A DNA stretch of 64,000 bases from Bacteroidales bacterium (GCA_031553435.1 JAVBLQ010000033.1:846-64845); one strand, 5' to 3'; positions 1-64,000 are shown, counted from the stretch's first letter. The notes: generated from the letters alone by a model not told the origin. Numbers and translations are program-made.

Positions 1-46
1 GGGAGAGGCCATTAGGGGGCCACTCTGCGTTGAAACCTTTGAAATA

Positions 47-121
47 ACTGAAAATGGAAAATTGAAAGTTGAAAATGAGGCTTGCGCACGACAAAATCAT
101 TTTCCATTTTCAATTCATTTT
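47..121. repeat. intergenic hairpin element, GAAAATG/GAAAATT word family, loop GCTTGCGCAC
   Basis: Arms about 59-78 and 97-116 are imperfectly complementary (gaattgaaaatggaaaatga type words). The loop holds GCTTGCGCAC at 80-89. The right arm overlaps the GH28 stop codon (115-117, minus strand). Confidence 0.7.
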
Positions 122-1515
122 GCATGTGTCGGAATCTTAGCCTCTTCCCCTAACACCACATTGTTCATCACAATATTGTATGCATTGGTGATGCTTAGTG
201 CATTCTTTACCGTGTCAATTTTCACATTTGAAAAATAAATATCGTGTACAGGCTTTTCCGGAAAACCTTGAACAACAATTCCGGCAGCAGAAGCTTTCCG
301 GCAAGTAAGGCTATCGACATAGATATTGCTGATATCCGTGCTGTGGCCTTGTCCTTCGCCATGATAATAAGATGTGATGAAAAAACAATCTTCCACATCT
401 CCGAATGACACATTATTGACATAAATATCACGGATAAATCCTCCACGGTCAGCATTTGATTTAAGATAAATGCCTCGTTTGCAATATCCCCCAAAACTGC
501 AATTTTCTATAAATACATTACGTACTCCGGCCGACATTTCACTGCCGATAACTACTCCATGCAAACCTTTGAATTTACAATTACGGATGATGATGTTTTC
601 GGAAGGCATAGCCGTTGCACGTCCTTCATCATCCCTGCCTGCTTTGATGGCTACATTATCATCACCATTATCGAAATTCATATCTTCGATCAGCACATTC
701 TTACAATATTCCGGATCGATACCGTCATTATTAATGTTTTTGGCGATAAAATTAACAGCACGAACCGTAGCATTCTCACATTTAAGCAGATGCACACACC
801 AAAAAGGAGAGTTGGTGATTGTTACACCTTGTATCAGAATATTTTTTGTTTCGATCAATTGCAGCAATTGCGGACGGAGATAATCGCCTTTTCCGAATAT
901 ACGATCTTTAATCGGAACGTTTTTATGATTCATTTCGCGCGAACGGGCTTGCGCTTCACTTTGAAGTTCTTTTCCCGTAGCCTCATTGATCATGCGCCAT
1001 TTACTGAAAGTTCCGGAAGCATTTCCATTGATGGTTCCTTCTCCTATAATCGACACATTTTCAAGTCTGTAACCATAAATGAGAGGACTATAATTATAAA
1101 GCATTGTTCCTTCCCAACTGCTGAGCACAGCAGGCAAGTATTGATCCGGATCGGAAGCAAATTTAAGTGTCGCTCCTTTTTGCAGTTCAAGACAAATATT
1201 ACTTGCCAGATGAAGAGGCCCGTCGATAAAATAAATTCCCGGAGGAACAACAATATGCACACCATTCTTTTCTTTTGTCAAAGCAATAGCCTTTTCAAAT
1301 GCCGGTTTACAATTTGTGACCGAATCACCGGTAGCTCCGAGCGTATCGACAGAAACTTTATATTCGGGAATGGCAGGAGCCTTGATATTTTTCAGGATGG
1401 CATCACGCATTTCTTCCCGGGTGAGTTGTTTATCTGCTTTTTCTTCGGTGCATGAAAAGAAAGCAAAACTCAACAGTAATATGGAAAAGAAGATTTTTTT
1501 CATATAATGAAACAT
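115..1515 (-). CDS. glycoside hydrolase family 28 (polygalacturonase-like), probable lipoprotein
   Basis: 466-aa ORF with GH28 signature blocks NNDGIDPE, GDDNVAIKAG, GLHGVVIGSE and RGIYLKS. N-terminal signal ends in FFSC. Alternative start is M5 at 1503. Confidence 0.85.
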   Translation of the reverse strand: MFHYMKKIFFSILLLSFAFFSCTEEKADKQLTREEMRDAILKNIKAPAIPEYKVSVDTLGATGDSVTNCKPAFEKAIALTKEKNGVHIVVPPGIYFIDGPLHLASNICLELQKGATLKFASDPDQYLPAVLSSWEGTMLYNYSPLIYGYRLENVSIIGEGTINGNASGTFSKWRMINEATGKELQSEAQARSREMNHKNVPIKDRIFGKGDYLRPQLLQLIETKNILIQGVTITNSPFWCVHLLKCENATVRAVNFIAKNINNDGIDPEYCKNVLIEDMNFDNGDDNVAIKAGRDDEGRATAMPSENIIIRNCKFKGLHGVVIGSEMSAGVRNVFIENCSFGGYCKRGIYLKSNADRGGFIRDIYVNNVSFGDVEDCFFITSYYHGEGQGHSTDISNIYVDSLTCRKASAAGIVVQGFPEKPVHDIYFSNVKIDTVKNALSITNAYNIVMNNVVLGEEAKIPTHAK

Positions 1516-1589
1516 TTTAGCTTACAACTTGTTTTGAATTCAATGCAAAATTAAGAACAAATATATACATATTCTATATTCAAAAGTAT

Positions 1590-1597
1590 TACATTTG
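1590..1597 (+). promoter_or_regulatory. candidate Bacteroidetes -7 promoter box TACATTTG (TAnnTTTG)
   Basis: Exact match to TAnnTTTG, about 87 nt upstream of the 1684 start. Confidence 0.35.
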
Positions 1598-1618
1598 CAG
1601 TTTAAAAGAATTGATAGT

Positions 1619-1660
1619 GGACAATTGATAACAATTTTGCCGAAAAATTGTCAATTATCC
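1619..1660. repeat. 42-nt imperfect palindrome, GACAATTG word family
   Basis: ggacaattgataacaattttgccgaaaaattgtcaattatcc. Core stem is acaatttt/aaaattgt around loop gccg. Lies in the divergent region between GH28 (-) and mlaE-like (+). Confidence 0.55.
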
Positions 1661-1683
1661 ATTGCTATTGTCAACTGTAGAAA

Positions 1684-2424
1684 ATGAAAGCTTTACATAA
1701 TTTAGGCGAATATGTATTATTAATGTTCAGGACACTAACAATCCCTGAACGATGGAGCATGTTTTTCAGGCAAACCTCCAAAGAAGTGTATAAACTGGGA
1801 GTTGACTCTTTGTGGATTGTCATTTTTATTTCGATATTCATTGGTGCAGTTCTTACCATTCAGGTTTCTCTGAATATACAATCACCTATGATTCCGGCTT
1901 ATACAATTGGTTATATTACCCGTGAAACAATATTACTGGAATTTTCATCATCCATCATGTGTTTGATTCTGGCCGGAAAAGTCGGTTCGAATATTGCTTC
2001 CGAAATAGGATCCATGCGAATAACGGAACAAATAGATGCATTGGAAATTATGGGCGTAAACTCTGCCAATTATCTGATTCTTCCGAAAATCGTAGCCCTG
2101 ATGGCTTTTATCCCCGTACTGGTAGTTTTCAGTATGTTTTTCGGAATCTCAGGAGGATTTTTGATGGCCAAATTTACAGACGTAACCACAGTTGCAGTCT
2201 ATGAATATGGAATTCGTTTCTGGTTTAATGCCTATTACGTCTGGTATTCTATTATTAAAGCAATAGTATTTGCATTCATCATTTCGTCAATTGCCTCTTA
2301 TTTTGGTTACAACGTGAGAGGAGGAGCGCTTGAAGTGGGAAAAGCAAGTACAAATTCTGTTGTTATGAGTAGCGTCATCATATTATTATTTGACTTATTA
2401 CTAACAAATTTAATGCTTGCTTAA
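1684..2424 (+). CDS. mlaE: MlaE-family ABC transporter permease
   Basis: 246-aa multi-pass membrane ORF of typical MlaE/YrbE size and hydrophobicity. Followed 4 nt later by an ABC ATPase. Confidence 0.7.
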   Translation: MKALHNLGEYVLLMFRTLTIPERWSMFFRQTSKEVYKLGVDSLWIVIFISIFIGAVLTIQVSLNIQSPMIPAYTIGYITRETILLEFSSSIMCLILAGKVGSNIASEIGSMRITEQIDALEIMGVNSANYLILPKIVALMAFIPVLVVFSMFFGISGGFLMAKFTDVTTVAVYEYGIRFWFNAYYVWYSIIKAIVFAFIISSIASYFGYNVRGGALEVGKASTNSVVMSSVIILLFDLLLTNLMLA

Positions 2425-2427
2425 GCT

Positions 2428-3201
2428 ATGATAGAAGTAAAACACGTTGTCAAATCATTTGAAGGAAGAATTGTTTTAAAAGATATATCTACCGTTTTTG
2501 AAGAAGGGAAAACTAATCTGATCATTGGTCGAAGCGGTTCGGGAAAAACCGTTCTTATCAAGAATGTCATCGGCTTAATGAAACCCGATTCGGGTGAGAT
2601 TCTTTACTCTGGAAGAGATATTATCCATATGGATGAAAAAGAACTGAAAATGATGCGCCGTGAAATGGGAATGTTGTTTCAAGGTTCAGCTTTGTTCGAC
2701 TCAATGACAGTGATGGAAAATGTAATGTTTCCATTGCAAATGTTTTCCTCCGCAACTAATAAAGAAAAGCAAAAAAGAGCACAGTTTTGCCTCGACAGGG
2801 TTAATCTGAGTGAAGCCGGCCACCTTTATCCCTCCGAAATCAGTGGTGGGATGATGAAAAGAGCCGCCATCGCCCGGGCTATTTCCTTAAATCCCAAATA
2901 TTTATTTTGTGATGAGCCCAACTCCGGCTTAGATCCTAAGACTTCCTTGCTTATCGATGACCTGATTCATGATATTACAAAGGAATATCAAATGACAACA
3001 GTCATCAATACTCACGATATGAATTCAGTAATGGGTATCGGGGAAAATATTGTTTTTACCAATAACGGAGAAAAAGCATGGACCGGCACCAAAGACGATA
3101 TCATGACTTCTACCAACAAAGATCTGAACGACTTTATTTTTGCTTCGGATTTATTCCGTAAAGTCAAAGAGGTTGAGTCATTTAATAATAGTGAAGGATA
3201 A
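2428..3201 (+). CDS. mlaF: ABC transporter ATP-binding protein (MlaF-like)
   Basis: Walker A GRSGSGKT, ABC signature ISGGMMKRAAIARA, Walker B LFCDEP. Confidence 0.8.
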   Translation: MIEVKHVVKSFEGRIVLKDISTVFEEGKTNLIIGRSGSGKTVLIKNVIGLMKPDSGEILYSGRDIIHMDEKELKMMRREMGMLFQGSALFDSMTVMENVMFPLQMFSSATNKEKQKRAQFCLDRVNLSEAGHLYPSEISGGMMKRAAIARAISLNPKYLFCDEPNSGLDPKTSLLIDDLIHDITKEYQMTTVINTHDMNSVMGIGENIVFTNNGEKAWTGTKDDIMTSTNKDLNDFIFASDLFRKVKEVESFNNSEG

Positions 3202-3204
3202 ATA

Positions 3205-3288
3205 ATATGCCAATAAGATAATATGCCGATATGCCAATGAAATTTGGCAAACTGATAAGCATATTATCCTATTGGCACATTGGCATAT
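3205..3288. repeat. intergenic hairpin element, ATATGCCAAT word family
   Basis: Left arm atatgccgatatgccaat (3221-3238) pairs 16/18 with right arm attggcacattggcatat (3271-3288). An extra word copy sits at 3205-3214. The right-arm 18-mer is identical to 37755-37772. Confidence 0.75.
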
Positions 3289-3311
3289 TAATAAATCGGT
3301 ACATTAAATTC

Positions 3312-5747
3312 ATGAAAATAATGAAATTCGGCGGAACATCCGTAGGTTCCGTAAAAAGTATTTTAAGTGTTAAAAAAAATGTTGAATCGGTTGAAGAACC
3401 CGTCATTATTGTAGTTTCTGCCTTGGGTGGAATAACCGATCAATTGATTTACACGTCCAAATTAGCATCACAGGGAGATTATTTATACGAAAAAGAATAT
3501 AATGATATTGTATATCGTCATATCGAGCTGACGGAAGGAGTGATTCCGGATCTGAAGTTACGTAATACTGTTTTAGGGGATATATCCGCATTGCTGGACG
3601 AACTGGGAAATATATTCAAAGGCGTTTTCCTGATTCAGGATTTATCTCCCAAAACTTCGGATATTATTGTTAGTTACGGAGAACGACTTTCCGCTCTGAT
3701 TATCAGCAATGTAATTGAAAATGCAAAACTTTTCGATTCACGAGAATTTATTAAAACAGAAAAACAATTCAACAAACATATCGTTGACTTTTCTATAACC
3801 AACGGATTAATCCGGAAAACATTTTCACCACTACCGCAAATTTCAGTAGTGCCGGGATTCATTGCCAGTCACAAGGAAACCGGAGAAGTAAGTAACCTGG
3901 GAAGAGGAGGTTCCGATTACACAGCGTCCATTATCGCAGCTGCTTTAGAAGCTTCTGTTCTTGAAATATGGACGGATGTTGATGGTTTTATGACTGCAGA
4001 TCCCAAAGTAATCAGTAATACTTATGTGATAGATCGTTTGAGTTACATCGAAGCGATGGAACTTTCCAACTTTGGAGCCAAAGTGATCTATCCTCCCACT
4101 ATTTTTCCGGCATATCATAAAAATATTCCAATCAGGATTAAAAATACATTCAATCCCGAAGGAACCGGAACGCTCATCACAAGAGACAAAGGAGAAGGCG
4201 GCAAGTCTATCAAGGGAATTTCATCCATCAGCAATACTTGCCTGATTACGGTACAAGGGCTTGGAATGGTAGGCGTGATCGGTGTTAATTACCGGATTTT
4301 CCGTATTCTGGCCAAAAATGGGATCAGCGTATTTATGGTTTCCCAGGCTTCATCTGAAAATACAACTTCATTTGCCGTCAGAAATGAAGATTCCGATCTG
4401 GCTGTTAAGGTGTTAAGAGAAGAATTTGCCTTGGAAATGTCTCAAGGCGAAATCAATGATATCAAACCGGAGAAAGATTTGGCAACACTCGCTATTGTGG
4501 GTGAAAATATGAAACGTACACCCGGAATTGCCGGAAAACTTTTCGGTACGCTCGGAAGAAGTGGAATCAATGTAATTGCCTGTGCACAGGGAGCTTCTGA
4601 AACAAATATTTCTTTTGTTATCAAAGCAAAACATTTGCGGAAAGCACTGAATTCAATCCACGATTCTTTTTTCCTTTCAGAATATCAGGTGTTGAATATT
4701 TTCCTGACAGGAATTGGTACTGTCGGTAGTAATCTGTTGGAACAGATCAGGATGCAGCAACCTAAACTCATGCAGCAAAATAGTCTGAAAATCAAAGTGG
4801 TAGGCATTGCAAGTTCTCAAAAAGCTATTTTCGACAGAAATGGCATTGATCTGGAAAACTATCGTCAGATTTTGAAAAACGACGGGCTGGAAAGTTCCCC
4901 TCATTTTCTGAAAGAAGAAATCCTGAAAATGAATATTTTCAATTCCGTATTTGTCGATTGTACGGCAAGTTCTCAGATATCAGCGTTATATCAGGATTTA
5001 TTATCTCAAAATATTTCGGTAGTCACCGCCAATAAAATTGCAGCATCTTCTTCTTACGAAAATTATTTGCATCTGAAAGAAACCGCCCGGAAAACAAGTG
5101 CAAAATTCTTATTTGAAACCAATGTCGGAGCAGGTCTACCCATCATCAACACGATGAATGCCTTGACCAACAGCGGAGATAAGATTTTGAAACTAAAAGC
5201 AGTTCTTTCCGGCACATTGAATTTTATTTTCAATACCATCAGCGCAGATATTCCTTTAAGCAAAGCAATTTTGATGGCCAAAGAAGCAGGTTTTTCAGAA
5301 CCCGATCCGCGGATTGATTTAAGTGGAACAGATGTTGTCCGGAAATTGGTAATTCTTTCCAGAGAAGCCGGATATCGTGTTGAGCAGGAAGATGTTGTTA
5401 AAAATCTTTTTGTTCCCAACCAATACTTTCAAGGTTCTTTAGATGATTTTTGGAAAAAAATTCCGGAATTGGATGCCGAATTTGAAGATAAACGGGAAAA
5501 ACTCGAATTTCAAAACAAGAAATATCGGTTTGTTGCCGAAATGGACAATGGCAAATGCCGGGTAGGTCTGGAAGAAGTTGAACAAGGAAATCCTCTGTAC
5601 GACCTGGAAGGAAGTAACAACATTATCCTGATGACAACCGAAAGATACAATGAATATCCCATGTTGATCAAAGGATATGGAGCCGGTGCAGGAGTCACTG
5701 CCGCCGGAGTGTTTTCGGATATTATCTCGATTGCAAACATCAGATAA
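3312..5747 (+). CDS. thrA: bifunctional aspartokinase / homoserine dehydrogenase
   Basis: MKIMKFGGTSVG aspartokinase N-terminus, ACT-type middle region, homoserine dehydrogenase C-terminal half (GYGAGAGVTAAGVFSDI). The ORF track starts at 3231 inside the hairpin, so I prefer the ATG at 3312 (or 3321). Confidence 0.9.
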   Translation: MKIMKFGGTSVGSVKSILSVKKNVESVEEPVIIVVSALGGITDQLIYTSKLASQGDYLYEKEYNDIVYRHIELTEGVIPDLKLRNTVLGDISALLDELGNIFKGVFLIQDLSPKTSDIIVSYGERLSALIISNVIENAKLFDSREFIKTEKQFNKHIVDFSITNGLIRKTFSPLPQISVVPGFIASHKETGEVSNLGRGGSDYTASIIAAALEASVLEIWTDVDGFMTADPKVISNTYVIDRLSYIEAMELSNFGAKVIYPPTIFPAYHKNIPIRIKNTFNPEGTGTLITRDKGEGGKSIKGISSISNTCLITVQGLGMVGVIGVNYRIFRILAKNGISVFMVSQASSENTTSFAVRNEDSDLAVKVLREEFALEMSQGEINDIKPEKDLATLAIVGENMKRTPGIAGKLFGTLGRSGINVIACAQGASETNISFVIKAKHLRKALNSIHDSFFLSEYQVLNIFLTGIGTVGSNLLEQIRMQQPKLMQQNSLKIKVVGIASSQKAIFDRNGIDLENYRQILKNDGLESSPHFLKEEILKMNIFNSVFVDCTASSQISALYQDLLSQNISVVTANKIAASSSYENYLHLKETARKTSAKFLFETNVGAGLPIINTMNALTNSGDKILKLKAVLSGTLNFIFNTISADIPLSKAILMAKEAGFSEPDPRIDLSGTDVVRKLVILSREAGYRVEQEDVVKNLFVPNQYFQGSLDDFWKKIPELDAEFEDKREKLEFQNKKYRFVAEMDNGKCRVGLEEVEQGNPLYDLEGSNNIILMTTERYNEYPMLIKGYGAGAGVTAAGVFSDIISIANIR

Positions 5748-5794
5748 TAATCAAAAGAAAATTTGTATTAATTTGTATAATTCGCGACAAAAAT

Positions 5795-7000
5795 ATGAAA
5801 TATATAATCATTTTAGGCGATGGAATGGCCGATGAACCAGTCAAAGAGCTCGGCAACAAAACTCCTTTGCAGGTAGCCGATACTCCATACCTGGACGAGT
5901 TGGCCCGCATGGGAAGATCCGGCATGCTCGACACCATTCCCGAAGGATTTCATCCCGGAAGTGAAATCGCTAATCTTTCCGTCTTAGGATACAATGTCGC
6001 TGAAGTTTTCGAAGGGAGAGGATCCCTTGAAGCCGCCAGCATGGGTGTGGAAATTATGTCCGACGAAATGGCCATGCGCTGTAATCTGATCTGCATAGAA
6101 AACGGGAAAATAAAAAATCATTCGGCCGGACACATTTCCAACGGTGAAGCCGCCGAACTGATTCAATATTTAAACGAACATCTGTCCAATGACCGGATTC
6201 AATTTTTTCCCGGTGTGTCATACCGGCATTTATTGAAACTAAAAAACGGTAGTAAACACCTGGAATGTACGCCTCCGCACGATGTGCCGGGAACTGCATT
6301 CACGGATGTTCTGATAAAAGCACAAGATGCTGAAGCTCAAGAAACTGCTGATTTACTAAATCAATTGATTCTCCGTTCGCAGGAATTACTCGAAAATCAT
6401 CCCGTCAACATCAAACGGAAAAAAGAAGGAAAAGATCCGGCCAACAGCATCTGGCCCTGGTCGCCCGGCTATAAGCCTCAAATGAAGACAATGCCGGAAT
6501 TATACCCGATTAAAAACGGTGCGGTCATTTCCGCCGTCGATTTGATCAAAGGTATTGGCGTATATGCCGGACTGGAATCTATTGAGGTAGAAGGAGTTAC
6601 CGGATTATACAACACCAATTACGAAGGAAAAGCGCAGGCTGCTTTGAATGCTTTGAAGACGAAAGACTTCGTTTATCTTCACATAGAAGCCAGCGATGAA
6701 GCCGGACATGAGGGTGATGTTGCCCTCAAAGTCAAGACAATAGAATATTTAGATAAAAGAATCGTCAAAACAATCCTGGAAGAAACTAAAAACTGGGAAG
6801 AACCTGTAACAATAGCGCTTCTCCCTGATCATCCGACTCCTTGCAGCATAAAAACTCATACATCCGATCCGGTTCCGTTTGTTATATACAAACCTGGCCA
6901 ACAACCTGATGATGTGAATGTTTATGATGAATTTGCCGCAAAATCCGGCGGATACGGTTTGTTGAAAGGAGCAGAATTTATTCAGGAATTTTTCAATTAA
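5795..7000 (+). CDS. cofactor-independent phosphoglycerate mutase family protein (ApgM-like)
   Basis: 401 aa. N-terminus MKYIIILGDGMADEP and metal-site block HIEASDEAGHEGD are typical of the archaeal-type iPGM / alkaline-phosphatase superfamily. Sits immediately downstream of thrA. Confidence 0.75.
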   Translation: MKYIIILGDGMADEPVKELGNKTPLQVADTPYLDELARMGRSGMLDTIPEGFHPGSEIANLSVLGYNVAEVFEGRGSLEAASMGVEIMSDEMAMRCNLICIENGKIKNHSAGHISNGEAAELIQYLNEHLSNDRIQFFPGVSYRHLLKLKNGSKHLECTPPHDVPGTAFTDVLIKAQDAEAQETADLLNQLILRSQELLENHPVNIKRKKEGKDPANSIWPWSPGYKPQMKTMPELYPIKNGAVISAVDLIKGIGVYAGLESIEVEGVTGLYNTNYEGKAQAALNALKTKDFVYLHIEASDEAGHEGDVALKVKTIEYLDKRIVKTILEETKNWEEPVTIALLPDHPTPCSIKTHTSDPVPFVIYKPGQQPDDVNVYDEFAAKSGGYGLLKGAEFIQEFFN

Positions 7001-7006
7001 AAAACT

Positions 7007-7447
7007 ATGAACACTTGGTTTGAATGCAAAGTCAGTTATGAAAAAATGATGGAAAATGGGGTTCAGAAAAAAGTAACGGAACCTTATTTAGTGGATGCTC
7101 TTTCGTTTACAGAAGCAGAAGCCCGGATTATTGAAGAAATTAAACCTTATATCAGTGGAGAATTTACCATTGCTGATATAAAAAGAGCGCGATTGGCAGA
7201 GCTTTTTTTCAACGAAGCCGGAGACCGCTATTATAAAATTAAAATATATTTCATCACATTAGACGAAAAAAGTGGCGCTGAGAAAAAAACTGCCGCTCAA
7301 ATGTTAGCACAAGCTTCAGACATCAAAGAAGCGATTGCCGTCCTTGAGAATGCGATGAAAGGTTCGATGGCAGATTATACAATCGCTTCTGTGAGCGAAA
7401 CTCCCATCATGGATGTGTTTCCGTTTGCTCCCAAAAAAGACGAATAA
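7007..7447 (+). CDS. DUF4494-like conserved Bacteroidetes protein
   Basis: 146 aa. N-terminal WFECKVSYEKMMENGVQKKVTEPYLVDALSFTEAEARIIEE matches my recollection of DUF4494 proteins. No function known. Confidence 0.55.
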   Translation: MNTWFECKVSYEKMMENGVQKKVTEPYLVDALSFTEAEARIIEEIKPYISGEFTIADIKRARLAELFFNEAGDRYYKIKIYFITLDEKSGAEKKTAAQMLAQASDIKEAIAVLENAMKGSMADYTIASVSETPIMDVFPFAPKKDE

Positions 7448-7557
7448 GTGATGGATTAAAGTCGCTTCGCTTTTTGTGAACTCATTTCGTTCGTGGTGAA
7501 GCTTCACGGTGAACAAAGTGAACTTCACAGAGAAGTGAAGCGACCTTACCCTTTCAC
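7448..7557. repeat. ~110-bp palindromic repeat, GTGAAG-TCGCTTCGC family, copy 1 of 4
   Basis: gtcgcttcgc...gtgaactc...gtgaagcttcac...gaagtgaagcgac. Outer arms GTCGCTTCGC and GAAGCGAC are complementary. Starts 1 nt after the DUF4494 stop. Confidence 0.8.
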
Positions 7558-7570
7558 AAAAAACATTATC

Positions 7571-8239
7571 ATGAGTATTACTTCAAACTTGCATAAAGAG
7601 TTAGAAAGTCTTCCGGAAGGAGTTAAGCTAGTAGCTGTCTCTAAATTTCATTCCGTTGATGATATTATGGAAGCTTATGTTGCAGGTCAAAGAATATTCG
7701 GAGAAAGCAGAGTTCAGGAATTAATACCCAAACACGAAGCCCTTCCGAAAGATATTGAATGGCATTTTATCGGTCATCTGCAAACCAACAAGGTAAAATA
7801 TATCACTCCATTTATCCATACAATTCATAGTATCGATAGTTTCAAATTATTGGAAGAGGTTGATAAATCAGCCCGGCAAACCGGTAGAATCATCAATATT
7901 CTTTTACAAATACATGTCGCCCAAGAAGAAAATAAATTCGGATTCAGCGAAGAAGAATGCTTGGAAATGCTTTCAAAAGGAGAATGGAAAGCATTAGAAA
8001 ATGTACAAATCTGCGGACTAATGGGAATGGCTTCTTTTACCGAAAATACAGAACAAATCAGGAAAGAATATCAAAGCTTAGCTCTTTTTTTTAGAAAATT
8101 AAAATCAAAACATTTTTCTGATTGTCAATATTTTAAAGAACTTTCTATGGGGATGAGCGATGATTATCCCATAGCCGTTGAAGAAGGAAGTACGATGGTC
8201 CGCATCGGGACAGGAATTTTTGGCACCAGAATTGCGTAA
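7571..8239 (+). CDS. yggS: YggS-family pyridoxal-phosphate homeostasis protein
   Basis: About 222 aa from MSITSNLHKEL. LVAVSKF lysine block and C-terminal MVRIGTGIFG are typical of the YggS/PROSC family. The ORF track start (7493, GTG) lies inside the repeat. The start is inferred from the track frame and is uncertain by about 1 nt. Confidence 0.8.
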   Translation: MSITSNLHKELESLPEGVKLVAVSKFHSVDDIMEAYVAGQRIFGESRVQELIPKHEALPKDIEWHFIGHLQTNKVKYITPFIHTIHSIDSFKLLEEVDKSARQTGRIINILLQIHVAQEENKFGFSEEECLEMLSKGEWKALENVQICGLMGMASFTENTEQIRKEYQSLALFFRKLKSKHFSDCQYFKELSMGMSDDYPIAVEEGSTMVRIGTGIFGTRIA

Positions 8240-8277
8240 TTCTCCCGCTAAAAATTTAACTTTAGGAAATTATTTGG

Positions 8278-8285
8278 TAGATTTG
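8278..8285 (+). promoter_or_regulatory. candidate -7 promoter box TAGATTTG
   Basis: TAnnTTTG match 26 nt upstream of the 8311 start. Confidence 0.35.
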
Positions 8286-8310
8286 CAAACTTGAATAAAA
8301 CTTTTGAGTC

Positions 8311-9285
8311 ATGATTAGCTTACACACAAAATATGCAGGATTGAATCTTAAAAATCCAATCATCGTTGGAAGTTCAGGTCTTACAAACAACGCGAAAAAA
8401 AATAAGGAATTGGAAAAAGCGGGCGCCGGAGCAATCGTTTTGAAATCCTTATTTGAAGAACAAATTGAAATGATGTCCGACAATATGTTGGAAGGTACTG
8501 ATTATCCTGAAGCTGGGGATTATATCCGCAATTACATAAAAAGCGATCAAGTATCTGATTATCTCAATCTGATCAGGGAAACTAAAAAATCGTGTTCGAT
8601 TCCTGTTATTGCCAGCATTAACTGTTACAGGGCCAGCGCCTGGATTGATTTTGCAAAACAAATTGAAACCTCCGGAGCTGACGCCATTGAATTAAATATT
8701 CTGTCTATTTCTACAGACATTCACAGCAATAATCATCTGTTAGACAGTTATATTCAAATTCTTAGCAGAACTAAATCCGTCGTAAAAATACCTGTCATTA
8801 TAAAAATGACAAAAACATTCGAAAATATTCCATATGTAGTCTATCGCTTATTTGAAAACGAAGTCGATGCTATCGTAATGTTCAACAAATTTTATCAACC
8901 GGACATTAACATACATTCTTTGCAGATAGTATCGGGTCATGTATTCAGTTCGTCTGCAGATATCAGTGATACGCTTCGGTGGACAGGTATTGTATCTGGG
9001 CTTGTTCCTCAGGTCGACATTGCATGTTCAACCGGTATTCTTGATTGGGAAGATGGAGTAAAGTGTTTGTTGGCAGGCGCTTCTGCAATTCAATTGGCTA
9101 CTGCGATTTACCAGCATGGCAATCAGATTATTCCTCAAATGATACAAAGTATTGAAGAGTGGATGACAAGTATGAATTATAAAACAATTGCCGATTTTAA
9201 AGGAAAACTCAATTATTCTAATATTTCAAATCCACAAATGTACGAACGGTCACAGTTCATGAAGTATTTTTCAAACAGAGACTAA
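8311..9285 (+). CDS. dihydroorotate dehydrogenase-like protein (class 1 PyrD fold)
   Basis: 324 aa. N-terminus YAGLNLKNPIIVGSSGLT and TIM-barrel flavoenzyme pattern (ELNILS, IIKMT) resemble the PyrD-like family. Confidence 0.65.
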   Translation: MISLHTKYAGLNLKNPIIVGSSGLTNNAKKNKELEKAGAGAIVLKSLFEEQIEMMSDNMLEGTDYPEAGDYIRNYIKSDQVSDYLNLIRETKKSCSIPVIASINCYRASAWIDFAKQIETSGADAIELNILSISTDIHSNNHLLDSYIQILSRTKSVVKIPVIIKMTKTFENIPYVVYRLFENEVDAIVMFNKFYQPDINIHSLQIVSGHVFSSSADISDTLRWTGIVSGLVPQVDIACSTGILDWEDGVKCLLAGASAIQLATAIYQHGNQIIPQMIQSIEEWMTSMNYKTIADFKGKLNYSNISNPQMYERSQFMKYFSNRD

Positions 9286-9321
9286 GGAACTGATTAAATT
9301 TTGTAACAACCTATTTATCTA

Positions 9322-9436
9322 GTGAAAGGTGAAGATCGCTTCGCTCTTTTGTGAACTCGTTTCACTTGTTGAGAAGAGATGATAAATAAAATTCATCTTT
9401 CACAGGAGATCGAAGTGAGCTTCACTTTTCACTTTT
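9322..9436. repeat. ~110-bp palindromic repeat, GTGAAG-TCGCTTCGC family, copy 2 of 4
   Basis: gtgaaaggtgaagatcgcttcgctcttttgtgaactcgtttcac...ctttcacaggagatcgaagtgagcttcacttttcac. Lies between convergent genes, so it may act as a bidirectional terminator. Confidence 0.8.
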
Positions 9437-9443
9437 AATTTTA

Positions 9444-10205
9444 CTACTCGACGCCGGCTAACTGCGGGTCAATCATAATCCTGCCGCAGTGTTCGCAAAC
9501 GATAATTTTTTTACGGAGTTTGATATCCATTTGTCTTTGTGGTGGAATTTTATTGAAACAACCGCCACAAGCATCACGTTGAATATAAGCAATGGCCAAA
9601 CCGTTTCTTGCACTTTTACGGATACGTTTGAATGCTGCAAGTAAACGAGGTTCAACAGATGCTTCCAATTGTTTTGCTTTTTCACGAAGTTGTTCTTCTT
9701 GTTGTTTTGTTTCCGCCACAATTTCGTCCAATTCGTCTTTTTTGGACTCAAGGTCTATTTTTCTTTCTGCCAGATTATGTTTACTTTTCTCAATCTCTTC
9801 AGTGATTGATTTCATATCGGCAGTGAATTCGCGAATTCTTTTTTCGGCCAATTCAATCTCCAAACCCTGAAACTCAACTTCTTTTGTCAAAGTATCGAAT
9901 TCACGGTTATTGCGAACATTATCTAATTGCTCTTTATATCTGGAAATTAAATGATTAGATTCTGTAATTTTTATTTTCTGCTGGCCAATGGCAAATTCCA
10001 CATCTTTCAATTCAGCCTGAAAATTCTGGATACGGGTGTCCAAACCTGCAACTTCGTCTTCAAGATCTTGCACTTCCAAAGGAAGCTCACCTCTCAAAGT
10101 TTTGATTTTATCGATCTCTGATAACATCATTTGAAGTTGGTATAATGCACTGAGTTTTTCTTCAACAGTTAAATCTTTTTCAACCGGTTGTTTTTCTGTA
10201 GCCAT
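9444..10205 (-). CDS. coiled-coil zinc-ribbon protein (COG1579-like)
   Basis: 253 aa. Long heptad-rich coiled coil, then C-terminal CGGC...CEHCGRI zinc ribbon. Sits in the usual position next to a NIF3 gene. Confidence 0.7.
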   Translation of the reverse strand: MATEKQPVEKDLTVEEKLSALYQLQMMLSEIDKIKTLRGELPLEVQDLEDEVAGLDTRIQNFQAELKDVEFAIGQQKIKITESNHLISRYKEQLDNVRNNREFDTLTKEVEFQGLEIELAEKRIREFTADMKSITEEIEKSKHNLAERKIDLESKKDELDEIVAETKQQEEQLREKAKQLEASVEPRLLAAFKRIRKSARNGLAIAYIQRDACGGCFNKIPPQRQMDIKLRKKIIVCEHCGRIMIDPQLAGVE

Positions 10206-10210
10206 ATATC

Positions 10211-11308
10211 TTATATTAAATAATTTACTGGGTTTGAATTTGTATCTGAAAAATGGATCGCAAAGTTAGGTATTTTTTTTGTAATTATTTCAAAAAAGAT
10301 TTCTTTTGTAAATATTTCGGATTCATAATGACCGATTGTCGCCAAAAGAATATTTTTTTCAACATCATAAAAATCATTGTATTTTGCTTCTCCGGTAATA
10401 AAAACATCGGCTTTTTGTCTGATGGCTTCCGGATAGAGGAACGATCCGCTACCTCCGCAAATGGCAATCTTCCGTATTTTTTTATTTCGTAAGGCTGAAT
10501 GTTGAATACATTTCAGGTTCAATATATTTTTCAATTTCTGAAGAAAATCCATCTCATTTTCTTCAACAGGCAATTCTCCGATAATTCCGGAACCGACCTT
10601 ATTCCACGTATTTTCAAGTGCATAAATATCATAAGCCGGTTCTTCATAAGGATGTGATGACAAAAGAGCCCGAACCACTGTATTTTTTTTATAAACAGGC
10701 AAAATGATTTCGATACGGGTTTCTCTTTCAAAATGTAAATCACCGGTTGCACCACAAAAAGGATTCGCATTTTTTCCTGCACGGAAAGAACCTTCACCTT
10801 CCAGATTGTAAGAACAAGAGTCGTAATCACCAATTTGTCCGGCTCCGGCTTCAAATAATGCACTGCGTACTTGTTCAGCTTGTGCGATAGGAACAAACGT
10901 AACCAGTTTCAACAGAGCATCTTTCTGAGGCATCAGAACTCTGGTATTTTGCAAACCTATTTTTTCTGCAATTTTAAAACTAACTCCATCGAATGCGTTA
11001 TCCAGGTTGGTATGAGCTGAGTAAATCGCAATCTGATGCTGGCAGGCTTTGATAATACAACGCTCAATATAGTTTTTTCCAATCAATGATTTAACCGGCT
11101 TGAAAAGAACAGGATGATGAGAAATAATCAGATTACAGGATAACTTAATAGCTTCATCAATAACACTTTCAGTAACATCCAGACAAAGTAATAGGCCGGA
11201 AATTTCCTGATCTGCATTTCCCACTTGCAAGCCGGAATTATCATAATTCTCCTGCAAGGATAGTGGAGCAAATTCTTCGATGATTGATGTTATTTCTTTG
11301 ATTTTCAT
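10211..11308 (-). CDS. Nif3-like dinuclear metal center protein
   Basis: 365 aa. NIF3 family blocks NYDNSGLQVG, IISHHP and GHYESE. Confidence 0.8.
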   Translation of the reverse strand: MKIKEITSIIEEFAPLSLQENYDNSGLQVGNADQEISGLLLCLDVTESVIDEAIKLSCNLIISHHPVLFKPVKSLIGKNYIERCIIKACQHQIAIYSAHTNLDNAFDGVSFKIAEKIGLQNTRVLMPQKDALLKLVTFVPIAQAEQVRSALFEAGAGQIGDYDSCSYNLEGEGSFRAGKNANPFCGATGDLHFERETRIEIILPVYKKNTVVRALLSSHPYEEPAYDIYALENTWNKVGSGIIGELPVEENEMDFLQKLKNILNLKCIQHSALRNKKIRKIAICGGSGSFLYPEAIRQKADVFITGEAKYNDFYDVEKNILLATIGHYESEIFTKEIFFEIITKKIPNFAIHFSDTNSNPVNYLI

Positions 11309-11311
11309 GAT

Positions 11312-11452
11312 GGTTACGAGTTACGAGTTACAAGTTACAAGTTACGAGTTACAAGTTACGGGTTACGGGTTACGAGTTACAGAAATTGAGTTTGGATCGT
11401 CACTCGTCACTTGTAATTTATCACTTGTAACCCGTGACTTGTCACTCGTAAC
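11312..11452. repeat. intergenic hairpin element, GTTACRR heptamer family
   Basis: Left arm 11312-11382 is about 10 tandem GTTACGA/GTTACAA/GTTACGG heptamers. Right arm 11399-11452 is tandem YYGTRAC heptamers. Loop is aaattgagtttggatc. Begins 4 nt from the NIF3 start and overlaps the last ~30 codons of the phoH ORF. Confidence 0.85.
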
Positions 11453-12385
11453 TTTATCAAACTTTTCATATGCTTCCACAATCCGTTGAACCAGTTTATG
11501 GCGGACAATATCTTTTTTCGTGAATTCTACTTTTCCGATCCCTTCTACATTTTTCAAAATATACATGGCTTGTATCAAACCTGATTTTTGGGTGGGAGGA
11601 AGATCGATTTGAGTAATATCTCCGGTAACAATCATTTTAGCATTCAATCCCAAACGGGTAAGAAACATTTTGATTTGGTGAACTGTTGTATTTTGTGCTT
11701 CATCCAAAATAATAACCGCATCATTCAATGTCCTTCCACGCATGTATGCAAGCGGAGCAATTTGAATGATGTTGTTTTCCATATGTTCTTTTAATTTCGC
11801 TGCCGGGATCATATCCTGCAAAGCATCATACAATGGTTGAAGGTAGGGGTCCAGCTTATCCTTTGTATCTCCGGGAAGAAAACCCAGCTTTTCTCCTGCT
11901 TCAACAGCCGGGCGACTTAAAATAATTTTTTTGACTTCTTTGTTTTTCAATGCTTTGACAGCCAATGCAATTGCCGTATAGGTCTTACCTGAACCGGCAG
12001 GGCCGATAGCAAATATCAAGTCATTCTTATCGAACTCCTTCACTAATTTTTGTTGATTTTCTGTTCGTGCAAGGATTGCCTTACCATTCATTCCGTGAAT
12101 AATAAGATTATCCTGATTAACAGTTAAGGGTGCTTTGCCTTTAACGATATCAATGATACTTTCTTCTGTCAGCAAATTATATTCAAGACAATATTTTTCA
12201 AGTTCTTTGATTTTTTCTTCGAAGGTTAGTAAATCGGTATCATCGCCGATCACTTTCATTACATTTCCTCTGGCAACAATTCTCAGTTTTGGGAACAATG
12301 ACCTGATTAATTGAAAATTAACATTGTTAATTCCGAAAAAGATAACAGGGTCAACGCTATCTATAATAATTATTCGTTCTATCAT
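11363..12385 (-). CDS. phoH: PhoH-family ATPase
   Basis: Walker A GPAGSGKT and Walker B ILDEAQN. The C-terminal ~30 aa ([29 protein letters not shown]) are translated from the heptamer hairpin. Confidence 0.85.
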
Positions 12386-12446
12386 TCAAAATTTCATTAT
12401 ACTAAAACACAAAAGTAGTAATTTATTTCATAATTTTGTATCCCAA

Positions 12447-13208
12447 ATGCAACGCTATTTCATCTATTTAAGTTATAACGGGAAAAATTATTGTGGTTGG
12501 CAAAATCAACCGAATGGTATCTCCGTACAAGAAAAAATAGAAGAAGCATTGTCAACTATCCTGAGAGAAAAAAAATCCATTACCGGAGCCGGACGCACTG
12601 ATGCCGGTGTCCACGCACTTCTGATGATCGCTCATTTTGATTGGGAAAAAGAAGATCTGAATTGCATTCAGCTTACGGAAAAATTAAACCGGATATTACC
12701 ACGGGATATTGCTATTTCAAAAATAATTCCGGTTCAACCGGATGCACATGCAAGGTTTGATGCAACTTCCCGTACTTATAAATATTATATTACAAAAGAA
12801 AAAGATCCGTTCAGAAATGATTTTACATATAAAATACATGGAGAATTGGATATTGAATTAATGAACCGGGCAGCTTCCATCCTGTTTGAATACACTGATT
12901 TCACTAGTTTCAGCAAATTACACACTGATGTTAAGACAAACAATTGTAAGATTATGGAGGTTCGTTGGGAATATCTGAACAACGAATATGTTTTCACAAT
13001 CAAAGCCGACCGTTTTCTCCGGAATATGGTGAGAGCCATAGTCGGAACATTATTAGATGTTGGGCGAGGCAAACTTTCAATCGAAGGTTTCAAACAAATC
13101 ATAGAGACGAAAGATCGTTGTAGAGCCGGAACTTCTGTTCCCGGAAACGCCTTGTTTTTAGTCGATGTATCTTACCCCGAATATCTTTTTCAACCAAATA
13201 ATTCTTAA
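12447..13208 (+). CDS. truA: tRNA pseudouridine(38-40) synthase
   Basis: [20 protein letters not shown]-terminus, catalytic [11 protein letters not shown] block and RFLRNMVR block. The ORF track start 12324 overlaps phoH and is rejected in favour of the ATG at 12447. Confidence 0.9.
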
Positions 13209-13229
13209 CTTTTAATTTTTCACTTCAAT

Positions 13230-14129
13230 ATGTGGTTAAGTTTAGCATTTTTATCCGCTTTTTTATTAGGGATTTACGAAGTTTCCAAAAAAGTTTCTTT
13301 AAATAACAATGCTGTCATTCCGGTATTATTTCTGAATACATTTTTCAGCAGTCTTATATTTGTTCCGTTTGTAGTTATTTCTTTTTGTAAACCGGAATTA
13401 TTGGAAGGAACTCTATTTTTCGTCCCCAAAATGCCATTAAATGTTCATGGATATATTCTCATCAAATCATTTATCGTTCTCTCTTCCTGGCTGTTTGCTT
13501 ACTTTGCCACCAAACATCTTCCTTTAACCATCATCGGCCCGATCAAAGCAACTCAACCGGTCATGGTATTGATAGGCGCTTTATTGATATTCGGAGAAAG
13601 ATTAAATTTATACCAATGGACCGGGGTTATTTTATCGATTTTATCTTTTTATTTACTTTCAGTTACAGGAAAAAAAGAAGGAATCAATTTTAAGAATGAT
13701 AAATGGATCATTTTCCTTGTACTATCTGTGATTACAGGTGCGACCAGTGGTTTGTACGACAAGTATCTGATGAAGCAGTTCGACGTAATGACAGTGCAGG
13801 TTTGGTACAATTTTTATCAGTTTCTGATCATGATTCCGGTTTTGCTTTTTCTTTGGTATCCGATGCGGAAAAAGACAACTTCGTTTGATTGGCGTTGGTC
13901 GATTCTTCTTATATCTGTTTTTCTGACCATTGCTGATTTTGTTTATTTTTACGCATTATCTTTCCCTGACTCAATGATTTCCATTGTTTCCATGATCAGA
14001 AGGAGTAATGTGATTGTAACTTTTATTGCAGGAGCTTTGTTTTATAGGGAAAAGAATTTGAAAAGTAAAGCATTTGATCTGTTTCTGGTGCTGTTAGGGA
14101 TGTTTTTCTTATATTTAGGGACGAAATAA
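13230..14129 (+). CDS. EamA/DMT-family membrane transporter
   Basis: 299 aa, about 10 hydrophobic helices in two halves. Typical drug/metabolite transporter architecture. Confidence 0.65.
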   Translation: MWLSLAFLSAFLLGIYEVSKKVSLNNNAVIPVLFLNTFFSSLIFVPFVVISFCKPELLEGTLFFVPKMPLNVHGYILIKSFIVLSSWLFAYFATKHLPLTIIGPIKATQPVMVLIGALLIFGERLNLYQWTGVILSILSFYLLSVTGKKEGINFKNDKWIIFLVLSVITGATSGLYDKYLMKQFDVMTVQVWYNFYQFLIMIPVLLFLWYPMRKKTTSFDWRWSILLISVFLTIADFVYFYALSFPDSMISIVSMIRRSNVIVTFIAGALFYREKNLKSKAFDLFLVLLGMFFLYLGTK

Positions 14130-14159
14130 CGAAGGATGCTAAGGGTAAATTATTTTTCA

Positions 14160-14167
14160 TATCTTTG
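14160..14167 (+). promoter_or_regulatory. candidate -7 promoter box TATCTTTG
   Basis: TAnnTTTG match 47 nt upstream of the 14214 start. Confidence 0.35.
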
Positions 14168-14213
14168 TAGCAAATCAAGCAATTAGAACACAAACAGTAT
14201 AAAGCATTTTATT

Positions 14214-14462
14214 ATGAAACACATGAGTTTAGATAATATCTACAATGAAATAATGCTTTTGTCGGATGCTGACCGGAAGAAATTATACAACCGGATGAAA
14301 AAAGAATTTAATCCGGATAGAGAGATTGTTGCATATACAACAGTTGGTAAGTCTCTTACAAAGAAAGAATATGTTGAAAAGATTGAAAGGGCTATTGCAG
14401 AGGCTGACAAAGGCAAACTAATTTCGGATGAAGAATTAGAAAAAGAGATTGCAACGTGGTAA
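14214..14462 (+). CDS. putative type II antitoxin
   Basis: 82-aa acidic/basic helical ORF whose stop overlaps the GTG start of a ParE/RelE-like reading frame by 7 nt. This is classic toxin-antitoxin operon geometry. Confidence 0.5.
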   Translation: MKHMSLDNIYNEIMLLSDADRKKLYNRMKKEFNPDREIVAYTTVGKSLTKKEYVEKIERAIAEADKGKLISDEELEKEIATW

Positions 14463-14708
14463 AACATACAGTTCGCTGGTCTGAAGAATCAAAAATAGAT
14501 TTAAAAGAAATTTTTGAATACATCAAAAAAGTAGAAAGCCGAAATCGTGCAAAGCATGTTGTTTCAGGTATCAGAGATGCAGGAAAATGGTTCAGTTCGA
14601 TATGCTGTAAAATGGAGTTACAAAATATCATACACTACAGATGAAAAATGTGTGAATATTGTCCGCGTATTCCATACCTCGCAAAGTTCTGAGAAAATTA
14701 ATTTATGA
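14456..14708 (+). pseudogene. RelE/ParE-family toxin, disrupted by frameshift or internal deletion
   Basis: Frame A (14456-14644) gives VKHTVRWSEESKIDLKEIFEYIKK...AKHVVSGI, a ParE-like N-terminus. The +1 frame gives ...VRYAVKWSYKISYTTDEKCVNIVRVFHTSQSSEKINL with stop at 14706-14708, a ParE-like C-terminus. The central segment is missing or shifted. Confidence 0.55.
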
Positions 14709-14715
14709 AAATTCA

Positions 14716-15348
14716 ATGAAAAAAATAAGTTTATTCATCATCAGCATCCTCTCATTCCTATCTGTCAATGCACAACAGGAAATTGCAGCCTATTTTGCAT
14801 CCATGCCGGATGAATTGATGCCTTTACTGGAAATAAACCGGAGAAAAGACCTGATTGATTTATACAACAATAACAAAGAAGCCCGGATAGAAAATTCCCT
14901 GAAAGATATTACTTCCATTGAGACGCTGAAAGATAATTATATATTACTTCTTTCTGATTCGTCAAGAACCGATATCGCTTTATTGCCAATGGTAAATGAC
15001 TCCTATATTATTTGTATGATCAATACCGTATGCGGGCCTGTATGTGACAGTGAAATAAGATTTTTCACCACGGAATGGAAACTTTTACAAAAAGATATAT
15101 TTCTATCACCTGCTGACAGTGAATGGTTTATCAAAAAAGATGCTGATAAAACAAGTAATGAGTTCATCTATCTTTCATCTCTTTTGGACATGGACCTGAT
15201 GCAATATCAGATTGACCCGGACAAGTTGGAGTTGCTGCAAAAATATAATACACCTTTATATCTGAATAAAAGCGACCGGGAAAAATTGCAACCTTTTTTG
15301 AAAGAAGAACCTAAAATTTATCAATGGAATAAAATGAGATTCCAATAA
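14716..15348 (+). CDS. secreted protein, DUF3256-like
   Basis: MKKISLFIISILSFLSVNAQ signal peptide. FASMPDELMPLLEINRRKDLIDLY resembles DUF3256 proteins of Bacteroidales. The ORF track start 14659 overlaps the toxin remnant. Confidence 0.5.
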   Translation: MKKISLFIISILSFLSVNAQQEIAAYFASMPDELMPLLEINRRKDLIDLYNNNKEARIENSLKDITSIETLKDNYILLLSDSSRTDIALLPMVNDSYIICMINTVCGPVCDSEIRFFTTEWKLLQKDIFLSPADSEWFIKKDADKTSNEFIYLSSLLDMDLMQYQIDPDKLELLQKYNTPLYLNKSDREKLQPFLKEEPKIYQWNKMRFQ

Positions 15349-15353
15349 CAATT

Positions 15354-16583
15354 TTACCATCCGCCGCGAGCGCCACCACCACCGGTGCGTCCACCGCCCC
15401 AGGAACCGCCGCCACCTCCACCGCCGAAACTGCCTCCTCTTCCGGAAGACGAACTGCTGATACGAGGAATCGTATATCTTTTTGTTATACCATAATGGCA
15501 ATTTTTGCAGGAATACACTCTTTCACCCATTCCGGATGAAACAGTTGTTGCACGGGATATTATCCTGTCCTGAACAATTGTATATGTTTTGGCTTGACAT
15601 TGAGGACAAGCCGAGTAAGAAGAAAGCATCTTGTTGTAAGGATAGATTTCCGTTTTTCCGCAATGTCCGCAAAACCAAACATCATAATCTACAGAACCAA
15701 CTGTTTCTTCGGTTTGTTGTGACTTTGTCAGATAAACATCCTCTTCTACCTCACTTAATTTTTTCATCATATTTCCACATGAAGGACAAGGAAACGGATT
15801 GTTTCTCAATGCTTTTCGTTTCCGGAAATAAAAAATGGCATAAATAATCATCAAAAGCGGAAATAAGATCGCTCCAATAATTACAAAAGCCCTTCCATTA
15901 TTCAGCAATGAATATTTTTTATAATTATTTTTTGAAGAATTCAAGACAGATAATAAAAAAACAAGGAATAAGAGGAATACAACTACTGTAATTCCAAGAT
16001 AGCCAATACTATATTTTTTCAAATCTTCCATTTGACGGTTGTCGGTAGCTTTAATTTCTTCAACAGCATTTGTATCAAGCAAGTAACTGGAAATTTTTTC
16101 CATGCCATTAATTATTCCACTGTCAAAATCTCCTTGTTTCAGATACGGACTGATATCATTTCTGATGATTTGTCCCAAGACGATATCCGGCAAAACGCCT
16201 TCCAATCCATATCCGGTACGAAAAACCATCTGTTTCTGATCATAAACCAATAAGAAAAGTAAACCGTTGTCTTTTTCTCTTTTTCCAATTCCCCATTTAG
16301 TAAAAAGATCTGTTGCAAAACTATCAATATCTTTTGATCCTATTGAATTGATTAATACAACGGCTATTTCAACAGTTGCCGAATCTCTGATTGATGCAAT
16401 GATTGAATTGACTCTATATTCAGCTTCGGAAGATATGATTCCATCCGGATTGGTCACAAAATCGGTCGCATCCTGCAATTGGTCATTGGGTACTGTTTCT
16501 ACAGTATATAGTTTTCCGGATCTTGCTGATTGCAAGGTAGTTACAAGTAAACTTAGAAAAAAGATGAATAATATTTTTTTCAT
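15354..16583 (-). CDS. TPM-domain membrane protein with double zinc ribbon and Gly-rich tail
   Basis: Signal peptide, TPM/YgcG-like domain (GLLFLLVYDQKQMVFRTGYGLEG), two TM helices, four CxxC pairs (CPSC, CGHC, CPQC, CKNC), and tail GRGGSFGGGGGGGSWGGGRTGGGGARGGW. Confidence 0.7.
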   Translation of the reverse strand: MKKILFIFFLSLLVTTLQSARSGKLYTVETVPNDQLQDATDFVTNPDGIISSEAEYRVNSIIASIRDSATVEIAVVLINSIGSKDIDSFATDLFTKWGIGKREKDNGLLFLLVYDQKQMVFRTGYGLEGVLPDIVLGQIIRNDISPYLKQGDFDSGIINGMEKISSYLLDTNAVEEIKATDNRQMEDLKKYSIGYLGITVVVFLLFLVFLLSVLNSSKNNYKKYSLLNNGRAFVIIGAILFPLLMIIYAIFYFRKRKALRNNPFPCPSCGNMMKKLSEVEEDVYLTKSQQTEETVGSVDYDVWFCGHCGKTEIYPYNKMLSSYSACPQCQAKTYTIVQDRIISRATTVSSGMGERVYSCKNCHYGITKRYTIPRISSSSSGRGGSFGGGGGGGSWGGGRTGGGGARGGW

Positions 16584-16600
16584 AGATAAATTACAATTTC

Positions 16601-16627
16601 AAAATGTATTTCGCAAAGATACATTTT
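16601..16627 (-). terminator. small hairpin directly after the dgt stop
   Basis: aaaatgta / tacatttt 8-bp stem around the 11-nt loop tttcgcaaaga. Begins 1 nt after the dgt stop. No long U-tract. Confidence 0.3.
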
Positions 16628-17956
16628 TTACAACGCAGGCAAATTCATTCCAGTAATTTTTCTGTATAAATCCAATGCATACACATCAGTCATCCCTGAA
16701 ACATAGTCAATTATAGATTGTACCTGACCATAAGTGGTCGATGTGTCAAATTCATATTGTTCAGGAATTCTTCTTAATAATAAATCGGAATATACTTTGG
16801 ACGGAGATTGCGTTGCTTCAATCAAAGTATCTAACAAAAAACCGATGATACGATAACCGGCCAGTTCAATATCCAATACATCCTTCGAACGATAAATTTT
16901 TTTGTATGCTGTCCGGGAACATTGTTCATATGCTTTTTTAGGTATTTCACTGATACATTTAATCAATGATCCTTCAAAAGTTCCCTGCAAAATAGATCGT
17001 TCGTTTTCCAAAAACACCCGGCTACATCCATCGATCAACAAACCTATAACCGAGGAACGAAGGTATGCTATTTTTTCATTGATATCATTAACAAAAGACA
17101 TTACCTGTTGGATATGTTCTTTTTTCTTTTCTCCGAAAAAACCAAGAAAGAGATGAATAGTTTCTTCTGTTGACAAAAGTTTAAGTTTGTGTGCATCTTC
17201 CAGATCCATCACCTGATAACAAATATCATCGGCAGCTTCCACCAGATAGACCAAGGGATATCGCACAAAACGTAAAGGGTTATCGGATAAACAAATAAGG
17301 CCTAACTCTATAGCTATTTTACGATAATCATCCTCTTCGGAAGCAAAAAAACCGAATTTACCCTTCTTACCACAAAGTTCTGACGAATAAGGATATTTGA
17401 CGATGGATGCCAATGTAGAATAAGTCATGGCAAATCCGCCTTTTCTCCGGCCTTTGAATTGATGTGTTAACAAACGGATGGAATTGGCATTCCCTTCAAA
17501 ATGAACGAAATCGGTATATCTGGCTCCTTCCTCTTTTAATTTATCCAATAAATTTTTTCCTTTTCCTTCGGAAAAAAAAGTAGCAATTGCCTGTTCTCCG
17601 GAATGTCCGAAAGGAGGATTTCCCAGATCATGAGCCAGACATGCAGCCGAAACTATAGCTCCCATTTCCAGAAAAGGAGCATCCACAGACGGATTTTGCC
17701 TGAATAATTCGCGACCGATTTTGTCTCCCAATGAACGTCCCACACATGCAACTTCTAAACTATGAGTCAATCTGTTATGAACAAATATACTCCCCGGAAG
17801 CGGAAATACCTGTGTTTTATTCTGCAATCGCCGGAAAGGAGATGAAAAGATCAAACGATCATAATCCCGTTGAAAATCAGTTCGATCATGTTTTCTTATG
17901 TCATGATATTCTTCCATTCCGAATCGCTTAGAAGAAAGAAGTTGTTGCCAGTTCAT
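16628..17956 (-). CDS. dgt: dGTP triphosphohydrolase (HD domain)
   Basis: 442 aa. Blocks RTDFQRDYDRLIFSSPFRRLQNKTQV, HNRLTHSLEV and HDLGNPPFGH are typical of Dgt-family dNTPases. Confidence 0.85.
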   Translation of the reverse strand: MNWQQLLSSKRFGMEEYHDIRKHDRTDFQRDYDRLIFSSPFRRLQNKTQVFPLPGSIFVHNRLTHSLEVACVGRSLGDKIGRELFRQNPSVDAPFLEMGAIVSAACLAHDLGNPPFGHSGEQAIATFFSEGKGKNLLDKLKEEGARYTDFVHFEGNANSIRLLTHQFKGRRKGGFAMTYSTLASIVKYPYSSELCGKKGKFGFFASEEDDYRKIAIELGLICLSDNPLRFVRYPLVYLVEAADDICYQVMDLEDAHKLKLLSTEETIHLFLGFFGEKKKEHIQQVMSFVNDINEKIAYLRSSVIGLLIDGCSRVFLENERSILQGTFEGSLIKCISEIPKKAYEQCSRTAYKKIYRSKDVLDIELAGYRIIGFLLDTLIEATQSPSKVYSDLLLRRIPEQYEFDTSTTYGQVQSIIDYVSGMTDVYALDLYRKITGMNLPAL

Positions 17957-18003
17957 ATTATCAAATGCTTATTAATCATCAACAAAGATACTATGATTTC
18001 TTT

Positions 18004-18068
18004 AATTGAAAATGGACAATTGAAAATGAGAAGTGATTTTCGTGCGCAAGCAATCATTTTCCATTTTG
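18004..18068. repeat. intergenic hairpin element, GAAAATG word family, loop GCTTGCGCAC (minus strand)
   Basis: aattgaaaatggacaattgaaaatgag...cgtgcgcaagca...atcattttccattttg. The reverse complement aligns with the element at 47-121, including the identical 10-mer at 18042-18051. Lies in the divergent region between dgt and cbpA. Confidence 0.75.
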
Positions 18069-18125
18069 TGAACGTTTATGGCGTTCAAACGTTATACCTT
18101 TATAGGGTTCAAACGAAAAAATGTT

Positions 18126-19016
18126 ATGGCTTTTATAGATTACTATCAGGTTTTAGGTATCGATAAATCTGCTTCTGCCGATGATATTAAGAAAGCTTAC
18201 AGAAAGTTGGCCAGAAAGTACCATCCGGATATGAATCCGAATGATGTGGAAGCGCATCGAAAATTCCAACAAATCAATGAGGCGAACGAGGTTCTAAGCG
18301 ATCCGGAAAAACGTAAAAAGTATGATGGATACGGTGAAAACTGGAAACATGCCGAAGAGTATGAGCAAGCTCGTAAACAACAATCACAACAAGGTGGTTT
18401 CTGGTCGTCATCCCAGGGATTTTCAGGTGCAGATGAAGGTGAATTTTCTGATTTCTTTGAAACGCTTTTCGGTAATAGGAGGGGTGGTCAGAGAAGCAGA
18501 GGTTTCAGAGGACAGGATTATAATGCCGAATTACATCTGACATTAAGAGATGCAGCTCAAACGCACAAACAAACATTAAGCGTTAATGGAAAAAATATTC
18601 GTATTACCGTACCTGCCGGGATTGCTGATGGACAAGTAATTAAGCTTGCCGGACAAGGTGGCCCGGGCGTTAATGGAGGTCCAGCCGGTGATTTATATAT
18701 CACTTTTGTTATTGAGAATGATCCTGATTTTAAACGGATGGGTGATGATTTACTTACAACAGCAACCATTGACCTATATACCGCTGTTTTAGGTGGAGAA
18801 AAAACAATCGATACATTGTCAGGCCAGGTGAAAATAAAGATAAATCCTGAAACCCAGAATAATACAAAAATCCGTTTGAAGGGCAAAGGTTTTCCTGTGT
18901 ACAAAAAAGAAGGTGAATCCGGTGATCTGATAGTGACTCTGTCCGTACAGATTCCAACCAATCTCACTCAAAGGCAGAAGGATTTATTTCAACAATTGTC
19001 AGGACTTAATAATTGA
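18126..19016 (+). CDS. cbpA: DnaJ-class co-chaperone without zinc finger (CbpA-like)
   Basis: J domain [12 protein letters not shown]...KYHPDMNP, a G/F-rich linker, C-terminal DnaJ substrate-binding domains, and no CxxCxGxG repeats. Confidence 0.8.
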
Positions 19017-19044
19017 GTTGAAGTCTTAAATTAAGAAATCGATG

Positions 19045-19082
19045 TGAACATTTTTTGGTACGCGGTGCACCCAAAACATTCA
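19045..19082. repeat. minimal 38-nt version of the GTGCACC-family element
   Basis: tgaacattttttgg-tacgc-ggtgcac-ccaaaacattca. It shares both termini (TGAACAyTTTTGG / CCAAAACATTCA) with the 125-nt element at 60631-60755 but carries a single GTGCAC word. Confidence 0.55.
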
Positions 19083-19108
19083 TATCGGTCACAATAAAAA
19101 GCATAATT

Positions 19109-19396
19109 ATGAAAGGAGAATTAATCATAGTAAATGAATATTGTCTGAAATGCAATATCGAACCTTCCTTCATCCTGTTATTAGAAGAAGTAGGACTGAT
19201 TGAAATCCGTGAAATAGCCAATGAAAAATATTTTCATACATCCCAATTGTATGAATTAGAAAAGTATATCCGTTGGTATTATGATTTATCCATCAATATA
19301 GAAGGAATCGAAGTCATCAAACATTTGCTTGAAAAAATGAATGTGATGAGGGAAGAAATCAGGGAATTGAGGATGAGGCTAAATGCTTTTGATTAA
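19109..19396 (+). CDS. chaperone modulator CbpM-like (MerR-type fold)
   Basis: About 95 aa, directly downstream of cbpA. Size and position match CbpM. Start chosen at the ATG at 19109. Confidence 0.55.
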   Translation: MKGELIIVNEYCLKCNIEPSFILLLEEVGLIEIREIANEKYFHTSQLYELEKYIRWYYDLSINIEGIEVIKHLLEKMNVMREEIRELRMRLNAFD

Positions 19397-19512
19397 GTGA
19401 AAAATTAAAAGTTAACTTCATTAGTGTTACTCCTGTAAAACGATTTGTTTCAAAATCCAAAGAAAGCTTACAGACACAAAAATATAAGTAACGACCGTAT
19501 AAATATATTGTT

Positions 19513-19520
19513 TATATTTG
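19513..19520 (+). promoter_or_regulatory. candidate -7 promoter box TATATTTG
   Basis: TAnnTTTG match 52 nt upstream of the 19572 start. Confidence 0.35.
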
Positions 19521-19571
19521 TAATAATTTTGAACTCATAATTCCTTTATTATTAACTTTAATAATGTTATT

Positions 19572-21962
19572 ATGAGAAGAAAATTTTTTACCCTGTTTGC
19601 CTTATTGTGGACAATTGTAGCAATTGCTGATGTTCCCTTTGTTTATACAGTTGAAAACACAGGAGTTGGTTGTACGGCTCCTCCTCTGCCTTCTGTTAAT
19701 GACTTACCTTCAATTGTTCGCTTACCAGATCCGTTTGCCTGGTCTGATGGACATGGGAGGATCACTTCTTTTGATGACTGGAAATGTCGTCGCTCCGAAA
19801 TTAAAGCTGAAATTGAACATTACGAAATTGGCGTAAAACCCAATCGTCCGGCAAACATTTCAGCTACTTATTCAGGAAACATACTTACAGTCACTGTAAT
19901 TGAAAACGAAAAAACAGTTACATTGAAATCAAATGTTGTAATGCCTACAGCAGGTACAGGTCCGTTTCCTGTTATTATCGGAATGAATAGTCCTACAGGA
20001 AGTCTCTCTTCCTCAATCTTTTCAAGCTGTATACAGATCCCATTCATGCATGATCAGGTTGCTACGTATAATATGAGTGGAACAAAAGATCTGAATTCTC
20101 CTTTTTACCAAATGTATCCGGAGCTTTCGCAGGCGGGAGATTATTGTGCATGGTCATGGGGCGTCAGCCGTTTAATCGATGGAATAGAACTGGTGCAGCA
20201 ACAACTGAATGCCGATCTAAAACATATCGGAGTAACAGGTTGTTCTTACGCAGGTAAAATGGCGTTGTTTGCCGGAGCTTTCGATGAACGGATTGCACTT
20301 ACCATCGCTCAGGAATCAGGTGGCGGAGGAACAGCTTCATGGCGTATTTCGGAAACTCTCGGCAGTGTTGAAAAAATAAGCAGCACCAATTATTCATGGT
20401 TTATGCCGGCTTTAAGGGATAATTTCAACGGAAAAGTTGAAAAATTACCTTATGATCATCATGAATTATTATCCATGATAGCGCCCCGAGCATTATTGGC
20501 TTTAGGAAATGACGGATGGACCTGGATGGCTGATGAATCAGGCTACATAGCATGTATGGCAGCCAGAGAAGTATGGAAATTGATGGGCGTAGAAGATAGA
20601 TTTGGTTTTGATTTTACCGGCGGACACAATCATTGTTCTGCTGCTCAAAGTCAAGTTGCAGCCGTCACAAGTTTTGTTGATAGATTTTTGTGTGGTAACA
20701 ATGATATAAATACTAACATTTTAACATCTCCCTATCAAAATGTAAACTATCAGTTCTGGATCAGTGACTGGGCAAATGTAACAGAGCCCGATGTAGCATT
20801 AGAGAAAGTTTGGCTCGAAGCAGAATCAGTAGATTGCGTAACCATCGGTAGTGATTTTGCTGTAAAAGAAGACCCTAATGCTTCGAATGGAAAATATGTA
20901 ACGGCAAAAGACAATCTGAACAGTCTGGATGCAGCGCCTGGAGTACAAGGATTAATAACCATTCCTTTTACAGTAAATAAACACCGGGATTTTCATGTAT
21001 ATTTTCGTTTGAATTGTCCGGCCGGAAGCGAAGATTCATTCTGGGTACAAATAGATAATGGCCCGTTTGTTGCCTATGACGGATTAAATACTAACGGCGA
21101 ATGGCAATGGACTCATATCGTGAGCCAGGCTTTACTCGCAGGCCCTCATAAAATCAATATTGGTTATCGTGAAAATGGCGCTAAACTAGACAAAATATGT
21201 ATTACAAACGATCCGGCTAACCAGCTTCCAACAGGAATGGGGGAGTCGGAAACAGGGTGTGTTTCCATACCGAAATACTTTATTTTTGATTTTGAAACGG
21301 GAAATATTACCGGTTGGACAAAACAAAATCCGGGAAGAGGAATCGATATTACGCAAGAAGACAAATATTCGGGAGAATATGCCTTGAAAATGGTCAACGG
21401 TACAGGGACAAGTGCATGGAGCATACAAGCATTTACACCTCCGGTTGAAGTCGTATCAGGACATGCATACAATGTTTCATTTTGGATAAGAGCTGTAGGA
21501 GGAGGGGGTAAAGGACGAATTTCGACAACTGGCTCCGGACAATTGGGAAATCAATATTGGGCTGATTTTACTGTAGGAGATACATGGCAACAAGTTGCAT
21601 ATAAAAATTTAACAGCTACAGGAAATACCGTGCAATTAGCTTTTGATATGGGATATATTGCCAATAAAACTTATTACATAGATGATATTGAGTTTAAGGA
21701 TATCTCTGTTGATCCTCAACCTACTGTCATTATACCTGATATTGAAATTTCAGATATAAAGATGTTTTCTCCGGCTCCGGGTGTACTCAATGTAATGGCT
21801 CCTGAAAATTCGAAAGTGAAGATTACTGATATCATCGGAAGAACAATCGGAACATACAGTGTCCAGACGTATTCATTGGAATTATCTTTGTACACAGGAA
21901 CTTATATTGTCAGCATCGAAAATAAAAATAGAACCTGGACTCAGAAAGTCCTTGTGAAGTAG
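19572..21962 (+). CDS. CE15-like glucuronoyl esterase with carbohydrate-binding modules and T9SS C-terminal sorting domain
   Basis: 796 aa with a signal peptide. Esterase core has serine block GVTGCSYAGKMALFAG (CE15 consensus is GCSRxGK). Two beta-sandwich CBM-like regions follow (WLEAES...KICITND; GWTKQNPG...YYIDDIEF). The terminal ~75 aa end in GTYIVSIENKNRTWTQKVLVK, a T9SS type A pattern. Confidence 0.65.
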   Translation: MRRKFFTLFALLWTIVAIADVPFVYTVENTGVGCTAPPLPSVNDLPSIVRLPDPFAWSDGHGRITSFDDWKCRRSEIKAEIEHYEIGVKPNRPANISATYSGNILTVTVIENEKTVTLKSNVVMPTAGTGPFPVIIGMNSPTGSLSSSIFSSCIQIPFMHDQVATYNMSGTKDLNSPFYQMYPELSQAGDYCAWSWGVSRLIDGIELVQQQLNADLKHIGVTGCSYAGKMALFAGAFDERIALTIAQESGGGGTASWRISETLGSVEKISSTNYSWFMPALRDNFNGKVEKLPYDHHELLSMIAPRALLALGNDGWTWMADESGYIACMAAREVWKLMGVEDRFGFDFTGGHNHCSAAQSQVAAVTSFVDRFLCGNNDINTNILTSPYQNVNYQFWISDWANVTEPDVALEKVWLEAESVDCVTIGSDFAVKEDPNASNGKYVTAKDNLNSLDAAPGVQGLITIPFTVNKHRDFHVYFRLNCPAGSEDSFWVQIDNGPFVAYDGLNTNGEWQWTHIVSQALLAGPHKINIGYRENGAKLDKICITNDPANQLPTGMGESETGCVSIPKYFIFDFETGNITGWTKQNPGRGIDITQEDKYSGEYALKMVNGTGTSAWSIQAFTPPVEVVSGHAYNVSFWIRAVGGGGKGRISTTGSGQLGNQYWADFTVGDTWQQVAYKNLTATGNTVQLAFDMGYIANKTYYIDDIEFKDISVDPQPTVIIPDIEISDIKMFSPAPGVLNVMAPENSKVKITDIIGRTIGTYSVQTYSLELSLYTGTYIVSIENKNRTWTQKVLVK

Positions 21963-21973
21963 AAAAACGCTTT

Positions 21974-22049
21974 AAAAATTAACAATTAAGAATGAAAAAT
22001 GGGACTTGCACCTGACAATTCATTTTTCATTCTTAATTGTTAATTTTTT
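21974..22049 (+). terminator. long near-perfect hairpin plus T-run (AATTAAGAATGAAAAATG words), loop ACTTGCACCT
   Basis: aaaaattaacaattaagaatgaaaaatg pairs with ttcatttttcattcttaattgttaattttt (about 28 bp), followed by ttttttt. Lies 12 nt after the CE15 stop. Confidence 0.75.
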
Positions 22050-22110
22050 TTATACTAAACTTTAACTATAAATAAATAAAACAAAACTTTATTACTAATT
22101 GTTTTCTATA

Positions 22111-22118
22111 TAACTTTG
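22111..22118 (+). promoter_or_regulatory. candidate -7 promoter box TAACTTTG
   Basis: TAnnTTTG match 27 nt upstream of the kup start. Confidence 0.35.
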
Positions 22119-22144
22119 CAGCCGTTTTTTTATTTATTCGGAAG

Positions 22145-24067
22145 ATGGATAAAACGCATTTTCATCGGAAGCACTCCCCATTCCATTGGATGGGGGTTAT
22201 TATTGCGATCGGGATTGTCTACGGAGATATCGGAACTTCTCCGCTTTATGTGATGAAAGCAGTGCTGAATGCATTGCCTCATAATCATCCGGAATACATT
22301 GTCGGCGCTGTTTCCTGTGTGATCTGGACGTTGACACTACAGACAACAATCAAATATGTTTTAATTACGCTGAAGGCAGATAACAAGGGCGAAGGCGGAA
22401 TTCTTTCCTTGTTTGCTTTGATCCGTAAAAAACATCGATGGGCATATGTCATTGCAGCTGTCGGAGCAGCGACACTTTTGGCTGATGGTATTATAACTCC
22501 ATCTATTACAGTTGTTTCTGCCATTGAAGGTCTGCATAATGTTTACAATGCTGTTCCGGTTATTCCGGTTGCTATCGGGATTGTACTGGTTCTTTTTGCG
22601 TTGCAGCCATTCGGGACAGCTTCTCTCGGGCGATTTTTCGGAGTGATTATGCTGGGCTGGTTCATCATGTTGGGAGTTGTCGGCTTGTCTAATTTCATCG
22701 AATATCCTGAAATCATCAAAGCGTTTAATCCATATTATGCCATCCGGTTTCTGATTACTTCACCTTCGATTTTGGTTATTTTAGGGGCCATATTTCTTTG
22801 TACGACCGGAGCGGAAGCATTATATTCCGACTTAGGTCATTGTGGTTTGGAAAACATCCGTGCATCCTGGATTTTTGTTAAAATAACTTTGATACTGAAT
22901 TATTTAGGACAAGGAGCCTGGATTATCAACCATCAGAGTCTGATTGTGAAAGATATCAATCCGTTTTTTGAAATTATGCCCTCGTGGTTTTCCATCTTTG
23001 GCGTGATATTGGCGACCTTAGCTGCTATCATTGCCAGCCAGGCTTTGATAAGCGGTTCGTTTACAGTTATTACCGAAGCTATATCTTTGGATCTATGGCC
23101 GAATATCAAGATCAAATATCCTACTGAAGTGAAAGGGCAGATGTTTATTCCAAGCATTAATTGGGTATTGATGTTGCTTTGTATCGTGATGATTCTGGTT
23201 TTTCAAAGTTCGTCCAATATGGAAGCTGCTTACGGACTTTCCATTTCAATTACAATGTTGATGACTACCATGCTGCTTTTCCTTTATTTCAATGTGAAAA
23301 AAATATCTTTGTGGAGAGCAGTTCCGATTACACTTTGTTTTCTGATCATTGAAAGCGGTTTTCTGATGGCTAACAGTGTGAAATTCGTTCATGGAGGTTA
23401 TATTACTATCCTTATTGCAGGCGTTTTATTTTTTATCATGTTTGTCTGGTACAATGGCCGTAGAATTAAAAACCGTTGTATCACATACGAAAAAATCGGA
23501 CCGGTCATTCCGATATTAGATTCTTTGAATCAGGATGAACAGGTTCCTAAATATGCCACACACTTGGTTTATGTAACCCGGGCAAAGTATAAATCAGAAA
23601 TAGAAAGTAAAATAGCTTACTCCTTATTAAGCAGACAACCTAAACGTGCGGATACTTATTGGTTTGTTTATCTTCAGAGAAGTGACGAACCTTATCAGTT
23701 TGAATATAAAATCACCACTTTTGTAGAAAAGAAAATATTCAGGATCGATATTTTAGCAGGTTTCAAAATAGGTCTCCATATGGATACATACATTAAAAAG
23801 ATTGCAAAGAAAATGGAGGCTGATGGAATTGTGGATTTGATCAGTCGTTATCCCTCATTGAAAAAACATAAAATCAAAGGAGACTTCCGGTTTATGGTTA
23901 TTGAACGTGTGATGAGAAGCAATATCCATCTTTCGTTTTACAGGAAAACAATTTTGTCGTTGTATGCAGGAATTCAGAAATTTACAACTTCCGATACTCA
24001 GATACTGGATCTGGATCCTTCTAATGTGACGGTAGAGTCTGTGCCGTTGTTGAGGAGCCTGCCATGA
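22145..24067 (+). CDS. kup: KUP/HAK/KT potassium transporter
   Basis: 640 aa. N-terminal GIVYGDIGTSPLYVMK signature, about 12 TM helices and a cytoplasmic C-terminal domain. Confidence 0.9.
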   Translation: MDKTHFHRKHSPFHWMGVIIAIGIVYGDIGTSPLYVMKAVLNALPHNHPEYIVGAVSCVIWTLTLQTTIKYVLITLKADNKGEGGILSLFALIRKKHRWAYVIAAVGAATLLADGIITPSITVVSAIEGLHNVYNAVPVIPVAIGIVLVLFALQPFGTASLGRFFGVIMLGWFIMLGVVGLSNFIEYPEIIKAFNPYYAIRFLITSPSILVILGAIFLCTTGAEALYSDLGHCGLENIRASWIFVKITLILNYLGQGAWIINHQSLIVKDINPFFEIMPSWFSIFGVILATLAAIIASQALISGSFTVITEAISLDLWPNIKIKYPTEVKGQMFIPSINWVLMLLCIVMILVFQSSSNMEAAYGLSISITMLMTTMLLFLYFNVKKISLWRAVPITLCFLIIESGFLMANSVKFVHGGYITILIAGVLFFIMFVWYNGRRIKNRCITYEKIGPVIPILDSLNQDEQVPKYATHLVYVTRAKYKSEIESKIAYSLLSRQPKRADTYWFVYLQRSDEPYQFEYKITTFVEKKIFRIDILAGFKIGLHMDTYIKKIAKKMEADGIVDLISRYPSLKKHKIKGDFRFMVIERVMRSNIHLSFYRKTILSLYAGIQKFTTSDTQILDLDPSNVTVESVPLLRSLP

Positions 24068-24077
24068 AGAACTTATT

Positions 24078-25193
24078 TCACCATTCACATCGGTCACGAT
24101 TTGTAAAATATAAGTCGAGCATCTGCTTAGCTGCAATAAATGAGCTGATCTTTCCTTCCAGGATTTCCTGTTCTTTAGTTTCAAGAATAGATTGAATGTC
24201 AGGATTTTGATAAAAATTTGATTTCAGTTGTTCATTGATACTTTCATACATCCAGTATTTGGCTTGTTCGTTCCGTTTGTGTTGGAAATACTGATTTTCT
24301 TTGGTAAAAGAAATATACTCATCGATCATATCCCAGATTTCAGTAATTCCCAAATCATAAAAACCGGAATAAGTCAAAACTTTAGGAATCCAACCGGATT
24401 CCGGTAAAGGAAATAAATGCAGGGCATTGCGGAATTGTGCAGCTGCCAGTTTGGCGCGTTCTATATTATCTCCGTCGGCTTTGTTGATTATGATTCCATC
24501 AGCCATCTCCATGATTCCCCGTTTGATACCTTGAAGCTCATCTCCGGTACCTGCCAATTGTATAAGGAGAAAAAAATCAACCATCGAATGAACAGCCGTT
24601 TCCGATTGTCCGACACCGACAGTTTCTACGAAAATCGTGTCAAAACCTGCGGCTTCACAAAGTACGATTGTTTCTCTTGTTTTACGGGCAACACCGCCTA
24701 AAGATCCGGCTGAAGGAGAGGGGCGGATGAATGCGTCTTTTTCTCTCGAAAGTTTTTCCATTCTTGTTTTATCGCCCAGAATACTTCCTTTGGTGCGTTC
24801 GCTACTTGGATCGATAGCCAAGACTGCTAATTTTCTTTTTCTTTCATTAATAAGGTGAGTGCCGAAAGTATCTATGGAAGTACTTTTCCCGGCTCCGGGA
24901 ACGCCTGTAATACCGATTCTTGTGGAATTTCCGGAATAGGAAAGGCATTTTTCTATTACTTCTTGGGCTATTTGCTGGTGTTCGTATCTGGAGCTTTCGA
25001 CCAATGTAACAGCCTGGCTCAGGATAGTAATATTTCCTTTAACGATACCGTCAACATATTCGGCGGGAGAGTATTCTTTTCGTTGAATACGTTTTTTCGT
25101 AAGGTAAGGATTGATTGTTGGAGGTTGAGGGATTCCCTCATTAACCGTCAAACCTTTGTATTTGGGTTCGTTTTCGGGATGTTTGATCATCAC
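24078..25193 (-). CDS. meaB: methylmalonyl-CoA mutase-associated G3E GTPase (MeaB/ArgK)
   Basis: Blocks GVPGAGKST, VLAIDPSS, ETVGVGQSE and INKAD. No mutase gene lies in the window. Confidence 0.85.
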   Translation of the reverse strand: MMIKHPENEPKYKGLTVNEGIPQPPTINPYLTKKRIQRKEYSPAEYVDGIVKGNITILSQAVTLVESSRYEHQQIAQEVIEKCLSYSGNSTRIGITGVPGAGKSTSIDTFGTHLINERKRKLAVLAIDPSSERTKGSILGDKTRMEKLSREKDAFIRPSPSAGSLGGVARKTRETIVLCEAAGFDTIFVETVGVGQSETAVHSMVDFFLLIQLAGTGDELQGIKRGIMEMADGIIINKADGDNIERAKLAAAQFRNALHLFPLPESGWIPKVLTYSGFYDLGITEIWDMIDEYISFTKENQYFQHKRNEQAKYWMYESINEQLKSNFYQNPDIQSILETKEQEILEGKISSFIAAKQMLDLYFTNRDRCEW

Positions 25194-25201
25194 GATTGGA
25201 T

Positions 25202-26266
25202 TTATGATAATGATTTGATCGACAAATAAACGACCTTCGACGGATTATTGGGATCATTAGCTATGATAGTAACAAATCCGGAAAAACCATTGAAAACTTT
25301 TTTAGAATCGATGGCGATTTTGTAATTGGCAGTTTCACCCGGTTTAATTTCTTTCTTTCCTTGTGAAATGGTGATGGCATCCGAAGAAGATACGATGTCA
25401 CGGATCATCAGGTTACTTTTTCCGGTATTGGATATTCTCAATACTTTGGAGTTTTCTTTGCTGATGTTATCGAAGCTGATATAAGCCGGATTTAAACTCA
25501 GTACCGGAGAGTTTTCGCGTTGAGCAGATGTCAATGTTGAAAAATCATCCACGACAGTTGCTGTAGTTTTGATTGTTTGATTGGCTCCTTTTTTTCCATT
25601 AACCAATACATCGATTTCATTGAAGATCAAACCGTATTTTTTTGCTTTAGCTGCATCAAATGCAATGTTGATGCCACCTTCCTGTCCGGCAGCCAGTGTT
25701 GCCGGAGAAGGAGTAATGGTCATATATTGAGGAACATTGCCAAACGATATTGTTAAAGGCGCTGAACCACTGTTGTACACTTGAATGTATTGACTGGCAG
25801 ATTGTTTGTTGCTTAAATTGTTAAAAGCAAGTGTCGAGCTTTTCAATCTGAAATCACCCATTTGGATAGGATACAGAGACTGGGTTGTTTTTGCGTCGGC
25901 AATAACTTCTCCTTTAAGAGTTAAAACTAATGCACCCTCTTTACCATTGCTGAAAACAGAAACTGTCTTGGAAAACGGACCGGTTGTCGAAGGTTTAAAA
26001 GTTGTAGTAACAGTGCCGGTTGCTCCCGGAGCTATCGGACTTTTTGTCCAGGTTGGAGTTGTACAACCACACGATGCAGTCACATTATTGATTACAAGAT
26101 CGGCATTACCTGTATTTTTAACAACGAAATTGCAGGTAACAGCTCCTTTGTCTAACGAAATTTTACCAAAGTCGTAAGTCGGCTTTTCTGCACTGATAAC
26201 AGCTTGTGACATTGCTGAACTTCCGAAAAGCAATATCCCGAATAGAAAAAATATAATTCGTCTCAT
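25202..26266 (-). CDS. DUF1573 repeat protein (secreted)
   Basis: Signal peptide MRRIIFFLFGILLFGSSAMSQ. DUF1573 hallmark NTGNADLVINNVTASCGCTTPTW, followed by further Ig-like repeats. The ORF track start is 26302. Confidence 0.75.
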   Translation of the reverse strand: MRRIIFFLFGILLFGSSAMSQAVISAEKPTYDFGKISLDKGAVTCNFVVKNTGNADLVINNVTASCGCTTPTWTKSPIAPGATGTVTTTFKPSTTGPFSKTVSVFSNGKEGALVLTLKGEVIADAKTTQSLYPIQMGDFRLKSSTLAFNNLSNKQSASQYIQVYNSGSAPLTISFGNVPQYMTITPSPATLAAGQEGGINIAFDAAKAKKYGLIFNEIDVLVNGKKGANQTIKTTATVVDDFSTLTSAQRENSPVLSLNPAYISFDNISKENSKVLRISNTGKSNLMIRDIVSSSDAITISQGKKEIKPGETANYKIAIDSKKVFNGFSGFVTIIANDPNNPSKVVYLSIKSLS

Positions 26267-26331
26267 AAAATATAATTTGATTAAGTTATTACAATATAAC
26301 AAATTTGATGTTGCAAAGTTACAAAAAGGTC

Positions 26332-26369
26332 ATAACGTTATTGCGTTTTTAACGTTAAAACGTTTTAAC
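26332..26369. repeat. short AACGTT-word palindrome
   Basis: ataacgttattgcgtttttaacgttaaaacgttttaac, with near-perfect palindromic core at 26344-26362. Overlaps the HAD stop codon. Its words are related to the AAACGT hairpin at 32245-32329. Confidence 0.45.
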
Positions 26370-26979
26370 ATTGGAAGAAGAGTCTGTAATCCTCTCCTTC
26401 TTTAGGTTGAAAAGTTTTGAATCCGAGCAACTCTGCCGTTTTAACGTTGGAAGCTCCATCATCAATGAACAATGTTTCCGAAGGATTCAGATCGGCATCC
26501 TTTATCATTTTCATGAAAATCTCCGGATGCGGTTTGGTAACTCCCATCTGATAAGAGAGATAGAGCTTGTCGAAATAATCGTCCAATGGCTTGCCCGTTT
26601 CGGAAAAATTGGTTGATCGCGCCCAACTCATAATGATCGGATTGGTGTTGCTAAGCAGGTAAAGTTTGTATTTTTTCCTCAATTCAAGAAGAAAATCCAG
26701 ACGACCCTGGTTTACTGGGAGGAAAAATCCGAACCAACCATAATCGATACGTTCGTCGCTGATGTTTTTTCCGGCCAGTTCCCGCAAAGCATCATAAAAA
26801 TCATTTGCATCTAATTTTCCTTCCTCTAATTCCAGAAAAATACCGTTCTGTTTGTAAGCATCCAATAATTCGTCGGCATTTTCCAATCCGATTTCGATAA
26901 AACGCTTAACGGCAATTTTTCTATCGATATCGACAATCACACCGCCGAAATCGAAAACAATGTTTTTTATATTTTCCAT
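26365..26979 (-). CDS. HAD-superfamily hydrolase (subfamily IA, YihX-like)
   Basis: 204 aa. Motif I VFDFGGV, motif II LLSNTN, motif III/IV FIDDG. Confidence 0.75.
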   Translation of the reverse strand: MENIKNIVFDFGGVIVDIDRKIAVKRFIEIGLENADELLDAYKQNGIFLELEEGKLDANDFYDALRELAGKNISDERIDYGWFGFFLPVNQGRLDFLLELRKKYKLYLLSNTNPIIMSWARSTNFSETGKPLDDYFDKLYLSYQMGVTKPHPEIFMKMIKDADLNPSETLFIDDGASNVKTAELLGFKTFQPKEGEDYRLFFQC

Positions 26980-26987
26980 ATATTTTT

Positions 26988-27103
26988 GGGTTACGGGTTA
27001 CAAGTTACGGGTTACAGGTTACGAGTTACGGGTTACAAGTAAAATGCTATAGATTACTGATTATAACCTGTAACTTGTAACCTGTAACTTGTAACCCGCA
27101 ACC
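26988..27103. repeat. intergenic hairpin element, GTTACRR heptamer family
   Basis: Left arm 26988-27039 has 7 GTTACGG/GTTACAA/GTTACAG/GTTACGA heptamers. Right arm 27066-27103 is acctgtaacttgtaacctgtaacttgtaacccgcaacc. Lies in the divergent region between the HAD (-) and S9 peptidase (+) starts. Confidence 0.85.
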
Positions 27104-27207
27104 TTATCACTTTTTTGTTAAAATCGACACAAAAGTAATAAAATTATACTTAATAAAGCATTTTTATTTTACCTTCGTAATCTATTGATCATACTAAATT
27201 GTTATTT

Positions 27208-29115
27208 ATGAAAAAGAATCACATTTTATCGTTAGGCCTTGTCCTGATCATGTTATCATTTATTGCTATGAGTTGCAAAAACTCCAAGCCGGAAGTTGTA
27301 AAGATCCCAATGGAAGATTTTTTCAAAAATCCTGAAAAATCATCTTATTCTATTTCTCCCGATGGGAAATATTATTCTTACAAAGCTCCGTATAATCAAC
27401 GGATGAATATTTTTGTTCAGGAAATCGGTAAAGATTCGGCCATCCGTGTTACATCCGAAACAGAACGGGATGTTGCCGGTTATTTCTGGGCTAATAATAG
27501 CCGGATTCTTTTTGTGAAAGATACAGGAGGAGATGAAAATTTTCAACTGTATGGCGTGAATGCTGACGGCAGTGACATGAAAGCTTTGACGGCTTTCCCC
27601 AAAGTCAGAACAATGATTATTGACGATTTACCTGATATTGAAGAAGAAGTGATTATCGGTCTGAATAAACGCAATCCTCAGGTATTCGATCCCTATCGTT
27701 TGAATATTGTTACAGGAGAAATGACTATGCTTGCCGAAAATCCGGGGAATATACAAGGTTGGATGACCGATCACGATGGTAAACTTCGTGTGGCGATTGC
27801 ACTCGATGGCGTAAATACAAGTTTGCTGTATAGAGATAATGAAACTGATCCATTCAAAACTATTATTACCACCAGTTTCAAAGAAACTTTGAGTCCCTAT
27901 TTTTTTACATTTGATAATCAAAGACTTTATGCCGCTTCTAATATCGGAAGAGATAAAGAAGCTCTGGTTGAATTTGATCCTAAAACAGGAAAAGAAGTTT
28001 CAGTATTGTATGAAAATGATACTTACGATATTTCGGGCGCCAGTTATTCCCGTAAAGACAAAAAATTACAAGCAGTTTCTTTTATTTCCCATCAAAAAAG
28101 GGAACGTCATTTCTTTGATGAAAATTTCAAAATTATGTTTGATAAACTGGCTACAAAACTGCCTGGAGTTGAATTTGGTCTTTCTTCCAATACAAAAGAT
28201 GAAAATAAATATATTGTAGTTGCTTACAGCGATAAGTCTATGGGAACATATTATGTTTATGATGTAACCACAGACAATTTGTCGAAGATAGCGGATATTG
28301 CTCCCTGGCTGGATCAATCTATGATGGCAGATATGAATTGTGTAGAATATAAATCCCGTGACGGATTGAGAATCGAAGCTTATCTGACTTTGCCCAAAGG
28401 ATATACGATGGAGAATGCCAAAAATCTTCCGGTTGTTGTAAATCCACATGGCGGACCTTGGGCGCGCGATGATTGGGGATATTCTTCCGAAGTGCAATTC
28501 CTGGCCAACAGAGGTTATGCTGTTTTCCAAATGAATTTCAGAGGATCTACCGGTTATGGTAAAAAATTCTGGGAAACTTCTTTCAAAGAATGGGGAAAAA
28601 CTATGCAAAATGATATTACCGATGGCGTAAACTGGTTGATTGAAAAAGGAATAGCCGATCCTAAGAAAGTTGCAATTTATGGAGGAAGCTACGGCGGGTA
28701 TGCCACTTTGGCGGGAATGACTTTCACACCGGATCTGTATGCCTGTGGAATCGATTATGTAGGTGTGTCTAATTTGTTTACATTCCTGAATACAATACCT
28801 CCTTACTGGAAACCCATGCTGGACATGATGTATGAAATGGTAGGAGATCCGAAGGCCGACAGCACATTGCTGGCCAGTGCTTCTCCTGTATTCCATGCCG
28901 ATCAGATCAAAGCGCCGTTGTTTATTGCACAGGGAGCAAACGATCCACGTGTGAATAAAGACGAATCGGATCAAATGGTGGAAGCATTGAAGAAAAGAGG
29001 TGTTCAGGTCGAATATATGGTCAAAGATAATGAAGGCCACGGCTTCCACAACGAAGAAAACAGGTTTGATTTCTATCGTGCGATGGAAGCGTTTTTGGAG
29101 AAAAACCTGAAGTGA
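27208..29115 (+). CDS. S9-family serine peptidase (prolyl oligopeptidase / dipeptidyl aminopeptidase type)
   Basis: Signal or lipoprotein N-terminus (SC), beta-propeller half, then catalytic GGSYGGY, GANDPRV and EGHGF blocks. Confidence 0.85.
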   Translation: MKKNHILSLGLVLIMLSFIAMSCKNSKPEVVKIPMEDFFKNPEKSSYSISPDGKYYSYKAPYNQRMNIFVQEIGKDSAIRVTSETERDVAGYFWANNSRILFVKDTGGDENFQLYGVNADGSDMKALTAFPKVRTMIIDDLPDIEEEVIIGLNKRNPQVFDPYRLNIVTGEMTMLAENPGNIQGWMTDHDGKLRVAIALDGVNTSLLYRDNETDPFKTIITTSFKETLSPYFFTFDNQRLYAASNIGRDKEALVEFDPKTGKEVSVLYENDTYDISGASYSRKDKKLQAVSFISHQKRERHFFDENFKIMFDKLATKLPGVEFGLSSNTKDENKYIVVAYSDKSMGTYYVYDVTTDNLSKIADIAPWLDQSMMADMNCVEYKSRDGLRIEAYLTLPKGYTMENAKNLPVVVNPHGGPWARDDWGYSSEVQFLANRGYAVFQMNFRGSTGYGKKFWETSFKEWGKTMQNDITDGVNWLIEKGIADPKKVAIYGGSYGGYATLAGMTFTPDLYACGIDYVGVSNLFTFLNTIPPYWKPMLDMMYEMVGDPKADSTLLASASPVFHADQIKAPLFIAQGANDPRVNKDESDQMVEALKKRGVQVEYMVKDNEGHGFHNEENRFDFYRAMEAFLEKNLK

Positions 29116-29220
29116 ATTGAGAAAGTGAAGAGTGAAGAGTGAAGAATTAAAATTGACTTTGTCAATTTTATTTTATCATGCGTAAGCAAAATTCTTCACT
29201 CTTCATTCTTCACTCTCAAT
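29116..29220. repeat. intergenic hairpin element, GTGAAGA word family, with nested inner hairpin and loop GCTTACGCAT (minus strand)
   Basis: attgagaaagtgaagagtgaagagtgaagaat pairs with attcttcactcttcattcttcactctcaat. The loop contains a perfect 9-bp hairpin aaaattgac-ttt-gtcaatttt (29149-29169) and atgcgtaagc (29178-29187). Lies between convergent genes and starts 1 nt after the S9 stop. Confidence 0.85.
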
Positions 29221-30193
29221 CACTCCATCCAAACGGATGCCTCGCTAGCGGTAATTTCGCCAACGGATGATAATCTCCCTTTAATCCGACTGGTTTTGCA
29301 TGGCGGATATCATGTACAATGTTGATGGCGTTGCGGGCATCTTCGATTCTAAAGCCTTCTCCGGATAGGATACCTTTATAACTTTCTGTGTGTAGTTCTG
29401 TAAATCCTTCGCTGAATTCAAAACTCTCTCCATCGATGGTGATGGTGCGGTAAGTCCGTTTTTCGCCTTGTACGGCATTCTCCGGAAGAGAGTCTGCATT
29501 GATGCTTAAAAAATAACGTACCCTAGCCTGATCCAACTCCATAAAACCAGCTACCCGGTCATGCGAACTGATATGTACGATATTCTCCTTAACATTCCCG
29601 AATATCCAGGAAAGCATATCATAAAAATGAATGCCGATGTTGGTAGCCACACCTCCGCTTTTATGAACGTCTCCTTTCCAGCTGGTGTAGTACCAATGTC
29701 CTCTTGAAGTAATATAAGTCAGATCAATATCATAGACTTTATCTTTGGGCCCGGATTCAATTTTCTTTTTCAGATCGATGATGGCTTGGTGTAAACGAAG
29801 TTGAAGGATTGTATAAATTCTTTTTCCTGTTTCTTTTTCCACATCTTTCAGGAAATCAATATTCCAGGGATTCAATACCAATGGTTTTTCACAAATTACA
29901 TCACAACCCAGGCGTAAACCGTAACGCATGTGAGCGTCGTGTAAATAATTCGGAGTACAAATAGATACAAAATCGATTTGTCGATTTGTTCCTTTTAGTT
30001 TTGTACAATGCCGGTCGAACAACTCCAGTTCTACAAAAAAAGAACTTTCCGGAAAAAAGCTGTCCAGGATTCCTACACTATCGAATTTATCATAAGCGGC
30101 AACCAAATGGTTTCCGGTGTCTTTGATAGCTCGTAAATGACGGGGAGCAATATAACCGGCAGAACCGATAAGAGCGAAATTTTTCATTTCCAT
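29216..30193 (-). CDS. Gfo/Idh/MocA-family oxidoreductase, WbpB-like
   Basis: 325 aa. N-terminus MKNFALIGSAGYIAPRHLRAIKDTGN, plus ICEKPL and GVATNIGIHFYDML blocks, resemble WbpB-type sugar-nucleotide 3-dehydrogenases. The start abuts the uxuA stop with no gap. Confidence 0.7.
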   Translation of the reverse strand: MEMKNFALIGSAGYIAPRHLRAIKDTGNHLVAAYDKFDSVGILDSFFPESSFFVELELFDRHCTKLKGTNRQIDFVSICTPNYLHDAHMRYGLRLGCDVICEKPLVLNPWNIDFLKDVEKETGKRIYTILQLRLHQAIIDLKKKIESGPKDKVYDIDLTYITSRGHWYYTSWKGDVHKSGGVATNIGIHFYDMLSWIFGNVKENIVHISSHDRVAGFMELDQARVRYFLSINADSLPENAVQGEKRTYRTITIDGESFEFSEGFTELHTESYKGILSGEGFRIEDARNAINIVHDIRHAKPVGLKGDYHPLAKLPLARHPFGWSD

Positions 30194-31357
30194 TTATGGA
30201 TAATTTATCACAGCCATCATTCCTGAAACTTCAGCCAGCGCTTTCATTCTTCCCAAAAATGAGTAACCGGGGTTATAGTTTTTATTTACATCATCAAGCA
30301 TCAATAATCCATGATCAACACGCATGGGCAATGATGGGTTTTCTTTTTCGAATATCCTGATAACTTCCGCCAAACGGCCCCGGCCGGATAGATGGGATGC
30401 TTCCTTAAAATTACCATCGGGAAAGATTTCGGTGCTTCTCAAGTGAACGAAATGTACTCTTGAGGCAAATTTTGCAGCCAAAGCCGGAACATCGTTATGA
30501 ATCCCCGAACTCAGAGAACCAGCACAAAATGTCAGTCCGTTGTGAGGATTATCAACCGCTTTCAGGATCCAATCAATATCTTCATCGTTCGTTACGATAC
30601 GGGGTAAACCCAGCACCGGGAAAGGAGGATCATCCGGATGGATACACATATTAATACCGGATTCTTCGGCAACAGGGATTACCTGTTCCAGGAAGTATTT
30701 CAGGTTATTCCTCAAATCATCTTTATCGATATGATTGTATTGAGCCAGCAAAGCATTGAAAATCCTGACGGGATCTTGTTCGTTTTCTTTTATATTCCCA
30801 TTGATGAATCCTTGTGTCTTAATAATAATGGTATAGATGAGATCGTCTTTTTCTTTTTGAGTAATTACTTTATCCAGTTCTATGACCTGACGCATCACTT
30901 CATCGGAATAGTCTTTGGCAGCATTTTCACGGTTCAGAATAAAACAATCGAAATAGGCAAAACGTATCCAGTCAAAATACAAGGTAACCGTGCCATCAGG
31001 TTGTTTATGGTTCAAATCGGTACGTATCCAGTCTATAACAGGCATAAAGTTGTAACAGACGGTTTTGATACCTGCTTTCCCCAGGTTTTGCAAGCTGATT
31101 TTATAATTGTGTATAAGCCGTTTCCTGTCTTTGCTACCGTTTTTTATTCCTTCGGAAACGGGTAAACTTTCAACGACCGACCAGTGTAATCCTGCATCCT
31201 CAATATATTGTTTTAAATCCAGGATATCTTCCAGTGGCCAGATTTCGCCATTCGGTATATGGTGCAGGGCTGTGACGATTCCCTCCACACCTATTTGTTT
31301 TAATGATTCTAAAGAAATAATGTCGTTTTTACCAAACCAACGCCAAGTTTTTTCCAT
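30194..31357 (-). CDS. uxuA: mannonate dehydratase
   Basis: 387 aa. MEKTWRWFGKND...VTALHHIPNGEIW N-terminus is characteristic of UxuA. Confidence 0.9.
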   Translation of the reverse strand: MEKTWRWFGKNDIISLESLKQIGVEGIVTALHHIPNGEIWPLEDILDLKQYIEDAGLHWSVVESLPVSEGIKNGSKDRKRLIHNYKISLQNLGKAGIKTVCYNFMPVIDWIRTDLNHKQPDGTVTLYFDWIRFAYFDCFILNRENAAKDYSDEVMRQVIELDKVITQKEKDDLIYTIIIKTQGFINGNIKENEQDPVRIFNALLAQYNHIDKDDLRNNLKYFLEQVIPVAEESGINMCIHPDDPPFPVLGLPRIVTNDEDIDWILKAVDNPHNGLTFCAGSLSSGIHNDVPALAAKFASRVHFVHLRSTEIFPDGNFKEASHLSGRGRLAEVIRIFEKENPSLPMRVDHGLLMLDDVNKNYNPGYSFLGRMKALAEVSGMMAVINYP

Positions 31358-31375
31358 GCTATGTTATTTTTTAAT

Positions 31376-31490
31376 GTGAAAGATGATGGTCGTTTCGCTC
31401 CTTTGTGAACTCGTTTCACTCGCTGTGAAGAGATGAGAAATACAACTCACCTTTCACAAAGGAGCGAAGCGATCTTCACCCTTCACTTTC
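31376..31490. repeat. ~110-bp palindromic repeat, GTGAAG-TCGCTTCGC family, copy 3 of 4
   Basis: gtgaaagatgatggtcgtttcgctcctttgtgaactcgtttcactcgctgtgaagagatgagaaatacaactcacctttcacaaaggagcgaagcgatcttcacccttcactttc. Lies in the divergent region between uxuA and hdrC. Confidence 0.85.
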
Positions 31491-31570
31491 ATAATGATTT
31501 CAATTTGTCAAATTTTTCATCAAAAATAAGAATTAAGTGGGAAAAACAATTCGATATTCAAATTATTTTG

Positions 31571-31578
31571 TATGTTTG
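31571..31578 (+). promoter_or_regulatory. candidate -7 promoter box TATGTTTG
   Basis: TAnnTTTG match 116 nt upstream of the hdrC-like start. Confidence 0.3.
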
Positions 31579-31693
31579 TCCCCTGAAATTTTGTATTTGA
31601 ACAGGATAAGATTTTAGAAATGGTATATACACCTTGATTCATACCCAAATTCCAAATTCTTGGGTGAATTTCTTTTGGATAATTTAATAAAAC

Positions 31694-32245
31694 ATGATAA
31701 AAACACATTCTCAATCAACTCTCAGTGGTCAAATCAGCGAGTCCGTGTGCGTACACAGTTCCCATTGCTATCAATGCGGGAAGTGTTCGGCGGGTTGTCC
31801 TTTGGCTCAGGATATGGATTACACGTCAAGTATGGTAATGCGGATGTTACAGGTAGAAGATGAGGCTATTGACAAAGAACTGCTTCAGTCACAGTCAATC
31901 TGGCTTTGTGCTTCCTGCGAAATGTGCATATCCCGTTGTCCGATGTCTGTCGACATACCAAAAATAATGGATTTTCTTCGTCAGAAATCTATTGAAAAAG
32001 GACTGCAAAATAAAAATGCAGCGAAAAATATCATACCTTTTCATCGTTCTTTTCTGGATATGATCCGTCTCACCGGTCGTTCTTATGAAATCGGATTAGT
32101 GGCTGATTATAAACTTCGAAGCAAAAATCTGTTTCAGGATTTGACATTGGCTCCTAAAATGTTTTTGAAAGGAAAATTGTCACTCATCCCGGAAAATGTG
32201 AAGGACAAGAAGAATATATCAATGATTTTTAAAAAGACTAAATAG
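31694..32245 (+). CDS. hdrC: heterodisulfide reductase subunit C-like (2x[4Fe-4S])
   Basis: 183 aa with two ferredoxin motifs, CYQCGKCSAGCP and CASCEMCISRCP. Confidence 0.8.
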   Translation: MIKTHSQSTLSGQISESVCVHSSHCYQCGKCSAGCPLAQDMDYTSSMVMRMLQVEDEAIDKELLQSQSIWLCASCEMCISRCPMSVDIPKIMDFLRQKSIEKGLQNKNAAKNIIPFHRSFLDMIRLTGRSYEIGLVADYKLRSKNLFQDLTLAPKMFLKGKLSLIPENVKDKKNISMIFKKTK

Positions 32246-32329
32246 TTTTACGTTTTGTGTTTTACGTTATACGTTGGCTTACGCACAACAAAACGTAAAA
32301 CGTAAAACGTAAAACGTACCACGTATAAC
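32245..32329. repeat. intercistronic hairpin element, AAACGT word family, loop GCTTACGCAC
   Basis: gttttacgttttgtgttttacgttatacgt / aaaacgtaaaacgtaaaacgtaaaacgtaccacgtataac, with the loop motif at 32277-32286. Confidence 0.85.
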
Positions 32330-32334
32330 TTGTT

Positions 32335-33204
32335 ATGAAAGAAACATTAGGATTTTACCCTGGTTGCTCACTGGAAGGAACTGCACGAGAATACTCCGAA
32401 TCCGTTATTTCACTTGCTAAAGCTTTCGATATAGAGCTCCAACAGGTACCTGACTGGAATTGTTGTGGAGCAACAGCCGCGCATAATTTAAACAAGGTGT
32501 TGTCACTTGCATTGCCTGCCCGTATTTTGGCTTTGGCTGAGAAAGCAGGAATGAAAGAAATTCTGGTTCCTTGCGCTGCCTGTTCTAACCGTTTACTGGT
32601 CACTCAACATGAATTGTTTGAAAATCAGAAGCTTAAAAAGGACGTGGAAGCTGCAATGGAAATGACTTTATCGGCTCCCATCCGTATCTTAAATGTAATC
32701 CAGTTTATACAAGAACATATTTTATCTGAGCTACCGGAGAAAATCAAAACTCCTTTTGGTAAGAAAACGGCTTGTTATTACGGATGCTTGCTGGTACGCC
32801 CCCATGAAATATTGCAATTTGATCGTTTAGAAGATCCGCAATCAATGGATGAGGTAATGAAAATTTTAGGTTCGGATACCATCGACTGGCCTTTCAAGAC
32901 CGAATGTTGCGGAGCGGGATTATCTGTCAGCCGTACGGATTTGGTAGCCAAATTATCGGGAAAAATAGTAAAAGAAGCAACAGACAGAGGAGCCGAAGCT
33001 ATCATTGTGGCCTGTCCGATGTGTCATGCGAATCTGGATATGCGCCGCTCAGCGATTGATAAATTTATCGGGAAAAAATCAGATATTCCTGTCTTGTATC
33101 TCACACAAGCCATTGGCCTTTCCGTTGGTTTAAGTGAAAAAGAAGTAGGAATTCAAAGACATTTAGTGAAAGTTGACTGGAAAAAATTGACAATGGAAAA
33201 TTGA
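32335..33204 (+). CDS. hdrB: heterodisulfide reductase subunit B-like (two CCG domains)
   Basis: 289 aa. CCG-domain cysteine pattern occurs twice (YPGC...NCCGA...PCAAC and YYGC...ECCGA...ACPMC). Confidence 0.8.
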   Translation: MKETLGFYPGCSLEGTAREYSESVISLAKAFDIELQQVPDWNCCGATAAHNLNKVLSLALPARILALAEKAGMKEILVPCAACSNRLLVTQHELFENQKLKKDVEAAMEMTLSAPIRILNVIQFIQEHILSELPEKIKTPFGKKTACYYGCLLVRPHEILQFDRLEDPQSMDEVMKILGSDTIDWPFKTECCGAGLSVSRTDLVAKLSGKIVKEATDRGAEAIIVACPMCHANLDMRRSAIDKFIGKKSDIPVLYLTQAIGLSVGLSEKEVGIQRHLVKVDWKKLTMEN

Positions 33205-33266
33205 CAATTGAAAATGAATGAATTGATACGATTTTTAATTGTCAATTCTCGATTTTCAATTGTCCA
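33195..33266. repeat. intercistronic hairpin element, GAAAATTGACAATTG word family
   Basis: ggaaaattgacaattgaaaatgaatgaattga pairs with taattgtcaattctcgattttcaattgtcc. The hdrB stop codon (33202-33204) lies inside the left arm. Confidence 0.8.
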
Positions 33267-33277
33267 TTAAAAAAATT

Positions 33278-35278
33278 ATGGCAAGAATTGGAGTTTTTAT
33301 ATGTCATTGCGGCGAAAATATTTCGGCAACCGTCGATTGTCCGAAAGTATCGGATGTCGCTGCAAAATTACCAGGTGTAGTTTACAGCACCGATTATAAA
33401 TATATGTGTTCCGACCCGGGACAATCAAAAATCAAGGACGCTATACTGGAGCATAAGTTGACGGGAGTGGTAGTTTCCGCCTGTTCGCCTCGTATGCACG
33501 AACCCACGTTTCGCAAAGCTTGTGCCGAAGCCGGGTTGAATCCATATCTCTGTGAAATGGCCAATATCCGCGAACATTGTTCCTGGGTACACGAAAAAGG
33601 TGAAGCAACCACTCAAAAGGCAATTGATCTGGTTCGTACTTTGGTAGAAAAGGTAAAGAACAATCATCCGCTTGAACCGATCAAAGTTCCGGTAAATAAA
33701 ACCGCGGTGGTGATTGGTGGTGGAGTGACAGGTATTCAAGCTTCGCTTGATATTGCCAATGCAGGACAAAAAGTAATTTTGGTAGAGCGTGAGCCGTCTA
33801 TCGGTGGAAAAATGGCGGGACTTTCCGAAACTTTCCCTACGCTCGACTGTTCGCAATGTATTCTTACGCCTCGAATGGTAGATGTGGCGCAACACCCCAA
33901 TATTACGCTTCTTACTTGTGCCGAAGTTGAAAGTCTGGATGGATTTATTGGTAACTTCAATGTGCGTATTCGCAAAAAAGCCAAATCGGTAGACGAAAAA
34001 TTGTGTACCGGTTGCGGATTGTGTACTACTAAATGTCCTTCTAAGAAGATTCCAAGTGAATTTGAACAAGGCCTGGCAAACCGTACAGCTATTTATGTGC
34101 CTTTTCCACAAGCTGTTCCAAATAAGCCGGTAATTGATCGTGCGAATTGTACTTATTTCAAAACAGGAAAATGCGGTGTTTGTAAAAAAATCTGCCCGAC
34201 AGGTGCAATTAATTACGAACAAGAAGACGAAATAATCGAAGTAAAAGCAGGCGCATTGGTTCTTGCTACTGGTTTTGACGTAAAAAAAGCTGATTTCTTT
34301 CCCGAATATGGTTACGGAAAATATAAAGACGTGATCAACGGATTACAATTTGAACGTTTGGCTTCGGCTTCCGGACCCACTAAAGGAGAAATTCGTCGTC
34401 CTTCTGACGGTGAAATTCCTAAAAAAGTAGTCTTCCTAGCTTGTGCAGGCTCACGTGATCCGGCTAAGGGAATTCCTTATTGCTCTAAAATCTGTTGTAT
34501 GTACACAGCGAAACACGCTATTCTGTACAAACACAAAGTACATGAAGGAACTCCTTACGTTTTCTACATGGATATCCGTGCTGCCGGCAAAAATTATGAT
34601 GAATTTACGCGCCGCGCCATTGAAGAAGACGGTGCAAAATATATCCGTGGCCGAGTTTCCAATATTTATGAAAAAGACGGAAAACTCATTGTTCGCGGAG
34701 CAGATACTCTGATGGGTGGTAAACCCGTTGAAATTGAAGCGGATATGGTGGTTTTGGCAAGCGCTGCCGTTTCATCCTGCGGCTCGGAAGAATTGGCTCA
34801 AAGACTTCACGTATCTTACGATCCTTATAAATTTTTTGCAGAAGCGCATCCTAAATTGAAACCGGTAGAAACAAACACAGCAGGAATCTTCTTAGCGGGT
34901 GCTTGTCAATCTCCGAAAGATATCCCGGAGTCGGTTTCTGCTGCATCTGGAGCTGCTGCGAAAGTAATCGGTCTGTTCTCAAACAGTGAGTTGACACGCG
35001 AACCGATTGTTGCAAAAGTGAATCGCATGCCTCCTCCTCTCTTCTCTACTTGCATGGGATGTGGAATGTGTGCTCAGATTTGTCCTTATCAAGCCATTGA
35101 TAAAGAAGAAATTAAAGATCGTGGCGGTAATGTGGTAAAAACAATTGCAGCGATCAATCCCGGACTTTGTCAGGGATGCGGAACCTGTGTCGCTTTCTGT
35201 AAATCCAAGTCCATTGATTTGGAAGGATACTCGAACAAACAAGTTTACGAAGAAGTTTTAGCATTACTTAATGAATAA
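33278..35278 (+). CDS. hdrA: heterodisulfide reductase subunit A-like flavo-iron-sulfur protein
   Basis: About 666 aa from MARIGVFICHCGENIS. FAD fold VIGGGVTGIQASLDIA and several ferredoxin motifs (CTGCGLCTTKCP, CGVCKKICP, CMGCGMCAQICP, CQGCGTCVAFC). Confidence 0.85.
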   Translation: MARIGVFICHCGENISATVDCPKVSDVAAKLPGVVYSTDYKYMCSDPGQSKIKDAILEHKLTGVVVSACSPRMHEPTFRKACAEAGLNPYLCEMANIREHCSWVHEKGEATTQKAIDLVRTLVEKVKNNHPLEPIKVPVNKTAVVIGGGVTGIQASLDIANAGQKVILVEREPSIGGKMAGLSETFPTLDCSQCILTPRMVDVAQHPNITLLTCAEVESLDGFIGNFNVRIRKKAKSVDEKLCTGCGLCTTKCPSKKIPSEFEQGLANRTAIYVPFPQAVPNKPVIDRANCTYFKTGKCGVCKKICPTGAINYEQEDEIIEVKAGALVLATGFDVKKADFFPEYGYGKYKDVINGLQFERLASASGPTKGEIRRPSDGEIPKKVVFLACAGSRDPAKGIPYCSKICCMYTAKHAILYKHKVHEGTPYVFYMDIRAAGKNYDEFTRRAIEEDGAKYIRGRVSNIYEKDGKLIVRGADTLMGGKPVEIEADMVVLASAAVSSCGSEELAQRLHVSYDPYKFFAEAHPKLKPVETNTAGIFLAGACQSPKDIPESVSAASGAAAKVIGLFSNSELTREPIVAKVNRMPPPLFSTCMGCGMCAQICPYQAIDKEEIKDRGGNVVKTIAAINPGLCQGCGTCVAFCKSKSIDLEGYSNKQVYEEVLALLNE

Positions 35279-35280
35279 AT

Positions 35281-35357
35281 CAATGTGACAATATGCCAAT
35301 GTGCCAATTTTTTGCGTATTAATTTGACTTATTGGCATATTAGCATATTGGCAAATT
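35281..35357. repeat. intercistronic hairpin element, ATATGCCAAT word family
   Basis: Left 18-mer atatgccaatgtgccaat (35291-35308) pairs with attggcatattagcatattggcaa (35331-35354). Starts 3 nt after the hdrA stop and ends 9 nt before the next start. Confidence 0.85.
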
Positions 35358-35365
35358 AAATAATT

Positions 35366-35812
35366 ATGTCTGAGTTTGAACCAAAAATAGTCGCATTTGT
35401 CTGTAACTGGTGTACTTATGCCGGTGCAGACTTAACAGGTACAAGCCGTATCAAATATTCGCCAAACGTAAAAATCATTCGTTTTCCCTGTACCGGACGG
35501 ATTGATTTCATGTTGCTTATCAAAGCTTTTGCCAATGGAGCCGACGGGATTATCGTATCTGGTTGTCATCCCAATGATTGTCATTACACTTCGGGTAATT
35601 TCCATGCGCGCCGCCGTTGGACAATTTTCCGCTCATTACTTAATTTCATGGGTGTGGAAATCGATCGGATCACATTTACCTGGGTTTCTGCTGCCGAAGG
35701 CGCCAAATGGGCCGAAGTAGTCAACTCAACTGCCGATAAGCTCAAGGCAATGGGGCCTTATGAAAAATATCAAAAAATTGCCAACGAAGTGTGGATAGAA
35801 CAGGAGTTATGA
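35366..35812 (+). CDS. MvhD/FlxD-like hydrogenase iron-sulfur subunit
   Basis: 148 aa. KIVAFVCNWCTYAGADLTG and PCTGRIDFMLLIKAFANGADGIIVSGCHPNDCHY are typical of the methyl-viologen-reducing hydrogenase delta subunit family. Confidence 0.8.
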   Translation: MSEFEPKIVAFVCNWCTYAGADLTGTSRIKYSPNVKIIRFPCTGRIDFMLLIKAFANGADGIIVSGCHPNDCHYTSGNFHARRRWTIFRSLLNFMGVEIDRITFTWVSAAEGAKWAEVVNSTADKLKAMGPYEKYQKIANEVWIEQEL

Positions 35813-35833
35813 ATTAAAAGTGAAAAATGAACA

Positions 35834-36637
35834 ATGAAAAATTTAATTGAGATAGCATCCAAACTCCTGCAATCCGGCGAAGTACAATGTATTGTAGGTT
35901 ATGGTGAAGGTTCCAATGAACGCGTCCGTCCTGCTTTTGCACGCAATGAAGAAGAAGTTTCAAAACTAATTTACGATAAACGTTGCACACAGAATCTGGC
36001 AATGTATCTGTATAAAAGAGAAATTGTCAAATTGGGAAAACCAGCTATTGTTGCCAATATTCACACTTTGCGCGGAATCATTCGTCTGGCTGCCGAAAAG
36101 CAAGTCAAAGACGGAACGCTCATTACTCTTTGTACCAAAGAAAACGGGGAAATTACCGAATGTCACACATTTGAAGAGATAGAAAATTATCTTTCAGGCA
36201 TTGAACATAAACTTAGTGTGGAAGATCAGGCTTTACTGGATAAAATCTCAGCGATGTCGCCCGATGAACGCTGGGCTTTCTGGAAAGTTGAAATGGAAAA
36301 CTGCATCAAATGTTACGCATGCCGTCAGGCTTGTCCGCTTTGTTATTGCAACCAATGTACCGTTGAAAATAATCAACCGCAATGGATTCCGGTTGCTGCC
36401 AGCACGTTAGGTAATTTTGAATGGCATATCATGAGAGCGATGCATCTTTCAGGACGTTGCATTTCGTGCGGACAATGTGCCGATGCATGTCCTGTAAATA
36501 TCCCGATCCACTTGCTGCCTATCAAATTATCCGAAGAAATCAGGGAAGTATATGGAACGGTTTCCGGGGTAAACAGACAGGAAGGTTGTGCAATGTCGAC
36601 ATATCAACCCAATGATAAAGAAGAATTTATAAATTAA
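35834..36637 (+). CDS. 4Fe-4S dicluster protein (FlxC-like)
   Basis: 267 aa with CIKCYACRQACP and CISCGQCADACP motifs. Positioned between the MvhD-like and AsrA-like genes. Confidence 0.6.
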   Translation: MKNLIEIASKLLQSGEVQCIVGYGEGSNERVRPAFARNEEEVSKLIYDKRCTQNLAMYLYKREIVKLGKPAIVANIHTLRGIIRLAAEKQVKDGTLITLCTKENGEITECHTFEEIENYLSGIEHKLSVEDQALLDKISAMSPDERWAFWKVEMENCIKCYACRQACPLCYCNQCTVENNQPQWIPVAASTLGNFEWHIMRAMHLSGRCISCGQCADACPVNIPIHLLPIKLSEEIREVYGTVSGVNRQEGCAMSTYQPNDKEEFIN

Positions 36638-36645
36638 ATAATGTG

Positions 36646-36715
36646 TTAATATGCCAATGTGCCAATAAGTAGGTAATAATTGGCATATTGGCATATTAGA
36701 AAATTGGCATATTAA
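36646..36715. repeat. intercistronic hairpin element, ATATGCCAAT word family
   Basis: atatgccaatgtgccaat (36649-36666) pairs 17/18 (one G-U) with attggcatattggcatat (36679-36696). A third word copy at 36704-36714 ends 2 nt before the ATG at 36717. Confidence 0.85.
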
Positions 36716-36716
36716 A

Positions 36717-37727
36717 ATGGCTAATATAAAATTATTAAGAAAAGAAGCTTACAACAAACTGGTTAATAAGCTTCTTGAAAAAAATAAAATCTACGCACCA
36801 ACCCAACAAGGCAAACGCGTAGGATACCAACGGATCACATCTGCTGAAGAAATTGCCGACGATTTCATCATTCCGGATATGTCGGCCAAATCCATTGTTT
36901 TTCCACGGACAGAAAAATTATTCGGATATACTAAAGATCAGAATGATGTGGAAGTCCAGGATTTTGATATGGAAGCTGTTCCTTACAAGATTGTTTGGGG
37001 AATCCGTCCATGCGATGCGGCAGGCATTCAAAGTCTGGCTGCTATTTTCAACTGGGGTCCGGCCGATCCGATTTTTGCACGCCGTTTGGAATGTACAACT
37101 TTCGTAGGACTTTCCTGTTCAAAAGCTGATGATTATTGCTTTTGTACTTCTTTAGGTGGAGGTCCTGGTAATACCAAAGGATGTGATATTTTACTCACAA
37201 AAACAGATGATGGAGATTTCATCGCTGAAATCCTTACTCCAAAAGGAGACGCAATTTTTGAATCTGCACCTGAATTATTCGAAGATTCGGAGAACTTAGA
37301 TAAAGAAAAATATCTGGCCAATGTTCCCAAACGCTTTGATGATACAAATTTAACTGAACGCATCAATGGTGTTTTTGATACCAATATGTTTGATGAATAT
37401 GCTATGCGTTGTCTGGGTTGTGCGGCTTGTGCCTATGTTTGCCCAGTTTGCGCCTGTTTCGACATTCAGGATGAAACCAAAGGAAGCAAAGGACAACGGA
37501 TACGTACCTGGGATTCCTGCGGAGCTAAATTATTTACTTTACATACTTCGGGACATAATCCGCGTGAAACTCAGGGAGCCCGCTGGCGTCAACGCCTGAT
37601 GCATAAGTTTGCCTATATGCCCGAACGTTTGAGTGTACGTGGCTGCATCGGTTGCGGACGTTGCTCACGCCGTTGCCCGGTCGACATGAACATTGCAGAA
37701 AGTTTAAATAATTTGCCAATTAAATAA
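36717..37727 (+). CDS. AsrA/HydB/FlxB-like iron-sulfur protein
   Basis: 336 aa with CLGCAACAYVCPVCACF and CIGCGRCSRRCP motifs. Size and pattern resemble the anaerobic sulfite reductase A / sulfhydrogenase beta family. Confidence 0.65.
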   Translation: MANIKLLRKEAYNKLVNKLLEKNKIYAPTQQGKRVGYQRITSAEEIADDFIIPDMSAKSIVFPRTEKLFGYTKDQNDVEVQDFDMEAVPYKIVWGIRPCDAAGIQSLAAIFNWGPADPIFARRLECTTFVGLSCSKADDYCFCTSLGGGPGNTKGCDILLTKTDDGDFIAEILTPKGDAIFESAPELFEDSENLDKEKYLANVPKRFDDTNLTERINGVFDTNMFDEYAMRCLGCAACAYVCPVCACFDIQDETKGSKGQRIRTWDSCGAKLFTLHTSGHNPRETQGARWRQRLMHKFAYMPERLSVRGCIGCGRCSRRCPVDMNIAESLNNLPIK

Positions 37728-37773
37728 TTTGCCAATATGCCAATGTTACGAAAAATTGGCACATTGGCATATT
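37710..37773. repeat. intercistronic hairpin element, ATATGCCAAT word family
   Basis: Left words aatttgccaat...tttgccaatatgccaatg overlap the last codons (NNLPIK) and the stop codon. The right arm attggcacattggcatat (37755-37772) is identical to 3271-3288. Loop is ttacgaaaa. Confidence 0.8.
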
Positions 37774-37791
37774 ATCACATTAATTTATTAA

Positions 37792-38637
37792 ATGATTATG
37801 GACGAAAGAAATATATATTTACCTTATAAAATGCGCCTGGCCAAAGTAACAGAAGAAGCGCCCGGCGTCCGCACTTTCCGTTTGGAATTTATGAATCCGG
37901 AAGAAGGAGAAAACTTCAATTTCCGTACCGGACAATTTGCCGAATATTCAGTATTTGGAGAAGGAGAATCAACTTTTTGTATCGCATCTCCACATACCCG
38001 TAAAGGTTATGTAGAATGTACTTTCCGTAGGGCAGGACGGGTGACTTCGGCTTTGTCCAATCTGGAAGAAGGTGCAGTTGTCGGTTTTCGCGGCCCATAT
38101 GGTAATACTTTCCCTATTGATGAATGGAAAGGTAAAAATCTGGTTTTCATTGCCGGAGGAATCGCTTTGCCACCGATGCGCAGCGTAATCTGGTCATGTC
38201 TGGATAATCGTGAGAATTACAAAGATGTAACCATTTTCTATGGAGCGAAAACGGTTGCGGACTTAGTATATAAAGACGAATTGAAAGACTGGGAAGAACG
38301 TCCTGACGTAAATCTTTACACAACAGTTGATCCGGGTGGAGAAACTCCCGATTGGAAAGGTCAGGTAGGATTCGTGCCCATGATCGTGGAAAAATTTGCT
38401 CCTGTAGCCGAAAATACAATTGTTATTGTTTGCGGCCCTCCAATCATGATCAAGAATACTTTCCCTGTATTGAAGAAATTAGGATTTACAGACGAAAACA
38501 TTTATACTACTCTCGAAAACCGGATGAAATGCGGATTCGGGAAATGCGGCAGATGCAATGTCGGAAAAACTTACGTTTGTAAGGACGGACCGGTGTTTAC
38601 TGCTGCGGAATTGGCAGAGCTACCTAACGAATACTAA
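37792..38637 (+). CDS. FAD/NAD(P)-binding oxidoreductase with C-terminal [2Fe-2S] (AsrB/HydG/FlxA/PyrK-like)
   Basis: 281 aa. Ferredoxin-reductase fold (RTGQFAEYS, FIAGGIALPP) and C-terminal CGFGKCGRCNVG cluster motif. Alternative start at 37798. Confidence 0.75.
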   Translation: MIMDERNIYLPYKMRLAKVTEEAPGVRTFRLEFMNPEEGENFNFRTGQFAEYSVFGEGESTFCIASPHTRKGYVECTFRRAGRVTSALSNLEEGAVVGFRGPYGNTFPIDEWKGKNLVFIAGGIALPPMRSVIWSCLDNRENYKDVTIFYGAKTVADLVYKDELKDWEERPDVNLYTTVDPGGETPDWKGQVGFVPMIVEKFAPVAENTIVIVCGPPIMIKNTFPVLKKLGFTDENIYTTLENRMKCGFGKCGRCNVGKTYVCKDGPVFTAAELAELPNEY

Positions 38638-38640
38638 AAA

Positions 38641-38717
38641 GAAAGTGAAAAGTGAAAAATTAAAAGTGAGCTTACGCCCAAAATAACTTTTCACTTTTCA
38701 CTTTCTTTTTCACTTTC
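38641..38717. repeat. intergenic hairpin element, GTGAAAA word family, loop GCTTACGCCC
   Basis: gaaagtgaaaagtgaaaaattaaaagtgag pairs with ttttcacttttcactttctttttcactttc. Loop motif at 38670-38679. Lies between convergent genes and overlaps the stop of the 38710 esterase gene. Confidence 0.85.
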
Positions 38718-40206
38718 TGAACGGAAAGGCCGGAAGGTTATCCCCATTATACAAATTGGCATCAACAGTATTATTCCAAGCATATTTTACAGCTACAGGA
38801 GATTGGATATCGGGATGATAAACAATTAGTTTGTTGTTTTCTACTTTTGCCAGGGCCGGTAGAAAATTAGTTCCATCTGTTGAAATAAAGATGTCGTTTA
38901 ATTTCTCTCCCTTGATATATAATCCCTTATTATTTTCAAAACTAATCACTAAAGTTCCGCTTTGTTGTTTCATACTTTTAAAAATAGGCGATGTAAAAGG
39001 AACATCTTTGAAGTGATACACTTTACTCAAAGCCAGAAAAGAAAAACGTTCGCCGTAAGGAAATTTATTGACCGGATGAACATCTTTTAAATCTCCCGAA
39101 TCAATCGAACAGAAGACGTAGGTGTTCTTCAATTTTCGTTGATTTAGTTGCGCCTCTCGTAAAATCGATGCATTATCGGATGATGCATAATCATAAGCCG
39201 TCAGTTGCCCGATCAATGCATCAAAATCTTCTCCCCAAGCTTTGCGCCAGGATTGAATCAGGGTATTCAGTTGATGCTCATATTCATCGGCGAAATTTAC
39301 ATTGGATGTTCCCTGATACCAAAGGATTCCTGTAAGTGCATACGGAATACATGGAGCAATCATACCATTATATAAGACACCGGGTTTGCGATGCGGACGA
39401 TTGATAGCGATCAAGCCCTGCGGTTCTTGCGGCCTTTTCCTTTTAATACCATTGATACTATCGGTTTTCCAACGTAATTTTTCGTTTTCGTAATTCAGGC
39501 TATCTGTTTTATAAGAGATCAGCCAGTTGTTCCAGCGTTCGATCGGCTTTTGCAGAAGCGTATCCGATTGTTGGACTGTATCCGAAATCCAGGCTTCGAT
39601 ACCTGTTCCTCCCCAGGAAGCATTGATCAATCCGATGGGTACATGTAATTTTTCCTGCAGTTGAACAGCGAAATAGTAAGTCATCGCTGAAAAACCGGCA
39701 GCAGTTTCTTTTGAGCAGATCTTCCAGGAAGTGTTGGGAGCGAAGTTTTCCTGAATTTGTTCGCAGACCTGCCTTTGTACTTTGAACAGTCTGATTGTGG
39801 GATGATTATTCGCATCTTCCAAAGCTGTTTTTGCCTGTTTGTCGCGTTTCAATGTAAACTCCATGTTTGATTGTCCGGAACTTAGCCAAACTTCTCCGAT
39901 CAATACATCGGTCAACGTTACTGTATTTTTTCCTTTGATAATTACTTCATAAGGACCTCCGGCGACAGGTGTTTTGATGTTTATCTTCCAATCTCCTTTC
40001 AAATCGCTTATCGTGGAATATGTCTTTTTGTTCCAACTGGTGTAGATGGAGATTGGAGTTCCGGCGTCTTCTTTTCCCCAGAGAGGCACCGAGCCTTTTT
40101 GTTTCAGCACCATGTGATTTCCGATGATGGCCGGTAATTGAATATCGGCAGACATGGAAAAGTTGGAGAAGATAATGATTGTAAACAGAAGTATGATTTT
40201 CTTCAT
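38710..40206 (-). CDS. sialate O-acetylesterase-like (SASA/DUF303) carbohydrate esterase
   Basis: 498 aa with a signal peptide. GEVWLSSGQSNME serine block and WYQGTSN block are typical of SASA-family acetylesterases. Confidence 0.75.
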   Translation of the reverse strand: MKKIILLFTIIIFSNFSMSADIQLPAIIGNHMVLKQKGSVPLWGKEDAGTPISIYTSWNKKTYSTISDLKGDWKINIKTPVAGGPYEVIIKGKNTVTLTDVLIGEVWLSSGQSNMEFTLKRDKQAKTALEDANNHPTIRLFKVQRQVCEQIQENFAPNTSWKICSKETAAGFSAMTYYFAVQLQEKLHVPIGLINASWGGTGIEAWISDTVQQSDTLLQKPIERWNNWLISYKTDSLNYENEKLRWKTDSINGIKRKRPQEPQGLIAINRPHRKPGVLYNGMIAPCIPYALTGILWYQGTSNVNFADEYEHQLNTLIQSWRKAWGEDFDALIGQLTAYDYASSDNASILREAQLNQRKLKNTYVFCSIDSGDLKDVHPVNKFPYGERFSFLALSKVYHFKDVPFTSPIFKSMKQQSGTLVISFENNKGLYIKGEKLNDIFISTDGTNFLPALAKVENNKLIVYHPDIQSPVAVKYAWNNTVDANLYNGDNLPAFPFRK

Positions 40207-40221
40207 GTTTTTTTAATATTC

Positions 40222-42027
40222 TTAGTTCCTCACTCTTAGTTCTTCACTTAAATAATTTCCCGAATAATACGCCTTATCCAGCCTTTTCTCCAATTGTTTG
40301 TCTTTATTGATGCGGGCAAGATGCTGCAAATCTTTATAAATGTAGAAATTAAGCCAGTAACCATATGAATATTTCTCAAACTGCGTATGCGGCTGTTTCC
40401 AGAAAGCATACCAGGAAGAGTTCAGTTTCATTTCTTTGGCTACTGACAAAGCATCCTGCGCTCTTTGCCAAATGCTATCGGTAACTGTTTTGAATAATTG
40501 ATTGAAATCTGCATATTTCATGGTTGCCGGATCAAAGACAGGGCCTTTGTCATCTATTCCCAATTCGATTAAAGAGATTTTTTCTTCGAAGATAGTATCT
40601 CCGTCCAGATCATATTCTATCAAATCGAAGAAACCATTGTTATCTATATCCGAATATTTTACGGTTGCCCAGGAATCAGGATCGGGGTACAGGCGTTTTT
40701 TTTCTTTCATTGGGGGATATAAACCTCCGTATCCTTGAAAATAGGCTGCTTTCTGATCGATCCGCCAGGCGCCCCATTCTGCTCCGTACAAATGTATTCG
40801 CCCGTCAATCGGGGAGATATACAATTTTCCTTTTCCCGAATTATCCAAGTCAAACTCACCCCGGTCTCCAATGGCGTCCGATTGTTGGTTATTATCCAAT
40901 CCTCCTTGTTTGGATCCGGTTTTGAATAAATCCAAAGGTTGGTATAATTCCACTCTTTCCCAACGGTTGCAATCATCGTCTTCGTCAAAAATGAACCAAC
41001 ATTGATCCCATTTTCCTTTTTGGAAAGTCATATCGTAAGATACCTTTTCGTCCGGATAGATTAATTCGGTCATTTGTCGCCAACGCGGATCGTATAGATA
41101 TTTGTCGGCAGCAGGCAATCCTCTTAAATTGTTGAATTTATGAACCTGATCGGAATAATCGAAACCTTCTCCGCGGAAATGTAAAGTCATATCCAGGTCA
41201 AATTCATTGCCTTGCCCATTGTCATTATCCATGTCCCAGGCAATGCTTACCCAGGTGATTTTTTTACTGAAGATCACATCTATTTCTTTATCTACAGAAT
41301 CAAAACGCTTATTGGGATCTTTTCCTGGACGGGGACGGAAGTAAGGAATATCCAGCATACGGATAGCCATTTCCGACAAATTGTCGTTATCATAATCATA
41401 AAATATGAATGGATTTTCCCAATTATACCGTGTATCGGCAATCCGGAAACTGGAAGCGTGCATTTTCAGGAATAAGGTATTACCGTGATAATCCTGGAAA
41501 AAATTCGAATGCCCGTTGTGTTCCCAGCACCTCAATACCACCTGATTCCAATCTACAAAGTTTTTGATGTCGTCTTTTTCAATATCGATCACGCACATAT
41601 AATCGGAAGTAAAATCGTAGCCATAGCGTGCATCCAGCTTTCCGTTGCATATAACGAACTGGATATCGGCAATGCCATCGCCATCGGAATCTACCCAATC
41701 GATGGAAACGTCTTCGGGGCCGCCGAATATACCGTCTTTGTTCAGATCGACCAACAGACAATCGTTGTCGGTATCGCCTTCCAGATCACCATATTCCATA
41801 TCTCCATCATCGTCTATCCACATGATAGGAATTCCGTCCAGGATTGTTGTCCGGATGATTTCAGGTTTTCCATCTCTATCGATGTCTTCATATGATATTT
41901 TGGATTTATCAATAACAATCGGAAATCTCCAGGGAATCAATTTGGTTTTTTCATTCCAGTATTTGGACTGGGCGGATGAAGAAGTTCCGGCAATCAAACA
42001 ACAAAAGATAATTAACAAGTTTTTCAT
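40222..42027 (-). CDS. secreted protein of unknown function with multiple Asp-rich Ca-binding / FG-GAP-like repeats
   Basis: 601 aa with signal peptide MKNLLIIFCCLIAGTSSSAQ. Repeated DxDxDG-type loops (DIDRDGKPE, DDDGDMEYGD, DLNKDGIFGG, DSDGDGIADI, DIDNNGFFD, DLDGD). I recognise no catalytic family. Confidence 0.5.
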   Translation of the reverse strand: MKNLLIIFCCLIAGTSSSAQSKYWNEKTKLIPWRFPIVIDKSKISYEDIDRDGKPEIIRTTILDGIPIMWIDDDGDMEYGDLEGDTDNDCLLVDLNKDGIFGGPEDVSIDWVDSDGDGIADIQFVICNGKLDARYGYDFTSDYMCVIDIEKDDIKNFVDWNQVVLRCWEHNGHSNFFQDYHGNTLFLKMHASSFRIADTRYNWENPFIFYDYDNDNLSEMAIRMLDIPYFRPRPGKDPNKRFDSVDKEIDVIFSKKITWVSIAWDMDNDNGQGNEFDLDMTLHFRGEGFDYSDQVHKFNNLRGLPAADKYLYDPRWRQMTELIYPDEKVSYDMTFQKGKWDQCWFIFDEDDDCNRWERVELYQPLDLFKTGSKQGGLDNNQQSDAIGDRGEFDLDNSGKGKLYISPIDGRIHLYGAEWGAWRIDQKAAYFQGYGGLYPPMKEKKRLYPDPDSWATVKYSDIDNNGFFDLIEYDLDGDTIFEEKISLIELGIDDKGPVFDPATMKYADFNQLFKTVTDSIWQRAQDALSVAKEMKLNSSWYAFWKQPHTQFEKYSYGYWLNFYIYKDLQHLARINKDKQLEKRLDKAYYSGNYLSEELRVRN

Positions 42028-42246
42028 GTAACGATATATGTGTTAAAAAAGATGAATTTGAACAATATGACTATTTTACCTTAAAAGATTCAAATCTACA
42101 AACAAACCAAATCAATCAATGTAAATTCCGTACGCTTTTAAGTTCATATTGTACGATAACTACAAATAAAAAGTTAAAATGAGAATTCCGTACAAAAGTG
42201 CTATTATTCGGTAAAATTTTTACATTATTTTTTTGGATATACGGCA

Positions 42247-42254
42247 TATCTTTG
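42247..42254 (+). promoter_or_regulatory. candidate -7 promoter box TATCTTTG
   Basis: TAnnTTTG match 36 nt upstream of the ATG at 42290. Confidence 0.35.
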
Positions 42255-42289
42255 AGCATCTTTGTCACCAATTTGTTAACTGTAACCAC

Positions 42290-45200
42290 ATGATTTTAAG
42301 ATACATATTATTATTAACCATTATTATTGTCGTAAGTCACCTTTCCTTTTCCCAGGAAATTCATTTTCAAAAAATAGATGCAGAAGACGGATTGTCGCAA
42401 TCAACTGTTACATCCATTTATCAGGATGAATTCGGTATCATGTGGATTGGAACCAAAGATGGATTGAACAGGTATAGCGGAGACGATTTCCAGGTGTTCA
42501 GACCTATAACCGGAAACAAAAACAGTATTTTCAATAACAATATCGGTACGGTATGCGGCGACCGGAATGGCCATATTTATGTGCGTTGCAAATTTGCCGC
42601 CGTTGAATATGATATGCGCCTGAATATTTTCCATACCATTCAGGAAAATAATGTTCAAACCATTTCCTACGGATTAAACCGGCTGTGGATCTGTACTTCC
42701 GATTCGATATATTCTTATGATAGCAAGGGAAAGAAGAAACAATTTTACTATGCATTTCCTGAAAAGAAAATAAAAATTACCTGTATTCTGGAAAACAGTA
42801 ATAAAGAAATTTATGTCGGCACGCAAAATTCAGGGCTGTTTATTATCGACGGAAATAAAAAACGATTGAATTACCTGCCGGGAGTGCATATCATTCAGAT
42901 TTACGAAGACTCGAAACGAAATATGTGGATTTCCACCAGAGACGACGGGTTGATTAAAATGGACCGGAACGGAGAATTTGTTAACTACAAAAATGATCCT
43001 CAGGACAAAAATTCTATTTCAGACAACTACACCCGCGCCGTTTGTGAAGATAATTTCGGAAATTACTGGATCGCTACTTTCAAAGGTTTGAATAAGTTGG
43101 ATCTTTCAACCGGAAAAATTACCTATTATCAAAAGGAAAACAAGCCTTACAGTCTGGTTAATTCGTCCTTGATCTGTATCACCAAAGATCAGCAAGGCTC
43201 TTTGTGGATAGGTTCTTATCATGGTGGAATCAATATTTTTAATCCGGAATATGAAATCTATAATTATTATTATCCGGACGAATCGATTCCCGGAAAATTG
43301 AGTTCTCCCTTTGTGGTGCGAATGCAGGAAGACGAAAAAGGCAACCTCTGGATCGCAACCGAAGGCGGCGGATTGAATTATCTGGACAGGGAAACCAAAC
43401 ATTTCACGGTTTATCGACATCAGTCGCAGTCCAACTCCATATCAACCAATAATATACAAGGTTTGTATCTTGATCGCAACAGAAATGCACTTTGGATAGG
43501 AACTTTATTGGGAGGTTTGGATAAGCTGGACCTGAAATCGAAAAAATTCACCAATTACCATCATATCAGCGGTGACAAAGAATCATTGGTCAATAATAAT
43601 GTCAGGAAAATAATTCCGTATAAAGACAGCCTGTTACTGAGCACCCATAACGGAATTGTAATGTTCAAGCCCGAAAATGGGAAATGCCGCAGATTGTTTG
43701 ATAAGCCCCAATTCGACTACCGGTTTATCATCGATATGATTGTAGACGGAGATAATAATTTATGGTTTTCTTATTCTCTCGGACTCATTAAATATAACCT
43801 TGAAACAGGTGTACTTAAAGAATATCTGGCAGCAGACATCCCTATTGGAAACAATCTGGTCAATGTTATTTTCCAGGACAGGGAAAAACGCATCTGGATC
43901 GGCTCTTCCGGCGACGGTATTTTTTTATACGAGCCTCAACATGATAAATTCAAACCGTATAATTCCGGTAATTCCGATTTGATCAATAATTATATTCTGG
44001 ATATAAAAGAATCATTATCAGGATATTTACTGATCTCGACCAATCAGGGATTTTCCCGTTTCGATATTGAAAACGGAAAATTTTACAATTACAATAAGCA
44101 AAATGGATTTCCGGTGACCGCGTTGAATCCCTATGGTATGTTTGTGACTTCCAACAATCAGATTTTCCTGTCCGGAACCAAAATGATGATTTCGTTCAAT
44201 GAAAAAGAACTGAATTCGAATGTCAAGCCCTGTCAGGTCAATTTTATATCGATGGAACTCAACAATAAGCTGATTGTTCCGAATGATGATTCCGGCATTT
44301 TGTCCGAATCATTATTATATCAATCGACTATCCAATTGAATCATAAACATTCGGTTATGAGCATCAATTTATCACTGCCGGATTATGTTTCCCTGCTCAA
44401 AAACAAAATATATTACAAACTGGAAGGTTTTGATAATACGTGGACTGACATCAACTACCGTAACAGAATTATTTACACCAATTTAAGTCCCGGAAAATAT
44501 AAGCTTGTTATCAAAAGTGTAGATGAAAATTCTTCCAACGACAGGATCCTCAAAGAATTAAATATCATCGTAACACCGCCGTTTTACAGGACATGGACGG
44601 CTTACGGACTGTATTTATTTATCCTTGTCATTTCTATTTATTTGATTGCATCTTTTTATTCTTCCAAATTGAAACTGAGAAACTCATTGGATCTGGAAAA
44701 GAAGGAAAAAATACAGATTGAGAAAATCAATCAATCCAAACTTCGCTTTTTTACCAATATATCTCATGAATTCAGAACTCCTTTAACATTAATCATCAGT
44801 CAATTAGAAATGTTGATCGAAAGAAACGACATCAAACCGCAGGTTTACAACAGACTGGTGAATGTACACCGTAACGCCATCCGCATGAAACGCCTGATTA
44901 CGGAATTACTGGATTTCCGCAAACAGGAACAAGGATTTAAAGAACTGAAATTCAGTAAACAGAACATCTATCTTTTTCTCGAAGAAGTTTATTTGTCATT
45001 CAAAGAATATGCACGTTTCAGAGAGATTAACCTTGAGTTCCTGAACAAAGATTCTTTTCTGGAAGTCTGGTTTGATGTGGAACAAATGGAAAAATCCGTT
45101 AATAATATTCTGTCCAATGCATTCAAATATACACCACAGAAAGGAACAATCGCCATCTCTGTCGAAATAGATAATCACAACGTATATATCCGTATTTCAG

Positions 45201-46294
45201 ATACCGGAATCGGTATTCCGGCCGATAAACTGAACCAGATTTTCGATCGTTTTTATCAGGTGGATGATAATTATACTACCGGGACCGGACTGGGTCTGGC
45301 CATTACAAAAGAGATTATCACCGCCCATCATGGAGAAATCAGGGTGAACAGCGAAGTGGAAAAAGGAACCACATTCCTGATCCGCCTTCCCTTGGGAGAT
45401 CAGCATATCCTGGATTCGCAAAAAGTACCGGCAAGGAATGTAGACATGTCGTGCATCGAAGAATTATCCATGAATCAGGATATTAATTTCTCTGAAGATA
45501 TTGAAAACAATGAAAACGAAGAAGATAAAACAAAGTCCAAAATATTGATTGTAGAAGATAACAGAGAATTAGTAGAACTTCTGAATCGTTTATTTTCATC
45601 CGTCTACGAAGTTCATACAGCCTTTGATGGAGAAGAAGGTCTGGAAAAAGCCAAAGAAATACAACCGAATATCATTTTAAGCGATATCATGATGCCTAAA
45701 ATGTCAGGCATCGAAATGTGTCGCAAGATCAAAGATAATTTTGATACCTGTCACATCCCCGTCATTCTCTTGACTGCCCAAAATTCGGAAGAATACTTGA
45801 TTGAAGGCTTGAAAATGAGCGCCGACGATTATATCACTAAACCATTCAATGTAAAACATTTGTTCACCCGATGCAACAATCTGTTGAACAACAGAAAATT
45901 ACTACAAAAGAAATATGCAAAACTTTCAGACTCCAACCCGGATACACTGGCAACAAACAGTTACGATCAACAGTTCCTGACCCAATGTATCCAGATTATA
46001 GAAAACAACATCAGCGATATTGATTTTGATGTCAACCAGTTTGCCCAGGAAATAGGACTGGGAAGAACCAAACTCTTTTTGAAAATAAAAGGCATCACCG
46101 GCTTAACTCCGAATGACTTTATTCTCAATGTCCGCCTGAAAAAATCACAAGTATTATTGGAAGAACCCGGAGAAAGAACCATTTCGGAAATTGCCTACGA
46201 CGTAGGATTCAATTCCCCCAGTTATTTCATCAAACGATTCAGGGAGCTGTATGGGGTGACGCCTTCGCAGTTCAAGAAAAAAGTGAAAAACTAA
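42290..46294 (+). CDS. hybrid two-component system sensor/regulator (HTCS)
   Basis: About 1334 aa. Periplasmic beta-propeller repeats (GLSQSTV, WIGT motifs) and a Y_Y_Y region, a TM helix, H-box FFTNISHEFRTPLTL, ATPase G-boxes, receiver ILIVEDN...SDIMMP, and AraC HTH SPSYFIKRFRELYGVTPSQF. The ORF track start 42233 is a TTG and is rejected. Confidence 0.9.
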   Translation: MILRYILLLTIIIVVSHLSFSQEIHFQKIDAEDGLSQSTVTSIYQDEFGIMWIGTKDGLNRYSGDDFQVFRPITGNKNSIFNNNIGTVCGDRNGHIYVRCKFAAVEYDMRLNIFHTIQENNVQTISYGLNRLWICTSDSIYSYDSKGKKKQFYYAFPEKKIKITCILENSNKEIYVGTQNSGLFIIDGNKKRLNYLPGVHIIQIYEDSKRNMWISTRDDGLIKMDRNGEFVNYKNDPQDKNSISDNYTRAVCEDNFGNYWIATFKGLNKLDLSTGKITYYQKENKPYSLVNSSLICITKDQQGSLWIGSYHGGINIFNPEYEIYNYYYPDESIPGKLSSPFVVRMQEDEKGNLWIATEGGGLNYLDRETKHFTVYRHQSQSNSISTNNIQGLYLDRNRNALWIGTLLGGLDKLDLKSKKFTNYHHISGDKESLVNNNVRKIIPYKDSLLLSTHNGIVMFKPENGKCRRLFDKPQFDYRFIIDMIVDGDNNLWFSYSLGLIKYNLETGVLKEYLAADIPIGNNLVNVIFQDREKRIWIGSSGDGIFLYEPQHDKFKPYNSGNSDLINNYILDIKESLSGYLLISTNQGFSRFDIENGKFYNYNKQNGFPVTALNPYGMFVTSNNQIFLSGTKMMISFNEKELNSNVKPCQVNFISMELNNKLIVPNDDSGILSESLLYQSTIQLNHKHSVMSINLSLPDYVSLLKNKIYYKLEGFDNTWTDINYRNRIIYTNLSPGKYKLVIKSVDENSSNDRILKELNIIVTPPFYRTWTAYGLYLFILVISIYLIASFYSSKLKLRNSLDLEKKEKIQIEKINQSKLRFFTNISHEFRTPLTLIISQLEMLIERNDIKPQVYNRLVNVHRNAIRMKRLITELLDFRKQEQGFKELKFSKQNIYLFLEEVYLSFKEYARFREINLEFLNKDSFLEVWFDVEQMEKSVNNILSNAFKYTPQKGTIAISVEIDNHNVYIRISDTGIGIPADKLNQIFDRFYQVDDNYTTGTGLGLAITKEIITAHHGEIRVNSEVEKGTTFLIRLPLGDQHILDSQKVPARNVDMSCIEELSMNQDINFSEDIENNENEEDKTKSKILIVEDNRELVELLNRLFSSVYEVHTAFDGEEGLEKAKEIQPNIILSDIMMPKMSGIEMCRKIKDNFDTCHIPVILLTAQNSEEYLIEGLKMSADDYITKPFNVKHLFTRCNNLLNNRKLLQKKYAKLSDSNPDTLATNSYDQQFLTQCIQIIENNISDIDFDVNQFAQEIGLGRTKLFLKIKGITGLTPNDFILNVRLKKSQVLLEEPGERTISEIAYDVGFNSPSYFIKRFRELYGVTPSQFKKKVKN

Positions 46295-46363
46295 AAACTA
46301 AAAGTGAAAAGTAAATTGTTATGCGCAAGTCCAACTTTTCACTTCTCACTTTTAGTTTTTCAC
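46278..46363. repeat. intergenic hairpin element, GTGAAAA/CTAAAAA word family, loop ACTTGCGCAT (minus strand)
   Basis: aaaaagtgaaaaactaaaaactaaaagtgaaaagt pairs with ttttcacttctcacttttagtttttcac. The HTCS stop (46292-46294) lies inside the left arm. Confidence 0.85.
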
Positions 46364-46425
46364 TCCATTGTACGAAATTAATGCTTTTCCGTATGATTCT
46401 GATATGCTTTTGGGGACGTCATTTT

Positions 46426-46433
46426 TACTTTTG
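46426..46433 (+). promoter_or_regulatory. candidate -7 promoter box TACTTTTG
   Basis: TAnnTTTG match 70 nt upstream of the SusC-like start. Confidence 0.35.
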
Positions 46434-46502
46434 TTCACATAAAAACCACGAAAGAACCCCACAGATTATAAAATAGAAATCACATAACAATTAACTTAAA
46501 TA

Positions 46503-49500
46503 ATGATGCTAAGAACTTTCAAATCTAAATTACTACTGTTAACCGGTCTATGCTGGTTGATGTGTTTTTCGGCAGCTTTAGCCCAAAACATCGCAGTAAC
46601 AGGTACTGTTACAGACGAACTTGGTCCCTTAACAGGAGCTGTAATATCCGTCAAAGGAACAACCATAGGAACAATCACCGACCTGGATGGAAATTTTTCC
46701 ATTAGCGCTCCTTCAAACGGGACATTAAAAATTTCACTCCTGGGATATCTTTCACAAGAAATCAGTATCAACGGACAAAAAACAATCCATGTAAAAATGA
46801 AAGAAGACACCCAACAATTGGAAGAAGTTGTTGTGGTAGGTTATGGAGCCATCAAGAAAAGCGACGTAACCGGAGCGGTGGCTTCCGTTCAGGCCAAAGA
46901 CCTGAAATATCCATCTTCCAGCGTAGCTGAAATGATGAGGGGAAAAGCTGCCGGAGTACAAATCAATTTGGCTTCCGGACGCCCTGGGTCAGGTTCAACA
47001 ATGAGAATTCGAGGTAAACGTTCTCTTGCTGATGATGCAAATGTTCCATTATACATTGTTGATGGGGTAGAAGTCGAATCTATCAATGTAATCAATCCCA
47101 ATGACATTTCATCTATTGACATATTGAAAGATGCTTCATCTCAAGCTATATATGGAGCGCGTGCCGCTAATGGAGTCGTATTAATCACTACTAAAAGAGG
47201 AGAAAAAGGAAAACCTCAGATCACTTTTGATTCATACGTAGGAACTCAAAGCTTATCGAAAAATTTTGATTATTACAATGCGGATGAATTCTATGAACTC
47301 CGTTGGCAGGGCAAAAAAAACTACTATGGATACACTGATGACCAACGAACTCCGGATATCGTTTTAGCAGATAAAATGATGGAAGAAATGTATGCCAAAC
47401 GTGAATTTACCGATTGGGAAAATTTGATGTTCAGCAATGCCATCAGTCAAAAATACGACATTAGCGTCAGAGGCGCTACCGACAAAATGAGAATCGCTTT
47501 CATGATGGGATACTTTGACCAGGATGGTATGGTTGATAAATCTAACTACAGAAGAGCCAACTTCCGACTCAATGCAGATTATGATGCATCGAAGTTTTTA
47601 TCCTTAGGTTCAAATATTTCATTTATTAAAGGTTGGTCGCAAACAGAAGACGGTTCTTTTGACGAATTTATTACGAGACCTCCTATCGCAAAAGTTTACA
47701 ATGAAGATGGCAGCTATTCTCCCGAAATTAACACTGAAGGATTGGAGAATCCATTGTACAAAAATCAACATTCCGACCAGAAATCCATATCAGATCGTTT
47801 GGATGCAAATCTCTATCTCAATCTGAAACCTTTTGCAGGATTCAATTATAAATTGAATCTAGGTTACCGGACAAGATTTACAGAAACCGGAGTCTTCAAA
47901 GATAGTGAATATGCTCCGGAAAAGACATTTAATTCAGGAACTTTGACAAACACTTATTTCAATAAATTATTGTTGGAAAATATTTTTTCTTATGAGAAAA
48001 AAATCGGGTCTGAACATAAATTGACGTTAACCGCCGTTCAAAGTTACGAAAAAGAAGAAACTAAAACCATGGGATTTGGAGGTAGTCAACTTCCGGTAGA
48101 TTTCTTTGAGTGGAACGGATTACCGGATGCTATACAACCCAGCAAACCGACTCGTGGCATTACAGATAGAACCATGATATCTTTTCTTGGCAGGGTGAAT
48201 TACTCTTTATATGACAGATATCTATTAACAGCTTCTATTCGTAGAGACGGATCGTCTGTCTTTGGGGAAAATCATAAATGGGGAAATTTTCCATCCGTCG
48301 CATTGGCCTGGAGAATTTCAGAAGAAAAATTCGTCAAACCAATAGAATGGATTGATAATTTAAAATTCAGATTAAGTTATGGAGCCGTTGGAAATCAATC
48401 ACCTCTTCCTCCTTACCGGACTTTGGGATTAACCTCCGGTTACGATATGCGTTTCGACGAAAATATTTTGATTGTCGGTTATTCGCCTACCAATGAACTG
48501 AATAATCCCAATTTAAAATGGGAATCAACAACTTCTCTGAATGTCGGATTGGATTTCGGATTTTTTGACAATAGAATTACCGGAGCAATCGAACATTTCA
48601 ATACTACCACTAATGATTTGCTTGTTAAAAAAACGATAACCTCTACATCCGGCTATACTAATATGTGGGATAATCTGGCTGAGAGTAAGACAAGGGGTTG
48701 GGAACTTACTTTAGGAGGTGACGTTATTAGAAAAAAAGATTTTAACTGGAATGTAAATGCAACACTTTCTACTGCAAAATCTGAAGTTGTCAAAATCAGT
48801 GGAAAGGTAGATGCCGATGGTAAACCTATAAATGACATTACAAACGGCTGGTTTATCGGAGAACCCATTGATATAACTTATGGATTTATTTTTGATGGAA
48901 TCTGGCAGGCAAGCGATGATCAGGATGGTGACGGATTTATAGATAAAACCATCGACACTGATGGAGATGGAATTGCCGACAAACAAGTAATGGAAAATGC
49001 CAAACCCGGAAATGTGAGAGTAAAAGACATTGATGGCAATGGTTATATTACCAATGACGACCGCATACCTCGTTCATTAGAACCAGACTGGATAGGTTCA
49101 TTAAGTTCAACCATTACATACAAAGGCCTTGATCTCTATGCCGAACTTTATACTGTTCAAGGTTTGTTAAAAAACAACAGTTACCTGAAAGGCGGAAACT
49201 TACAAGGAAAATTAAATGCCATTAAAGTAAATTACTGGACGCCGGAAAATCCTTCCAATGAATATCCCCGTCCGAATTATGTGAATCAGGATCCGTATAA
49301 TGGAGCTTTGGGTTGGCAAGATGGTTCTTATGTACGTCTGAGAACATTGACATTAGGCTACACCTTACCCAATAATGTATCTAAAAAATTCTTTGTGAAC
49401 AAACTCAGGCTTTATTGTACAGCAACAAATCTGTGGACATTGACAGATTATCTTTCATACAGTCCGGAACTTTCCGTCAATGGTTATCCTGAAGCTCGCC

Positions 49501-49532
49501 AAATCATTTTTGGTCTGAATGTTCAATTTTAA
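46503..49532 (+). CDS. SusC/RagA-family TonB-dependent outer membrane transporter
   Basis: 1009 aa. Signal peptide, carboxypeptidase-regulatory-like domain (VTGTVTDELGPLTGAVISVKGT), plug (VVVVGYGAIKKSDVTGAV), and a beta-barrel ending in FGLNVQF. Confidence 0.92.
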   Translation: MMLRTFKSKLLLLTGLCWLMCFSAALAQNIAVTGTVTDELGPLTGAVISVKGTTIGTITDLDGNFSISAPSNGTLKISLLGYLSQEISINGQKTIHVKMKEDTQQLEEVVVVGYGAIKKSDVTGAVASVQAKDLKYPSSSVAEMMRGKAAGVQINLASGRPGSGSTMRIRGKRSLADDANVPLYIVDGVEVESINVINPNDISSIDILKDASSQAIYGARAANGVVLITTKRGEKGKPQITFDSYVGTQSLSKNFDYYNADEFYELRWQGKKNYYGYTDDQRTPDIVLADKMMEEMYAKREFTDWENLMFSNAISQKYDISVRGATDKMRIAFMMGYFDQDGMVDKSNYRRANFRLNADYDASKFLSLGSNISFIKGWSQTEDGSFDEFITRPPIAKVYNEDGSYSPEINTEGLENPLYKNQHSDQKSISDRLDANLYLNLKPFAGFNYKLNLGYRTRFTETGVFKDSEYAPEKTFNSGTLTNTYFNKLLLENIFSYEKKIGSEHKLTLTAVQSYEKEETKTMGFGGSQLPVDFFEWNGLPDAIQPSKPTRGITDRTMISFLGRVNYSLYDRYLLTASIRRDGSSVFGENHKWGNFPSVALAWRISEEKFVKPIEWIDNLKFRLSYGAVGNQSPLPPYRTLGLTSGYDMRFDENILIVGYSPTNELNNPNLKWESTTSLNVGLDFGFFDNRITGAIEHFNTTTNDLLVKKTITSTSGYTNMWDNLAESKTRGWELTLGGDVIRKKDFNWNVNATLSTAKSEVVKISGKVDADGKPINDITNGWFIGEPIDITYGFIFDGIWQASDDQDGDGFIDKTIDTDGDGIADKQVMENAKPGNVRVKDIDGNGYITNDDRIPRSLEPDWIGSLSSTITYKGLDLYAELYTVQGLLKNNSYLKGGNLQGKLNAIKVNYWTPENPSNEYPRPNYVNQDPYNGALGWQDGSYVRLRTLTLGYTLPNNVSKKFFVNKLRLYCTATNLWTLTDYLSYSPELSVNGYPEARQIIFGLNVQF

Positions 49533-49544
49533 TACAATTATACA

Positions 49545-51206
49545 ATGAAAAATATAAAATATATCATCCTGTTATTTCTATCTGTCATTACAGTGACCTC
49601 CTGTACGGATATGCTGGAAGAAGAAAATAAAACCGAAGTATCCAGAGATTTCTTATACTCCAATCCTGAAGCATTGGAAAGAGCCGTCATTGCACTGTAT
49701 GCCATAGACCGTTCTTACTTCAAAAAAGACGAACAAACAAGTCCTTACGCTTATATGCTGGATATCGGAACAGACATCGACTGGTTTCGTGCCGGAGGAG
49801 GTTCAACATTTGCCAATTATGATGCATTGAATTCCAGAAATGCCAATGTAAGAGACTTCTGGACACAACAATACCAGATCATCGGAAAGTCGAACGAAAT
49901 CCTGGCTGCGGCAAGCACAATGGAACAAGACTCCCTTGTAACCAGAATTGTAGGCGAAGCCTCTTTATTCAGAGCGCACGCATACTATTGGTTGATGATT
50001 AAATTCGGAAAGATCTTCTTAACAACAGAACCAACCACTTACGAAAATCTGGACAAAACAACTTATTTTCCCGCTGCTCCTGAGGATGTGTGGAAATTAA
50101 TCAATGACGATCTGGATGTGGCAATTTCCATTTTAAGTTGGGATACACCCAAAGTGATTTCAGGCACCGAAAATGGCAGATACAACAAAGTTGTAGCCAA
50201 ACACATCAAAGCCAAAGTCGCCATGTGGACGCATGACTGGAAAGAAGCCATCAAACAATGTGAAGATATATTTGCAACCGGCAAATACGAATTAAAAGCA
50301 CAACCCAAAGATGTATTTGAAGGAGCTAACCTGAATCACTCCGAAACAATATACGCCTACCAGTTCAAAAATGATATTGGCGGAGGAGGTGCTGCATCCG
50401 ACGGTAAATTCGTAGGACATCGTCTGGGTATCATCACCGTTGCCCAATACCGCCTGATTATGGGTTATGAAGACTTAGCCTTGGGCGGATATGGCTGGGG
50501 ACGTTTGATGCCGAACAACTATCTGTTCAGCCTTTACACAGATAAGGTGAAAGATAAACGCTATCAACAATTTTTCCGTCACTATTTTACTTATGAAATG
50601 ACTGATAAACTCCCTGCCGGAAAAGCTCTGGGCGACACAATATTCCCGACCAATGCATCTCAATACTGGGAAAACTTCCATCCGCAATGCACCAAATTTG
50701 TTGACAAATGGACGGCTTTAACGCCCAGTCAGACCAACAGTTTCAAAGACGTTATCCTCTATCGTCTGGCCGAAACATATCTCATTGCCGCCGAAGCTTA
50801 TATGAACGACGGCAATCAGACAAAAGCCCGCGAATATTACAACAAAACATGGACACGCGCAGGAAACGACCCCGAAACAAGAGACATCACCCTGCAAATG
50901 ATCATGGATGAAAATGCCCGCGAACTATGTATGGAAGGACACCGTTTCGCATTCCTGAAACGAATCGGCAAACTGGCCGATCAGGTCAGAAATTACGGTG
51001 GAGAATTTACAACCAACGCCGCTGCTGCCGGTCGCAACAAAGGAGTAAACGTTCCCACATCATACTATAAATCGTATGCTGCCCCTGCCGCCGCCGCCAA
51101 CCGTCGCTATTATTTCAAAGACGGATACGAAAACTGGCCGATTCCACAAGCTGAAATCGATCAGATGGGAGCGGAGAATTTCCCGCAACATGATGTTTAT
51201 AAATAA
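49545..51206 (+). CDS. SusD/RagB-family nutrient-binding outer membrane lipoprotein
   Basis: 553 aa. Lipoprotein signal ending in VTSC, TPR-like helical pattern, and position directly after the SusC gene. Confidence 0.9.
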   Translation: MKNIKYIILLFLSVITVTSCTDMLEEENKTEVSRDFLYSNPEALERAVIALYAIDRSYFKKDEQTSPYAYMLDIGTDIDWFRAGGGSTFANYDALNSRNANVRDFWTQQYQIIGKSNEILAAASTMEQDSLVTRIVGEASLFRAHAYYWLMIKFGKIFLTTEPTTYENLDKTTYFPAAPEDVWKLINDDLDVAISILSWDTPKVISGTENGRYNKVVAKHIKAKVAMWTHDWKEAIKQCEDIFATGKYELKAQPKDVFEGANLNHSETIYAYQFKNDIGGGGAASDGKFVGHRLGIITVAQYRLIMGYEDLALGGYGWGRLMPNNYLFSLYTDKVKDKRYQQFFRHYFTYEMTDKLPAGKALGDTIFPTNASQYWENFHPQCTKFVDKWTALTPSQTNSFKDVILYRLAETYLIAAEAYMNDGNQTKAREYYNKTWTRAGNDPETRDITLQMIMDENARELCMEGHRFAFLKRIGKLADQVRNYGGEFTTNAAAAGRNKGVNVPTSYYKSYAAPAAAANRRYYFKDGYENWPIPQAEIDQMGAENFPQHDVYK

Positions 51207-51208
51207 AT

Positions 51209-51312
51209 GGTGAAGGGGTCGCTTCGCTCCTGTGAACTCACTTCGTTCGTTGTGAAGGTTTCACTGTAAACGAAGTGAATTTCACAGGAGCGAAGCGACT
51301 TTCACCTTTCAC
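51209..51312. repeat. ~110-bp palindromic repeat, GTGAAG-TCGCTTCGC family, copy 4 of 4
   Basis: ggtgaaggggtcgcttcgctcctgtgaactcacttcgttcgttgtgaaggtttcactgtaaacgaagtgaatttcacaggagcgaagcgactttcacctttcac. Lies inside the PUL operon between SusD and the next gene. Confidence 0.85.
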
Positions 51313-51329
51313 AAATAAATTCTATGCAC

Positions 51330-54284
51330 ATGAAAAAAATACTACTCCTGTTATTCATCCTGACAACCACTATTGTCAACGCAGAAGACATTATCCTGAC
51401 TCCAACGGATGACGCATTGGTACAGCGCCTGCAAACCGTACCATTTACGGGGACTACACAAAATTTACTCGTCAGAAGAGGTACGGAAGAACCTTTATAC
51501 AACCGCTATGCCGTTTTCAAATTCGATATATCCTCCCTTCCTGCAACTATAAGCGGAGATGTACTGTTCCGGTTTTATTTCAAAGAAGAACGTTCAGGCA
51601 GTAATCTGGTATATTATGATATTGTCCGGCAACTCATAGCGGCCGAATTACCGGGATGGAACTGGACGGAGGCAACACTCACTCCATATACCGTTCCCAC
51701 TCCGACATCAACACACAACAATCAATTTACGGCATACATACAAACGTTGGAAAATGCACGGAAAGACATTGTATCCGTCAGCCGGTCCACCATCACTACA
51801 GGTGTTTACTGGGAATGGGATCTTACCGATTTTGTTAAAGACAAAAAAGAAAAAGGAGAGTCGACCTTTACCCTTTTGATTTATGAATCAAAAAACACAG
51901 GAGGCCAGGGCTCCAGCGATATGTATTTTCTTTCCAAAGAAAGCGCTGCAAATAAACCTCACATGGTTGCGACATCGGTTTCTACCAACGCTCGGCTTGC
52001 TTCTGTTTCTATCGACAAAGAAGGGACAGGTAATTTCGTAACTCTTTCTGATTTTGATGAATATAAAACAAATTATACTTATCAATTACCGGCAACAGCA
52101 ACAGAAACCCCTGTTATCAATGCTGTTCCGAAGAAAGCAGGCGCTTCTATGCAAATACAACAGGCGCAAGGCATTGAAGGTGAAGTAGAAGAACGTTCGG
52201 CAACAATCACCGTAACAGCACTCGACGGAATCACTCAACAAACTTATACCATCACTTTCGAAAAACAGGAAAGTGGGGGAGGAGGCGCCACCACCGTGGA
52301 ACTCAAATTATGGAAATCGGCCACAGCCAAATATACAAGGAACGCACAAATCGTTTCGTTAATGCCCAACTTTGAGAAAGACGAAAACGCCATAGATGTC
52401 GAAAACTGGTATGGTAGCAATCACAGGTTAAGAACAGACTCTACCGGATTTTTCCATGTCAAAAAAATAGACGGACGCTGGTGGCTGATCGATCCCGACG
52501 GTTATGCCGGAATCAATAAAGCGGTGACCACCATCAATACACCTGCCAATAAAGCAGATTGGGCTTATGACTTATTGAAAAACTTAGGATACAATGGCGC
52601 CGGTAACTTCATCACTCCTGAAAATCTGCCGGTCACCCAATACAACAACAAATCATTTGAGCCATTCTCTTATACCCGCCGGGGGTTAAGTGATAAAGGC
52701 AGTGGCGGAGGGTTCTTCCAGCGATTCAACAATCCATTTCCCGCCGGAAAAACACAGGCAAATTATATCACCATCATGGGGCCGGAATTCGAAACATTCT
52801 GTGACAACCATGCCAAAAACTTTTATGCACCTTCAGCCAATGAACGGAATTTGATGGGTGTTTTTTCAGACAACGAAATCGGATTCAACCAGGATCAATT
52901 ACAATTGTTCCTGCGCGACCTCCCCGAAACAGATCCGAACTATATTTTTGCTTTGAATTTCATTACAGCAAAAGGCATTTCCTTGAGCACTGTTGTCAAT
53001 AATTACACTTCGGTTTCCAATGCCGTTAAAGAAGAATTTGCCGGACTTATAGCCGAACAGTATTATAGCAAAGTATCTGTTGCCATCAGAAAATACATGC
53101 CGAATCATCTCTATCTGGGAAGCCGTTTGCATGGCCGTCCGCGTGGTATCAGACAAGTAGTGGAAGCTGCAGCACATTATTGTGATGTCATTTCGGTCAA
53201 TTTCTATGATTATCCTACACCCAACGACGAAATCACCCATCCTAAAAAATGGAAAGAATGGACACTCGACAAACCTTGTCTGATTACCGAATTCTATGCC
53301 AAAGGTCTTGAACCCAGCAATATCGATATGCAGGACGGAGCCGGATATATGGTTCGGACACAAAACGATCGCGGCGTATTCTACCAAAATACCTGTCTGG
53401 AAATACTTCAATCCAAATACTTCATCGGTTGGCAATATTTCCGCTGGATCGATGACGGGACTTCCAACAAAGGCATCGTGTCGGTCAATTACGAACCCTG
53501 GACAGAAATGGGTAACTACATGCAGGAACTGAACACTCAGGTATATAACCTGATAGACTTCATGGATAACAGAACTTATGATCCGGTCAAAACAACAACA
53601 GTAACATTGAATCCTGTCGCCGATTCTTACTTTAATACGCCTTCCGAAGCATTCCTGAAATTCTCATTAGGCAATTACAAAGATTCGCTTCAATACCTGG
53701 AAGATGCCTTTGTCCGTCTTTATGATGCTTCGGGAAATTATACCCAACACGAACTTACAATCTTTGGAGTAAACGATAACAACTGGGATGAGGCAACACT
53801 CACGCCCGAAACGGCAACTACAGAAATGCGTAGCGCTTTCGGAAAATTAAAAGCTAAAAAAGCCAGCATCTCAGCCGCCAAAGATTATGTGGATTTGAAC
53901 GTCCGCAACTGGTTGTTGAAAGGTGTCGATAAGCCCGAAAATGTGACTTTCAGGGTTACAGACAACACAAACGCCTCCTGGTATTCCAGAGAAAGCGATG
54001 TTAAAAAACCGGAACTGATCCTCAATTTCAGGGAACAAACTCCGACAGGAATCGCCAACCAAGAAATAAGCCGAACTCATGTTTATCAAAAAGGCGACAG
54101 ATTGTATTTCAACGGAATACAAGATATGACACAATGCAATATTTACACTACATCAGGAATATGTGTGCAGAAAAATAGGATCACATCTGACGGCAGTGTC
54201 GGTATTTCACTTCCGGCTGGGGTTTATATCATCCAATTATGGAATAAGAATCAAGTGAGTAACCATAAAATAATTGTTCAATAA
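51330..54284 (+). CDS. multidomain clan-GH-A-like glycoside hydrolase (family unassigned) with T9SS C-terminal sorting domain
   Basis: About 984 aa. Signal peptide, N-terminal beta-sandwich (NRYAVFKFDISSLP), cadherin-like beta-sandwich (NARLASVSID...YTITFEKQ), and a TIM-barrel-like core with candidate acid/base VFSDNEIGF and nucleophile CLITEFYAKG. A second FLKFSL-type sandwich follows, then a tail ending in GVYIIQLWNKNQVSNHKIIVQ. Confidence 0.55.
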   Translation: MKKILLLLFILTTTIVNAEDIILTPTDDALVQRLQTVPFTGTTQNLLVRRGTEEPLYNRYAVFKFDISSLPATISGDVLFRFYFKEERSGSNLVYYDIVRQLIAAELPGWNWTEATLTPYTVPTPTSTHNNQFTAYIQTLENARKDIVSVSRSTITTGVYWEWDLTDFVKDKKEKGESTFTLLIYESKNTGGQGSSDMYFLSKESAANKPHMVATSVSTNARLASVSIDKEGTGNFVTLSDFDEYKTNYTYQLPATATETPVINAVPKKAGASMQIQQAQGIEGEVEERSATITVTALDGITQQTYTITFEKQESGGGGATTVELKLWKSATAKYTRNAQIVSLMPNFEKDENAIDVENWYGSNHRLRTDSTGFFHVKKIDGRWWLIDPDGYAGINKAVTTINTPANKADWAYDLLKNLGYNGAGNFITPENLPVTQYNNKSFEPFSYTRRGLSDKGSGGGFFQRFNNPFPAGKTQANYITIMGPEFETFCDNHAKNFYAPSANERNLMGVFSDNEIGFNQDQLQLFLRDLPETDPNYIFALNFITAKGISLSTVVNNYTSVSNAVKEEFAGLIAEQYYSKVSVAIRKYMPNHLYLGSRLHGRPRGIRQVVEAAAHYCDVISVNFYDYPTPNDEITHPKKWKEWTLDKPCLITEFYAKGLEPSNIDMQDGAGYMVRTQNDRGVFYQNTCLEILQSKYFIGWQYFRWIDDGTSNKGIVSVNYEPWTEMGNYMQELNTQVYNLIDFMDNRTYDPVKTTTVTLNPVADSYFNTPSEAFLKFSLGNYKDSLQYLEDAFVRLYDASGNYTQHELTIFGVNDNNWDEATLTPETATTEMRSAFGKLKAKKASISAAKDYVDLNVRNWLLKGVDKPENVTFRVTDNTNASWYSRESDVKKPELILNFREQTPTGIANQEISRTHVYQKGDRLYFNGIQDMTQCNIYTTSGICVQKNRITSDGSVGISLPAGVYIIQLWNKNQVSNHKIIVQ

Positions 54285-54301
54285 ATTAAAATTAAAAAGT
54301 T

Positions 54302-55237
54302 ATGAAAAAAAATCTACTGTTAACAACGATTTGTGCATTTGCATTATGCACAGGATCTTTATTTGCACAAGAACGTCAAACAATCGCATCTTGGGATTTT
54401 GATAGTTTTGATGGTGCTCCGGGTACAGCAACTTACTCTTATTGGGGTACAGACGAAGTCGGAGGAACCACAAGACCTTGGGCTTTAAACGAATACCAAA
54501 GTAAGAAAAATGCTACGTTCGGAGCTGTATATGAAGGTGTAAGAGATGGAGAAAATATCTTAGCCAACATATCACACACATTAGTTACTACAACTTCATT
54601 CGGAAGCTACTGTCTGAATGCTTCCGGTGCCTGGCACAGAAATGATGAATTAGGACAAAGTACCCGATATTGGCTGATGGATAATATCACCACTACAGGA
54701 ATAAAAGACCTGATCATTACTTTATACATGGCGGGTGTCGGTTCTCAAGGCCCGACTCAATTCAAATTCGGATACAAAATAGGTAATGGCAATTGGGTGG
54801 ACGGAGACTTTAAGACAATCCGTTCTAATGCCGCTGCCGGAGCTCCGCTTGCAGTCGGTGACCTATGGACAGAAACAGTTCCTGTAGCATGTAACAATCA
54901 GGCAAAAGTTTCTTTCAGATGGGTAGTAGGAGAGAATATGTTGAATGGTTCTCCATTAGTTTCAGGAAGCGCTGTCCGTGTAGACAAAATTTTAGTTACC
55001 GGTATTGCTACAGCCACATCCATCTCAAACGCAAAAGCAGAACAATCAGTTTACGCCTCCGGCAACAAACTATTCAGCGATGTCGATGCCAACATCACAG
55101 TATTTAACTCTGTAGGAGCAAGTGTTTACAACGGAGCCATTCTGAAAGGCGAATCCGTTGAATTACCAACAGGAATCTATGTTGTAAAAGCCGTATCGAA
55201 TAACAATACAGAATCTGTTAAAGTTGTAATCAGATAG
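54302..55237 (+). CDS. secreted protein of unknown function with T9SS C-terminal sorting domain
   Basis: 311 aa. Signal peptide, about 230 aa of beta-rich sequence with no motif I recognise, and a tail ending in GIYVVKAVSNNNTESVKVVIR. Confidence 0.5.
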   Translation: MKKNLLLTTICAFALCTGSLFAQERQTIASWDFDSFDGAPGTATYSYWGTDEVGGTTRPWALNEYQSKKNATFGAVYEGVRDGENILANISHTLVTTTSFGSYCLNASGAWHRNDELGQSTRYWLMDNITTTGIKDLIITLYMAGVGSQGPTQFKFGYKIGNGNWVDGDFKTIRSNAAAGAPLAVGDLWTETVPVACNNQAKVSFRWVVGENMLNGSPLVSGSAVRVDKILVTGIATATSISNAKAEQSVYASGNKLFSDVDANITVFNSVGASVYNGAILKGESVELPTGIYVVKAVSNNNTESVKVVIR

Positions 55238-55320
55238 AACACTGAACACACGGATTACACGGAGAGTCACAGAAATATAATATTCCGCGAAACTCCGTGT
55301 ACTCCGCGTATTCCGCGTTC
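55237..55320. repeat. intercistronic hairpin element, ACACGGA/TACGCGGA word family
   Basis: gaacactgaacacacggattacacggag is about 70 percent complementary to ctccgtgtactccgcgtattccgcgttc. Begins at the upstream stop codon. Confidence 0.65.
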
Positions 55321-55338
55321 TATTCAAATACAAAAATC

Positions 55339-58300
55339 ATGAAATTGACATACCACATACACATCCTTCTTCTATTTATCTTCTTATGGATAAATAAAAA
55401 TACGCTCGTGGCAGGAGATATAAACCTGGCCCTGCATAAGCCTGTAACCGCTTCATCACAAGACGATAACGGGCCGGCCTCCAATGTCACCGACGGACGG
55501 ATTTCACGCAATCATGCATGGATCACAAGAACTTCCGCCCGCCCGCCGCATATGCTGGATGTCAACTTGCAAAAATATTGCGAAATCAATCGCATCATAA
55601 TATACACTGGTATCCCCACTACAGAAAAGAAAAAAAACGAAACCGGACAAGCTGCCGGATTCTGGTCGGTCAAAAACCTGAAACTGCAATACTGGGACGA
55701 TGCCAACTGGACAGACCTTCCACAAACCGAGATCAATGAAAACAGACTGGATACCATTGTATTTAACTTCAAACCCTCATTAACTACATTCCGGATCCGC
55801 TTGATTTCTCTGGACGGAGAACCCATCCGGATCAATGAAATAGAAATTTACGGAACGGAAAAGAAAAACATGCCTTCTCCCGAAGCCTCCGAAGTAAAAA
55901 ACATTCCTGCCGGAAAACAAACAGGCAACGATATAAACATTTACATTAACAATGAAGTGATCGGTAAGTCAATGAAATACGTGGCTTACAATCAAGGTTA
56001 CTACATGCCGGGAAGTAATGCATCCGACTGGCTCGATTATTCAAACGCAAACAGCCTTCGCGTTTGGACATCATTGAGAGAGTACATTCCCGAATCATTC
56101 GTCATGGTCGATAAAAAGCTCAATACCTTATCCCAGTTTGAAACTTACAAACAGGAGTTACGCAACAATCCTGAAAACAACCGCTTCATCGATTGGAAAA
56201 CAATCAATGAAAACGCTGAAAAAGAAATGACATCCACCAACTCCATGATATTAAAATATACATTGGAAGAAACCAAACGGATGAAAATCGACGTAGTCTT
56301 GCAAATCAACGACCGCAATTTTACCAACGAATGGTCGAACAAATGGCAGCAATGGCAACGTTTCTATGCACTGGCCTTCTATGCCGCCAAAACAGGAGAT
56401 GTGAACATGTTTGCCATGCAAAACGAACCCAATCACCGTCATTCCGGCCCGATGACCATAGATAATTACATCACCGGACTGCAAATCGTTTCGGATGCCG
56501 TACACTGCGCCGTTGACGATGTGAACAGAATTTACGGAAAAAATCTGCAGGCCAAAGTAGTTTCACCCGTCACGGCAGGAGCCAATGCCAACTGGTGGTC
56601 GGAAATCATGAAAAATATCCGCACCAATTATAAAGGAACTCCCGGAGAAAGAGATCTATTGGATATCTTTTCTACTCACGCCTACAATCTTCCGGCTATG
56701 GGGTATAGTACCAAAGTAAACGAAATAAGGGAATTACTCAAGGAAAATCATCCCTTGAAAACAGCTCCTCCTATTGTTTTTACAGAAACAGGCCGCTGGA
56801 TGAATGCCTATTTGATCGATAAATACGAAACAATGGATTCACCTTCCTTATTCACCGAATGGGCCGGAGAATACACCAATAATACATTGAACGGTTGCTA
56901 CGGAATGTGGGCCTTCAAATTCGCCAATACAACAAGCGGAACCTACCCGCGGGGAATCAAATCAGGACACCACTTTACCTGGCAGGGAAAAAGAATCGTG
57001 GAAGACGCATACACAAACGTAGCCAAAGGAAAAACCGTTTGGGATAAAACTTCCTCACAACCGGTAAAAGCAAATCAGGTCTGCGACGGAGATAAAAGCG
57101 ACGAATCTGCATGGTTCTCTCCGGCCACTACAGATGATAAATATCTTGAAATAGACCTGGACAACCCATATTCGTTGGGAGGCGCCGTAGTATACACAGG
57201 TTCTTCGGCAGGCGTTTATACCGGTCCGGACCGCGTCAAGAAATTCAAACTGCAATACTGGACAGGAAGCGACTGGCAAGACATCAAAGAAACAATAGAA
57301 CAAAACGCCAGATACGCTCAATCATTCTATATTTTCGACTCTCCGGTCAAAACTTCCAAAGTTCGCTTTGTATCGACCGACGACGGTATTATCAAAGTAC
57401 GGGAAATTAAACTTTTCGAAGCCTCGTCCATGCAAAATATCAAGCCATCATACGATATAAGCGGCATACAACGCACCGGAGAAGTAGTCCGCCTGTTCGC
57501 CAAAGGATTCAAAGAAGAAAGACCCATCTTTAATACGACCAAATCTGAGGCAGACAACGATCTGGATGCCTTAACTTCCTTTGATCCGCAAGCCAATGTT
57601 TATTATATGTGGCTGGTGCAACGTAAACCCATCTCAAACAAATTAACGATAGATTTCAGTAAGCTGAATCTTCCCGAAAATGCAAGAATCATTGCCGAAG
57701 AAGTCAGCAACAACCATTACGGAGATGTTATCTGGGTGAAAGCAGTCGACAATAATCAGACTTTGACAATGGATCTGCCGGCACAAAGTGTTGTACTGCT
57801 GACAATCCCTGTAGCCGGTAATGAAAACTATAAAAAGCTGACTTGCGATGCCGATGCTACCATCAAAGGAGGAAAAAATAGTCGAACAAATCAAGGAGCC
57901 GGAAAAGAACTTTTTGTAGAAATGAATGCATCACAAGCAGACAACAACCAGATCAGCTACATTCGTTTCGATCTGAAAGATATGGATAAAAACAAACTGA
58001 ATGCAGCCATCTTATCCGTCTATGCAAAATCATCATCCGAATCTCCTTACCGCTTACACGTATATGCCGTTGAAGACGAAAACTGGAAAGAAAATAATAT
58101 CACCTGGGAAAATGCACCCAATCTCGACAAAGGACAATGTATCATTTCCGGCGCCGGAAAAACAGCACGGATGGCTGGAGAATTAGTGGCGGAACAAACA
58201 CCCGGCTATTGTTCGTTGGATGTAACAAAAATCCTTCGTAACACTAAAGGAAGATACATCTCTTTCGTTTTCATCCGTGAACTGAGACAATTAGGAGACG

Positions 58301-58374
58301 ATACCGATAACGGGAAAAAGATGATTATTCATTCCCGCGAGTCAGCCAATCAACCACAGCTTATATGTTGGTAA
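55339..58374 (+). CDS. multidomain clan-GH-A-like glycoside hydrolase (family unassigned) with two F5/8 type C (discoidin) domains
   Basis: About 1011 aa from MKLTYHIHILLLF. Discoidin-like regions (NLALHKPVTASSQ...IRINEIEIYG and NVAKGKTVWDKTSS...IKVREIKLFE). Core has FAMQNEPNH (acid/base) and IVFTETGRW (nucleophile). C-terminal beta-sandwich ISYIRFDL...ITWENAP. Confidence 0.55.
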   Translation: MKLTYHIHILLLFIFLWINKNTLVAGDINLALHKPVTASSQDDNGPASNVTDGRISRNHAWITRTSARPPHMLDVNLQKYCEINRIIIYTGIPTTEKKKNETGQAAGFWSVKNLKLQYWDDANWTDLPQTEINENRLDTIVFNFKPSLTTFRIRLISLDGEPIRINEIEIYGTEKKNMPSPEASEVKNIPAGKQTGNDINIYINNEVIGKSMKYVAYNQGYYMPGSNASDWLDYSNANSLRVWTSLREYIPESFVMVDKKLNTLSQFETYKQELRNNPENNRFIDWKTINENAEKEMTSTNSMILKYTLEETKRMKIDVVLQINDRNFTNEWSNKWQQWQRFYALAFYAAKTGDVNMFAMQNEPNHRHSGPMTIDNYITGLQIVSDAVHCAVDDVNRIYGKNLQAKVVSPVTAGANANWWSEIMKNIRTNYKGTPGERDLLDIFSTHAYNLPAMGYSTKVNEIRELLKENHPLKTAPPIVFTETGRWMNAYLIDKYETMDSPSLFTEWAGEYTNNTLNGCYGMWAFKFANTTSGTYPRGIKSGHHFTWQGKRIVEDAYTNVAKGKTVWDKTSSQPVKANQVCDGDKSDESAWFSPATTDDKYLEIDLDNPYSLGGAVVYTGSSAGVYTGPDRVKKFKLQYWTGSDWQDIKETIEQNARYAQSFYIFDSPVKTSKVRFVSTDDGIIKVREIKLFEASSMQNIKPSYDISGIQRTGEVVRLFAKGFKEERPIFNTTKSEADNDLDALTSFDPQANVYYMWLVQRKPISNKLTIDFSKLNLPENARIIAEEVSNNHYGDVIWVKAVDNNQTLTMDLPAQSVVLLTIPVAGNENYKKLTCDADATIKGGKNSRTNQGAGKELFVEMNASQADNNQISYIRFDLKDMDKNKLNAAILSVYAKSSSESPYRLHVYAVEDENWKENNITWENAPNLDKGQCIISGAGKTARMAGELVAEQTPGYCSLDVTKILRNTKGRYISFVFIRELRQLGDDTDNGKKMIIHSRESANQPQLICW

Positions 58375-58393
58375 AACTATATACGGTTGCGGA

Positions 58394-58454
58394 AAAATTT
58401 ACGCCTGTCGTAAGAAAATTTACGCCTGTCGTAGCAAAATTTACGCCTGTCGTA
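58394..58454. repeat. 3 x 21-bp tandem direct repeat AAAATTTACGCCTGTCGTA
   Basis: Identical 19-mers at 58394, 58415 and 58436, each holding the inverted pair TTACG-N5-CGTAA. A degenerate fourth copy, aaaatttacttgcaat, sits at 58475. Confidence 0.85.
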
Positions 58455-58506
58455 AATTTTTCCACAAACGGATGAAAATTTACTTGCAATAATATTGAAA
58501 TTGATA

Positions 58507-58557
58507 TGAACATTTTTGAGGGCACCGTGTACCGTGTACCGTGCACCTTTGCACCTA
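58507..58557. repeat. half element of the GTGCACC/GTGTACC word family
   Basis: tgaacatttttgagggcaccgtgtaccgtgtaccgtgcacctttgcaccta. It shares the terminus TGAACAyTTTTG and the word array with 60631-60755, but I found no complementary arm nearby. Confidence 0.6.
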
Positions 58558-58606
58558 AAAGATTCATATCGGCACTATATAAAACAACACAAACTAATTT
58601 TCAACC

Positions 58607-60622
58607 ATGCTAAAAAATATATCCATCCCAATCAAACCATTACTGATTCTCCTGCTTATAGGACTCGGTAATACGGCATATGCTGAAAATCATGTGATTG
58701 AACTACCCAAATGTATCAGTTCGCACATGGTGCTTCAGCGCGAAACGCCTGTAAAGTTGTGGGGATGGGGAACGCCCGGAGATACGATTATCGTGGAATT
58801 AACCAGACAAGGCCAGATCTTCAAAGACTCCGTCAAAGTAGATGAAAACAAACGTTGGCTCATCAGGTTGCCAGCTCAACCGGTATGTAGTGAAGCCTGT
58901 AAGCTGAAATTCCATATCAAAGGCCATCCGGAAATCACACAGACACTGGATGATATACTGATTGGAGATGTTTGGTTCGCCGGAGGCCAGTCTAACATGG
59001 AGAAAAAAGTGAACTATATGCTCGAAACAGGACAATATACACAGGAAGCCGACAATTATCCGCAAATCCGTTCGTTCAGGGCGAGCTATTATCCGCAAAC
59101 AAGCCCTCAGGAAAGAGTCAACAGCGCATCAGGTACCTGGTTTGTGTGCAACAGTACGGAAATTGCAGATAAAGTCTCTGCCGTAGCCTATGTTTATGCC
59201 CGTAGTTTATATGAAAATCTCAATATTCCGATAGGCATCATGCAATCATACCGGGGAGGAACGGAAATCGAGACATGGATGAGCCCCGGGATATTCAATG
59301 ATCCCGAATTATGTAAAATAGCGGGACGCAAAGCATATATAACTCCGGGAACCGCATCCCAGGATCATTCCCTTCATTTTAACGGACAAATCAATCCCCT
59401 GCTCAATTTCCCTATCAAAGGTTTTATTTTCTATCAGGGAGAAAGCAATATCAAACGGGCGCTGGAATATCGTTTCATGATGAGAAAACTGATTGAAGAT
59501 TGGAGAAACCTCTGGGGAATGGGCGATTTGCCTTTTTATTATGTCCAATTGCCTAATATTTATGCAACTTCTTCATACGACGAATCCAACTGGCCGGACT
59601 GCCGCGAACAACAAGCATTGCTTTTGTCTGACTATGTGGCAAACCTTGGTATGGCCGTTACAATCGACACCAATGATGAAGCGCTTAATCCGGACAACAA
59701 CATCAATATCCATCCGCATAATAAAAAACCGGTGGGAGAAAGACTTGCCCGTATTGCATTGAAAAACACATACCATTTCGATATCCTTGCCGAAGGACCT
59801 GCCGTGAACCGTTATGAATTTTCCGGCAATTCCGTTTATCTGTATTTCAAAAATTATGGCGACGGATTAAAAATAAAAGCAGGAGAAAGCTCCCTCAAAG
59901 GTTTTATCATCAGCGGAAGCGATAAAAAATTCTATACGGCAACCGCAACAATACATGATGACAGTACTGTCGTGGTCAGTAGCAGTTCCGTTTCCAGTCC
60001 GGTAGCCGTACGCTATGACTGGGCAAGGAATCCCATAGGTAATTTGTATAATTCCATTGATATACCGGCAACACCGTTCAGAACAGATATCTGGAAATCG
60101 AAGTTTACCTATACATCTTTCCAGTCTTCCTGTACTTCAAAAAGTAGTGATGCGGATTTAATGATGATTAAAGTAAACGGGGTAACACTTCCTGACTTCG
60201 ATCCTCAAAAGCTAACTTACAACTATATCCCTGAAAATCAGAATTATCAGGACGTAAGTGCTGTAACCAACAATCCTTTCGCCTCAATCGTCAAAGTAGA
60301 AACAGAAAACAAAGTGACACTGAAAGTAACAGCCGAAAATGGTTCCGTTCAATCATACGAAATCAACTTCAAAAGTCCGACATCTATACCGGAAAACACA
60401 ATCCAATTATTTCATGTTTTTCAGGAAAACAAAAAGATAATCATACAAAACAACTCAGGCAAACAACATCAGATCAAAATATATAATCACAACGGACAGC
60501 ATATTATCTCTGATAAAATAAAAGAAAATGAGCAGAAGACTTATACTTTGCCACTTGGTGTTTATATTATCGATTGGATAAATAGCGGGCAAAGCAATAG
60601 CATGAAATTTATTTTGAAGTGA
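58607..60622 (+). CDS. sialate O-acetylesterase-like esterase with cadherin-like domain and T9SS C-terminal sorting domain
   Basis: 671 aa. GDVWFAGGQSNME and FYQGESN blocks (SASA family), a cadherin-like sandwich (DADLMMIKVNGVTLPDFDPQKLTYNY...YEINFK), and a tail ending in GVYIIDWINSGQSNSMKFILK. Confidence 0.7.
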   Translation: MLKNISIPIKPLLILLLIGLGNTAYAENHVIELPKCISSHMVLQRETPVKLWGWGTPGDTIIVELTRQGQIFKDSVKVDENKRWLIRLPAQPVCSEACKLKFHIKGHPEITQTLDDILIGDVWFAGGQSNMEKKVNYMLETGQYTQEADNYPQIRSFRASYYPQTSPQERVNSASGTWFVCNSTEIADKVSAVAYVYARSLYENLNIPIGIMQSYRGGTEIETWMSPGIFNDPELCKIAGRKAYITPGTASQDHSLHFNGQINPLLNFPIKGFIFYQGESNIKRALEYRFMMRKLIEDWRNLWGMGDLPFYYVQLPNIYATSSYDESNWPDCREQQALLLSDYVANLGMAVTIDTNDEALNPDNNINIHPHNKKPVGERLARIALKNTYHFDILAEGPAVNRYEFSGNSVYLYFKNYGDGLKIKAGESSLKGFIISGSDKKFYTATATIHDDSTVVVSSSSVSSPVAVRYDWARNPIGNLYNSIDIPATPFRTDIWKSKFTYTSFQSSCTSKSSDADLMMIKVNGVTLPDFDPQKLTYNYIPENQNYQDVSAVTNNPFASIVKVETENKVTLKVTAENGSVQSYEINFKSPTSIPENTIQLFHVFQENKKIIIQNNSGKQHQIKIYNHNGQHIISDKIKENEQKTYTLPLGVYIIDWINSGQSNSMKFILK

Positions 60623-60630
60623 AATCGGTA

Positions 60631-60755
60631 TGAACACTTTTGGGTGCAAAGGTGCACGGTGCAGGGTGCACGAATTGCTTACGCCTGATAGTGCACTACA
60701 TCTGATAAACCGACCGTGCACCGTGCACCGTGTACCGTGCACCCAAAAACATTCA
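60631..60755. repeat. intercistronic hairpin element, GTGCACC/GTGTACC word family, loop GCTTACGCCT
   Basis: tgaacacttttgggtgcaaaggtgcacggtgcagggtgcacg pairs with cgtgcaccgtgcaccgtgtaccgtgcacccaaaaacattca. Loop motif at 60677-60686. Confidence 0.85.
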
Positions 60756-60797
60756 ATTAGGTTACAATTTGAAACAATACAAATAACAATCTCAATA

Positions 60798-63179
60798 ATG
60801 AAAAAAAACAAAACAATTTTCAGAAGCCTTTTATTATGCATCTTTATTTTTTCTACTTCGACAGCATTCCCTGTTTCGAAGCAAATGAAAAAAGTAGTGG
60901 ATGACGCTTTGGATTTCTCTTTAAAACAATCCATGCAGATGTACGAAACAATGGAAAATCAAAAAGATATTTTGCCTCGTACAGCCAAAGACGGAGAACT
61001 CATAACTTGTAATCCCCACTGGTGGACAAGCGGTTTCTATCCCGGAACACTATGGTATTTGTATGAATACAGCAACAATCCCGCAGTTCTGAAAGCCGCA
61101 GAAGACATGACTTCCCGTCTGGAAGAAGAAAAATATACGACCGATAACCATGATGTAGGTTTCATTATCAATTGCAGCTATGGCAACGGTTACCGTTTAA
61201 CAAAAAACGAAACATATCGCGAAGTAATTAACACTGCCGCACAATCTTTAGCCACCCGATTTCATCCGGTTACAGGTTGTACCCGTTCATGGAACAGCAA
61301 AAAATGGCAATTTACCGTTATCATCGACAATATGATGAACCTGGAACTACTCACTGTTTCATCCTTTTTGTCAGGAGATAACAAATATTACGATATGGCT
61401 AAATCTCATGCCGATAAAACATTGAAGTGTCATTTTCGTCCCGATGGAAGTTCTTACCATGTAGTAAGTTACGATACGATTACGGGAAAAGTACTGAATC
61501 AGGTAACACACCAGGGTATAAGTGATGATTCATCCTGGTCGCGCGGACAAGCCTGGGGACTATACGGATACACCATGATGTACCGGCAAACAGGCAAAAA
61601 AGAATACCTGGATCATGCCGTCAAAATCGGTCAATACATCATGAATCATCCGCGCTTGCCGAAAGACAAGATTCCATATTGGGATTTCGATGCACCGGAT
61701 ATTCCCAAAGCCGACAGAGATGCATCTGCCGGAGCGATCATGGCTGCTGCTTATGTTGAACTGAGTACTTATGTGGATGGAATATTAGCCGCAGACTTCC
61801 TTTCATTAGCCGAACAACAAATCAAATCACTGGCATCTACAGCCTATCGTGCAAAAAACATAGGTGATAACAACAACTTTATTATTCGACATTGCACCGG
61901 ATTTATGGCCAAACAATATGAAATTGATGCTCCTTTAACTTATGCCGATTACTATTTTGTAGAGGCCTTGATCAGATATAAAAATCTGTTGGAAAGACGT
62001 CCGGTAGTAGATGTTGTTACCACTCTTTCCGAGAATGCCGGCCGCTCTTTCTGGCTCAGTTCTATGCTCAGGATTGTTGATCCTGTATTAACCAATCTGG
62101 CAAACAATACTTTAAGAAAAAATATGCCGGTCGAATCGAGCGCCGAAGACTTGAATAAACGCAAAGAATGTACCCATCTCGAAGCCTTCGGTCGTACATT
62201 AACCGGAATAGCACCCTGGCTCTCCTTAGGAGCAGACAATACAATTGAAGGAAAAGCAAGAGAAAAATATATCTTACTAACACTTCAAAGCCTGAAAAAT
62301 AGCGTGGATCCGCAATCCCCCGATAAACTGAATTTCAATGTCGGACGGCAACCCCTGGTAGATGCCGCTTTCCTTGCCCACGGCCTGTTAAGAGCCAAAG
62401 ATCAGCTATGGCCAAAGTTGGATAAAGTTACTCAACAACGCTTGATAGATGCTTTGAAATCTTCACGCGTCATCAAACCCTCGGAAAGCAACTGGTTGTT
62501 TTTCTCGGCAATGGTAGAAGTCGCCTTGAAAGAATATGCCGGAGAATGGAATCTCGACATAATCAATTATGCTTTGCAAAAACATAAAGAATGGTACAAA
62601 GGCGATGCCTGGTATGGCGACGGACCCGAATTTCACCTCGATTATTACAACAGCTTCGTCATTCAACCCATGATGGTACAGATATTGGAAATCATGAAAA
62701 AATACAAAGCTCCCGGATATGAGTTTTATGACGTGGAACTCCCCAGATATCAACGCTATGCAGAACAACAGGAACGAATGATCTCTCCCGAAGGAGCCTA
62801 TCCCGTAGTTGGTCGTTCACTGGCTTACCGCTTCGGAGCCTTCCAGGCATTAGCGGATGTGGCTTACAGACAAATACTTCCGGAAAAAGTAAGTCCTGCT
62901 CAGGCGAGAGGAGCATTGACCTCCATCATCAAAAGACAAATACAGGCTCCCGGCACATTCAATGAAAAAGGTTGGCTCAAAGTAGGTTTCTGTGGCGATC
63001 AGATAGGTATTGGCGAAGGCTATATCTCGACAGGAAGCCTGTATTTATGCTCCGGAGTTTTTCTCCCGCTTGGATTACCGGAAAATAATTCCTTCTGGAA
63101 CAGTCCCGCTCAGGATTGGACTTCCAAAAAAGCTTATTCGGGACAACCGATGACGCTGGATAAAGCATACAAAAATTAA
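60798..63179 (+). CDS. fusion protein: GH88 unsaturated glucuronyl hydrolase domain plus DUF2264-like domain
   Basis: About 793 aa from MKKNKTIFRSLLLC. GH88 blocks are HWWTSGFYPG, DNHDVGF, IIDNMMNLELL, SWSRGQAWGLYG and ADYYFVEAL. The C-terminal half has DUF2264-like blocks NWLFFS, WYKGDAWYGDG, DYYNSF and GRSLAYRFGAF. The ORF track start 60630 lies inside the hairpin. Confidence 0.7.
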   Translation: MKKNKTIFRSLLLCIFIFSTSTAFPVSKQMKKVVDDALDFSLKQSMQMYETMENQKDILPRTAKDGELITCNPHWWTSGFYPGTLWYLYEYSNNPAVLKAAEDMTSRLEEEKYTTDNHDVGFIINCSYGNGYRLTKNETYREVINTAAQSLATRFHPVTGCTRSWNSKKWQFTVIIDNMMNLELLTVSSFLSGDNKYYDMAKSHADKTLKCHFRPDGSSYHVVSYDTITGKVLNQVTHQGISDDSSWSRGQAWGLYGYTMMYRQTGKKEYLDHAVKIGQYIMNHPRLPKDKIPYWDFDAPDIPKADRDASAGAIMAAAYVELSTYVDGILAADFLSLAEQQIKSLASTAYRAKNIGDNNNFIIRHCTGFMAKQYEIDAPLTYADYYFVEALIRYKNLLERRPVVDVVTTLSENAGRSFWLSSMLRIVDPVLTNLANNTLRKNMPVESSAEDLNKRKECTHLEAFGRTLTGIAPWLSLGADNTIEGKAREKYILLTLQSLKNSVDPQSPDKLNFNVGRQPLVDAAFLAHGLLRAKDQLWPKLDKVTQQRLIDALKSSRVIKPSESNWLFFSAMVEVALKEYAGEWNLDIINYALQKHKEWYKGDAWYGDGPEFHLDYYNSFVIQPMMVQILEIMKKYKAPGYEFYDVELPRYQRYAEQQERMISPEGAYPVVGRSLAYRFGAFQALADVAYRQILPEKVSPAQARGALTSIIKRQIQAPGTFNEKGWLKVGFCGDQIGIGEGYISTGSLYLCSGVFLPLGLPENNSFWNSPAQDWTSKKAYSGQPMTLDKAYKN

Positions 63180-63191
63180 CCAAAAATATTC

Positions 63192-64000
63192 ATGAAACAC
63201 ACTTTTTTTATAATCCTATTCATAGCTTTTCTCCCCATTCACAGCCAGTCCCAAAAAGATGCAACCTATTGCAATCCGCTGGACCTGGATTATGGTTGGA
63301 GTATTTTCCAGAAAACCATGTCGCGTTCTTCCGCCGACCCGGTAGTTGTTCTTTTCAAAGGGAAATACTATCTTTTTTCAACGAATGATATAGGAGGATA
63401 CAGAGTCTCCGATGACTTAATCCATTGGAGAAACATTTTTTTCAATAAAGAGATTCATTCTGCAGCCTTGAACCAAGGATTTTATGTAGCTCCCGGAGTT
63501 GCTGCCGATGATAAATATATGTACTTCGTCAAACTGAATCGCAACCGGGAAGAAAAAACGGTAAAAATAATACGAAGTTCAGACCCTGAAAGTGGAATCT
63601 GGGAAGTAGCGTCCGATATCAGGAGAGTTTCGGATCCGACAATCTTCATCGATAAAGGACGCTATTTTATTTATTACGGACTCGGAGCCGAGCAGTCCAT
63701 CAAAGTATTTGAACTCGATCCCGTAACTCTTCAGGAAATACCAGGATCAGAAAGATTGTTGCTGGATTATATCACTGATGTCAACAATCATCAAAGTGGC
63801 TACCACATGGGACGCCGCGAAATATGGGATGAAATCGATACCCGCGCATGGAAAGGGAAATTCAAACGTTTGCCCAGTATCGAGGGCGCCTGGATTATCA
63901 ATCACAACGACCGGTATTACCTTCAGTTCGCTACCAATGGAACCCTTTCCATCTGGTATTGTGATGCTGTAATGGAAAGCAATGAACCGGACAGAGATTT
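63192..64000 (+). CDS. GH43-like glycoside hydrolase (5-bladed propeller), 3-prime partial at window end
   Basis: I translated this frame by hand from ATG 63192 and found no stop before 64000. Signal peptide MKHTFFIILFIAFLPIHSQ, SSADPVVVLFKGKYYLFST (catalytic Asp block) and LPSIEGAWIINHNDRYYL (Glu block). It is absent from the ORF track because it is open-ended. Confidence 0.6.
   Translation, partial: MKHTFFIILFIAFLPIHSQSQKDATYCNPLDLDYGWSIFQKTMSRSSADPVVVLFKGKYYLFSTNDIGGYRVSDDLIHWRNIFFNKEIHSAALNQGFYVAPGVAADDKYMYFVKLNRNREEKTVKIIRSSDPESGIWEVASDIRRVSDPTIFIDKGRYFIYYGLGAEQSIKVFELDPVTLQEIPGSERLLLDYITDVNNHQSGYHMGRREIWDEIDTRAWKGKFKRLPSIEGAWIINHNDRYYLQFATNGTLSIWYCDAVMESNEPDRD

Follow-up and report, generated by a model that had tools for sequence, protein, structure and literature searches.

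Why should the junctions of an operon for a seven-subunit redox complex be filled with strong hairpins, and do these hairpins set the amounts of the subunits? The question is raised by the hdrC-hdrB-hdrA-mvhD(flxD)-flxC-flxB-flxA genes in a 64,000-nucleotide stretch of DNA (the window) from a Bacteroidales bacterium, whose genome is called G000 below. The earlier note on this DNA had described arrays of short words folding into hairpins in five of the six gaps, and had proposed that they set subunit stoichiometry by partial termination, differential mRNA stability or occlusion of translation initiation. From the analysis presented here, the hairpins are probably gene-less copies of dispersed, lineage-expanded palindromic repeats with arms made of 7- or 8-nt words, which were inserted into tight junctions, spread locally and are read through, any effect on expression being most likely a by-product of insertion. 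The proposal thus stood in part: the hairpins do not look like efficient terminators and they appear to have spread locally, but a designed function in setting stoichiometry was not supported.

Hairpins in the hdr/flx junctions

Folds were obtained with RNAfold, arms with an inverted-repeat search and word periods with TRF (Table 1). As first described, there is a hairpin in five of the six gaps. The five (-23 to -33 kcal/mol, with loops of 12-30 nt) begin at or within the stop codon of the preceding gene and leave 2-19 nt to the following ATG. The hairpin-bearing gaps, 64-89 nt long, are wholly taken up by the element, and 18 of the 19 inverted repeats of at least 14 nt within 32200-38750 lie in gaps, with one elsewhere. 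The unit lengths first given had to be corrected, to 7 nt in H1 (AAAACGT) and H2 and to 8 nt in H3-H5 (AATRTGCC); the 10-mer ATATGCCAAT is the 8-nt AATRTGCC unit plus a 2-nt overlap.

Table 1. Genes and word-array elements of the hdr/flx locus, in positions of the window
Feature	Position	Strand	Basis
hdrC-hdrB-hdrA-mvhD(flxD)-flxC-flxB-flxA gene string (host operon)	31694-38637	+	Pfam domains; same order in ~35 Bacteroidales relatives
hdrC	31694-32245	+	Pfam
H1, hdrC-hdrB hairpin	32245-32315	+	RNAfold, inverted repeats, TRF
hdrB	32335-33204	+	Pfam
H2, hdrB-hdrA hairpin	33185-33268	+	RNAfold, inverted repeats, TRF
hdrA	33278-35278	+	Pfam
H3, hdrA-mvhD hairpin	35281-35350	+	RNAfold, inverted repeats, TRF
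mvhD/flxD	35366-35812	+	Pfam
One-armed period-7 array, mvhD-flxC gap and flxC start	35812-35842	+	TRF, 4.4 copies of AATGAAA
flxC	35834-36637	+	Pfam
H4, flxC-flxB hairpin	36639-36714	+	RNAfold, inverted repeats, TRF
flxB	36717-37727	+	Pfam
H5, flxB-flxA hairpin	37718-37789	+	RNAfold, inverted repeats, TRF
flxA	37792-38637	+	Pfam
Hairpin filling the convergent gap after flxA	38636-38710	.	Inverted repeat, period-7 AAAGTGA words, loop GCTTACGCCC

H1 (-33.0 kcal/mol, z -3.4) starts with the final base of the hdrC TAG stop, and 19 nt separate its end from ATG 32335; its 24-nt arms, 92% complementary, are period-7 AAAACGT/GTTTTAC words, and its loop, which contains GGCTTACGCAC, recurs throughout a dispersed family that has nine or more copies, in both orientations. 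H2 (33185-33261 in the fold and repeat searches, -29.1 kcal/mol, z -5.4) has arms of 31 nt, 87% complementary, built of period-7 AATTGAC/AATGGAA words; the 5' arm contains the TGA stop (33202-33204), and the outer pairs stop 11 nt short of ATG 33278. The three remaining hairpins have arms of AATRTGCC words, with period 8 in H3, whose core stem stops 15 nt short of ATG 35366 and whose fold is the weakest (-24.0 kcal/mol, z -2.4), with 5 of 200 shuffles folding equally well. H4 (-32.6 kcal/mol, z -6.0) has a perfect 20-bp core stem (36647-36666/36679-36698) and runs from 1 nt past the stop to 2 nt short of ATG 36717; a word copy lies at 36704-36714, exactly where it had been placed. The 5' arm of H5 (-22.8 kcal/mol, z -3.1) includes the codons for the end of FlxB (...PIK) and its TAA stop (37725-37727).

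The sixth gap, between mvhD and flxC, is 21 nt long, has no fold (0 kcal/mol by RNAfold) and carries the one-armed array, while the hairpin after flxA, with 27-nt arms that are 96% complementary, is A-rich at its 5' end and T-rich at its 3' end, and is likely the end of the transcript. An Rfam search of the hairpins gave nothing at gathering score and only eukaryotic miRNA precursor models below threshold, that is, generic long hairpins.

It is highly improbable that the five hairpins are true terminators, each gene or pair of genes having its own promoter and the cluster not being one operon, and this reading was rejected. Although the class to which they belong is most frequent in convergent gaps, the expected place for terminators, with slightly more T after the stem there, a U-tract (six or more T among the 8 nt that follow the stem) is found after none of the five, and genome-wide one follows 3% of the hairpins in co-directional gaps and 6% of those in convergent gaps; Bacteroidota terminators, for their part, are reported to be near-canonical (PMC13613805). 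Hairpins of the class also lie inside the S10/spc ribosomal-protein gene clusters, which, together with the lack of U-tracts, makes the five unlikely terminators and supports the earlier note on this point. In a scan restricted to the consensus, the Bacteroidetes -7 promoter motif TAnnTTTG is found in none of the six gaps, the hairpin-bearing ones being fully occupied by the element; its single occurrence in the non-coding DNA of the window is at 31571, upstream of hdrC.

A dispersed class and its probable insertion history

With genes called by our own crude caller, on which all the genome-wide statistics rest, the genome contains 586 hairpins of this class, 433 of them in gaps between genes, where roughly 13 would be expected by chance, occupying 14% of the co-directional, 36% of the convergent and 20% of the divergent gaps. 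Markov-1 simulations yield 8-16 intergenic hairpins of 14 or more matched pairs where the genome has 378 (~29-fold), and the arms are clearly periodic in 186 hairpins, with period 7 in most. The median distances, 8 nt from stop codon to hairpin and 24 nt from hairpin to next start, describe the typical placement. The five filled gaps out of six in hdr/flx are the maximum among 503 six-gap windows (binomial P 2.8e-4 per window); since ~0.14 such windows are expected genome-wide, the operon is the genome's extreme but only a mild outlier. The nuo operon, which also encodes a multi-subunit complex, has no hairpin of the class, and an enrichment in complex-encoding operons was therefore rejected.

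Apart from a loop core, GCTTRYGC, common to 57 hairpins, the word families differ and number dozens. The asymmetric loop motif is randomly oriented relative to transcription (11 sense and 16 antisense), and the stems have no RNA-strand asymmetry (192 G.U versus 190 A.C mismatches on the sense strand); no sign of RNA-level selection was found in the hairpins. Word families seem to have burst in particular lineages: this genome has 256 GTTACNN arrays and one further genome of the family has 28, the others having no more than 10, with non-zero controls, and AATRTGCC arrays number 32 here and 28 in G010. The latter family makes up ~5% of all hairpins, yet three of the five in the hdr/flx operon, and these three are mutual nearest relatives, in support of the local spread that had been suggested for them. 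More generally, neighbouring hairpins share words three times above expectation, and the leu operon, on C128, offers a second case of local spread, with three elements, one of them carrying a PF05635 gene (at leuC-leuD).

When did the hairpins arrive? In the ~35 relatives with the same seven genes, junctions range from overlaps (e.g., of 4 nt) to gaps of 1-20 nt. H1, H2, H4 and H5 are missing in G009, G010, G002 and G004, and the junctions of the nearest relatives overlap or measure 1-12 nt. This comparison with orthologous operons, which the earlier note had named as a check, goes against a designed function, since the nearest relatives, with their tight junctions, lack four of the five hairpins. 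At hdrC-hdrB, G009, G010, G004 and most other relatives have a 4-nt overlap or a 5-nt junction in place of H1, and at mvhD-flxC the relatives have an 8-nt overlap or a gap of up to 2 nt. Junction alignments also reveal altered C-terminal tails in HdrB, FlxC and FlxB. In relatives, HdrB ends in ...RHLVRVKE* followed by a 4-nt gap, whereas here the 5' arm of H2 encodes a new tail, DWKKLTMEN, and the stop codon; the flxC-flxB gap of relatives is 1-12 nt, and the last FlxC codon has here changed from G to N. From these alignments, four of the hairpins appear to be lineage-specific insertions, and the hdrA-mvhD hairpin appears to be shared with a sister genus, whether as an ortholog that G002 would have lost precisely or through two separate insertions.

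That junction deserves separate consideration. AATRTGCC words also fill the hdrA-mvhD gap of G009, a member of that sister genus, and the 3' arm of H3 plus its flank is identical at 35 of 37 positions between the two genomes despite saturated fourfold sites, which could reflect purifying selection, and hence function, at hdrA-mvhD only. The 5' arm has diverged with no clear compensatory changes, so H3 has no covariation support. Both the hdrA-mvhD and the flxB-flxA junctions have been expanded repeatedly in other Bacteroidales, and what occupies a given junction varies among relatives, from one family of words to another and even to whole genes. The genes include cassettes for PF05635, a four-helix-bundle protein ("23S rRNA IVS protein"), which L018 has between hdrA and mvhD and L022 between flxB and flxA; in L001, the flxB-flxA gap has a one-armed array. 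The genome studied here has 10 PF05635 loci above the Pfam cut-off, all 10 flanked by inverted word arrays and one with AATRTGCC-type arms, and none of the loops of the five hdr/flx hairpins contains a PF05635 ORF. As the same inverted arrays elsewhere enclose this gene, the hairpins look like the empty form of the cassette, which adds evidence for gene-less heptamer/octamer hairpins and PF05635 cassettes being two forms of one element.

Insertion, expression and other readings

According to the preferred explanation, elements would insert precisely where one gene stops and the next starts, and in hdr/flx they would have hit junctions that were ancestrally overlapping or a few nt long, three insertions (after hdrB, flxC and flxB) replacing the final codons of the preceding gene. 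The AATRTGCC family would then have moved to neighbouring junctions of the operon. The hairpins are presumably transcribed within the polycistronic mRNA and read through, and the by-products might include the loss of the coupling given by stop/start overlaps and a moderately lower accessibility of start sites; the 20-29-bp duplexes could be cut by RNase III, whose gene (rnc) is encoded in the genome, or could block 3' exonucleases.

Could the hairpins nonetheless be selected RNA elements that set Hdr/Flx stoichiometry by partial termination, by processing and stabilisation of segments or by start occlusion, as SRPS-type stem-loops do? This seems unlikely, even though stem-loop energy has been found to set transcript ratios elsewhere (PMC4423207) and strong stems do stand at the 3' ends of the cistrons here. 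The predicted accessibility of the starts preceded by hairpins lies at the 18th-55th genome percentile, compared with the 94th-95th for hdrC and flxC, which would amount to a mild occlusion, and the conservation of the 3' arm of H3 between genera and the repeated expansion of two junctions also suit such a role. Against it, the nearest relatives have tight junctions and still make this complex, the elements are repeats of a generic kind that occupy divergent gaps too, and other relatives have other word families or whole genes at the same junction. The random loop orientation, the want of a sense-strand G.U excess and the hairpin-free nuo operon point the same way. The genome-wide repeat copies, together with the recent insertion, make purpose-built controls of subunit amounts unlikely. 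Another, quite improbable reading takes the word arrays as putative binding sites of a trans-acting protein (a PF05635 pentamer or a single-strand-binding protein of Csp/S1 type) on the RNA or DNA of the junctions, the hairpin being secondary. One-armed arrays (in the mvhD-flxC gap and in L001), arrays that end right at start codons, as TAACTGA arrays do (PMC4679880), and the constant array flanks of the PF05635 genes are consistent with it, but dozens of unrelated words face only ~10 PF05635 genes, and arm complementarity is far commoner than independent sites need.

A bolder extension of the insertion explanation is offered tentatively, as possible but rather unlikely: word-array hairpins and PF05635 cassettes may together form a system that propagates itself, colonising the stop/start junctions of operons that are transcribed and copying preferentially into neighbouring junctions within a transcript. 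It would be tolerated because the 5' arm melts when the upstream cistron is translated, so that the downstream start is freed. If so, hdr/flx, with five hairpins and a half-array, and leu, with three elements of which one bears the gene, would be operons caught mid-spread. A search of the literature brought up no explanation of the function or mobility of the hairpin/PF05635 element.

Comparison with known systems

Like the REP/BIME sequences of Enterobacteria and Pseudomonas (REPIN/RAYT), the hairpins are short, imperfect, extragenic palindromes in hundreds of copies, intercistronic and just past stop codons, and those of hdr/flx would likewise be transcribed along with the operon. REP elements reportedly stabilise upstream mRNA and, within ~15 nt of the stop, are said to lower expression of the upstream gene. 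Unlike them, the elements described here have arms of tandem 7/8-nt words, belong to many unrelated families with neither one conserved REP sequence nor a fixed head motif, and extend into coding sequences, whose ends they rewrite. No transposase or other mobility machinery was found for the hairpins; as the Y1 transposase RAYT (PF01797), which matches in control genomes, has no match in G000, they were not filed under REP/REPIN. With respect to MITEs, the arms are inverted arrays, and junction alignments inspected by eye gave no convincing target-site duplication, short ones being unreadable in the AT-rich flanks; no autonomous transposase element was found either, the sole cargo between such arms being PF05635, no known transposase.

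The ORF-bearing intervening sequences of 23S rRNA in Coxiella and Leptospira have a long heptamer-repeat stem, which is an RNase III substrate when transcribed, and a PF05635/S23p cargo (PMC4990558). The long inverted-repeat stem of tandem heptamers and the associated PF05635 cargo are common to both, H3-H5 having an 8-nt unit; the hairpins here lie instead between protein-coding cistrons and not in rRNA helices, and their short loops contain no ORF. Heptamer arrays have also been reported as GGGAATC in Xanthomonas and GGGGAYT in Nostoc (PMC4692102), and as TAACTGA in Beggiatoaceae, cyanobacteria and Bacteroidetes (PMC4679880). As in these arrays, including the cyanobacterial STRR, tandem 7-nt units lie between co-directional ORFs near stop and start in H1, H2, the sixth gap and the terminal hairpin, with H3-H5 as a period-8 variant, and the Xanthomonas arrays form inverted pairs, also inside operons such as pec. 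Those reports, however, deal with one word per genome and propose roles as G-quadruplexes or translational regulators, whereas here there are many AT-rich words, mostly in hairpins (three of the five with the 8-nt unit), with a link to PF05635 cassettes and signs of recent insertion.

A further parallel is the cip-cel operon of Clostridium cellulolyticum, where operon-specific stem-loops were shown to set transcript ratios (selective RNA processing and stabilisation, SRPS; PMC4423207) and lie, as here, in the intercistronic gaps of an operon for a multi-subunit complex. The hdr/flx hairpins differ in being generic repeats that are missing in relatives, H3 alone being shared, with G009. They give a caution that strong intercistronic hairpins need not be dedicated regulators, as they can be passengers whose arrival is dated via relatives, and they add evidence for the local spread of such elements and for the long persistence of one copy. 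The hdr/flx operon offers a natural experiment, in which the translationally coupled junctions of a seven-subunit redox complex have been successively swapped for structured spacers of 64-89 nt, with hairpin-free close relatives as controls.

Hairpins of the hdr/flx cluster

The seven open reading frames encode HdrC, HdrB (CCG domains), HdrA, MvhD/FlxD, the Fe-S proteins FlxC and FlxB, and the FAD/NAD protein FlxA, with uxuA upstream on the minus strand and a converging esterase gene downstream. The earlier note placed a hairpin in all but one of the six gaps, running from the upstream stop codon to just before the next ATG, and both statements are borne out: RNAfold energies (see table) and an inverted-repeat search (18 of the 19 inverted repeats of at least 14 nt lie in gaps) support the five, whose 5' edges fall at or inside the stop codon and whose 3' edges lie 2-19 nt ahead of the ATG. 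For the 21-nt mvhD-flxC gap RNAfold gave no fold. According to TRF, the arms consist of tandem words of period 7 in the hdrC-hdrB (AAAACGT) and hdrB-hdrA gaps, and of period 8 (AATRTGCC) in the other three.

Features discussed (window positions unless a contig, C, or a relative's locus, L, is named; z-scores against dinucleotide shuffles)
Feature	Position	Properties
H1, hdrC-hdrB		-33.0 kcal/mol, z -3.4
H2, hdrB-hdrA		-29.1 kcal/mol, z -5.4
H3, hdrA-mvhD		-24.0 kcal/mol, z -2.4
H4, flxC-flxB		-32.6 kcal/mol, z -6.0
H5, flxB-flxA		-22.8 kcal/mol, z -3.1
One-armed period-7 array (TRF)	35812-35842	spans mvhD-flxC gap
Further hairpin, like style	38636-38710	occupies convergent gap 3' of flxA
TAnnTTTG (-7 type) motif	31571	sole one in the window's non-coding DNA; 123 nt 5' of hdrC ATG; candidate operon promoter
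GGTGCAC-word element	60651-60743 (C116:61496-61588)	conserved, ~105-115 nt; termini TTTTGGGTGCAC...GTGCACCCAAAA; conserved asymmetric loop, ~43 nt, containing GCTTACGCC
leu operon	C128:24365-26927 (outside window)	leuA, leuC, leuD, second LeuA-like gene
Ribosomal-protein cluster	C140:35217-44674 (outside window)	hairpins at fusA-S10, S10-L3, L23-L2, L14-L24, S14-S8, before L15
Palindromic repeats TTGCAGAACTTCTGCAAAC.. and TTGCGACATTGTCGCAAAC..	C6:480-644, C23:2432-2514, C32:41-123, C123:2083-2165	82-nt spacing
Peptidase-like gene	L001:6851-8345	494 aa, secreted; between hdrA and mvhD; spacers merely 7 nt and 3 nt
IS200-like Y1 transposase gene (PF01797)	L057:7999-8789	in hdrA-mvhD gap; flanked by CAGAGTC/GCAGAGA-type words

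Insertion and local spread

The comparison with orthologous operons proposed in the earlier note was carried out, and the same seven-gene order is found at ~30 Bacteroidales loci (HdrA 74-89% identical), where the junctions are mostly 4-nt overlaps or 1-20 nt long. Among the closest genomes of the family, the gaps in gene order are -4, 4, 88, -1, 12 and -4 in G009 (HdrA 94% identical) and 5, 4, 92, 1, 4 and 1 in G010; G002 is tight throughout but for 65 nt at hdrC-hdrB, and G004 (locus L001) is tight but for a whole gene at hdrA-mvhD and, ahead of flxA, an array of AATTAAG words with one arm. Junction alignments locate what was gained: HdrB normally ends in RHLVRVKE followed by 4 nt, and here in RHLVKVDWKKLTMEN, the novel tail and stop codon being encoded by the hairpin 5' arm, while the final codon of FlxC has changed from G to N and FlxB has gained a PIK terminus. 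Read from these alignments, the hdr/flx hairpins are insertions.

At hdrA-mvhD, the 88-nt gap of G009 also holds an AATRTGCC-family hairpin, whose 3' arm and flank match ours at 35 of 37 positions. Since fourfold-type codon third positions are only 32-51% identical between both genomes, either an old insertion has been retained or a second one of the same subfamily has occurred at this site. Orthology is the favoured reading, with the caveat that near-identical 3' arms can occur in unlinked copies inside our genome. Other words form the hairpins in the hdrA-mvhD gap of G010 (GTTAAGA) and in the hdrC-hdrB and flxB-flxA gaps of G014; in the order as a whole, expansion recurs at hdrA-mvhD and flxB-flxA. 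The peptidase-like gene belongs to Bacteroidales MAG EPI_MAG_00006, which is the closest of the named relatives, and the Y1 transposase gene to Trichlorobacter thiogenes. The hdr/flx genes are kept in L085 and in the strongly reduced same-family genomes G007 and G016 (1.0-1.2 Mb), G007 having long gaps without word arrays at hdrB-hdrA (433 nt) and hdrA-mvhD (248 nt).

The suspicion of local spread was well founded. The AATRTGCC family comprises ~23 hairpins genome-wide, in ~5% of the hairpin-bearing gaps, yet provides three of the five in the operon (binomial P ~1.5e-3), and these are mutual nearest neighbours among the 23 (ranks 1,2 / 1,2 / 1,3), albeit by small score margins. Genome-wide, 12 of 124 hairpin pairs less than 1.5 kb apart have arm words in common (expectation 4.2; no permutation out of 1000 gave as many as 12), and the leu operon offers a second case, with AATRTGCC-family elements at three consecutive junctions.

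A genome-wide class and its behaviour as RNA

At a threshold of 14 matched pairs, the 3.31-Mb assembly contains 586 hairpins, 186 of them with clearly periodic arms (period 7 in 159), in word families that include GTTACRR, AATTGAA/AATGGAA, AATTAAG, GGTGCAC and ACGTAAA. Intergenic hairpins number 378, against 8-16 in Markov-1 simulations. By our own gene calls (2590 genes in a 148-contig MAG), the share of gaps that hold a hairpin is 14% for co-directional (263 of 1886), 36% for convergent (98 of 276) and 20% for divergent gaps (55 of 280). In co-directional gaps the median distances are 8 nt from the stop codon and 24 nt to the next start, so the hdr/flx geometry is the class norm. The hdr/flx occupancy, five gaps of six, is the highest among 503 six-gap windows (P = 2.8e-4 per window), but only a mild outlier, because ~0.14 such windows are expected genome-wide.

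The arms and loop TTGGCTTACGCACAACAA of H1 recur in at least nine copies elsewhere, on either strand. A total of 57 hairpins, their arm words unrelated, share the loop core GCTTRYGC (GCRYAAGC when read from the opposite strand). Neither the orientation of this core relative to transcription in co-directional gaps (11 vs 16) nor stem mismatches (G.U on sense RNA 192, on antisense only 190) carries a strand signature. The GGTGCAC-word element, which looks like a classical MITE, is also present on at least 12 other contigs, in both orientations. The palindromic repeats at 82-nt spacing, which look like CRISPR arrays, were excluded from the hairpin-neighbour statistics.

What these hairpins do once transcribed was the other question raised by the earlier note, which doubted that they are efficient terminators, rightly so. 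The terminators of Bacteroidota reportedly come close to the canonical form (PMC13613805); a 3' U-tract follows none of the five hairpins and only 3% of the class in co-directional gaps, the TAnnTTTG motif is absent from all six gaps, and the ribosomal-protein cluster, which is necessarily read through, contains six hairpins of the word-array type. Termination is therefore unlikely, and the hdr/flx hairpins are probably read through. The nuo cluster has no word-array hairpins, so the class does not favour operons that encode complexes. As for translation initiation, the five post-hairpin starts rank at the 18th-55th percentile in predicted accessibility (-18 to +10), against the 94th-95th for hdrC and flxC, which suggests a moderate effect and not occlusion. 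The stems (20-29 bp) are long enough for RNase III, and the genome has an RNase III gene. The 5' arm starts at the stop codon, so that ribosomes terminating there would be expected to open it, and this could, speculatively, keep some upstream-downstream coupling. Stoichiometry control as an evolved function finds no support, and any effect on subunit ratios would most likely be a by-product of insertion. AATRTGCC arrays number 32 here, 28 in G010 and 0-6 in other related genera, and GTTACNN arrays 256 here, 28 in G005 and at most 10 elsewhere (controls non-zero), and such lineage-specific bursts fit expanding repeats, not conserved regulators.

PF05635 cassettes and known repeats

PF05635, the four-helix-bundle ("23S rRNA IVS protein") family, has 13 matches in the genome. 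Ten loci score over the Pfam cut-off, and every one of them is enclosed by inverted arrays whose words come from the families that also make up the gene-less hairpins; the PF05635 gene lies directly upstream of, and co-oriented with, the next gene. One of the ten lies between leuC and leuD, with a PF05635 gene of 119 aa and AATRTGCC-type arms. Relatives have array-bracketed PF05635 genes at two hdr/flx junctions, hdrA-mvhD in L018 and flxB-flxA in L022. The word-array hairpins are thus probably the empty form of such cassettes.

The hdr/flx hairpins are a variant, built of heptamer or octamer arrays, of the known intercistronic palindromic repeats, resembling REP elements in this respect but differing from them in lacking a RAYT. 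Among the closest published work are the Coxiella IVS, which is excised by RNase III and in which tandem heptamers and a 28-bp stem accompany an S23p ORF (PMC4990558), the heptamer arrays in intergenic DNA of Xanthomonas and Nostoc (PMC4692102), and the TAACTGA arrays that stop just short of start codons (PMC4679880).
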